From Mytilus edulis (lineage: Eukaryota): a stretch of DNA of 64,000 nucleotides. The stretch lies in the NCBI RefSeq assembly GCF_963676685.1, contig NC_092352.1:80848001-80912000 (forward strand), written 5' to 3'. Positions 1-64,000 of the stretch are shown piece by piece. Both the position numbers and the translations under genes were made by a program. The notes beneath the pieces were generated by a model. The model did no database searches and had not been told where the DNA came from. It was given only the letters and a program-made list of their open reading frames with translations. Positions within the stretch are counted from its first letter, which is position 1. Each line of letters begins with the position of its first letter.

Positions 1-562
1 TTCATATTACAATCATTCCATACACAATAAAAAGCTGACCTATTGTATTTGAAGGTATGGTCGGGCACCTACAAAGATGTTGAAACACGCCATAAATTGT
101 TAGTTTCATAAGTCAAGAAACCTGTTATTCTAGGATTGTCATTTGTTGAAAATCAATTTGTTTTAACCATAAGTCAGGCAGTGAATTTTCTTGTTTTCCA
201 TTTTTCATTTTTGGGCCATTTATAGCTTGATATGCAGTATGGGTTTTCTTTATTGTTAAAGGCCATATGATGACCTATAGGTGCTAAGATCTTCAGACAT
301 TTGGGAGTTGTCTCATTGGCAATGCTATCATACCACATTCTTCATATTTTCATACAAAAACTGACAACATTCACAAATGAACCATGGAAATAAGGTAAAA
401 ATGAAAGAAACCTGCGGACTGACATGTACATATTACAATCATTAATGTACGTCCACTCTGGGTCAAAACTTCTATTGGCCATATCTTAATAATCACATTA
501 TAACAAACATGTGCCCACTATAAGCTTTCAAGTTATGTGACCATGACTTCATGGTTATCTAC

Positions 563-925
563 ATTAAACCAAGTATTTAATCTGAAATTGATTGGAAAAA
601 TTAACAAACAGATGAATGGACACACAAACTGGAAAACAATAAAGCTTCATAATTCATAGACATTGAACAAAATGACATTCCAACCTATATAATCACCTCT
701 TTAGATACTTGATCCCATAACAGGAGTTTTGATATAAAGGTTATCTAAATTAAACCAAGTATTTAATCTGATATTGATTGGAAAAATTAACAAACAGATG
801 AATGGACGCACAAACAGGAAAACAATAACCTTCGTAATTCATAGACATAGAACAAAATGACATTCCAACCTATATAATCACCTCTAAAGATACTTGATTC
901 CATAACAGGAGTTTTGATATAAAGG
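563..925. repeat. Tandem duplication, 2 x ~187 bp
   Basis: ATTAAACCAAGTATTTAATCTGA...GGAGTTTTGATATAAAGG occurs at ~563 and again at ~750 with few substitutions. Confidence 0.9.
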
Positions 926-1787
926 AACGTTGAACACAATAACAAGGAATTAAACAAATACAAAATATATTTTATATAATAGCAACATAAACATGAAACA
1001 ATTAGAACAACATATCTCCACATAATGGTAACAATTGATGAACATTTGTATAATTTATTAAACAATTTCTTTAAAACACAACTTTGAAAAATGTGATCCT
1101 AGTACCAGTACCAATATTTAAATTAACATCAGTTTTAAATTATCATTTTTACAAATGCTGTCTTCAAACTTTTACCCGACTTCAGATTCTTGTTACACTT
1201 GACTAGGTCTGGCTTCCAAAACTTCAGAAAAAAAATGCACCTCTAAACCTTAAATTTCTGAAGATGTTAAATGTAAATTAAATAAATGGAATGTGTCCAT
1301 GGGACACAGATGATGCCCCTGCTTGCTTATAAAGTTATAAAAGGACAATTAACTCAAGAACAATAAAAGTGATGCTACCCAAATTAATACTTGATCTGAG
1401 AGTTGTGGTAATAATCATTGTGTAGAAGTTTCATAACATTTGGTTTATAAGGAGAACAGAAACGAAAATTCAGCAATTTTTCCAATTGTAAAGGGCATAA
1501 CTATTGAAAGGTGAAAGTAATGCCACCCAAAAATTTGATCTGTGTTTTTTGGTAATAAGTATTGTGAATAATTTTTAAAACAATTGGTTTAGGCAAACTT
1601 AAGTTAGAGAAAGATAACTTATTTCCAGACATACAGATGGACAAGGGTAAAACTTAATGCCCCTCTGCTTCGGCTTGGGCATAAATAAAATGTTCACAAT
1701 TTAGTTGTGCTACTAACATTTTTTTCCACAAGAGAGTTCAAACTGACATGTCTTCCCTGCCTTACTGATCATTATTTCAGCTTAATC

Positions 1788-1937
1788 ATAGGCGGATTTA
1801 GGGGGGGCCTGGGCCCCCCCTTTTTGGGAAAAAATTTTGTTGCTTATACAGGGAATCACTGAAGCATGACTGGAGCGGGCCCCCTCTTAGGTCAGTCAGT
1901 GGGCCCCCACTTATGAAAATTTCTGGATCCGCCACTG
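1788..1937. mobile_element. Short GC-rich MITE-like element
   Basis: Imperfect terminal inverted repeats (AGGCGGATT... / ...GGATCCGCCACTG); a related reverse fragment lies at ~17600-17690. Confidence 0.6.
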
Positions 1938-2508
1938 TTAATAATAAGAATCTTTGAGATCAAGGTTCTACTACATGTATCACAAAACAATACAAAGATC
2001 CATGAATTAAAATGTGGCAATTTAGGTCAGAAGAACTTGGTTACACAGATATGTATTCCTATATATTACCCAATACAATAGATGATATAGTGGACTAATA
2101 TCTAATAATGAAAATTTGTTGACCAAAGAATCAAGGTGCATACAATTAGCTAACGCTGCATGTCCATGCCAAATAAGTATTCATTTGTGTTGTTTTAGTG
2201 AATATATTTATGCAGGCAGATCAATAAATCCTCTTTATAATCCAATTAAATCATATTTTTAAAATGCTTTAAACTGACATATATATTTTAATTTCTGGAA
2301 TATTACAGTTCTTTTTTGATATGATATAATCATAGAAATTTTCAGGCAATAACTTAATGCCTAGGCATTAGCTTATTACCTAGTATTTAAGCTTAATGCC
2401 TAATTTCACTTTTTCCCGCTAACATATATATATATAATATACCTAATGTATAGTCTGTCACTATGTTACATACATGACATTAATCTAGTACACTTCCTCA
2501 ATAACATA

Positions 2509-2680
2509 CTGTAAGTTCAGAAATTAATGCAAGGTTTTTATTATTGCCAAAAATGCGAGAGTTATAAACTCAATAAATTAAACTCACATTTTGAAATATC
2601 TTATATGAATTTAACTGGATTTTTCTCAAAATCGTCAAAATTAAAATCACAATAATTAATGCACTTAACAATTTATACAG
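2509..2680. mobile_element. Tc1/mariner-type MITE
   Basis: TA|CTGTA...TACAG|TA ends with short TIRs. Confidence 0.5.
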
Positions 2681-3972
2681 TAGTATATCATACAAAGCAG
2701 TTGAAATATATTCCATAATACATTTTTAGTCGGCAATGTGTTTAAAAGATCATTTTTTTTTTTATTTATCATTATTCTTTGTTTGCCTCATATATGTTTA
2801 TACTGGATTCCGGAATGACGTAACAAAAACAAAAACACTTATATTGGATTTCAACATAGCGTTCTGAAAATTATAACATAATTATAGCTGTCACTTTCAA
2901 TTTTACATACGGGTATATATTTTGGAATTAAATTTGTATACAATAAAAATATCAGTTTTTACAATATGCATGTACATATTTATCTCTACCATACATTAAA
3001 TCTGCAAGGAGACAAAAAAAAATACAAAACTAAATCTGAAATGAAAATTCTTTGAAAAATCAAGGTGACTTCTTTAATAACATGTACCTTGTAAAGATTT
3101 ACTTAAATGAATTATAGGACTTGCCCTTTTCAGTGATAATTTTGAAAGCTGTTTACTGCCAAAATATTTGCAACTCCATAATTGACTTTGTTTTAAGAAG
3201 ATAGATATGAGGGTAGGAATTCCCTTTACCATCAGCCTCAGTCATTTTTGGCTATGGTTAGCATCAAATTGGTTAAGATTTTACCGTGATTTGTCAGAGG
3301 TTTCGAATAATTAAAGGTTACTATTATTTTTGGAAACAATCTAATGTGAGTTGTCATTAGCATTTGATTTTTTTTAAGGAAGTGTACATTTTATCGCCAT
3401 GTACAAAAAATTTTCAGTAATGTCATTTTGCAAGATTTTTTATCGTTATTCGTCATGTAGGTTTGCCAATTACAGCCCTCATACATTGTCATATATCTCA
3501 ATGCAATGTTAAATAGCGTGATTGAGGGACTATACATATATTTAAATAATAGATAGTTTGAAAAGCTGTGAACATTCACAATTTTTATTTTCCTGAAAAA
3601 CTTTTTTATAACATATTTTCTAAACAGTGCAAACAATTATTCAAATGCTATATTCTAACAATTGACGTGTGAATGATTTATTTTAATTATTACTTCTGCT
3701 TAATATGTCTTTTGTTTATTCAGATATTTTCCTGAATTTGTTTTTATGATTGTTGAAAAATTAATTATTTCCATTTCACAAAATAAGAAATAATGATATT
3801 AAAATCATATTATATATATGTATAAATCATTTTTATGAAAATCTATCCTGTTGCAAAAATTCAAAATTTACAGAAACATAATGAAGTGAAATACTAGTCA
3901 ACCAATTTTCTTGATAAGCAAATTTCACAAACTGAAATTATCTAGATTCTATGTCAAACATGACAGTGATGT

Positions 3973-6900
3973 TCAATTCATATTGATCTGGCTAATATCT
4001 TTGATACTGATGACATTAGTTAAGGCTCCTGAGATTGGAATCTGTGAGACAGTTATGATTGGGGTACCAGCACTGTTAACATTGGGAGCTAGTAATGGCA
4101 AGTTGGTCATGGATACAGGTTGAACTGTTAATTTCTTCTTACTATTAGCTGTATTTGATTCAGTTTTGACAGTTCCTGTCTGTTTAATTCTCATTGAAGG
4201 TTTAGTATCTTTCACTGTACTGTTTCCTGTATTCTTCATTGATCCCATATTTAACAGAAGCTTCCTCATTTCTGCGATATCATGTGTTTCAACATGTTTT
4301 TGTAACTGGAGGCTTGTTTTGAATGTAGTTTCACAAACATTGCATATGAAATTATCCTGATGAGTTTGCTGATGACGATGTAACTTGTAGTTTGTCGGAA
4401 ACTGTTTACCACAGACATCACACGTTGGAACGCCACGTTCATGTTTACCTAAATGTCTTCTCAACAGTTCTTTATGTTTGAATTTCTTAGAACAGATATG
4501 GCATTGTTCAGATTTCTCTTTGAAATGAATTCCCCGATGCCGTTCCACATCTGGCTTGCTACGAAATGCTTTGTTACAGATAGGACAAATAAAAGGTTTC
4601 TCTCCAGTGTGTATAAGCTTGTGCCGTTTCATATTTGTATTTGATGAAAAACTCATATTACAAATTTCACACGTCACTTTGCACGGATTGGTATGTATCT
4701 TTCTATGATCTATCAAGTATCGCTCGATTTTGAAAGCTTTTCCACATATTTCACAAACGTGAGATTTTGATTCCACATGTGTAGTTTGGTGACGGCGAAG
4801 GTTTGACATGGACATGAAACTTTTGGAACAGGTTTCACAATAGAACGGTTTTTCACCAGTATGTGATCTCAAATGTATTTCCATATCACTATTAAATTCA
4901 AACCGCTTGTGACAAATTTCACATTCCAATTTCTTGTTTTGATCGTTGGTTCCATAATGTAAATTAAGGTGACGGTTCAAGTTAGAATTCCCACTTAGCA
5001 TTACTTTGCAGATTGGACATTCGCGTTTCCTCCTTCCCATTGAAGTATGAACATTTATAACATGCTCCTTCAAGTATCGTGGACAGACAAATCTTCGATT
5101 ACATTCAGGACATTCATACTTTTTCTCAACAGAATGAAGCTGCTTGTGTCTTCGTAAATTCGAGATCCTACTAAACTTCTTATTACAAAGATTACATGGA
5201 TATGGACGGATTGCCGAATGAGATTTAATATGATCTTCTAATCTAGATTTCTGAGTAAATGTTTTGTCGCAGAGGTTGCACTCATATTCTTTAGTATCTG
5301 TATGTGTAAGTTCATGCCGCATCAAATTTGCACGGAAGCTAAACTTCTTGTCGCAGTAGCTGCATTTGTATGGAATATCATTATGGAACTTGATATGCCT
5401 AGTCAGGGCCCTTTCGGTGAAGAAGTAGTTTCCACACATATCACAGAGGTACGTTTTAGACGTCTCTTCTCCTTGTGCATCTCCCTCATTGTTATATATA
5501 GAGCTATTGTCTTCATCAGTTTCAATCATTTCAAGAAAATCATCAATGTCCAAATCATTACTTTCCTTGTACTTTTCAATAACTTTTATATGTCCAGAGA
5601 CAGTCTGGCCGAGAGCAAACTTTGCAATGTACCACTGAAGGTGATTCTGTAAATAATCCCTGGAAACAAACCTTTTCTTACATTCTGTACACTGATATCT
5701 TTTTGGACCATGAAGTTGTATATGCTGTTGAAAGCCAACAACAGAAGTGAATGACTTCAAACAGACATTACACTTCAGACCTTCTCCACTGATGTTCTCT
5801 GGTGTGGTCAAGATCTTTGATTTAAGCAGATCTCTTTCACGCGTTTTACCTTTAATAGAATGTGATTTCACATGTCTCCAATAGTTGGGATAATTTGTGT
5901 AGACTTTAGTGCATTGTGAACAATTATACACCTTTTTCTCATTCAAATGTGACATGAGATGTTCTTCCAGATGCCAAGGAGACCTAAACATTTCTTCACA
6001 CGTCTGGCATTTATATCTGACATCAGACCCGTGAGATTTCACATGTTTGTACATGGATGGTTTCAAAGTGAAGGTTTTGAACAGAGACCACAAGTGTATG
6101 GTTTGATACCTTTATGTCCCCGCTTGTGAACAAACAAGGTACCAATGTTTTCCAAAGCTCTTCTGGCAGATATCACATTCAAACCGCATACCTTTCATTT
6201 CTTGTAGTGGTCTGCTGTATTTACATTTGTGCTTATCAAACAGTTTACTATTCAGGAAGGACTTTTCACACAATTTACATGTAACTGGCTTTAAACCTGT
6301 GTGTGTGTACAAATGTATATCTAAACCAACTTTATTTGTGAATTTACGTTGGCAGTTGCCATAGTTGCATGCATACAAAACCTTCGATGACCTTGCATTT
6401 TTCGATACAATCAAAGGTTGTGTCTGTTCTCGTTCAAATATTTTTCTCCTCTTTTTAGGTTTCTCCTCGTGGTAATGGTTTTTAACAGCATTTATAACGT
6501 TAGCTGTGGCTTGAAGTAGACCCGATTCTTTCAAAGGCGGTAGCTACGATATCACGAGTGGGAAGATACTCAGTTGTCTGCCCTTCTGAAGTTGTAACTA
6601 TACCTGATTTGAAATACAATCTCCTGACTGACGGTCTGCTATAAATGCACTCTCACTAGATTGTGCTAAAGAGTTCTGAAAGGAGCTCAGCAGCTCAGGG
6701 TCAATTTTACTATCATTAATATCTGTGTACATGTGTCCTTCAGTCATAATTGAACCTGAAGTGTTGTAATAATTTTGGTTATTAAATTCTGATGTAGATG
6801 GTAGCATGCCTTCATATTCCTGCGTGTTTTGTATAAATTCCATGCCACCTTCCTGCACAGACTCAGTTTGCATTGGCAGAACTTGCAATGACGGGCTACT

Positions 6901-7248
6901 AAAATTGATATTTTCATATAAGTATCAATTGTTTGCATCATCTGACTACTAGAATCATTGCAGAGTTTTGCATGTCTAAGTTGACTGTATCATCCAATAA
7001 CTGTGGTTCTTCCTTAAATGAGTCCTTCTTTGGAGACTCTGGTAAAACTATCTGCATGATCTTTTGACCATCACGATCACATACTCTTACTGGCAATATT
7101 CTGTCTCCGATTTTAATTCCTTGAATCTCTGACGAAGGACAACTAGCCTGTGATATCATCAGCTGCTGGAGAACTTCTGGATTGGATAAGACATTTTGAT
7201 GGCACTGTTGGACAAGGTCGTGTTATCTGAATTCACATCTGTCTCCAT
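3973..7248 (-). CDS. Multi-C2H2 zinc finger protein (~22 fingers, ~1092 aa once frameshifts are corrected), single coding exon
   Basis: Repeated CxxC-x12-HxxxH fingers with TGEKPF/HTGLKP linkers in ORFs 3973-6093 and 6112-6534. Upstream ORFs (6598-7159) join to ATG 7248 through single-base indels. Acceptor TTCTTTAG at 7298. Confidence 0.85.
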
Positions 7249-7440
7249 GTCTATTTCTGTAGTTGTAATACACTTCAAACTACTGTTGAATCACATCCTA
7301 AAGAAGAAGACAAATCATTATCATATTGGGTATAATCTAGTGTTTCTATATAATTTGTTGAATAAATAAACTTTACAGAAATAACACACAACATCCATTC
7401 ATAATTGACATCTCATCATGTATAGCATGTATTTTTGAAA

Positions 7441-8020
7441 CAAAGGAGTAGGGGCAATAAGGCCCTTATTTGGCCCAAAATTTACTGCAAATTTAAAAGT
7501 TGTCATACATATTTTTAAATTACTGAAAAGTATCTCAGGTAGAAGGAATTCAGAAAAACAAATAGTTTTGGACATTGAACAAGTTATCATGGCAAGAAAT
7601 TATGCTTTAATTTGCATATTTTGTAAAATTTTGTGATTTTCCTTGTTTTTCATCAAATTTTTAAGTATATTTTCGATTGGAAAAGTATGTGCGCACCAAG
7701 AAACAACTTTATATTTGGTGAGATTTTGTCAATAGTAATAATAAAGCTTCAGTTAAATTATTTTGTTGTTTCTTGGCTGCGCACGATGTTTCCACAACAG
7801 AAATTAAGATGGAAAACTGCATAAATCTGAATTTTCATCGTTTTGTGAAAACAGTACATATTATGACGTAATTGTGACGTCATCACATAAGAATCTTAAT
7901 GTTTTTCATTTATATTTCTTGACCCTATGCAATTCTAAAGATTATGTGTCAATTTGAAAAAGTTATCAAACATTTTATTTTCTTGGGCCAAAACCAGGCC
8001 TTAATGCCCCTACTCCTTTG
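7441..8020. mobile_element. MITE with ~35 bp TIRs
   Basis: CAAAGGAGTAGGGGCAATAAGGCC... / ...GGCCTTAATGCCCCTACTCCTTTG. Confidence 0.8.
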
Positions 8021-8281
8021 TAGAAATATTGTTCAATTTAAGCATTACATTTTGTAGCTTGAATTTAATTCAGAGTTACAAAGAAAGTTCATGGCTACAC
8101 TATGTACAATGGATATTTCAGCCACACAACTGCACAAGTAAAATATGAGTATTGGACAAGTGATTTTTTTTTCACAGAAAGAAACTTTAAATTCTATAAG
8201 TAATTTGTATTGCTGATCATTTTTGGTCTCCCCAGATAAAAATGCAGATGCAGTCTGCCTTTTTCAGTTTTCAAGACATTG

Positions 8282-8651
8282 AAAGCTAAGTGGCTTTCAA
8301 AGAGCCTGTGTTGCTCACCTGTTTCACTGTAATTTTGGAAATTATGTAAAATAGGGTTTAAATCATAGTAAATAGTATTTAAGATACTGATTTTGGTTTA
8401 ATTTGGCCCAGTAGTTAAATTAAAAGCAGGTCATTTTATTGTAGCCTTACAATAGTTACTGAAGACCCTTTATATCATTATTTAAATTAGCTTTCAATTG
8501 TGTGACCATTTGAAATTGATTTTTTTTTTCCAATTTTCCCTTAGCCATGTCAGCCATGTTGGTTAGAAGGCAGAATTATCAGATATATTTTTCTATTGAG
8601 ATACCCTAATGATGATTGTGGCCAAGATTGGTTAAATTTGGCCATGTAGTT
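8282..8651 (+). mobile_element. Fragment related to the Helentron/HINE-like element at 31522-33305, running into the gap
   Basis: Shares AAAGAGCCTG..GCTCACC and GATACCCyAATGATGATTGTGGCCAAG blocks with 31530-31565 and 33151-33200. Confidence 0.7.
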
Positions 8652-8751
8652 NNNNNNNNNNNNNNNNNNNNNNNNNNNNNNNNNNNNNNNNNNNNNNNNN
8701 NNNNNNNNNNNNNNNNNNNNNNNNNNNNNNNNNNNNNNNNNNNNNNNNNNN
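8652..8751. other. Assembly gap (100 N)
   Basis: Run of N. Confidence 0.99.
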
Positions 8752-8989
8752 GATGTTTGATGTATGATGAGATTGATGTATGATGAGATGGCAGTGGTTC
8801 AGATTCGATAAACTTCGGGTTTTTTTTCGCGGAAAATTACCGAATCCATAATTGGTAATACCCAGCAAACAAAATTTAACAATTATTAAAGTCATGTTAT
8901 AATTAAGGCAGTATACAATATTTAAAACTGATTGAAATAAGGAAATTAAAAAGTATAATCAATTTAACACAAACTTTTTTCCACACTCC

Positions 8990-9752
8990 AATTTAAACTG
9001 GGACAAAATGGACACACTATTCACGCTTGATACAGGTCTGAATTTGGAATGTAATTGAATATTTGACACATAATAGGTTTCTGACAGAACAACTGTAGTC
9101 AAAGAACCTAAAATTAATTATGTAATTTGAATTTATACTTATTATTTTGGTTTTGCACTTCGCTTTTGCGAACTGCCCCACCTCCTCCAATTTTTTTTTT
9201 TTAAATTTTTTTTTTTTGGGTTCATTTTGTGCAATGCACTATGCTTTTGCATATTGACCCCAACCCGAAAAAGAAAAGAAAAATGTATCCCCCACTTTTT
9301 TTGCCAAAAAAAAAAATTATATATATGAAGATTTTTTTTCTTTTTCGGAAATCTGATATGAGAAATTAAACATTTTCTTTACACATAATTTTAAAGTAGT
9401 GTAAGGGAGGTAATCAAACATGTTTGGATTACCTCAATATATTTGGAATACCTTCTTTACACTGGTTTTAAATTGTCTTAATTGGCCATTAACCAAGAAA
9501 CCCTTGTTTTCCTCTCTTTTTGCCTCTAATTCCAAAACTACAAACATGTTTATCTGTTTTTACAGTTGAGACCATAACCCCCAAATCAATCCCAAACTTT
9601 CTTTAGTGGATATAAACCTTGTGTTAAAGTTCAATTGATTTCTATTTACTTATTATCCAGAAACCATCTGTCTTCGGAGACGCCGCCGACGACGACGAGT
9701 CGACGACGCGTGATAGCCGCAATATACGACAATTTTTTTGCAGTGGTATTAA
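8990..9752 (+). mobile_element. HINE-like interspersed repeat (related copies at 34050-34887 + and ~17750-18270 -)
   Basis: Shared GGACAC..ATTCA.GCTTGATACA..TCTGAATTTGGA block, (GAC)n microsatellite and 3' TATACGA.. motif. Confidence 0.65.
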
Positions 9753-10849
9753 AAGATTTAGATTTATATACCTAAATAAATAATTGTGCATTTCTGATCA
9801 TTTAACTCTAAATAAATAATTGTACATTTCTGATCATTTAACTCTAAATAAATATCTTCAGATTACTCGCGACTGCAATTAAGATATGTTATGACCCAGT
9901 ATTTTTTCAAGGAGAACCAAATATCTGTCTGACAGAAGTATCATGACTGTTCGTTGCATTTTTTTTTTTTTTAACAATTTTGGTCAGCGATGTTATTCGA
10001 AATAGAATTTTACTTAAACATTTACGATTTTCAATCTTATTTTAAAAAGGCAAGGCACAGCAATGTTTAGTGCAAACTAACTAGTTTGTGAATTTAAATC
10101 CTTTTAAGTATATAATTCGGACTAATCTATACATAAATGTCAAATTAGTTTCGACAATTTTTACCCCGTGAGTGATCCATATACAGGAGAAAGAAGCCCC
10201 ACAGAAACAATCAAGATCCATCGTCAAAAGTAACTTTCCAGATAATGAAAAATATTCAGATATGAAACTTTCAACCTCTTACATTGATCCTAACAGACTA
10301 AACATGGGATATGGAAAAAAAATTGTTAGCAAAAATAACAGAAATCCCAAGACTGTAGACAAGATTGTATGTGAGAAGAATTAGAACGCCAGTAACAACA
10401 ACGAGAAGAATTCACAGTAAAACAATATTTGTAGTTCGAATTCTTCATTAATATAATTATATATAATAACGAGTATCGTTTTTTTGTGCTTCTGTTACAA
10501 AAAATTGTGTGGACCTTCAATAAAATCAAAGAAGAGCTCAGTAACAAATAGCATGTAAATTATCGAAGAAAATATAGACTAGAATGTATGATGCCGCGGA
10601 TAAAATAATTACTGTATGAAAAGAAAAAAAGGAACAGAGAAATAAAGAAACGAGAATTATAATGGGGAAGCCAAACTTAGAAAAACACTACTAGTACATG
10701 ACATTGAAGGGCATGAAAAGTGACATAATTTGCAACCATTTTTTGGGGAATGGTTCAACCGAGGGTTTTACGGTATGTATGTAATAATTCGCTGTCCCTC
10801 CGCAACAGATAAGTCAGTAGGGAAAATATGCCTATCGAATATATTAATA

Positions 10850-11615
10850 AACAGCAGCGCCACGAGCGCATGATACGCCAGTCAAAGAAAAAAAGTTAAA
10901 TTACTTCTCAATGTCATATTAGAAATTTATGAATATCAAAAGGAAACTCTCACCAATAGATATATTAAACAATTAACCAAAGTTTCATGAGAATTGCTGA
11001 AAGCATTTTGTAAAAAGTGTTCGAAAAACTTGAAAATCCTCCCTTTTTTAATGAATAAAACCCCAAAACTTAGAAATGCAATATTCAAAAGTTATAAAAT
11101 TCTAAAGGGAGCTCAAATCAATAGACATAAACAATTCACCAAAGTTGCATGTGAAACTGCCGAAAGCATTTTTGAGTTATTGTCCGAAAACTGGAAAACC
11201 ACCCTTATAATGAATGAATAAAACCCCATTACTCGGAAGCGTAAAATCTAAAACTTATAAAAATCGAAAGGGAGCTCGTTGTCAATAGATTTATTATCAA
11301 CAATTCATCCAAATTTCTTGCAACTTGGTGAAAGCATTCTTAAGCTATTATCTGAAAACTGGAAAATCTCCCTTTTTTTATGAAGAAACCCCCATTACTC
11401 GGAAATGTTAAAAAAATTCATATACAAAAAATCAAAAGGGAGCTCATGTCAATCTGGGAACAGTATACCTTACAATTTATATGTTCCTGTGTAAATTGAT
11501 TTAAACACTTCATCAAAGTTTTATGCAAATTGGTTATAGCATTTTTGAGTTAATGTCCGACATGTTGACGACGGACGGACGGACAGAGGTACACCATAAT
11601 ACGTCCCGTAAACGG
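10850..11615 (+). mobile_element. HINE-like element with internal tandem units and (GACG)n
   Basis: Repeated AATAAAACCCC...AAAGGGAGCTC...CAATAGA units, GACGGACGGACGGAC microsatellite, terminal CCCGTAAACGG hairpin. Confidence 0.65.
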
Positions 11616-11958
11616 TCACACGAAAAGTATGCCCCTTAATGAGGGGAATATGACCTTTATCGGGACTCCGGGTATTTTTAAGCTCGGGGATTTCGGGAGT
11701 GACTCTTTCGGGATCCGGGAATTCTTTTTTTTTTTTTACGGATTTCGGGATGTCGGGATTTATTTAATTTAAATTCGGGACCTCGGGATTTCGAGATCAG
11801 TGTTATATGTCAGTTTGGTATGGTCAAGTCGTTTTGTAAAGTTAACATACTTTTATGGGAGTTATCTCTCCTTAACCAGCCTTTGGTGTATTGATATGCG
11901 GATTGCATTCCGTATTTGTATATATGTTAGTTTATCTTGTTCTCTTGATTTATTGTTA

Positions 11959-12220
11959 GGGAGCTACCATTTGATTTTTATGGGAGAGCTAGGATGAAAA
12001 AATTTTGTCCTGCATTTTTTTTAAGTTGTAATCTCTGTCCTGCCTTTTTATTTTTCACTCTATTCGGTCCTGCCTTTTTTTACCTTAATTGTCATCCTGC
12101 CTTTTTTTTTGGCAAAGTGTCTCAACCTGCCCTTTTTTTTTACTCAAAACTCCTGTCCTGCCTATTTTTTTCAAATTTCATCCTTGCCTAGCCCACCCCC
12201 CATAAAAATGGTAGCTCCCC
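11959..12220. mobile_element. PIF/Harbinger-type MITE
   Basis: TTA target duplication on both sides; TIR GGGAGCTACCATTT / AAATGGTAGCTCCC; internal TCCTGCCTTTTT repeats. Confidence 0.8.
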
Positions 12221-12543
12221 TTACCATACCATGTGGATGTGTTTTTGAAGAATAGAAAATCATTATCATACTTAGTTTAATTACTTATGCCAGAGTAAAG
12301 CATAACATCAGGACCCCTCCTATCCCTCCTTAATATTTACGGGCTCTAATTGATCTGAATAAAATAGTCTTTTTAGACTTTAAAATATTCTTCATTCCCC
12401 TCATCATTCTCCAAATCATAGATGCTGGTTAAAGTTCGATTCTAAGTTGCAATGTGTTAACATATAGTAGTCTGGTTCGTAGTAAGTAAGTAAATTATTT
12501 ATTATATATAGTGACATATATCAGGAACATATATATTATGTTA

Positions 12544-12842
12544 GGCAGCAACCATTTGATTTTCTGGGGGGGGGGGCTATGTTTTTTTTTCTGTACAAAC
12601 TTTTTTTTTCGCCTGTGGCGAAAAACAATCTATTTTTTTCGCGACAAGTCAGTCGAAAACAATTTTTTTCTTTCAATTTTAGCATTACATATAGTGGCAG
12701 CTGAGGGTGAAACAAACATTTTTTTTTTTCTCAGAATCAAAAACAAATTATTTTTTCTCTCCAAAAACTGGAAACAAAAACAAACTTTTTTTCCAAAAAA
12801 ACATAGCCCCCCCCCCCCCCAGAAAATCAAATGGTTGCTGCC
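12544..12842. mobile_element. PIF/Harbinger-type MITE
   Basis: TTA TSD; ~45 bp near-perfect TIRs GGCAGCAACCATTTGATTTTCTG(G)nCTATGTTTT. Confidence 0.9.
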
Positions 12843-13019
12843 TTAGATATACTGTTCCCAGCATATATATATATATACTTGTTTTGCTTTGTCACGATAG
12901 TTCCACCTTTTGTCCCTTTTCTTAAACCCGAATGAATCAGAGACTGTATCTCGAGCTATGTATAGATTCTGTATAGTAACTATACAGATTAGTATTGTAG
13001 TATATAATACGTCCATGAA

Positions 13020-13370
13020 TGAATATACGTCATAATCCAAATATAGTATATTCTGATCGGCATTGTCCAATCAAACGTCCCAGTTGTGGCAAACCGCCAA
13101 AATATTTTTCTGATGCAATACACGACGTATTACTATATGCTTGCGCCAAAAAATATAAACCATCATTAAAACACAAACTAATACCAGATTAGGATATCAA
13201 ATTCATCAACCTTAATATTTTTTAAATATCTCTTATCAATTTATAGATAATCGATAAAATACTGTTTTATGTTTTCAACTCCATTTGTTTTATAACCGTT
13301 ATGCGGAAGAAGATAACCTTGACAAGGAAGTTTAGTAGCGCACCTTGCCCACAATCGTCCATTTTATGAT
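13020..13370 (+). promoter_or_regulatory. Putative ATF4 promoter
   Basis: CpG-enriched relative to flanks. Contains TACGTCA (13026), CCAAT (13067), C/EBP-like TTGTGGCAA and TTGCGCCAA, TGATGCAAT (13111), ETS-like GGAAG, CCATTTT. Confidence 0.55.
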
Positions 13371-13431
13371 ATGCCAACGTAGACAACACAGCGATAACAC
13401 ATTTCCGTGTGCCAACACGACGATATTTACG

Positions 13432-13443
13432 ATGGATCTCTAG
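13432..13443 (+). promoter_or_regulatory. ATF4 uORF1 (ATG GAT CTC TAG, 3 codons)
   Basis: 3-codon uORF ending 58 nt before the uORF2 ATG in the predicted exon 1. Confidence 0.75.
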
Positions 13444-13501
13444 CGAGGACGTGCCCAACCACAGGAAAGCTTAGGCTTTCAGCTACACTTTATTTTTAAT
13501 C

Positions 13502-14263
13502 ATGGCGTAAGTACAATTACATATCTTTGCTAACAGAACGGTTTCCTTGTTGATTTCATAGATTTTGTATTATTATGAACAATGTGGGTAAAATATACAT
13601 ACAGTTTAATACAGAAAAATGTAATTTTGTATTGACACACTCGTAAAATCGAAAAAATGTCTTTGACAGAAACTAAATGATGGTATTCTGAAAAAAAGGG
13701 GGAGGGTAAATGTCGAAAAGGGGCGGGGAAGTTGGCAGATCCCTCGGACATCAAATCTACATCACTTTGAGAATTCGTATGATTCATTTCCGTCTTAAAT
13801 TGCAATAATTTGTTTATTTACTTGACTTGAGAAAAAAAGTGGGGGGGGGGGGGGGGGGGGGGGGTAATAATGATATGATCAATGTAGAGTATCCACAAGT
13901 TATGGTCGGTCAGTATTGATTATTATATTTTTGTCGACCCCAGTTTTTTCAAAATTCTGATCAAATTTGTGTACATGTTAAAAAAAAATATTATTTTATA
14001 GTTGAGATTGCTGACATCAGTGACTTGGTAGAAATGAGATTTCAGAAGAAATTTATTTTTAATGTGATAATTGTTATATTTTCAGGTTACCCAACATACT
14101 TTTCTTTGTTGCCCTATCAGTGGCTTACGATTCTGCAGAAATCACAAGTTTTTCATTATCATCATTTGAAGATAAAAATGAGTTCATTATTCCAAGAGAT
14201 GGAGGAGTTTACTCTGTTCGACGGGCTTGTCCCGTCGAGCAGCGGCTTCGGGCCGGGAGTTGA
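13502..14263 (+). promoter_or_regulatory. ATF4 uORF2 (60 aa, spliced 13502-13506 + 14086-14263), overlapping the main ORF out of frame
   Basis: ATGGC|GTAAGT donor and TTTTCAG|G acceptor give MALPNILFFVALSVAYDSAEITSFSLSSFEDKNEFIIPRDGGVYSVRRACPVEQRLRAGS*, with stop at 14261-14263, downstream of main ATG 14178. Confidence 0.8.
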
Positions 14264-15830
14264 AGACCTTGACAAGTTTGATGTGGGATTTGGAATCCCT
14301 GGTGACAGTCTAGTCAAAGATGAATATGGTCCAGGAGAATTATTTGAGGATGTTTTGTCCTCTGGACCACTTGAAGGTGTGTTTAAGATTAGGATATTTG
14401 TGGAAAGTAAAATAAGAACTCTAAAAAAATCAAAACAGAAAGCATATAAAATTAAAAAAAAACATGGAATCAACAGCTGAAACACATCAAACTTATGCAC
14501 AACAAACTGATAGTTTCAATGGATTTACTTAGTTTATAAAACAAGGACTTGACATGTAAACAGACACATATTATTAAAATTATAATCCATTCAAAATACT
14601 AGTTTATATCCATAACATACATGTACATGTATTTGAAATGTAAAGTGTATAATTAAGCATAAATGGTAAATCTTTAATTTGCTTTTAAAAAAAAATATGT
14701 TGCATAAAGCCAGACGGTGCGAGATGGAACATTCATACTGACACTAGCAATCAAACTTAAATAAAAGAAAAATTGTAACCTTCCTTCTTTTCACTAGAAT
14801 ACCAAATTAACATCTAGAGACGAGAACAATTTATATAAATATATCTTTGCACACAAGTACATTTTGTAGATGTTTATGTTGTAAATTGCATAAGATAATG
14901 TACATGTATTTAAACTTTAAATCATTTATTTTGACAGAAAATAATTGGATGGAAACAGTTGATCTCAGCTGTTTACTTGGGGACAATAATTCCCTTCTAT
15001 CCGAACAAGAGACAATTCCACATACCATCAAAAGTGGTCGACTCCTGGAAGAATTACTAACACAACCTATCAAAATAAAATCATCGCCAACTGTTCCAAA
15101 GAACACGCAATATGACGCAGTGAAAGTTATTAAAAACAATTCAGTTGAAAATAAACTGATTAACAACCAAACTGAAGTCTTGAGTCAGAAATTGGACATT
15201 AGTATAAAATCTGGCAGTATTCTTGAAGAAGCAATGGGTGAAATTGAAGGAATAGACACTTTGTATTTACAACAGCAATTACAAGAGTTGTATGACTCAA
15301 GTATTTCACACTGTGACAGCTCTATAAGTGACGGTGCTACCTCAAATGAAGTTTCTTTATTGGATAGCAGCAATTCTAGTTTAATGGACGTGTCTATGAA
15401 CGAATTCATTGCTTCTCCGTTGTCATCCGAAGATATTGACAGTATTTTATCTAGTCCGGAACCTGCTTCACCTGCAAGTAGTATTCAAGAAGATCCGGAT
15501 TATGTCCCTTACATATCTGACAGTAGTACAAACAAAAAATCTAGAAAGAGTCCGAAAGAGGGCAAAAGTAAACCTAAGCCCTATGACAAACCTGTTGAAA
15601 AACTAGACAAAAAAGAACGAAAAAGAATTCAAAACAGGAATGCTGCCATACGATATCGTGAGAAAAAGCGTCAAGAGCGTGGAACAATTCACACTGATGA
15701 AGATGTACTCAGTGATAAAAATAAAGAACTGAAAACTAAAGTGGAACAGTTGGTCAATGAAATCAGTTATATGAAAAATTTACTTACCGAAGTTTGTCAA
15801 GCAAGGGGGTTAAAAATTCAATTTAAATAA
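14178..15830 (+). CDS. ATF4: Activating transcription factor 4 (bZIP), exons 14178-14376 and 14938-15830, 363 aa
   Basis: C-terminal KPKPYD...KLDKKERKRIQNRNAAIRYREKKRQE plus leucine zipper; WME.VDL motif; phase-1 GT-AG intron keeps frame; uORF leader typical of ATF4. Confidence 0.92.
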
Positions 15831-16139
15831 AAAATTAAGGGAGGAATGTAATTTATTTTCATTTGTAAATACTCATTGACAGGAATGTCACCAGGTTGTA
15901 CATTTTGTTTCATGATCATGATTAAAATTATTTCTGCTGTGATTATGCTTTTCTTGGTATTTTGTCCCACGAGTGAATAAAACATGTCCTTAAAGATGAA
16001 TTGATGTATGATGACCAGTTATATAATAAGTACATTTGTAATGGATAGAGGCAGCAATGTTATCCCAACAATACAATTTAAATCAAAAGATACCTTGGGA
16101 GGTCAACACAATGTCTTGTACAGTATGTCTATAGATATA

Positions 16140-16440
16140 GAAAGATGTGGTATGAATGCCAATGAGACAACTCTCCATCCAAGTTGCAATTTGTAAAAGT
16201 AATCTATTATAGCAAATTACGGTCTTCAACACGGAGCCTTGGCTCACACTGAACAGCCAGCTATAAAGGGTCCCAAAAATGACTAGTATAAAACAAATCA
16301 AAACAGTCTAATCTAGATAAAAAAAAACGACAAATGAGAAACGCCTGTATGAACCACATCAACAAACTAATTAACATCAGATTCCTGACTTAGGACAGGT
16401 GCAAACAAACTCAGCAGGTTTAAATGTTTTAATAGGTATC
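16140..16440 (+). repeat. High-copy short interspersed repeat (AGATGTGGTATGATTGCCAATGAGACAACT family)
   Basis: Related copies at ~100-350(-), 25035-25080(-), 28845-29180(+), 42668-42740(+), 42840-43145(-), 49310-49495(-), 52520-52940(-), 62410-62590(+), 62845-62966(+). Confidence 0.85.
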
Positions 16441-18907
16441 CACCTTTACTATGATAGTATGTCATTGTGATCAGAAAATTATCAAAGCTGACCTTATATT
16501 AAAAATAGAGACGTACACTAGTCAATTTAAGAATCAAAGAAGCAAAGCTACATGCACATTTAAAAATGCAATTAAAACAAAAATTATTTGTGGATAACCA
16601 TTTGGAGGCAATGTGTTAATAAAGACCACCAGTCACAGAGCAGGATGAATGATACTGAGTAGGGAAAAAAACGGAATATGCACACAAACTTATTTTGTCT
16701 TCATCAATGGTAAATAAATGAAACAACTATCATCTGTTGAAGCATGGGAAGATAACACAACAAAAATACTTGTGAACAGGTTTCTGGTTGATTCATTGAA
16801 GAAATCCTGCAATCACTCAAATACTGACCACTGAACATAGTAAATAATCAAAAAACTTAGTTTTCATTGAGCTGATAGATTTTAGATGGAATTTTTGTTT
16901 AAAATTTTCCAAGCACATTCATACAGACGAGTACTTATTCAGGCTCAAGATACATGTATGAAGGGGACATTAAAGCTCGCAAGTTGAAGATAAACTGGCA
17001 AGGTCATGGCTAAAAAAAGACCAAAATTAAAACTCATAATAGTAAAGACTGAGCAACACAAACCCATCACTGTAGTTAGCAATTTGGTCAGAATTTTGAA
17101 AAATTACAAGTGCTACACTTACAATCAACATAATTTAAATGAAAAACCAACACCCAATTATTACAAACAAAAAACCAGAAAAGACTGACAGCAATCTTTT
17201 CTGTGATTTTTTAGATATGGCTATTCCTAATGAAAATTCAAACACTGTTTTTTTTCATTATATTTGCCTATATATGGTCTTTGTGTCTAGAGAGAAAATA
17301 ATTTGATCATCTTGTTTTCTTGAAATTCAAAAATGGCAATTGCAAGTAGAAAAAAATCAGAAGAGACCTTATATATACGGCAGCCATGTTCAAAAGATAT
17401 AACATAATCAGGCCACAATTAAAAATATTTTGGTTTGCCCAAACCCTACCCAAAGGTTGAGACAGTGGGTAGGTAGGTAGGCATTTTCTTTTCTTGTTTT
17501 CAATTGAAGTATCAAGTGTTTATAAGTCTTCATGCCTATCTGATTAAAAAAAACTTCTTCAAATCAGGACAATAAAAGACCTGCTGACTGACCTACAAGA
17601 CCTAAGGGGGCCCCTGCTCCAGTCATGCTTCAGTGATTCCCTTTATAACCAATCAAATTTTCCCCACCCAGATCCCCTGCATCTGCCTATTCTGTTATAT
17701 ACTAATATGTGTAATTTGCAATAAAATTCCTCCCCAAAATACATTTTTTATACGACCCCAAATTTTTTTGGCGTCATATAATGCTATCATGTTGCCATCT
17801 GAAGACATTTAGTTTCCGGACAAAATTTTTAGTTTAAGTGAATGGATTGCTATACATTTTTACCAGAAGGTTTAATACCACTAAAGGAAGGTTGCGATTG
17901 ATTTTGGGAGTATGGTCCCAATACGTTAGGAATAAGGGGCCCAACATAAGCATTTTTGTAGTTTTCAAACAATAACTTTAAGTTTAAGTGTATGAATCTC
18001 TTTGAAATTATACCATAAGTTTCCATACCATAAAGGTATGGTAAGTATTGTTTGGGGTGGTGGGGTGGGATTATGGCTAATTGGGGGCAAAAAAGGGGAA
18101 AAACTAGGTTTTTCTGGTAAATGGTCAATTAAGACAATTGAAAAGCAGTGTAAGGGTCAATAAGGGAGGTAACTCAAAAACATTTAACATACAATGTTGG
18201 GTATGTTTTGCATTTGCCTCCTTTACACTACTTGTGAATTATGTATAACTCAAATTTTTGAAAAGTTTGAAGAAATCTTTCATATGGATGGCAGTTAGCA
18301 GGTATAGAGAAGAGGGCATCACAGGTTATTACCCACTTCAGAATCAGTAGTATCAAAATGGTTAAAGTCATTTTAGATGATCCATGTTTTCCATGCTAGT
18401 CCTAATGAGTACATTTTAAAGTCAAAGGGAAATAACTCAAAAATTTTATATGTAAAAGTAGACCATTTTTTGGGTACTTAATTACATCAGTTTCATCTGC
18501 TTTCAGGAGTTTCTGTTCCTAGCAGTGTACATATTTCATCTACAAAGAAAACTAGCCTGTCAATGCTGAGGTTGTGAGTTATAAACCCTCTCATGGCAGA
18601 TGTGTTCGACTCTTTATCTTAATTGACTAGGTATACCAGTTTTTCTCACAAAGGTCCGTGTTTTATCCAGGGTACTCCAGTTTTCTCCTACAACAAAAAC
18701 TGGCATCTGTGTCTAGACTGTGATAGACAACCAAGTATGTTGAAAAGGACATTAAACACAAAAATTTTTGCAAAGGTTTTAATGTGCATATGTTCTTTAC
18801 ATTCATCTTGTGTAAAATGTTCTCTCTAACAAAGTAGTATAGCACTAGAATTAGTTAAATGTTCTGGAATGAATTACTTCCGTCTTTAAGGCACTTCCTT
18901 GATGTTC

Positions 18908-38614
<19,707 letters not shown>

Positions 38615-38989
38615 GCTTTTTTCAATTCGTTTGTCTGACTGTGAGGTTTGCACACTGTAAGCAACCGGCAAAATGTTATCTGTTCTTTGCACACGACACC
38701 CACTTTCCGTACTACATCTAGATTTTTCTTCAAATGGTAGGAAAATTCATTATGTATTCGGAACATTTTTTTGGCACTGGCTATCGCCACATATCATGTT
38801 ATAAGAATAGTGTTGTTTAAAATGTAAACTTGTTTTATCTTATTCTTTTAAGTATGGTATCTACCCAAACTTCGCGTTTTCGCGTTTTGTCTTATTACAA
38901 CATAGATGGTCCCTTTTTTTTTTTTAAGTTTAATGAAAGATATGTATAAAGAGGTTTTGTACTTGATAAAGATTTCGGAAGGTATTCAC

Positions 38990-40557
38990 TGATTTTTGTA
39001 ATGCTTCAGTTGGGATAAAACAAGGTTGTATTTTAAGCTCTACATTATTTTCTTTATATATTAATGATTTGCCATCTATTTTTGACTCCACATGTGAACC
39101 ACCCAAGTTAAATGATAATGATATATCATGTCTGTTATACGCTGATGATTTAGTCCTTATTTCTGAATCTGCTAATTTATGGCTTACAAAAATGCCTTGA
39201 CAAGCTTAGTTTATATTGTACCAGTTAGTGGGATTTAACAGTAAATCTTGACAAAACCAAAATTATGATTTTTAACAAATCAGGTTAAAAACTTACAAAA
39301 GACAAGTTTGTTTTTAGTGATAATATTTTGGAACACTGTACAGAATATAACTATTTGGGTATACTGTTTAAACCATCTGGTAGTTTTACAGCAGCAGTGA
39401 GACTTCTTTGTAAAAAAAACCTCAAAAGCTACATTTTGTACAGAAAACTGTTATTTTCTGAAGATATTAATGTATTACCTCACATAAAACTTTTGGATGC
39501 TTGTGTTAAACCTATACTTTTTATTGTAGTGAAGTTTGTTCTCTTAATATGATAAAAGATATTACAAATCTAGAGTCAAATGATGGTCATTGGCTACCAT
39601 CAAAGGTCAGATTAAATTTGCAAAAACTTTAATTGGAATAAATACTTCATCTGTCAATTTAGCAGTACTAGCTGAAGCTTTAAAACTGTCAATTGGCTTC
39701 TGCGCGGTTGCATGTAATAAAATCTGATAACAATTGTTTACTTAAAGATGTATATTGTTCAAACCTGCAATTAACCAATGGATTTGCTAAAAAGATTGAA
39801 CAGTTACATGCTACATTACATTTTTCACATGTCAAGTTGGGAAAATCATGATACTATTTCAAAAAGGCGTTTATTTTATGCATTTCTTACCAAATTTAAT
39901 GATAGATATCTTAATTATTGGAAAGACAATATATTTTGTGATAATAAATCAGTACACGGTAATGAGCTGAGAACATATAGACAGGTTAAAGAAAATTATA
40001 AATTGGAAACCTATTTATTGTTAAATACAGACAGAAAAGTAATAGGGCATTTTGCTAAAATTCGCATCAGTAATAGTGTTCTTAGAATTGAAAAGGGCGT
40101 CACACTAAAACCCCTTTAGAAGAAGTAATTTGTCCTTTGTATCTCTCAGAAGTTGAAGATGAATTTCATTTCACTTTAAAACGTACAAAACTAAATATAA
40201 TTAGAGACCAATTGTTTTCCAAAATTAGTGAAATAGTTCCATCTTTTGTAAATATGACAAATGAAGCAAGGTTTAAATTTTTGTATACGTGTGGTGAGAC
40301 TGATAAAATTAGAAATATTGTTAAATTTATAAGCGACATGTACATTTCTAGAAATGCTTTATTTAGTACTTAATAAATTTGTGGTACTACCTCCTCCTAT
40401 ATATATATGTATACATATATACAAAGTTTATGAATTTGGTATGCTATATATGTTTGTATGTTTGTGTATAACCAATCATGTGTATTGTCTTGGTATCAAT
40501 CCTGTAATTTTGGATTCCAAACCAATAAAAATTACTTACTTACTTACTTACTTACTT
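38990..40557 (+). mobile_element. Degenerate LINE (RTE-X-like) RT and 3' end with (TACT)n tail
   Basis: KQGC, LYINDLP, CLLYADDLVLISES, LTVNLDKTKIMIFNKSG, YLGILF, LRIEKG, EVEDEFHF; multiple stops and frameshifts; AATAAA then TACTTACTTACT. Confidence 0.85.
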
Positions 40558-40741
40558 TGATCTCATATCATTCTATAATCTTTGTCAACAAAATCAGAGA
40601 CATTATATGATACATTGTAAATCAATAGTTTGTAGAGTATCCTTGTCAAAAATAGTCAACTTTCTTCATTTTTTAAAATTGAAATCCTCACTTTTTGGTC
40701 ATTATAAGAAATTTTACTGTTTACAAAAGTATGATTGAGGA

Positions 40742-40950
40742 TCCAAGGCATACTCATATTTGGCACAACCTTGGAATAGTATATGTATATATATATACAT
40801 GTTCCTGGCACAACCAACTTTTGGGAATTGTTGGGTCCTCAATGCTCTTCAACTTTATACTTGTTTGGCTTTTTTTTTTTTTTATCTTAGCGTCACTGCA
40901 TTATGATAAGTCTTATGTAGACGAAACGCGCAGGGCGAAACGCGCGTCTG
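40742..40950 (+). mobile_element. Retrozyme-like repeat copy with disrupted hammerhead core
   Basis: Homologous to 52637-52816; core reads CTGCATTATGATAAGTC...GACGAAACGCGCAGGGCGAAACGCGCGTC. Confidence 0.75.
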
Positions 40951-42309
40951 AAAATGCAATTAAATTAATTAAAACAGATTAATACACTTCTTGCAGTTGT
41001 GGAATCTATATTTCAGTCGCCTATCAGGCGGGTCGTAATGAGGGACCTTCATGGCGAATTTATAACGGTAAAAATTATTGCCAATTGACGTTAACGGTAT
41101 TTTTTGGTGCAGACGATACAATGTACACTTTCTTTTAGACGATAAAAAATAGGCTGATTGACGATTTTATTTCTTACATGATTCTATTTAGTTTTTAATT
41201 TAGACATATTTTGGTCGCGTCTTCTGATTGACTGACGTTGTTTTGTTTATCAGCTCATAGACAAAATTTTGCGATGTGACCGTGACGTCATCAACGTAAA
41301 TGGAATTTACAATTAAATTACTAAGAAATGACTATAATTTTTTTTCTATCTATTCGAAATAACAAAAAATGTGGTGCACACTTTAAATTAACCCACAATG
41401 CGGGTTATTCAGTGTGCACCACATTTTTATGTTATTTCTTCCTCTAGACAGAAAAGAGTGTTCCGATTACTAAATAATGTGTTATTCTTAAAAGAAGTTG
41501 GAATATATTATAAAATATAATTTTTTTTACTATTACCTAAAATGATTTAATTTTCATCACGTTATCTTACTGTTGATATTTATTTGAAAATAATAAATTT
41601 GCTTTAGTCTAGAATTTTAGTTAATTGAAGGACCTTTTGTCTGATTAAAAAAAATATTGGAATTAGCTCTCGCCGCGATATGGCCTTTTTGTGCTAATGC
41701 AGGGTAAAGCAAACAATAATCAATCAATCAATCATAGACAGAAAAAATATTACAGTCATTCCTTAAATAGAAAATCTAAGAAAGTTTGTAAGAAATCATG
41801 TCAGTAGTACGTATTAACTGACTACTGAGATGATGATTCCATCAGACGAAGAGTCAACTAGCAATGTTACCGACTCAGTGCTAGTAAATGAAATTAATAC
41901 TATCAATTTCGAGCATTCGAAGCGCTTTTCTGGATCAATCATCACCAGGAGGATGATAAAACTCCTACTAAGTCATGATATATATTTTTGCAAGCCTTCA
42001 TCTTTTTTTTTCTGCATCAGCTCGACTAGCTCATACTATGGAAGTATTACCGTTAAGTGCAGATTCTGACAAAGTATAGCATTTTTGTTAGACAGAAAGT
42101 ATAAACTTTGAAAACGATCGTCAGTAAAAAAGGTAAAACAGGAATATTGGTACTCATACCGATTATTCAAAAGTTTACCCACAAATTGTAACGAAACCGA
42201 CACTTTATATAAATAAAAACAACAACTGCCTATTGATTTAATCGTTCAAATTCTATGTACAAAACTAATTCAAATTTCAAAAATACAAGATTAACAAAAA
42301 CAATTCAAA

Positions 42310-42529
42310 GGGGCACTAGCTGTCAAATTCATGTTCACCGATTTCACTCAAATTCTCATATTTCATTTAAGACAATGTAAAACAGTTATCCATATTATAA
42401 AACGTCTAAAATAAACAATTTACAGGTCATAGGCTCGAGCATATGTAACTTCATTTCGTATGTATATGAGTCTTGACGCAATGCATCTAATTGACTATCG
42501 AGTTTTATATCTCTCGTAGCTAGTGCCCC
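42310..42529. mobile_element. MITE with GGGGCACTAGCT TIRs
   Basis: AAAGGGGCACTAGCT...AGCTAGTGCCCCTTT. Confidence 0.75.
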
Positions 42530-43452
42530 TTTAAATACAGAGAAAAAATGGTGCTACGATATTTCAGTAGTATGAGTTCAAATCCCGGCCAAGAAAGAAA
42601 AAAAAATTGCTTCCGAAAGTTTACAGATCTAACATTATTGGGCTGATATTTAGACGAATATATAAAAAAGATGTGGTATGATTGCCAATGAGAAAACTGT
42701 CCACAAGAGACCAACATGACACAGCTAGACATTAACAACTGTGAAGTATATATAAACGGAGTGAGTTAAGCATCCTAATTGATATTTCAGAGTGTGTCTT
42801 TCTATGTTGTGATGTTATACTGTTTCAGAAAAGGGAGAAGGTTTCGTACCATTAAAACGTTTAATCCCGCTGCAAATGTTTGCACCTGTCCTAAGTCAGA
42901 AATATGATGTACAGTAGTTGTAGTCTGTTTATGTAGTTCATACTTGTTTCTCGTTTTTATATAGATTAGACCGTCGGTTTTCCCGTTTGAATGGGTTTTG
43001 TTGGGGGGGGGGGGGGCTTTGTAGATTTCTGTTCGGTGTGAGCCAGGGATCCGTGATTACCTTTACCTATAATTGTTTACTTTGATAAATTGTTACTTGG
43101 ACGGAGAGATGTCTCATTGACACTCATGCCACATCTTTCTATATCTATAAAAACAATTCATTATATGCTCAGCTTAATAGGGAAGAAAAAGACACTAGTT
43201 GGTAAACAAATAGAGTTATTCCTCTTTGTACTGGCTTTCTACTTTTATGTATATATATATATAAGTTTTTAATCATATTTCTATCAGTCATTTTTAATCA
43301 TTAACAATCAGTAGTATGTTAAATTACATTTGTAGTTCTAGTGAATATTTTATTAACTTTGTGCTTTGTATTGATTTATATATGCTATGTATAGGCCCTT
43401 TAAGAAATACATTTAATTTAGTCTGATTTTACTTAAACCTCAACCGTATTTA

Positions 43453-45339
43453 TCACTGGTACGCAAACACTTGTATCGATTTGGAAGATCCAACAAGCCA
43501 CAAATTTCCACATTCATCTACTATCATGTTGGTAGTATTACAAACATCGTCATTTTGACTCAACAAATTTTGTTGAAAATTGCCGTTATCGAATAACATA
43601 TAGACAATTCCATTTTTGCTGTCAGCTAGAAAAACATTTCCATGATTATCCGAAGCGATAGCTTTAAACTCTGCTTTATTTTTCGTAAAAGTTTTAAGAA
43701 CCTTAAAATGTTTATCAGTAAAATGAACGAAATCTCTGCAGAAAGAAATTACAAAATTCGAATTGTTTGTTTGTTTAATAGTTACATTTCTAGTAGACCA
43801 TATATTATACTTGTTTTTGATAGAATCTGCAACTTCAACATTATTGAAGACACCGTCTTTCTCTGATAACTCATAAAGTCTGTCATCTTTTTCGTTTAAA
43901 ACAAGCAAATTGCCATTGCTAACTACACAACAAAACTCGCAATTTTTAAATGGAACTTCGTAGCGTTTTTTATGTTTTGATTCTTTTATATCAAAAATCG
44001 AACCTTCAGACCAAATCCATATATCATTGGCAGATTTCCTAATAGTACGTTTTGGGAATCTTGAATAAGGAAGTGTATAATTATTTGTCTTGAATATTCC
44101 TTTGCAACTATAATTACAAATAGTGTCATCGGTTAATATCCAGGCATTGTCATTTTCAGCTGGAACAATGTCTTGTATATTGTTCTCAAGCTTGAATTCG
44201 AATATTTTTTTTGATGTAATCAACGATTTACATGCAAGACCTAGATCAGGCATAGACAATTGTGGGTAATTTGGCGTTGTTTCGTTATTCTTTGCTCTAG
44301 CAGTAACCTTTCCAAATATTTCTTCTATAACATCTTCAGTGACATCATTCCATTCAAAATTCAAATCGTGAGTGGGAGGGAAAACATTTGCAGATGTATC
44401 CAAGACGTTATCAAGATGTTTTCCGATGACCGGAAACTCGTTAAGGAAGTTTGCATCTGACGAATTATTAACGAAATCCTCTGTTATCATGACAAGTCCC
44501 AATAAGGACATTTTTCCTGTTTCGATTTCGCTTCTGAAAATTTTAAGTTCTTTTATATCTTCCGTCTTTATATTGTCAATAGTATCTAAGTTTTTATTTT
44601 TAATTTCTTCGACAGTACTACAAAACCGATCTTTCAAACTCGCAGCACGTTCGTTTACATCCTGTTTTAATACGAGACAGTGTTTATCATAGTTAATTTC
44701 TTTTAATCTTACAATTTCAGCAGTATTGTGTAGAAATGAAATTCTAGATTTGAAGCTAGCGATTCTGACTAACAACTTTTCCTTTTTAGTTTGAAGCAAA
44801 GAAGATAATTTTTTAAATTGATGACGCCGATGGTAATCTTCTGAACATTCGATGCACAATAAACAATTACATGGTTTACAGAAGAAGGAAAATTCCTTGC
44901 CATGGTCTTTGCATTTGTTCTTATTATTAGCTCCAGACTGATCAACCTCCTCTGATTTAAGCTTTTTCAGGGGTTCAACTGTATGATTCTTGGATGCTTT
45001 CAATTTTCCATGGTAATTTCGACAATTACTGCATAACTTGATTTTACATTCCAAACATGTTGCCATTGCAACATTTTGTTCATCACATAACTCGCATGAA
45101 TCCATAACTGCATTTGGTTCCGTCAAATATTCCAATTTGAACGGATAAGGTTTAAGACCACTAACTCCATTATCCGGTAAAGATATATTTGTTTTACATA
45201 ACGGACAAACTATTTTACTATCTCTCACATCAAGTTTCTGAAGGCACGGTGAGCAGAAAGTATGATAACAGTCTAAAAGTTTAGGTTCTATAAAACAAGA
45301 CTTACATATTCCACACTTGGAATTACAGCCTTCCGCCAT
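43453..45339 (-). CDS. Tripartite motif (TRIM) E3 ligase-like protein: RING, 2 B-boxes, coiled coil, NHL-like beta-propeller; 628 aa, intronless CDS
   Basis: C3HC4 RING CGIC..CYHTFCSPC..CPLC; B-box1 CELC..CLEC..CSNC..H..H; B-box2 CKDH..CKPC..CIEC..HRRH; IASDNHGNVFLAD and IVDECGNLW repeats. Confidence 0.9.
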   Translation of the reverse strand: MAEGCNSKCGICKSCFIEPKLLDCYHTFCSPCLQKLDVRDSKIVCPLCKTNISLPDNGVSGLKPYPFKLEYLTEPNAVMDSCELCDEQNVAMATCLECKIKLCSNCRNYHGKLKASKNHTVEPLKKLKSEEVDQSGANNKNKCKDHGKEFSFFCKPCNCLLCIECSEDYHRRHQFKKLSSLLQTKKEKLLVRIASFKSRISFLHNTAEIVRLKEINYDKHCLVLKQDVNERAASLKDRFCSTVEEIKNKNLDTIDNIKTEDIKELKIFRSEIETGKMSLLGLVMITEDFVNNSSDANFLNEFPVIGKHLDNVLDTSANVFPPTHDLNFEWNDVTEDVIEEIFGKVTARAKNNETTPNYPQLSMPDLGLACKSLITSKKIFEFKLENNIQDIVPAENDNAWILTDDTICNYSCKGIFKTNNYTLPYSRFPKRTIRKSANDIWIWSEGSIFDIKESKHKKRYEVPFKNCEFCCVVSNGNLLVLNEKDDRLYELSEKDGVFNNVEVADSIKNKYNIWSTRNVTIKQTNNSNFVISFCRDFVHFTDKHFKVLKTFTKNKAEFKAIASDNHGNVFLADSKNGIVYMLFDNGNFQQNLLSQNDDVCNTTNMIVDECGNLWLVGSSKSIQVFAYQ

Positions 45340-45918
45340 TCTTGATATTGTGCGGTTCGTTGGACAAGGAAGTTATTAAAGCTAACGCTATGTATAGAAA
45401 TCAATGCATAGCAACAGCCACGCATATCAATTATAAATGTTGAATACGTAATATAATTATCGTTTATAATTTGTTTAGTAAAAGGATTATTTCTACTTAT
45501 AAATCTAGCACTCTTATTGTTTAAAAATTTTGTTTGTTAAAGTATCTGACACAGTGACATATCGACATTTTCCCTAACATCATATATCGTGAATTACCGT
45601 CACCAGATATGTTGGAAATAAAGATTTCCGTACGTTCGAGATAGGTAATTTGTTTTAGTGAAAATGGGTGTTTGTATTGAGAATTTTGTAATTTCGATTG
45701 CTAGATATAGTTTGCTACATGCACAGAAAATATCTGATACAAGCGGTCTAAATGATAAAAATAAAGTAATCTGTCAACTTATCTGACTATAAATATATTT
45801 ATCATATACTTAGACTAAATAACATATGATTTTTACTGTATGATAATAGCATTAAAAAAACGTAAACTCCATATTTTTCGAATTGGTGCTGAGAGGGCAG
45901 ATATGAAAAGTTTATATA

Positions 45919-47094
45919 AATGTGTTATCGAAAGGTCCCAAATATCGTGAGCCTAAATCCATCAATTGGAAATACAACTTTAAAATTTTGATGGATTCAG
46001 TCGAGGATTATGCCAGGCAATGGGCTAAGCGCGAGAAGGAAGACGTAGACACTCTTTCCGAATGGATTAAGGCAGTGAGGTCGTTGATACAAATCAGAAT
46101 TAAGAAACTGAATGGGTCCATCAATAACCATGCTACGTCAATCTTTAAAGACCCAAATGTTGCAAAACACCTATCCGACCTCCATGACAAATATGTTGTT
46201 GTCCCTGCAGATAAAGCCCCAAATAACATCGTTTTTGTGTGTAAAAGTCACTACATCAACTGCTTGATAAACGAATTAGGTATTGACAATTCACTTGGTA
46301 ACTCAACATATACCCTCACGACACTTACCAAAGAGGAAATCCTGGATAATCATAGGTCTGTTCTATGTTCCTTTGGAATTTCAACCAAAGATGAAGAACT
46401 GGATCTTCCATCACTCTATTGGATACCTAAACTACATAAGTGTCCTTACAAACAACGGTATATTGCTGGGTCTTCCAAGTGCTCCACGAAACCTCTTTCT
46501 AAATTATTAACATCTATTTTATCAGCAATCAAAGACGGGCTTCAAAGTTATTGTGAAACTGCCTATTCTAGAGGTGGCGTGAATCAGATGTGGATACTTA
46601 AAAATTCAAAAGATCTTTTAGAGTACATACAATCTAACTCTCTTTCATCTTGTAACAGTATTAAAACACTTGACTTTTCTACCCTGTACACAAGTATTCC
46701 ACATTCCAAACTAAAAGACACATTGAAAGAGTTGATATTACTTTGCTTCATAAAAAAGAATGGCCAACGTAGATACAAGTATCTTGTCTTAGGGAGGGAT
46801 AAATCCTACTTTGTAAAGAATCACTCTGATTCAAACAAAAAATTCTCTGAAACTGATATTATCAAGATGCTTGATTTCTTGATTGACAACATATTTGTTA
46901 CGTTCGGAGGACGTGTTTTTCAACAGACTGTCGGCATTCCAATGGGAACAAACTGTGCCCCTCTACTCGCCGACTTGTTTCTTTATTATTATGAGGCTGA
47001 CTTCATGCAGGAACTTCTTAGGAAGAAAGATAAGAAGTTAGCAATATCCTTTAACTCTACTTTCCGCTATATAGATGATGTTCTTTCACTAAAC
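45919..47094 (+). mobile_element. Penelope-like element reverse transcriptase fragment
   Basis: LSKGPKY, PADKA, LYWIPKLHK, RYIAGS, LDFSTLYTSIP, QQTVGIPMGTNCAPLLADLFL, FRYIDD; similarity appears to end just after YIDDVLSLN. Confidence 0.85.
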
Positions 47095-50000
47095 GACAAA
47101 AACAAACTTTGCAAATATGAAATCAAAATGAAACTACAGTTGTTTGCGCCATTACCTTCAGAACAAAGGGAACCGTTAGATAGTCCAAAATACTAAAATG
47201 TGTCAAAAATCTATACTTATAGATTTTATCAACACAGTCAGACAAGAATTTAAAAAGGTATTTGGGCAGTTTTGATAATAAAAGAGTGGATGATGTAGAA
47301 TGTGTGAAAAATTACAGTTTAATATCGTTTCTTAATAACAATCATTAGTTATATGATTGCCAACTGATAACAAAAATTGCCTTTGCCACTTAGTCTTCAG
47401 GGATTAAAATCGTTTATTTATAATTGTCTACAATGTAAATTACTAACAAAACCTCTATGTCTAGAATAGTCATCATTGATTCTGCATAATTAATCGAACG
47501 TTGTATGATGTGCAACACACGTTTAACAATAATGTAATGTGTGATTAAACTACAACATCTACCTACATACCTATGTTTTTTCGTTTAAGGAAAATGGTTG
47601 TGTTCTCCCAATGTGCGTCACTCGCATGTGATAACATACAGGTAGGACATTTCGTTCAAATAGCATTCCTTTGTTGGTTCCTTGACATAATAGACTTCTA
47701 CAGAAGACATTTAGACCAGGGATGAATACGATTAATTGAGACTGGTCAGCTGAAATTGTTTTATTTTGGAGTGGTCCGGTTTTTTTTTAGCATAACTGAG
47801 AATTTCTATCAAGAAAAATATTTCTATTTTTGTCAATACAATATTTTTTATGATATATTTCAAAAACAAATAATCTTTTTGGGAATAATTGACGAAACTT
47901 AAATCAAATATGTGTCTTTCTCAAGTCAAACACAGGCAAAACGTAGTCTTAAATAAATAAGTTTAAAAATCTTGTGAGACTCCTGCTTTATCTCGATACA
48001 TAACACATTTCAAGCTGAATTTAGCAAAATAAAATATATTTTTCGTCAATTCAGAGAGATCTTAATAAAATTTGATATATTATTGTAGTATCTTGGAAAA
48101 GGTGAACTCTTCTCTATATCAAATATATTCAATATCTAATTAGATGTGTGGATATTTCAAAATGTGTTTGAGAATTAATTGTTTTTTTTAAGTAAAAAAA
48201 AGCAGTCGATTTGGCGTTTTTCTTTGGTCAGAGATATAAGAATCGTACAAGTCTATTGCATAGTCGACAATACTGCACTGCTCAGATTGAAGATTTGTTA
48301 TTTGGCATTGATCATAAAAATAAAACCAAACTGGTGTAACACATCAGAACATTCTTCATGTTCGTGTGTTTATAGGTGGGAAAAGTCAGTGGTATATCTG
48401 TTACATTTGTAAGGTATATTTACACAGAATATCATGCTGAAAATAATTCTTATTATACATGTCATACATATATTTAGTCACTACGAACAACATTACAAGT
48501 GATATAATTTCTATTAAGTTTAAAGCTAAAATTTGCACATTAATCAGTTACTCTAGAAATTTATGAATATTTTCTCTAAACCATAACAGTTTTCCGTTTT
48601 TTTTAATCAACAAATATGTGATCTTTATCCATAGTTTAAATCAAACATGTCAAAACATTAAACATATACAATATCCGTACTTATTTGTCTACAAGATAAA
48701 TAAGAAATAAATTAACGTAGAGAAGAAATCTCGTTGACGATAATATCAATTTATGTAGATTTACAATATAATATATCATATCTGATAACTTTCACCACTT
48801 TTGATATTGACATTGATAAAACAACATTTTTTTCATCACGGTAATCTTCAATTTTGAAATTTTCGTTACTAATCACCGAATAAAATATATTAAAGTTACA
48901 GTCATAAACGTCAAGATACCTTGATTTACAAATCGACAGAAAGTTAAAAACCAATCTATACGACAAACAAACAAATAAATGATTAGCATTCAAGATTCCA
49001 TATATTGAATTTTAATGTACCACTACCAGCTATATATGCAGCTTATGGATAAACCTCATGAAAAGATACCAGACTAAATTTTAATACGCAAAACTATTTC
49101 TGCAACAAACATTTGTGGTACTGGAAATCTACTTTTAATAACCAGTACTATTTTGTTACTTTAAATTTATTGTAATATTTAGGTAACTGTATTTTACAGT
49201 TCTTGATTTGTACTGACAATTTAAGTACTACAGATTTATTTTTATCACTATCGTTAAATTTTTACTGATAATTGCTGTACATCGATCTGATGAGTTAATC
49301 CTTTCAATTGATTTTTATAGTTTGTTCATATGTTGTACCTTTGTCATTTCGGGGTTTTATATAGCCGACTATGCGATATGGGTTTTACCCAATGTTGAAG
49401 GCCGTACGTTGATCTATAGTTGTTTGTTTCTCTGGCATTATGTCTCTTGGGGAGAGTTGTCGTATTCACCATCATACCACACCTTCTTAATTTTATATGG
49501 AAATGTTTTGCAGGGCCGTTGAAACTCTACTATAACCACCGTCATTTGATTGAAGTCCATATAACATGTAATAAATGTTTATTATGATAACAGGTAATTT
49601 TGAGATATATATGTTTTTGGTATTTCAGGTGAACGAAGCACAAACCAATCAAAGTCGATCTATTAACTCTATCGTTAATTACAAAGTCCAAAATATTTAA
49701 ACTGCTATAAGAACAACTAACCCGTTTAATTTGCTATGATCTGGACTACATTACGGAAAAGTACACCCACCTCTTTTCCCACGAATTCAGATGAGCTAAT
49801 CATCAATTCAAATATATCACCAGATTTTGTTTTATATATATAACATTTGTATTTTGTTTTCATTTTACCTATTTGGTCTTATATTTTCAGAAAAGTATCC
49901 CAAAAAATAGTTACCACTTTGACATCGTTAAGTTTTAACTCCAATAGTTCATTTAAAAATTATGATGTTGTACAGAAACGTAGCTATATTCCCAGAATTG

Positions 50001-50251
50001 ACAAGAAGAGAACTGGTATATTAAGTAAAACGGAATCTGAATATCAGAATTTATTGATCAACATCTTAATACACAAAGCAAGATTGAAATCGTTTGAAAG
50101 ATTTTGTCATGATGAAAAGATGAAAAGCATGATATATCAAATATCACAAGGATTAGTTGCTATTAAGGTGTGCAAAAACAATTTTGATTTTGGTTTCTCG
50201 AAAACAAAATCGATTAATATCAAATAAAGAAAAGCCTCACATGCGCATTAT

Positions 50252-52143
50252 TCATTGATAAGAAAACACCCTAATACATTTTGATGCTCCAACCAGCCAC
50301 ATATATCCACATTCATCTATTATCATGTTGATTGTATTATTTACACCATAGCTTTTATTCATCAATGTTTGCTTAAAAACACGATTTTCAGATATAACAT
50401 AAATCATATCACTTACGTAGTCCGCCACGAGAGTATTTCCATAGTTATCTGTGGCTAAAGATTTAAAAAGGGCATACGGCTTCTGAAATGAATCGAGAAC
50501 TATGAAGTTTTTGTCAGCAAAAACAATTACATCTTTGCTAAAAGATATAACAAAGTTGAAATTTCGCAATTGCTTCATAACTATTCTTTCGCCGGTAAAT
50601 GTGCTACCTTGTTGTAATATGTTGTTTGGATCTTTTAGTTCAAATTTGTTCTGAATACATGCACTTGAATATTCTGTATCTTTTAACTCGTAGAATATTT
50701 TTTCAGTTGGACTATACACAAACAGATTACCATTCCTACTGAGGCAACACAGTAATCCATTTCTAAATGGAACAGTGCAGAAACGAGAATAAATTGATTT
50801 ATTATTCTTCACAACAGAATTCTCATACCAAAACAAACTCTAGATGCAGATTTATGAACAAAATGTTTAATGTCAGCATGAGTATCAATGCTCTCGTCTT
50901 TTATACCCTTACTACTATACCTACAAGCCATACCTGCAGTTAATAACCATGCATTGTCATTATTTGTTGGAATAATGTCTAGAACTTCATTCGAAACTAC
51001 AAACTCGGACCGTTTTACTACTTTATGCGCAGGTAAGAGACTAAGTTCAGGTACAGGTAAATGTGGATACATTGGTTTTACCTCTTTTTCCTTTTCTGTG
51101 GCAGTTATCTCTCCAAATATTTTTTCTATAACAACTGAACTGACATCATCCCATTCATAATTCAAATTGTGAATGGACGGAAAGATATTTACGGATTTAC
51201 GCAAGGTTTCATCAAGACGTTTTCCAATGACAGAAAACTCTTCAAGGAAGTGTGTATCTGATGATTGATTAACGTAATTCTCTGTTGTCATTATAAGTCC
51301 TGATAACGAAATTTTGTCAGTTTCGATTTGATTCATGTACTTGTCAAGTTTTTCTATATCTTTCTTCTTTATATCGTCAATAATATCTAAATTTTTATTT
51401 GTAAGCTCATCGACAGCACTACAAAACCGATCTTTCAAATTGGTGGCACGTTCTTTCACATTGTGTTTCAGAACGAGACAGTGTTTGTTATAGTTATCTT
51501 CTTTTAGTTTAACCATTTCAGCAGTATTTTGTAGAAACGATATTCTGGCTTTGAAACTAGCGATTCGGACTAACAACATTTCCTTTTTATTTTGAAGTAT
51601 TGAAGATAAGTTTTCAACTTGATGACAAGGATGAATTTCTTCTGAACAATCAAAACACAATAAAGTATTACACGGTCTACAGAATAAGGTAAGTTCCTTG
51701 CTATGCTCTTTACATTTTGTCTTGACAGTTGCTTCAGTTTGATCTAGTTTCTCTGATTTAAGAATTTTCAACGACCGAATCACATGATTCTTTGATGTTT
51801 TCAATTTTCCGTGATAATCGCGACAATTGCTGCATAAATTGGTTTTGCAGTCCAAACATTTTGACACCGCAAAGTTTTGATCATCGCATAAGTCGCATGC
51901 ATCCATAACCTCATTGTTTACTTTCACATATTTTAATTTATATGGATAAGGTTTTAGACCACTTACTCCTTCGTCTGGTAAAGAAATGGTTGTCTTACAT
52001 AATGGACAGATTATCTTATTGTCTTTGATATCCAGTTTCTGAAGACATGGCAAACAGAAAGTGTGATAACAATTTAAAAGTTTAGGTTCTGTGAAAACAA
52101 AAGACAAACATATTCCACATTTCGAATCACATCCTTCCGCCAT
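50252..52143 (-). CDS. Second TRIM paralog with a single frameshift near 50835 (assembly error or pseudogene)
   Basis: ORFs 52143-50809 and 50836-50252 together align end to end with 43453-45339 (MAEGC.SKCGIC...DECG..WLVG...I.VF.YQ). Confidence 0.85.
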
Positions 52144-52636
52144 GTTCGATATTATAAAATACGTCCGACAAGGAAGTATAAGGGCTCACGTCATCATGTG
52201 TTTAAAGTTCAATGCCAATAACAACCATTTAGATTTGAAGTGTAATGTTGAAAACGTGATACAAGTATCGTCTTATTAACAATCAATAATATATTAATCA
52301 ATGTTGAAGTATTTTATTGATGTTTGTTTAGTAAAATTTATTAGATCTTCTTCTTTAAAACTTATACTTGTTTTTTAAACTTTGTCTTATCAGTACATTT
52401 GAAAAAGTTTTGAGCGCAAACCAAACCTACACAGTTTTTGATATTACTGCCCTAAATCAAAATATAAGATAGATTGCAGACTTGTTAATATGACAACTAT
52501 CATGTAGTTTGTACCCGCTACAAGTCAGAAACCTGTATTTCATTGGTTTTCTTTGATCGAAGTTTATCATATTTGTTGAATTTGTTTTAAAATTTGTTTG
52601 ATTTTTTTAAATTGTTTTGTTTCATAAATTAACCCA

Positions 52637-52816
52637 GGCATAGACTACCTTAGATGTATTTGGCACAACTTTTTGGAATTTTGGATCCTCAATGCTCTTC
52701 AACTTTGTACTTGTTTGGCTTTATAAATATTTTGATATGAGCGTCACTGATGAGTCTGATGTAGACGAAACGCGCGTCTGGCGTACTAAATTATAATCCT
52801 GGTACCTTTGATAACT
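52637..52816 (+). mobile_element. Retrozyme-like short element carrying a type I hammerhead, flanked by a 9-bp direct repeat
   Basis: ATTAACCCA at 52628-52636 and 52817-52825; the element interrupts a reverse copy of the common interspersed repeat. Confidence 0.8.
52741..52784 (+). ncRNA. Type I hammerhead ribozyme (minimal)
   Basis: GCGTCA-CTGATGA-GTCT gatgt AGAC-GAAA-C gcgc G-TC^TGGCGT: all core nucleotides present and stems I, II and III pair. Confidence 0.85.
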
Positions 52817-53577
52817 ATTAACCCATTAGGTGTCTTGTTTGAATGGTTTTACATTCATTTGTGTCATGTCTTGACATTTTATAGTTAACTTCATAATATG
52901 GGTTTTGTTTTATTGTTGAAGGTCCTACATTGACATTAAGACATTGCAGTCATAAAAATTCCGAGCACGACAATAAAATTTAAAAACACAAAAAATACTG
53001 GACTCCGAGGAAAATTCAAAACGGAAAATCCCTAATGAAAGGCAAAATCAAAAGCTCATACACATCAAACGAATAGATTACAACTGTTAAATTCCTTGGT
53101 ACAGACATTTTCTTATGTAGAAAATGGTGGATGAAACCTGGATTTATAGTTAGCTTAACCTCTCACATCAAATTCCATTATATTAATAACGATGTATGAA
53201 CAAAATAAACAGACATAATAAAGTGTAAACTTTTATGAACGAGAACCAAGGGGTCTGGTAAACAATTTCCCGAAGGCAACAATAACATTTCTTTTTATCT
53301 TGGTATATCTGAAAAAAAGTAAAGGAATGGCTAAGATCTGTTCTTCAACTTTGTACAATATTTTGCATTTAATCTTTTTTGATCAGCGTCACTGATGGAT
53401 TTTACATAGGCAAACCCGCTCGTCTGTCGTACAAAATTATAAAACTGGTATCTCTAATGAGTTTTTGCTTATATTCTTTGGCTGTTCATGTTTCATTTCC
53501 GGCAATGAAATTATTTATTCATTTCTGTTTATTTTATATAGTGTTCGTTCTATCTATGACTACATACCCGACTAAAT

Positions 53578-54785
53578 ATCACAAGAGTGCACACGCTGAA
53601 ATGTCTTGCACTCTTTACTAATCATTGATATTATGTTGATAATCCTAAATATAAAACTTTATTACGACTGTTTTATAAACTTAAGGTGGTACCCAACACT
53701 TTCACTAAAATTAATTTGGCTCGTTTAAGTTTCATAAAATTTTGACAAAGTATTTACTTTTACCCTTTGACAAAAATATGAAAATTTCAAAAAATTGAAC
53801 CAACCAATTTATCAGAAAAGTTACACTGGTTATATAGCAGTTTGACAAACACCAATTTTGATCATTGAGAATCTTAATATTCCCTTAACAACACAACGTA
53901 ATTAAAACGTTTAGCTGATTTTACAGAGTTATCTCCCTGTAGTGTTATGTACCACCTTAACATTAACCAAGATGACTAAACATTGACCAGTGAACCATTA
54001 AAATGAGATCAAGGTCAGATGAACCATGCAACGCAGACATTAATACAATTCTTCCATACAACAAATATAGTTGACCTATTGCTTATACATTGTAGTTTAA
54101 GGAAAATAGACCAAAACACAAAAACTTAACACTGAGCAATGAACCGTGAAAATGAGATCAATGTCAAATAAAACCTACGCGACTGACGTATAGATCATAA
54201 AATATTTCCATACACCAAATATAGTTGACCTATGGCAAATAGTTTTAGATAAATAGACCAAAACACAAAAACTTAACTATAACAACTGAACCATGAAAAT
54301 GAGGTCAAGGTCAAATGACACCTGCCAGTTGGACATGTACACCTTACAGCAAATACATCGTATACCGAATATACTAGACCTTTTGCTTATTGTATCTGAG
54401 ATATGGACTTGACCACCAAAACTTAACCTTGTTCACTGATCCATGAAATGAGGTCGAGGTCGAGTGAAAACTGTCTGATGGGCATGAGGACCTTGCAAGG
54501 TACGCACATACCAAATATAATTATCCTATTACTTATAATCAGAGAGAATTTAACATTACAAACAAAACTTAACTTTTTTTTTCAAGTGGTCACTGAACCA
54601 TGAAAATGAGGTCAAGGACATTAGACATACGTCGTAACATGAGGCATCTATATACAAAGTATGAAGCATCCAGGTCTTCCACTTTCTAAAATATAAAGCT
54701 TTTAAGAAGTTAGCTAACGCCGGCGACGGCGCCGGATCACTATCCCTATGTCGAGCTATCTGCAACAAAAGTTGCAGGCTCGACA
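53578..54785 (+). mobile_element. HINE-like element with internal tandem units, hosting a TTAA MITE (53685-53956)
   Basis: Repeated GAACCATGAAAATGAGGTCAAGG units; 3' hairpin TGTCGAGC..CTGCAAC AAAA GTTGCAG.GCTCGACA. Confidence 0.75.
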
Positions 54786-55074
54786 AAAAACTAAGACTTC
54801 TAATAATTAAAAGTCTTAAATATTGTATCTTTTTTATTTAGTTTTTTTTTATTACAACGCACTTCTATATAATCTTTCGTCCCTCTTCTATATAAATTAA
54901 TGGTACATAAAATATAAATAAGCTTTATTATTTGGACGGAATTAAATCTAGGACTTGGTTTTGAAACTACTTGTACCGTGTAACATTTCGGCCACCTAAG
55001 TTTACCGAACGTACTGCATTAACGTCATATTTGCATAACCTATGTTTTAACTTATGTAGGTCGAGGTCGAGGTC

Positions 55075-55140
55075 GAGTCTTATGTAGACGAAACGCGCGT
55101 CTGGCGTACTAAGTTATAATCCTGGTACCTTTGATAACTA
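55075..55140 (+). mobile_element. 5'-truncated retrozyme-like copy (3' half of hammerhead only)
   Basis: GAGTCTTATGTAGACGAAACGCGCGTCTGGCGTACTAAGTTATAATCCTGGTACCTTTGATAACTA, near-identical to 52752-52817. Confidence 0.8.
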
Positions 55141-55859
55141 ATTAAATAAGTTCAGAGAAGATTAATGTTTGTCAATTCGTCACAATCCGTATTTAATCAT
55201 AACAAATCGATGAATCATTATAACCCTTTGTTATATCTGTGCTCTCTCTTCTACCTATCAATCAGACAAAATATAATCAGTAAACAGTTCTCCTAAAAAA
55301 AAACTAAACGGTTGGATGTAAATGTCTGTTCAAAATCTAAGTCTAATTTGAATTGTAGAGCAGTTTCCATATGTCTTTAAGTTAATTTTCATATCTGCGC
55401 ATGCCTTTAACTCTTTTATATTCATAAAATCACAAAACCAAATAAAATTTTCGTGTTGGCAAATTTTGTTTCGTGCACAACGGTTATGGTTAAGACAATA
55501 TACCTTTTTTATGATTAGCAATACAAATTTCTGTTTTAACGATTTGCCTAAAATAAATGTAAGGATCCAATAACAAGCAACAAAAACAAATTCAGAAGAT
55601 TCCCCCCTCCCCTGGAAACTAGTTAACAGACTATCTTGTATTTATTATAAACCACGTAATGCAACAGCTTTATAACATCTTAGATTTCTGTTATATTTAT
55701 ATTCGATACTATATTGGATAATATTTTGAAAGCAGTTAAAACGCTTCTTAAGCTTACAATCCTTCTTTCAAACTGCTTTAAGGTGACTTTAATTGGTGCT
55801 ATATCATTGCGTTCATTTCTTGTATGATATGAAGTAAACATAATCAATAAAAGTTGCTA

Positions 55860-58800
55860 TCATAAAATCGAGCACACCGATGATAATTTATGATTCGAGT
55901 TGTCCACAGCTTTCCTGGTGAGTAATTGATAATGTTTACTTTTGCCCGGTTTACGTCTTCCTTTCTTTTTGCTTTGCGGAGCTCTCATTGGTGACACCTG
56001 AAGTGAAAAGTATATTAATAATTTTGATCTATCATATGACCTGTCCAGATTCAGAAATTAATTCTTCTTTAATTTAAACACGTTAAATGGAGAGCGCTAT
56101 ATACTTCATATTTGAATTTTTCAAATATAAAAACGCTAAAATTCCTCAAACAATTCAATGAATGTAGATGCACAAATTCAACATATTTGTCGATATTTCT
56201 GTGAATTTTCAGGGATCAGGATTGAACACAGCAGTAGATGGAACATAACACTAAACAAGTCCCCGCTATCATAACTTTTTTCTGGACAGTTTGTGTACAA
56301 AACTTTCATTAAGACCCCGTTCCTTTCCAAACATTTATTGAAGGTGAAATCAGTACACCGTTATATTATAGACACATCAGACTGTACTGGTTACCTGCAC
56401 TCTGGATACACAAATCAAGGTACTTCATATCGGATAATTTTAGAAACCATTTTCATATAATTATTTTTTTTTAGTTTAAAAGTTTCAGTCAAAATGTGTT
56501 ATCACTGGTCCTTAACATTTCATTTTTTACTTCAAATACATATACGAAGGGAATACTTTGTTTTGAATATGTGCTTCTGTCTATCTGTTTGTTCACATAT
56601 TTAAAGTCTCTCAAAATAATTTTGCAAATAAGTCCGCTAAAACCGGTGATTATGGGCCGTATTAGACTTGCAGTTAGGTGGCAGTTTTATTTGCTCTGTG
56701 TTGATGGTCTTGCTGTGACGTGAAACGAAGAACAGCAGCAAAAGAGCTGTAACTTTTAAATTTTGTGATTTTTGTGTATTTATTGATTTTGTCTTATGGA
56801 TAGATCCCCCTTTATCTTTTTTGTTTGTATAAAATTCCTAAGTCGAAAGAATTTAAAAGAAATTGTCGAATAATTTTTATAACAAAAGGTGCACAACTTC
56901 AACATAAATAGACTTCTGTGAGATCTGTGTTGAAAAATGTAGGAGTGGTTGATTTCACAAATTAGATATCCACTTTTAACCACCCCTCAACCCCCTCTCA
57001 TGTTTGCTAACTGGATAGCATAGTAATACTTAGACATTTTTTAGATTACGTTTACAGTACAGTATATTGAGTGAGATTTAAGTGATAATGTGCAAGACAT
57101 TAACAACACAAGTCATGTATGAAGTTACCGTCCTTATGCTGAAGCCAGTAATATAAACAGAAAATAAAACAGCCGTGAAATGGATAAGCAATAAATTTAA
57201 ATTTGATACATTTCCGCAAAAACTACAAAAAGATTGTAACATGCTGGTATTATCGCTAATTACCTGAAATTACTTAAGGGGGTTGGGACTATTCGACTGC
57301 GCATAATTTCATGCATGAATTACCATGCACACGAAAAGTTTGTGTCGTAAATTCACTATTATGTTTTTAATATTTTGATTGAATAAAAACGTTAAATAAT
57401 GGTATTTTTGTCAATTAAAAAATATTATCGTTATCATGTGTATCTGCAAAAGGCTCAAAATGACATTTCACCTAATTTCACCATTTCACCTCCAAATTTT
57501 GGGTTTTAATGCAAAATATTTTTTTTCTTTATCGGTGTACAGTTTTCGCAGACAGTTTTCTTGATATTCCGATAAAAATATGTCAACACCTCTATTTTCC
57601 CTATTACTTCATAAAAAATGGTCCCTTTTACATACCTGTTTAAAAGTAATATTTTGAGCTTAAATAATCCAGGACCCCCTGTTTTTTTCGACCAATTTGA
57701 TTCCCTCACTGCAAAGATTAAAATAACAAAAAATACGGCACTTCTGACAGAACCTCGAATAGGCCCGAGCCACCTTAACTATCAATGAAAATAATAAGGT
57801 AATAGACAAATCAATGCTATACAATTTGAATACTAGCACTTTTTATAAATACATAAGAGCTTACCTTAACAATTTCTGGTACACTGGACACAGAGTCGAT
57901 TCTTTTCCTTGCAGGAAGTCGTTGTACAGGATATTCTAATGCAAGTCGATGCTGTCTGGTCTTAACATTGATAGGTAATACTTTTGTTATTTCTGGAATA
58001 CGGAATAATATTTAGAAAACATTCATTTTCGTGGAACAAAACAGTCAAAAAAGATATACAAAGAGAGGCAACCAGCAATAGTCAGAAGCGTGTTGAAACG
58101 AAAATAATTTCAATATCATCAAAATTAGTGGTTGGAAAAAGTATTCCTGTATTTCAATAGAGATACATAGTCATATAATAAATAATCATAAGACAAACGT
58201 ATGTAAAATGTTACATATTGTTCACAGTTTAGTTATTGTAACATAGAGAGCAGTTGCTTCATAGTTGTTACCCAATCGTTTGGAGTGTTTGAGCTTGGAG
58301 TTTGCCAACTTTTCGTTTTGAATTTTCCTTCAAGTTCTGTATTTCTATTATTTTTCTTTTTATATGAAAAAAAAATATCATTTGCCATTAAAAAACTATA
58401 AGAATAAGAAAATCATAAATAAATTATTATAAACAAGTTGGAACAATACAAAATTATGGATTCATTTATTTTTCGAGGGTACCAATAAGGATTGAAAAAA
58501 AGTGTATTTTCGTGGACATTTAAAAGCGAGATATTTCCAAAGTCTACATACATGAATAGAAAATATGAAATTCGTTGAACATTTATATTCGAAGTTTACA
58601 TGCATCCACAACATTCTTGCAATCTAGTATTATGCCACAATCTTAAAAGACAAAACTAGAATAAATGTATATGCCTATACATGTTTTCCTTTTCTGCCAA
58701 GTTGAAAATGAGTCAAATCGTTCGTTTTGTCTATAAATACATTCTTTCTTACCTGGATCCCATGGTGGATTACCTTCCACTGAAGGACTATTATGTAGAC

Positions 58801-61800
58801 AAAGTAATGGCGAGTATTTGTTCTTCTCTAACTGTACTACCATTCGGGAGGCGTCTTCAGACATTGAGAAGTTGATAACTGGGCAGTGCATATCAATCAT
58901 AGTTATCTGTTGTCCATATTGTAAACTCCACAATCTGATTGTGCTGTCCATAGAGGCTGAAACACAATAAACGAACATCATATAAGTGCTCCGGAAAGGA
59001 TAGAAGATTGTAAATAATGTACTCAAACACTTGTTTTCCTGCGAGTAGTCAGCCGCGAGAAAAAAAACCACTCATAATTTTTTGAAAATAAAACACAAGC
59101 TGAAACATCTTTTCTATTTCACAATTGGTTACTTTAATTAAGTATAATAATACAGATAATACTACTTTACTTTTTCTTTGTCTAATACAACAGTGTTTGT
59201 CAAAAATCAACAATCGAAATTTGTTTTATCTAATTTATTTTGCCAATATAACTGTTTAAGGTATGTCATACAAATTCAAGTTAACTTTCAGTAAATGTAA
59301 ACATGGTAAATGTGACTGTCGTCAGTACATAAGTTTTACCATGACCAATTTGATGTGTCTCATCATGCTAGCTACATATCATTCGCAATACTACATCTTT
59401 AGATTACAGTATAGTCGTTTGATCTGTTATTTTACCGATTTGTTCTATTCTAGATTGTGATGTTTAGTCTATGGCATGGATGGTGATGCATACATAACAG
59501 GAGACGATTGCCCTATAGATGCATCTGGTATCTGATATTTGAACATTAACTTGTAAATAAACTCATCATAGATACCAGAATTGAAATATTTTATTTACGC
59601 CAGACGAACGTTTCGTTTACAAAAGACTCATCAGTGACGATCGAAAATGTTAAAAAACCAATAAAGTACGAAGTTGAAGAGCAATGAGGATCAAACATTC
59701 CTAAAAGTTTTTCCAGATACAGCTAAGTTATCTATTCCTGAAACTACTGTATCAGAAATTTCTGCCCATTCCCAACACTTATTGTTTTTCAATTCATCCT
59801 AACCTGAAATAATCAATTTTCCTTTATTTGTCAATTTGACAACTGTGATACCATTGGTATGGCCGATAAGTTGATATTTAACGACCCCAGTGTGGACGCA
59901 CCATGCAGTTAGTTGTCCATTCTTGCAACCGGAAACAACATGTTCGTTATCATCACCAATGGCAACAGTACAAACGATAACAGTGTGCTCGACTAAAACC
60001 TGTAATTGTACACATATGTATAAGTAATGTTAATGAATCGCTTAAACTAGGAATGGAATTAAAACAAATAAGTAGAATTGTTTTATCAATGGCTTATTAC
60101 ATGTATAACAAACTCAAAGGTAAACAGTTCTCTGGTGAACACAATTGGGTCTGTTAGGGGTTAAACCTGCAACAAGAGTTACTTGTTTGGTTAAAAGAAC
60201 AAGTTGTTTACATATATAACAGATACTTCAATATCATTTAAACCTTGCATAGGTTGTTTGTTTAAACTAATTCTTATAGATCTCATAGTAATCATAAGTA
60301 GGGTGCTTGTATATTTTCAATTTTTCAGCATATCAACTATAGAAGTGTTTCTATTAGTTTCTATTAGTTTAATATATACCAATGAAAGTGAATGTTTTGT
60401 TTGTGATACTCAATAACGAGACATTAAAAACATATTGATTCTCAGTTTGATTGAATTTAAGATTATGTGATAATTAACATATACATCTACACTCATCACA
60501 ATAAAGACATCTATTAAAATATGATAATGTAAGTTATAACATGATTCGCAATATCATGTCGATTTTTTCACATACATACAATTGTGAACTTTTAGCGCAA
60601 TATTGTAGTTGTTGAATTATACAAAAGATGGACGCAACTCATTTTGATTCTAAAGCAAAAAAAGCTTATATATTACAGCAGATGACAATATGAGAAAAAC
60701 TGCAGGTGTGTAAATACAAATCATTTTAGAGGGGCGTGTCCTATAACTGTAAAACCAAATTAATTCTGAAATTATTTTTTGAAAGTCTATGACAATATAA
60801 GGAGCCTATTTGTACCAGTAACCAGTAAACATTTCTATTGGAGAATAATATAAGATTGAACATACCTGAATCAGTTTTCCGTTAAACATTTCCCATATTT
60901 TGAGCGTTTTGTCGGCTGACCCTGTTACCATATACTTATCATCAACGGAACAGGCAAGACAAGTAACATGTTCAGCATGGTTAATGTATGCAACTATTGA
61001 CTCATCTTCCAACGCTACAACCTTCACACTGTAAAGGTTTTTATTACTTTATATTTTAGTTTGTTATAATAGACATTTCAATTATTAAAGTTATAAGATA
61101 CTCAGAATTCATAAATCTGATTAAAGCATTTCTTACAGGACTATTAAAAAAAAGGCGATTGATTTTTCTGGCGCACTCCATACCGGTACATATTTGGGTA
61201 TGCATTTTTGAAATAAAAGTACTAATAAAGAGTAGCGTTGTCGGAAAATACGCGAAGTACAAACATTACGCTATGGTAACGTTGTTACAATAACGCTATA
61301 CTGTGTGACGTTATATTATATGCATTAGCTTTCACGACGATTAAACGTATAGACAACACAACGCATGATTTATTAAGATTCTTCAACATTTAATGGTGCC
61401 GTAACCTTTTGATATATATGGATTCAAGGCTGAAGTCAGTTCGTGCTGGACAAAAAGGAGCCGTCAAGAAGCTACTGGTGAAATTCGACGAGTTAAAGTA
61501 AAAAAAAGACACAGAAGTTGACGAAGTGAAAGCCCTTGATGATGCCGTCACGCAGAAACAGAAAACATTGATTGACCTGAATAACAGACTTTTGGAACAA
61601 ACATCGGAGGAAAATCTGGAGCAGGAAATCACCGACTCAGATGAGTATATGTACGAACTTGATTGCAAAATTAGACAAATTCGGAAATTTATTAAATCCT
61701 TTGAAACAAATACTAGAATTTCGCATGATAATGTTTGTCCTTCAACGAGCAGACTTAACCCAGACGCATATAATTTCACACCCGAAGCTAGAGTTGATAT

Positions 61801-63228
61801 GAACACATGTGCAATAGATTTCAGTGCATACCCGTCCGTCAGAGAATGTCATGTTTCAAGTTCCGTCAGAACCGAGATCTTCAAGAACGAATTACCATAG
61901 GCTTCCAAAGTTAGACTTACCATATTTTAATGGAGACATTCTCAAGTGGTAGACATTTTGGGATTGTTTCGAGTTATCTATATACTATAACAACACATTA
62001 ACGCCAATCCAAAAGTTTAACTATTATATTAAAGCCCAGCTAGAGGGAACCGCCGCGCAAACAGTAGAGGGATTCGCTTTGACTAATGGTAACTACGAAA
62101 CCGCAGTCAACCTTCTCAGAGATCGGTTCGGACAATTTATTTATCTATATTGTGAATTTACATTTTATTAAATTTTTGTTAAATATTTCACTTTTGTCGT
62201 CCCCCAGAATGTCGAAAAATACGCGAAGTACAAACATTACGCTATGGTAACGTTGTTACCATAACGCTATACTGTGTGACGTTATATTATATGCATTAGC
62301 TATCACGACGATTAAACGTATAGAAAAAAAACAACGCATGATTTATTAAAATTCTTCAACAAGCGTAACGTGTTTTGCATACTATATACAAAGTATGGAA
62401 AAGAAATAAGATTGATTATGATTGTCAACGAGACAACTCTCCATTCAACTCACAACGTTTTTAAAAGTAAACCTTTAAAGGACAAAATACGACCTTCAAC
62501 ACGGTGATATAACTAAACCCGAACAGCAAGCTATAAAGGGCCCAAAAATGACTAGACTAAATGTGAAACAATTCATTCACAAAAACCAACGCTGTAAGTA
62601 TGTTAAATAAAAATTATATGTCAATATTAACTAACATTATTAGGATATCAATTTTTTCTACTATAATATCTCACCTAACTTTGACTTCATGATATAACAA
62701 TTTGATAACTCTTCCACGAATGATTATATAGTTTTGTTGAAAATTTACGTACGATATCTACAAGTGGTGACAGAAGAATAACTTATCTAACTTTTACCAC
62801 CACATCAAATTGTTTGGACCAAATTTATAATCAAATATATATGATGATATGTTGTATGATTGCAATGAGAGAACACTCAAAAAGAGACCAAATGACACAT
62901 TAATTGACAACTATCGGTCACCGTACGGTCTTAAACAATTAGCAAAGCTCATACCGCATAGTCAGCGTGTATGTATTTGTTAAATATTTGTTTTCTAACT
63001 TAAATAATTTATTCGGTTATTTGTTATCTACCTTTGATCTCCTCCAGTGGTTACAAGGTGACTGCCATGACTGGACAATAAGAAAAGTCTTGGGTTGATA
63101 TTTGTATAAGTCCTTAAGGTTTGAGCAGTGTGTGGTTTCCATATGTATACAATACTGTTGCAGTCGATAGATATCACTTGTGAGTCGTCAGTAAAAATGC
63201 ATAATGCTTGTATTGGTGCCTTGTGTTC
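55860..63228 (-). CDS. WD40-repeat protein, 3' exons only (possibly NACHT-WD40 / NWD-like). Exons 63228-63032, 61028-60866, 59999-59804, 58956-58753, 57992-57865, 55997-55860
   Basis: WD repeats (HAEHVTCLACSVDDKYMVTGSADKTLKIWE; GHTNGITVV..ISASMDSTIRLWS); GT-AG introns with consistent phases 2,0,1,1,0; the 5' part lies beyond the window. Confidence 0.85.
57278..57774. mobile_element. TTAA-flanked MITE
   Basis: TTAA|GGGGGTTGGGACTATTCGA...TCGAATAGGCCCGAGCCACC|TTAA. Confidence 0.7.
59597..59640 (-). ncRNA. Type I hammerhead ribozyme motif in a second retrozyme-like copy (~59555-59740)
   Basis: Minus strand CGTCA-CTGATGA-GTCT tttgt AAAC-GAAA-C gttc G-TC^TGGCG; one C-A mismatch in stem II. Confidence 0.7.
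61239..62361 (+). mobile_element. Miniature internally deleted BEL/Pao LTR retrotransposon
   Basis: LTRs 61239-61388 and 62210-62361 (TGT...ACA); 5-bp TSD AGCGT; PBS TGGTGCCGTAAC; degenerate gag N-terminus (RLPKLDLPYFNGD..W.TFWD.F, LEGTAAQTVEGFALTNGNYETAVNLLRDRFG). Confidence 0.92.
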
Positions 63229-64000
63229 CTGTAGATTAAAATAGAGAAAGTACTTTAAAGTGTCCAATATTATGATACATTTAGAAACATTTAAAACGTC
63301 TAGTTTATTGATTGAGCGTGTTTGTTTTTGTGTTTGTGTTTGAGTGTGTGTTTGTGCTGTTATCAATGGAAATTTTGCAAAAACTCCCTGTACGGAGATT
63401 TATTTTTTATGGTCTTGAATAAACACATTTACTAATTGTGAATTAAATTCGATTTTCAGTGAAATACACGTCAAATTTTGTGATATTTCGGCCTTTTGAA
63501 AAACAATTTTACAAAATTTCACCATGTTCATACAACAATTGAAAAATAATTATATATTAGCAGTGTTCCAGCTTGAATTTGAGGGCAGAAGGGTGCTAGT
63601 AAAAAAAAGAGGCACTTTAGTGCGGTTTTGTAAATTTTTTTTGTAAAAAAGATTGTATGATTGTTGAGTGTTTTTTTTCCTTTTTTTTGTGTACTGGTAT
63701 TTTTTTAGGGTACCATGAAAGTATTTTCAGTGTATTTTTACTTCTTTTTTTGTATGGCATGGTTTCTTATTGACAACTGTTTTCCTTTCAGTACTGGTTT
63801 TGAAATCACTTCCAAGCAAGACATCAGCATGTAGATCTTTTTTAGTAATAAACATAGAAGATGTACCTTTTACTTTGTTGTTTTTTTATTTCATTCTCAA
63901 TAAAATAATAAAAACATAATGTTTTACAATATTTTATTATCAAGAATACATATGATCAAGTGAAAAAACTTAACAATTTCATTAAAAAAAAATCACAGAA

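Follow-up and report, generated by a model that had tools for sequence, protein, structure and literature searches.

The ATF4 gene of Mytilus edulis carries a real, expressed leader in which a three-codon uORF (uORF1) is followed by a second one (uORF2) that is split by an intron and overlaps the ATF4 start out of frame. By analogy with mammals and flies, we consider it highly probable (roughly 0.88) that this leader works by delayed reinitiation. The switch itself is textbook, and paired uORFs are already on record in molluscs; the position of the intron, after the fifth letter of uORF2, is shared with human and bryozoan-like loci and is an addition that we did not find in print. The DNA analyzed is a stretch of 64,000 nt (assembly GCF_963676685.1, contig NC_092352.1, positions 80,848,001-80,912,000), referred to below as the window, and all mussel coordinates are those of the window.

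Layout of the mussel ATF4 leader

The initial annotation, made from the letters alone, had described a uORF1 reading MDL*, a 58-nt spacer and a 60-aa uORF2 that starts MAL and continues across intron 1, and the sequence bears out this arrangement to the base, from uORF1 through the spacer and the intron-split uORF2 to the overlap with ATF4. The features of the gene are as follows:

13360..13506, + strand: exon 1, with RNA 5' ends near 13357-13360 and at 13417
13366..13443, + strand: weak-context AUG located 6 nt from the 5' end; its 25-codon frame is that of uORF1
13371..13382, + strand: extra three-codon uORF (MPT*), covered by RNA, 49 nt 5' of uORF1 and missed by the initial annotation
13432..13443, + strand: uORF1, three codons (MDL*), in a strong start context (A at -3, G at +4)
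13444..13501, + strand: spacer without AUG, 58 nt, read from the sequence (37-58 nt among relatives)
13502..13506, + strand: letters 1-5 of uORF2 (ATG GC), closing exon 1, from sequence and RNA junction
13507..14085, + strand: intron 1, 579 nt, GT-AG, after letter 5 of uORF2, from junction reads
14086..14263, + strand: remainder of uORF2, which has 60 codons in total, starts MAL and stops at 14263
14178..14376, + strand: ATF4 coding start, in exon 2, with an N-terminus matching P0001-P0003
14199..14201, + strand: second in-frame ATF4 AUG, in a stronger context, 16 nt 5' of the hairpin
14215..14241, + strand: predicted 11-bp hairpin, placed like human SL3, -17.9 kcal/mol
14377..14937, + strand: intron 2, 561 nt, phase 1, with 29 and 20 junction reads
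14938..15942, + strand: exon 3, with the rest of the 363-aa ATF4 including the bZIP (stop at 15830) and the 3' UTR up to the poly(A) site at 15942

In the spliced transcript uORF2 is in frame +1 relative to ATF4, overlaps it by 86 nt, and has its ATG 97 nt 5' of the main ATG at 14178; from the stop of uORF2 to the intron-2 junction, the last in the transcript, there are 113 nt. Unspliced, uORF2 reads MA* and is closed at once by the donor. The Met encoded by the second ATF4 AUG, at 14199, is aligned in most bivalve rows and in the caenogastropod-like rows. RNA structure in exon 1 is at chance level (z -0.48). A poly(A) tail follows 15942 on a contig of RNA-like run X4, which also carries a 6-nt in-frame insertion at 15591, just before the ATF4 basic region.

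Identity of the gene and stress-pathway partners

The 363-residue protein, assembled from three exons, contains a bZIP domain (PF00170, E 3e-10), and its sole PDB match is ATF4 (1ci6). Exon 3 is 97% identical to a RefSeq-style record of Mytilus galloprovincialis that is named 'uncharacterized'; relatives in scallops are named ATF-4-like, the protein groups with bivalve ATF-4-like proteins, and the profile search also brings up ApCREB2 of Aplysia. The bZIP region has one match among five candidates in the mussel's own genome, and on these sequence grounds we take the gene to be the single ATF4 gene of the mussel. Vertebrate ATF4 and ATF5 are both co-orthologs of the invertebrate gene. A processed pseudogene was considered as the source of the splice junction described below and was rejected, given the single genomic bZIP locus and DNA-like runs that lack the junction.

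Among the partners expected in the pathway, an eIF2alpha exon carrying what we take to be the Ser51 motif is present in the same genome. A GCN2 domain search returned no match, and since its control was blank too, this carries no weight either way. PERK is described in oyster, in the part of PMC9680061 available to us.

Splicing and 5' ends of the transcript

The junction 13506^14086 is present in all three raw RNA runs, with 34 reads in X21, 18 in X22, and 24 in X23 (one study, chosen by species label), and in contigs of all three RNA-like runs X1, X3, and X4, which come from two further studies, confirming the splice that the initial annotation had placed there. It is absent from both DNA-like runs (X15 and X20), whose contigs continue across the two splice sites. 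Assuming the usual stranded library type, all junction reads have the orientation of a + transcript.

Read depth over intron 1 is 0-0.3, compared with 9-37 in exon bins, in X21 and X22, and it is 0 in X23; splicing therefore looks constitutive, and removal of intron 1 does not look like a switch. A scheme in which intron 1 is nevertheless the switch, its retention reducing uORF2 to two codons and so altering ATF4 output, takes some encouragement from the MA* of the unspliced frame and from a donor that also shuts the frame in the bryozoan-like locus L023 and in the human sequence. The stop is, however, part of the donor consensus, the frame stays open in the bryozoan-like locus L026, and a retained intron 1 would bring with it many AUGs. 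Regulated retention was thus rejected on the lack of intron-1 depth in the three raw runs, and we regard it as very improbable.

The RNA 5' ends form two clusters, which are read ends and not caps. Upstream, five molecules end at 13360 (X21) and a contig of X3 begins at 13357; downstream, six molecules end at 13417 (X23), as does a contig of X4. Both clusters lie upstream of 13432, and both uORFs are thus inside the transcript. The leader of the long form measures 239 nt, and this form is common, since 10 X23 reads cover 13367 compared with 24 at the junction. The description of the switch as 'complete' therefore does not hold, as RNA also covers 13357/13360-13431 with two more AUGs that the initial annotation had missed. 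These added AUGs could divert ribosomes, and the extra 5' uORF likely only tunes output. The AUG at 13366 is polymorphic: a T>A change at 13367 destroys it in 6 of the 10 X23 reads.

Leaders of related loci

A scan of metagenome contigs yielded 31 loci, of which 18 are spliced and have a leader, five are genomic and were treated apart, and eight were left out: L011, L020, and L022 are truncated or their frame was not placed by the script, the contigs of L028, L030, and L031 start 56 nt or less from the start, and L027 and L032 have a leader that was not placed and a long branch. In a quick tree without bootstrap, the relatives fall with Mytilus, other bivalves, caenogastropods, heterobranchs, and the bryozoan Watersipora; L004, L006, L015, L016, L025, and L029 have no phylum placement.

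An overlapping uORF of 39-72 codons is found in every one of the 18 leaders, several of which are near duplicates; in each its frame is +1 and its AUG is flanked by A at -3 and G at +4. A uORF1 of 2-5 codons precedes it in 14 leaders (three codons in 11 of them) at a spacing of 37-58 nt, and the remaining four begin too near uORF2 to show one. AUGs are frequent in an AT-rich leader (local GC is 33%, with 10 AUGs within 13000-13506), which might suggest that the layout is a chance arrangement of such AUGs; the identity of frame and start context in 18/18 relatives, together with an intron position common to three phyla, refutes this notion, to which we give practically no weight.

Two further elements vary among the leaders. 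In 13 of the 18 relatives (L003, L004, L005, L007-L010, L012-L015, L017, and L021), a third AUG located 13 or 16 nt into uORF2 opens a uORF of 2-20 codons in the ATF4 frame. A third short uORF inside uORF2 and, in arthropods, a poor-context uORF 5' of uORF1 are both recorded in the available part of PMC4176352. Mytilus differs from those leaders, and from the 13 relatives, in having no third short uORF, which, judging by the sequences, it has lost or never possessed; the extra mussel uORF 5' of uORF1 is placed like the arthropod poor-context uORF and like the human start-stop element (PMC11058473). An upstream AUG in frame with uORF1, lengthening it to 9-25 codons, is seen in four lineages (at 13366 in the window, 49 in L006, 7 in L015, and 43 in L029).

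Intron position across phyla

The initial annotation had proposed that human uORF2 also starts MAL and has an intron after ATGGC, and both details proved right: in a human genomic/cDNA pair the overlapping uORF starts MAL and is interrupted by the intron directly behind ATG GC (PMC13587735, supplementary file 2), and a human construct sequence shows the MAL start too (PMC11058473, supplement). Among the genomic relatives, L023 and L024, which are bryozoan-like and represent one species, contain a complete 734-nt intron after letter 5 of uORF2, and L026, also bryozoan-like, contains a complete 102-nt intron after the same letter. Splicing of L023/L024 and of L026 each restores a uORF of 43 codons that begins 73 nt 5' of the main AUG. 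In L018 and L019 the acceptor occupies the corresponding position, and no donor could be located on these contigs. When the intron-2 join was searched for, it was found for L018 only, and none was found in L023 or L026.

The suggestion that the leader, including the position of its intron, is conserved across bilaterians is thus upheld to the same letter in mussel, human, and two bryozoan-like loci, and the human and bryozoan-like loci therefore bracket the protostome-deuterostome ancestor. The split between human, mussel, and bryozoan is more than 500 million years old. By our own estimate, taking the leader as ~200 positions, a second, independent gain of an intron would hit this letter with a chance of ~1 in 200, and the start of uORF2 is therefore most simply read from these sequences as homologous between molluscs, bryozoans, and humans.

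Juxtaposition of an upstream AUG and a leader exon junction is known to be conserved between human and mouse (PMC5961209, as available to us). The mussel leader resembles that case in that the interval between an upstream AUG and a leader junction is fixed, and differs from it in span, since the published comparison is limited to human and mouse whereas the mussel case crosses the protostome-deuterostome split. The word 'intron' goes unmentioned in the main texts of PMC4176352 and PMC4433282, and the available part of PMC12839439 contains nothing on the intron.

The uORF2 peptide

Across 12 uORF2 peptides (39-72 aa), Met 1 is the only invariant position, and the mussel peptide has no Pfam match. 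In the non-overlapping part, differences at codon positions 1/2/3 number 85/96/112 among five caenogastropod-like sequences and 46/42/44 among four bryozoan-like sequences, counts that are pairwise sums and not independent; they give no third-position excess as a sign of purifying selection on the peptide. One comparison does stand out: a gap-free alignment of the mussel peptide with one caenogastropod-like uORF2 has 13/41 identical residues and beats shuffles (p 0.003, non-overlapping part), and on this one might propose that uORF2 encodes a functional peptide, conserved together with its MAL start. The other 14 of the 15 comparisons are at chance. The MAL match is itself weaker than it appears, because the start context already accounts for MA, and just one of the 18 related uORF2s, that of another Mytilus, starts MAL. 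With no Pfam match, no invariant residue beyond Met 1, and no third-position excess, the functional peptide was rejected, and it is even less probable than a switch by intron retention. Since the peptide bears no signs of selection, uORF2 most likely acts by being translated and not through its product, as far as these sequences indicate.

A predicted hairpin in the uORF2/ATF4 overlap

In folding stability the overlap surpasses 199 of 200 shuffles (z -3.08), which is due to the predicted 11-bp stem at 14215-14241. Among the relatives, 8/16 have z ≤ -2 in the final 56 nt of uORF2, compared with 15/138 control segments (dinucleotide shuffles), where the controls are segments of the same coding regions, not the same stretch of other genes, and the 56-nt size was picked after the first results were seen. 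For 10 of 12 groups, these 56 nt are more structured than the group's own coding region (binomial p 0.019), and a synonymous-codon null gives 7/18 compared with 11/124, with the higher local GC not controlled. Little structure is present there in the bryozoan-like rows, L008, and L025, and covariation is seen in 1 of 21 pairs across six caenogastropod-like rows. Two common alleles, both silent for ATF4, each break a pair of the mussel stem: one at 14225 (20/25 X21 reads) would weaken it to -14.8 kcal/mol and one at 14234 (10/15 X23 reads) to -12.1 kcal/mol. Taken as predicted, the hairpin likely only tunes ATF4 output.

Human SL3, according to the available part of PMC11058473 (Smirnova et al., 2024), has a stability of -15.4 kcal/mol, is located mid-overlap, is preceded by a CUG at a distance of 20 nt, and is aligned in 10 mammals only. 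The predicted mussel hairpin resembles it in being the strongest local hairpin mid-overlap and in having an in-frame start shortly before it, an AUG at 16 nt in the mussel compared with the CUG at 20 nt in human; it differs in that it is predicted, carries alleles without compensation, and shows little covariation. Enrichment of a predicted SL3-like hairpin in invertebrate relatives, without covariation, is an addition that we did not find in print. If the hairpin proves functional, the queuing model of human ATF4 would reach invertebrates.

Promoter and neighborhood

One candidate element lies upstream of the transcript:

13111..13119, + strand: candidate C/EBP-ATF response element, 321 nt 5' of uORF1

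With what we take to be the C/EBP-ATF consensus, a motif of this type is found on the same strand in all three promoters available, at -321 in mussel and at -307 and -306 in the bryozoan-like loci (L023 1036-1044, L024 1903-1911, and L026 4205-4213). It is the sole match in the whole of L023 (8,959 nt) and of L026 (11,731 nt); over the window as a whole the motif is not enriched, with 10 occurrences compared with 9.5 expected, and what favors the candidate is solely where it sits in the three promoters. The candidate site may possibly mediate feedback of ATF4 on its own gene. Its recurrence 306-321 nt upstream in three promoters is likewise an addition that we did not find in print.

An initiator-like CCATTT is located at the 13360 RNA end (13359-13365) and occurs also in L003 (2-7, at the 5' end), in L006, and in L023, where it lies 33 nt 5' of uORF1; L026 and the other 16 leaders, many of which are cut short, show no copy of it. 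The human transcript starts with the last five letters of this motif, and the human ATF4 and mussel transcripts thus open with the same five letters.

Around the gene, a MITE-like element of 313 nt (12537-12849), with 73-nt inverted ends that are 78% complementary, lies ~500 nt 5' of the ATF4 start, and a high-copy repeat with very many RNA reads on both strands (16067-16400) lies just 3' of the gene. Farther off, and named by the look of their translations, are a C2H2 zinc-finger exon (3973-6111, - strand), two RING/B-box (TRIM-like) genes (43453-45372 and 50252-52185, both - strand), the second of which seems to be divided near 50820 into two overlapping frames, and two retroelement-like pieces (35443-36039 and 45907-47196, both + strand).

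Mechanism

Mammalian ATF4 uses a three-codon uORF1 and an overlapping uORF2 for delayed reinitiation (PMC3434475 and PMC13587735). Carried over to the mussel, ribosomes would translate the three-codon uORF1 and then resume scanning. When ternary complex is plentiful, they would restart 58 nt on, at uORF2, and so pass the ATF4 start out of frame; termination of uORF2 113 nt before the last exon junction would leave ATF4 off, and the mRNA may then be a target of nonsense-mediated decay. Mammalian ATF4 mRNA is such a target. When eIF2alpha is phosphorylated, some ribosomes would skip uORF2 and start at the ATF4 AUG at 14178 or at 14199, and stress induction of mussel ATF4 via its leader is, by analogy, likely. 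Intron 1 would in this process be an old, constitutively removed landmark of the uORF2 start.

The spacer is 58 nt in mussel and 87 nt in human (the latter counted by eye), and more ribosomes should therefore skip uORF2 at rest in the mussel. Studies elsewhere, in the parts available to us, both support and qualify the analogy: in Drosophila reporters, loss of uORF1 lowers output and loss of uORF2 raises it (PMC4433282), and in human, SL3, a start-stop, and leaky scanning modify the simple model (PMC11058473).

The uORFs might instead only repress constitutively and feed decay; transcription, together with the use of either the 13360 or the 13417 start, would then determine output. Such an arrangement would be compatible with the two clusters of RNA 5' ends, with the candidate promoter element, and with the position of the uORF2 stop, whose distance of 113 nt to the last junction exceeds the 50-55 nt given as the rule for nonsense-mediated decay (PMC12607236, as available to us). 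Plain repression, however, needs no very short uORF1, and one is kept at 37-58-nt spacing in 14/18 relatives; the same layout is, moreover, stress-inducible in Drosophila (PMC4433282, in the part available). We consider constitutive repression improbable, though less so than the alternatives weighed above, and favor delayed reinitiation.

Comparison with known ATF4 leaders

As given in the available parts of PMC3434475 and PMC13587735, the mammalian leader has, in human, uORFs of 3 and 59 codons, with a uORF2 of 180 nt that overlaps ATF4 by 83 nt (PMC3434475); the uORF2 AUG is therefore 97 nt from the main AUG, as in the mussel. The two leaders are thus alike in the three-codon uORF1, the 59- or 60-codon uORF2, the 97-nt distance, the MAL start, and the intron after letter 5, and both have an extra element 5' of uORF1, a start-stop in human (PMC11058473) and a three-codon uORF in mussel. 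They differ, besides the spacer, in an overlap of 86 nt in mussel compared with 83 nt in human.

The label 'vertebrate-style', under which the initial annotation had placed the leader, is a misnomer, because paired uORFs were already known across metazoa, including a mollusc (PMC4176352). That paper (Hiraishi et al., 2014), in the part available, describes conservation of the paired ATF4 uORFs throughout the metazoa, nematodes excepted; Aplysia, insects, and Hydra are among its examples, and its species list may include Mytilus. The invertebrate pairs it records, like that of Drosophila crc (PMC4433282), have the same paired arrangement as the mussel.

In a search that had subscription literature mostly outside it, no publication came to light that compares the position of the ATF4 intron between phyla or deals with an SL3 of invertebrates, with a site for feedback in the promoter of ATF4, or, among the matches listed, with a bivalve ATF4 leader.

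A more far-reaching reading is that the ATF4 module was inherited as a unit from the last common bilaterian ancestor, complete with the intron-anchored uORF2 start, an SL3-like queuing hairpin and its preceding in-frame start, a downstream junction that couples translation to decay, and a C/EBP-ATF feedback site. We put this forward tentatively and, taken as a whole, think it rather unlikely; if true, SL3 queuing, described so far for mammals, would be pan-bilaterian. The same intron letter in human, mussel, and bryozoans is, for its part, a rare direct sign that a regulatory uORF start is homologous and not re-invented. For the stress biology of the mussel, the level of ATF4 mRNA is likely to be a poor readout of ATF4 activity.

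What the first reader, a model, noticed from the sequence alone, without database searches (positions are those of the whole stretch)
52628..52825. Intact self-cleaving hammerhead ribozyme in a ~180-bp mobile repeat (retrozyme-like system)
Seen: full core CUGAUGA...GAAA...GUC^, 6-bp stem I (GCGUCA/UGGCGU), 4-bp stem II, and a minimal stem III with a palindromic ACGCGCGU sequence; predicted cleavage after 52778. The element is bounded by a 9-bp direct repeat inside an older repeat. Five related copies occur within 20 kb (40742, 52637, ~53330, 55075, 59555). Established: minimal type I hammerheads with palindromic stem III cleave as dimers and mark Penelope-like elements and non-LTR retrozymes, which form small circular RNAs; such elements have been reported in mussels. 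Inference: a recently mobile non-coding ribozyme retroelement family, here ~500 bp upstream of a TRIM gene.
Basis: partly seen in the sequence, partly recalled or inferred. Interest (0 to 1): 0.8.

Follow-up and report, generated by a model that had tools for sequence, protein, structure and literature searches.

The report
Truncated copy of known mussel retrozyme
This is one half-length, dead-end insertion of a small mobile repeat carrying a self-cutting hammerhead RNA, a family already published for Mytilus mussels and present many thousands of times in this genome, so it is real but ordinary.

Summary
The hammerhead is real. Window 52741-52784 (+) has the full core, a 6-bp stem I, a 4-bp stem II and a 2-bp stem III within the palindrome ACGCGCGU. 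Rfam Hammerhead_1 gives 32.6 bits (cut-off 34), E 2.2e-6.

The 180 inserted bases (52637-52816) lie between two ATTAACCCA 9-mers inside an older repeat. Removing them exactly restores that repeat in 2 of 3 paralogous copies.

It is not a 180-bp element. It is the 3' half (unit positions about 1-187) of a 355-nt tandem-repeat unit. The ribozyme core occurs 15,117 times in this 1.37-Gb, 14-chromosome genome.

Copies share one fixed 3' end, 44 nt past the cut site, and have scattered 5' ends. RNA-seq reads match the family but run on into the missing half, and none cover the flanks.

This fits the non-LTR retrozymes published for Mytilus galloprovincialis: 350-390-bp repeats, construct DRtz_Mg353, abundant circRNAs (PMC7229834). 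A solo half-unit with one ribozyme cannot release a monomer.

Earlier notes of this scan reached the same verdict on other DNA of this genome. Already known; low interest.

The parts
52628..52636 (.). Target-site duplication, copy 1 (ATTAACCCA)
   Evidence: Exact 9-mer. Keeping exactly one 9-mer gives the best alignment to uninterrupted paralogs of the older repeat.
52637..52816 (+). Inserted retrozyme fragment, 180 nt. Homology to the 355-nt family unit spans 52636-52822 (unit positions 1-187), because the target 9-mer resembles the unit at both junctions.
   Evidence: BLAST against natural unit L002:1146-1500 gives 96.4%. 40 genomic matches at 96-99%. Alignment.
52741..52784 (+). Type I hammerhead ribozyme motif; predicted cleavage after C at 52778
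   Evidence: RF00163 32.6 bits, E 2.2e-6. Core and stems read. Monomer hammerhead fold -5.1 kcal/mol against monomer minimum -9.6; predicted dimer minimum -29.3 is the double hammerhead.
52770..52777 (+). Palindrome ACGCGCGU: a 2-bp helix III plus GCGC loop as a monomer, an 8-bp intermolecular helix III as a dimer
   Evidence: Sequence; cofold.
52817..52825 (.). Target-site duplication, copy 2 (ATTAACCCA)
52503..52627 (.). Left part of the older, low-copy repeat that received the insertion
   Evidence: Matches in L032-L036; alignment A1.
52826..52940 (.). Right part of the same older repeat
   Evidence: Contiguous with the left part in L033 and L034.
40815..40931 (+). Old decayed copy of the same family (unit 31-140, 83%), ribozyme disrupted
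53339..53466 (+). Old decayed copy (unit 58-185, 74%), ribozyme core degenerate
55075..55144 (+). Young 70-nt copy (unit 117-186, 97%), 5'-truncated inside the ribozyme, with the same 3' end
59552..59739 (-). Older copy (unit 1-188, 78%) with the UUUUG loop-2 of subfamily B; stem II mismatch
50809..52143 (-). Neighbouring TRIM-like ORF (RING plus B-boxes); its ATG is 493 bp from the element, on the opposite strand to the ribozyme

Best explanation
Window 52637-52816 is a retrotransposed, 5'-truncated solo copy of the mussel non-LTR hammerhead retrozyme family. The full element is a non-coding unit of about 355 nt that sits in the genome as head-to-tail arrays. Inferred from the literature: array transcripts are cut by the type I hammerhead in each unit, the monomers are ligated into abundant circRNAs, and a Penelope-like element's reverse transcriptase copies the RNA back into DNA by target-primed reverse transcription. 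Shown here: every DNA copy examined ends at one position, about 44 nt 3' of the cut site, just before a conserved hairpin. The 5' ends vary from 0.3 to more than 8 units. This pattern is what cDNA synthesis from a fixed internal site, stopping early or running round, would give (inference). The window copy stopped after about 180 nt. It joined at a CCCA microhomology and duplicated 9 bp of target. It keeps an intact ribozyme but lacks the 168-nt half with the hairpin and has no second ribozyme. If transcribed it could at most cut once, so it is a dead-end relic. It has no demonstrated role for the neighbouring TRIM-like gene.
For: Motif: RF00163 32.6 bits, E 2.2e-6. Family: 355-nt period, 7.7 copies, 95% matches in L003; natural units in L002; 1427 first-look candidates, with the 40 other matches scored at 96-99%; exact core pattern 7725+7392 = 15,117 hits against 0 for the reversed control. 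The exact 21-mer from the other half has only 6,400 hits, as 5' truncation predicts. Ends: in 19 of 19 distinct arrays found with the window query the 3' end falls at unit 183-191, while the 5' ends are scattered. In the 20 arrays around the first intact-core hits on C1 taken in order, 18 of 20 end at 175-191 (L070 ends at 166; the array in L072 breaks at 301). In that sample 12 of 20 arrays are shorter than one unit. Insertion: excising 52637-52825 scores 62 against at most 55 for every other offset tried versus L034B, and 38 against at most 36 versus L033, with ungapped blocks across the junction (45 nt with 38 identical; 44 nt with 34 identical). The third paralog's alignment does not reach the junction. 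RNA: 1572 reads of RNA-seq run X21 lie only within 52620-52839 and none in either flank. 563 reads continue at 52819 into the unit's other half. There is no pile-up of starts or ends at 52778/52779, and depth is continuous across the site. Selection on the ribozyme: between subfamilies A and B the hammerhead block is 0.91-0.94 identical, against 0.66-0.74 beside it. Non-coding: longest stop-free stretch 50 aa in three joined natural units; GC 0.39. Literature: M. galloprovincialis, about 5000 type I HHRs in 350-390-bp repeats, two ribozyme families, DRtz_Mg353, circRNAs, PLEs proposed as mobilisers (PMC7229834, passages).
Against: The Rfam score is 1.4 bits below the curated cut-off. There is no compensatory change in any of the 12 hammerhead pairs over 58 distinct copies, and pairing (95.4%) is no higher than in column shuffles, so structure gets no covariation support. 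Self-cleavage, circular RNA and reverse transcription were not and cannot be shown with these tools. A 9-mer shared between junction windows arises in 31 of 1190 mismatched control pairs. Over 35 arrays, target duplications were not clearly above control: mean longest shared word 6.03 against 5.61, with a control maximum of 6.06. RNA run X21 carries another organism code (A) than the best DNA holder X15 (B), so empty flanks may reflect divergence rather than silence.
Confidence: 0.9

Rival explanations
1. The solo ribozyme has been co-opted. Transcripts running from the TRIM-like gene's divergent promoter along the + strand would carry the hammerhead in the active sense and be cut, trimming upstream antisense RNA.
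For: The ribozyme is intact and lies on the + strand, 493 bp from the ATG of a minus-strand gene.
Against: No RNA reads in either flank in the one RNA-seq run laid. The copy's own variants (C at 52645, G at 52758) are absent or about 3% among RNA reads. The identical core variant occurs 108 times and the general core 15,117 times. The neighbouring gene is split into two ORFs relative to its intact paralog.
Confidence: 0.03
2. It is a piece of satellite DNA spread by DNA-level processes (unequal crossing-over, segmental duplication, ectopic repair), not by reverse transcription.
For: The family forms tandem arrays. Some copies are paralogous duplicates with identical flanks: L005, L006, L015-L017 on C12, and L013 with L030.
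Against: Dispersed copies on all 14 chromosomes share one 3' end and have scattered 5' ends. The window copy is a precise insertion with a 9-bp duplication. The 3'-proximal core is 2.4 times as frequent as the 5' segment.
Confidence: 0.05
3. It is a Pol III SINE with a hammerhead-like passenger.
For: Short, non-coding, 5'-truncated copies with target duplications.
Against: ARAGORN finds no tRNA-like gene in a three-unit array. Arrays of up to more than 8 units and a partial-tandem layout resemble Penelope-like insertions (passages of PMC8557442). No poly(A) or simple-repeat tail at the 3' end.
Confidence: 0.02
4. The motif is a chance match.
For: Below Rfam's gathering score.
Against: E 2.2e-6. 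15,117 exact copies against 0 in the control. It is the best conserved block of the unit between subfamilies.
Confidence: 0.005

Closest known systems
Non-LTR retrozymes of Mytilus galloprovincialis (Cervera and de la Pena, Nucleic Acids Res 2020, PMC7229834; construct DRtz_Mg353)
   Same: Type I hammerhead with a 2-bp helix III and tetraloop. Tandem repeats of about 350-390 bp (here 355, and about 362-367 for subfamily B). Two ribozyme variants (loop 2 UUAUG and UUUUG). Thousands of copies, low GC (0.39), non-coding, abundantly transcribed, target duplications longer than 4 bp.
   Different: The window copy is only 0.5 unit and solo. The copy count here is 15,117 exact cores against about 5000 reported from the 2016 draft assembly. 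Sequence identity to the deposited clones was not testable here. In the passages I read I saw no mention of the fixed 3' end 44 nt past the cut site or of the scattered 5' ends; the term 'truncated' has 0 occurrences. Supplements were closed.
Penelope-like elements with hammerheads in their pseudo-LTRs (Cervera and de la Pena 2014, reference only; Craig et al. 2021, PMC8557442, passages)
   Same: Hammerhead near the 3' end. Insertions as partial tandems (a 5'-truncated copy followed by full copies). Variable target duplications.
   Different: No reverse transcriptase or GIY-YIG ORF in the 355-nt unit, so it is non-autonomous. Which PLE clade mobilises it was not established here.
Amphibian satellite 2 and axolotl retrozymes; Schistosoma Sm-alpha (the latter recalled, not from a call)
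   Same: Type I hammerheads in about 330-350-bp tandem repeats with a weak helix III whose palindromic loop allows double-hammerhead dimers (PMC7229834, passages).
   Different: The amphibian HHR_Amex1 has a 1-bp helix III and needs dimers. The mussel motif has 2 bp and is reported to cleave from a cloned genomic repeat.
Plant LTR retrozymes
   Same: Non-autonomous retroelements expressed as hammerhead-processed circRNAs.
   Different: Plant elements have type III hammerheads, LTRs, PBS and PPT, 4-bp duplications, about 700 nt and high GC (PMC7229834, passages). None of these applies here.

Membership tests
Hammerhead ribozyme, type I (Rfam RF00163) | Conserved core CUGAUGA ... GAAA ... (N)UH cleavage triplet | tested here: met
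   CUGAUGA 52747-52753, GAAA 52767-52770, GUC 52776-52778.
Hammerhead ribozyme, type I (Rfam RF00163) | Three helices around the core, with helix I open and helices II and III closed by loops | tested here: met
   6-bp stem I, 4-bp stem II, 2-bp stem III plus GCGC loop. 95.4% of cells paired over 58 copies.
Hammerhead ribozyme, type I (Rfam RF00163) | Score at or above Rfam's curated gathering threshold (34 bits) | tested here: inconclusive
   32.6 bits, E 2.2e-6 on 451 bases; not listed at gathering. Elsewhere in the genome 26 of 74 scored candidates pass. This is an operational cut-off, missed by 1.4 bits.
Hammerhead ribozyme, type I (Rfam RF00163) | Site-specific self-cleavage | not testable with these tools
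   No read-end pile-up at 52778/52779 in RNA-seq. That fits ligated circles or uncut RNA and decides nothing.
Hammerhead ribozyme, type I (Rfam RF00163) | Covariation supporting the helices | tested here: inconclusive
   0 of 12 pairs change on both sides; 6 further pair types, all one-sided. The copies are too alike to inform.
Metazoan non-LTR retrozyme (PMC7229834) | Type I hammerhead inside short (150-450 bp) tandem repeats, from dimers to large multimers (family level) | tested here: met
   355-nt period, 7.7 copies in L003; arrays of 1.3-3 units in L002, L004, L008, L011, L027 and others.
Metazoan non-LTR retrozyme (PMC7229834) | This copy itself is a repeat with at least two ribozymes, so a monomer can be released | tested here: not met
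   One ribozyme, 0.5 unit, no tandem repeat of this period in window 38000-64000. The copy is a fragment of a member, not a functional member.
Metazoan non-LTR retrozyme (PMC7229834) | Non-coding, low GC (below 45-50%), no LTR, PBS or PPT | tested here: met
   GC 0.389; longest stop-free stretch 50 aa in three joined natural units; units abut head to tail without LTRs. PBS and PPT were not searched for specifically.
Metazoan non-LTR retrozyme (PMC7229834) | Abundant RNA of unit length, largely circular | tested here: inconclusive
   Family RNA is present, and reads cross both the cut site and the junction into the other half of the unit. Circular and tandem templates give the same reads.
Metazoan non-LTR retrozyme (PMC7229834) | Target-site duplications longer than 4 bp when present | tested here: met
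   9 bp at the window copy, confirmed against uninterrupted paralogs. Not clearly detectable across 35 arrays.
Metazoan non-LTR retrozyme (PMC7229834) | Sequence identity to the published mussel clones (MN642551-MN642576) | not testable with these tools
   The accessions are named in the paper. No tool here reaches GenBank, and the supplements are closed.
Penelope-like element (autonomous) | ORF encoding reverse transcriptase with a GIY-YIG endonuclease | tested here: not met
   No ORF in the unit. Such ORFs exist elsewhere in the genome (L083).
tRNA-derived SINE | tRNA-like head with Pol III boxes | tested here: not met
   ARAGORN finds 0 genes in L002:900-2300.

The most novel reading that the evidence does not exclude
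The family's genomic copies do not begin or end at the ribozyme cut site. Every array examined ends about 44 nt 3' of it, immediately before a conserved hairpin of about 57 nt that shows compensatory changes, while the 5' ends scatter over 0.3 to more than 8 units. This would mean that the hammerhead does not define the termini of the template that is reverse-transcribed. Instead, cDNA synthesis would start at an internal, hairpin-marked site on a circular or uncut multimeric RNA and could run round it (rolling-circle reverse transcription). The ribozyme would then serve RNA maturation only. Earlier notes of this scan suggest the hairpin is shared with Naiad-type Penelope-like elements, which lack hammerheads; I could not test that.
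Probability: 0.4. Interest if true: 0.45.

Novelty: already known. Interest (0 to 1): 0.12.

Why it matters
For this locus, very little. It is one of more than 15,000 copies of a published repeat family, and a truncated one. Its value is as a clean, datable example: a precise insertion, a 9-bp duplication, microhomology at both joints, and an uninterrupted site visible in paralogs. Such examples can feed a genome-wide study of how retrozymes are copied back into DNA, a step the published work leaves open (PLEs are only proposed as mobilisers). For annotation, it warns that intact hammerhead motifs in mussel genomes are mostly solo fragments that cannot make circles.

Tried and rejected
Rfam at the gathering threshold found nothing in the window. 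The motif only appears with the E-value threshold. The RAGATH-1 hammerhead hit (16.3 bits, E 4.3) is noise.

Stem covariation was uninformative. It used 58 of the 59 distinct copies. I left out L022:1184-1239, whose 5' half is replaced.

TSD detection over 35 arrays by longest shared word was not clearly above control.

My first excision test used 9-mer coordinates 1-2 nt off and gave a weak result. One search repeats it with the right coordinates and replaces it.

I considered that the GGACGUUUCGUCC segment of the second half masks the ribozyme core by complementarity. I rejected this as a conserved feature, because subfamily B has GGAAAUUUAUUUCC there, which keeps the hairpin but not the complementarity.

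I tried to test the earlier notes' claim that the hairpin is shared with Naiad elements:
- A covariance model R1 was built from 33 of the 42 distinct copies. I dropped L024:949, L020:2473, L028:1764 and L072:4680 (deletions or insertions) and L005, L006, L015, L016, L017 (array starts with foreign 5' flank).
- Over the genome, R1 returned only 150 identical-scoring retrozyme copies.
- Over 46 held sources, it gave one non-BLAST-detectable relative at window 41789-41892 (-), 43.1 bits. Its context is cut by another repeat.
- A GIY-YIG search gave 150 matches, but its loci could not be cut out.
- The one small locus I then fetched (L083) is the interior of a canonical RT-then-GIY-YIG element and has no hit.
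So the Naiad link stays untested.

Six 'orphan' hits of the second-half 21-mer all proved to be ordinary units with a mutated core.

Searching papers for the ribozyme's letters found nothing.

Papers. PMC7229834: search listing, start of abstract, and passages by 'find'. PMC8557442: listing and passages. PMC7761336, bioRxiv 10.1101/721605 and PMC10886601: listing only. The supplements of PMC7229834 (Figures S4, S5, S9; Table S2), which should show the mussel ribozyme families, the clones and the proposed life cycle, were not seen. The double-hammerhead work on newt RNA, Sm-alpha and the general TPRT model are recalled, not from a call.
Full report
THE OBSERVATION

- Stem I: GCGUCA (52741-52746) pairs with UGGCGU (52779-52784). 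This gives six pairs, two of them G.U.
- Core: CUGAUGA at 52747-52753.
- Stem II: GUCU/AGAC, four pairs around the loop GAUGU.
- Then GAA, followed by the palindrome ACGCGCGU (52770-52777).
- C17 is at 52778, so the predicted cut is after 52778.

As a monomer, helix III is A-U and C-G closing a GCGC loop.

Rfam's Hammerhead_1 model matches 52741-52784 end to end at 32.6 bits, E 2.2e-6 for the 451 bases searched. This is 1.4 bits under the curated cut-off of 34, which is why the whole-window scan at the gathering threshold listed nothing. A loose core pattern hits the window 3 times against 0.33 expected.

Folding: the canonical monomer hammerhead costs -5.1 kcal/mol against a monomer minimum of -9.6 for another fold. 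The predicted minimum for two copies (-29.3) is exactly the double hammerhead with an 8-bp intermolecular helix III.

WHAT THE ELEMENT IS

A 191-base query found 1427 first-look candidates in the window's own assembly. The 40 other matches scored were 96-99% identical and lay on many chromosomes. The assembly has 1,368,414,245 bases, and the window is C9:80848001-80912000.

Several hits lay about 355 bases apart. Tandem Repeats Finder gives a 355-nt period, 7.7 copies and 95% matches in L003. L002 shows three successive units.

I used the natural unit L002:1146-1500 as a ruler. On it, the window copy is positions 1-187 at 96.4%. It lacks the other 168 nt.

The exact ribozyme core, with loop 2 left free, occurs 7725+7392 = 15,117 times, against 0 for the reversed control. 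The window's own loop-2 variant (G at 52758) occurs 108 times, some of them in uniform arrays. A 21-mer from the missing half occurs 6,400 times.

Rfam's model run over the genome passes its cut-off at 26 of 74 scored candidates, and in 0 of 14 control genomes.

ENDS OF THE COPIES

Among the 19 distinct arrays recovered with the window query, all 19 end at unit 183-191 (...GATAACTATT[TAC]). Their 5' ends fall anywhere in the unit. That sample is biased towards copies that cover the query.

For a less biased sample I fetched the first 20 arrays on C1 that hold an intact core, in listing order.
- 18 of these 20 end at 175-191. L070 ends at 166, and the array in L072 is broken at 301.
- The 5' ends scatter again.
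- 12 of 20 arrays are shorter than one unit.

The fixed end lies 44 nt 3' of the cut site. So the window copy is the commonest kind: a sub-unit, 5'-truncated solo copy.

THE INSERTION

The two 9-mers ATTAACCCA are at 52628-52636 and 52817-52825. The left flank has only six relatives in the genome. In L033 and L034 the left and right flanks are contiguous.

I modelled the empty site in a script. Removing 52637-52825, which keeps one 9-mer, gave the best local alignment:
- Against L034B: 62, versus at most 55 for every other offset or reading tried.
- Against L033: 38, versus at most 36.
- Both have ungapped blocks across the junction (45 nt with 38 identical; 44 nt with 34 identical).
- The third paralog's alignment does not reach the junction.

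An earlier run with coordinates 1-2 nt off was weak. A 9-mer shared between junction windows occurs in 31 of 1190 mismatched control pairs, so the paralog comparison is the stronger evidence.

The 9-mer resembles the unit at both joints...TATCCCA|GG at the 5' side and ...ACT|ATTTAC at the 3' side. That is microhomology of the kind expected in target-primed reverse transcription (inference). Across 35 arrays, duplications were not clearly above control.

THE OTHER COPIES IN THE WINDOW

All five exist.
- 40815-40931: core broken by insertions.
- 53339-53466: degenerate.
- 55075-55144: young at 97%, but it starts inside the ribozyme.
- 59552-59739: minus strand, subfamily B-like, weakened stems II and III.

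No tandem array of this family lies in 38000-64000.

CONSERVATION

Over 58 of 59 distinct ribozyme copies, 95.4% of cells pair, but none of the 12 pairs changes on both sides. The values do not exceed column shuffles.

More telling is a comparison of eight natural units of subfamily A (355 nt, loop UUAUG) with three of subfamily B (about 362-367 nt, loop UUUUG). The hammerhead block is 0.91-0.94 identical, while the sequence on both sides is 0.66-0.74.

Directly after the fixed 3' end lies a hairpin of about 57 nt (CUGGG...CCCAG). In it, 3 of 23 predicted pairs keep pairing through changes on both sides (33 of 42 distinct copies were used). The window copy lacks it.

RNA

One RNA-seq run kept as raw reads (X21, organism code A, about 6% read) laid 1572 reads. 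All lie within 52620-52839 and none in either flank.
- 77% of reads run on into unlike sequence.
- 563 reads continue at 52819 with the start of the unit's other half.
- 60 reads enter at 52629-52634 from the unit's end.
- Depth is continuous across the cut site (bins 52760-52779 and 52780-52799).
- No pile-up of read starts or ends is reported for this run.
- The window's G at 52758 is read as T in about 97% of reads.

So the family is transcribed from full units, and the RNA sampled is mostly joined across the cut site. That fits circles or uncut multimers and cannot tell them apart. This locus shows no transcription of its own.

Caveat: the best DNA holder (X15, 0.87 of the words) carries another organism code (B). 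The empty flanks may therefore reflect species divergence.

A small-RNA run (X24) laid 155 reads inside the element, with ends at places other than the cut site. Contigs of X15 and X16 bridge one or both junctions without differences, so the insertion is present in those samples. X15 may be the assembly's own source.

COMPARISON WITH WHAT IS KNOWN

Cervera and de la Pena (2020, PMC7229834; passages read) report the following for Mytilus galloprovincialis:
- About 5000 type I hammerheads of two similar families, usually within 350-390-bp repeats.
- Co-transcriptional cleavage of a cloned genomic repeat at about 0.1 per min.
- Abundant circRNAs of 350-400 nt.
- A dimeric construct named DRtz_Mg353.
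- Target duplications longer than 4 bp 'when present'.
- Penelope-like elements as the likely mobilisers.

They describe a 2-bp helix III capped by a tetraloop as the invertebrate form. They reserve the dimer requirement for amphibian motifs. Everything measured here fits that family. What I could not do is align to their clones (MN642551-MN642576) or see their supplements.

Craig et al. (2021, PMC8557442; passages) describe hammerheads near the 3' ends of canonical PLEs, partial-tandem insertions and 30-40-bp tails. The arrays here have the same layout.

The unit has no ORF (longest 50 aa), a GC of 0.39 and no tRNA-like part.

EARLIER NOTES OF THIS SCAN

I consulted these after my own end-mapping. 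Several follow-ups on other DNA of this genome reached the same verdict: a known mussel retrozyme, with one fixed end and scattered starts. Two notes propose that the hairpin is the leader of Naiad-type Penelope-like elements.

I confirmed the hairpin, its covariation and that copies end just before it. My attempts to test the Naiad link were uninformative.

VERDICT

The element is a 5'-truncated, solo, dead-end copy of an already published retrozyme family. It lies 493 bp upstream of, and antisense to, a TRIM-like gene that is itself split into two ORFs relative to its intact paralog. Novelty: already known. Interest: low.

Noticed in passing
window 50252-52143 (-) compared with 43453-45339 (-): These are tandem TRIM-like paralogs about 6.8 kb apart. 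The upstream one is a single 628-aa ORF. The one next to the retrozyme is split into a 444-aa ORF (62% identical to residues 1-415) and an overlapping 194-aa ORF (40% identical to residues 443-628). This suggests a frameshift and a possible pseudogene.
   Followed up: partly
window 41789-41892 (-): A diverged relative of the retrozyme's post-terminus hairpin (43.1 bits with my model, E 2e-8), not detectable by BLAST with the unit. It has compensatory changes (CUGGG/CCCAG becomes CUGAG/CUCAG). It is preceded by a GATAGTATTAATTTCATTTAC stretch that resembles the family's 3' end, and is followed from about 41738 downwards by an unrelated repeat with 1280 first-look candidates.
   Followed up: partly
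window 52972-53080: A roughly 105-nt repeat with 2780 first-look candidates in the genome at about 90% identity. It also forms an inverted pair with 58310-58355. It may be a MITE or SINE.
   Followed up: no
window 53975-54626: A tandem repeat of about 147-154-nt units (1.8 copies by TRF at 82%, four units by the repeat finder), lying between the decayed retrozyme copies.
   Followed up: no
L083 (G000:C9:78185000-78186800), 2.7 Mb from the window: An open 576-aa stretch with reverse-transcriptase motifs followed by a C-terminal GIY-YIG domain. This is a canonical Penelope-like element with a second copy 3.75 kb upstream. 150 GIY-YIG matches were scored genome-wide, many in open frames of 700-1050 aa.
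   Followed up: partly
loci L058, L062, L065, L069, L075, L010, L021 and window 52636, 59739: The 5' ends of truncated copies seem to cluster near unit position 1 (5 of 20 in the ordered C1 sample) and near 286-300 (5 of 20). This may reflect pause sites or microhomology hot spots of the reverse transcriptase. The sample is too small to test.
   Followed up: no
window 52620-52839, small-RNA run X24: 155 small-RNA reads map inside the element, mostly with the first mate on the + strand. Recurrent ends lie at 52762, 52784 and 52787, none of them at the ribozyme cut site.
   Followed up: no
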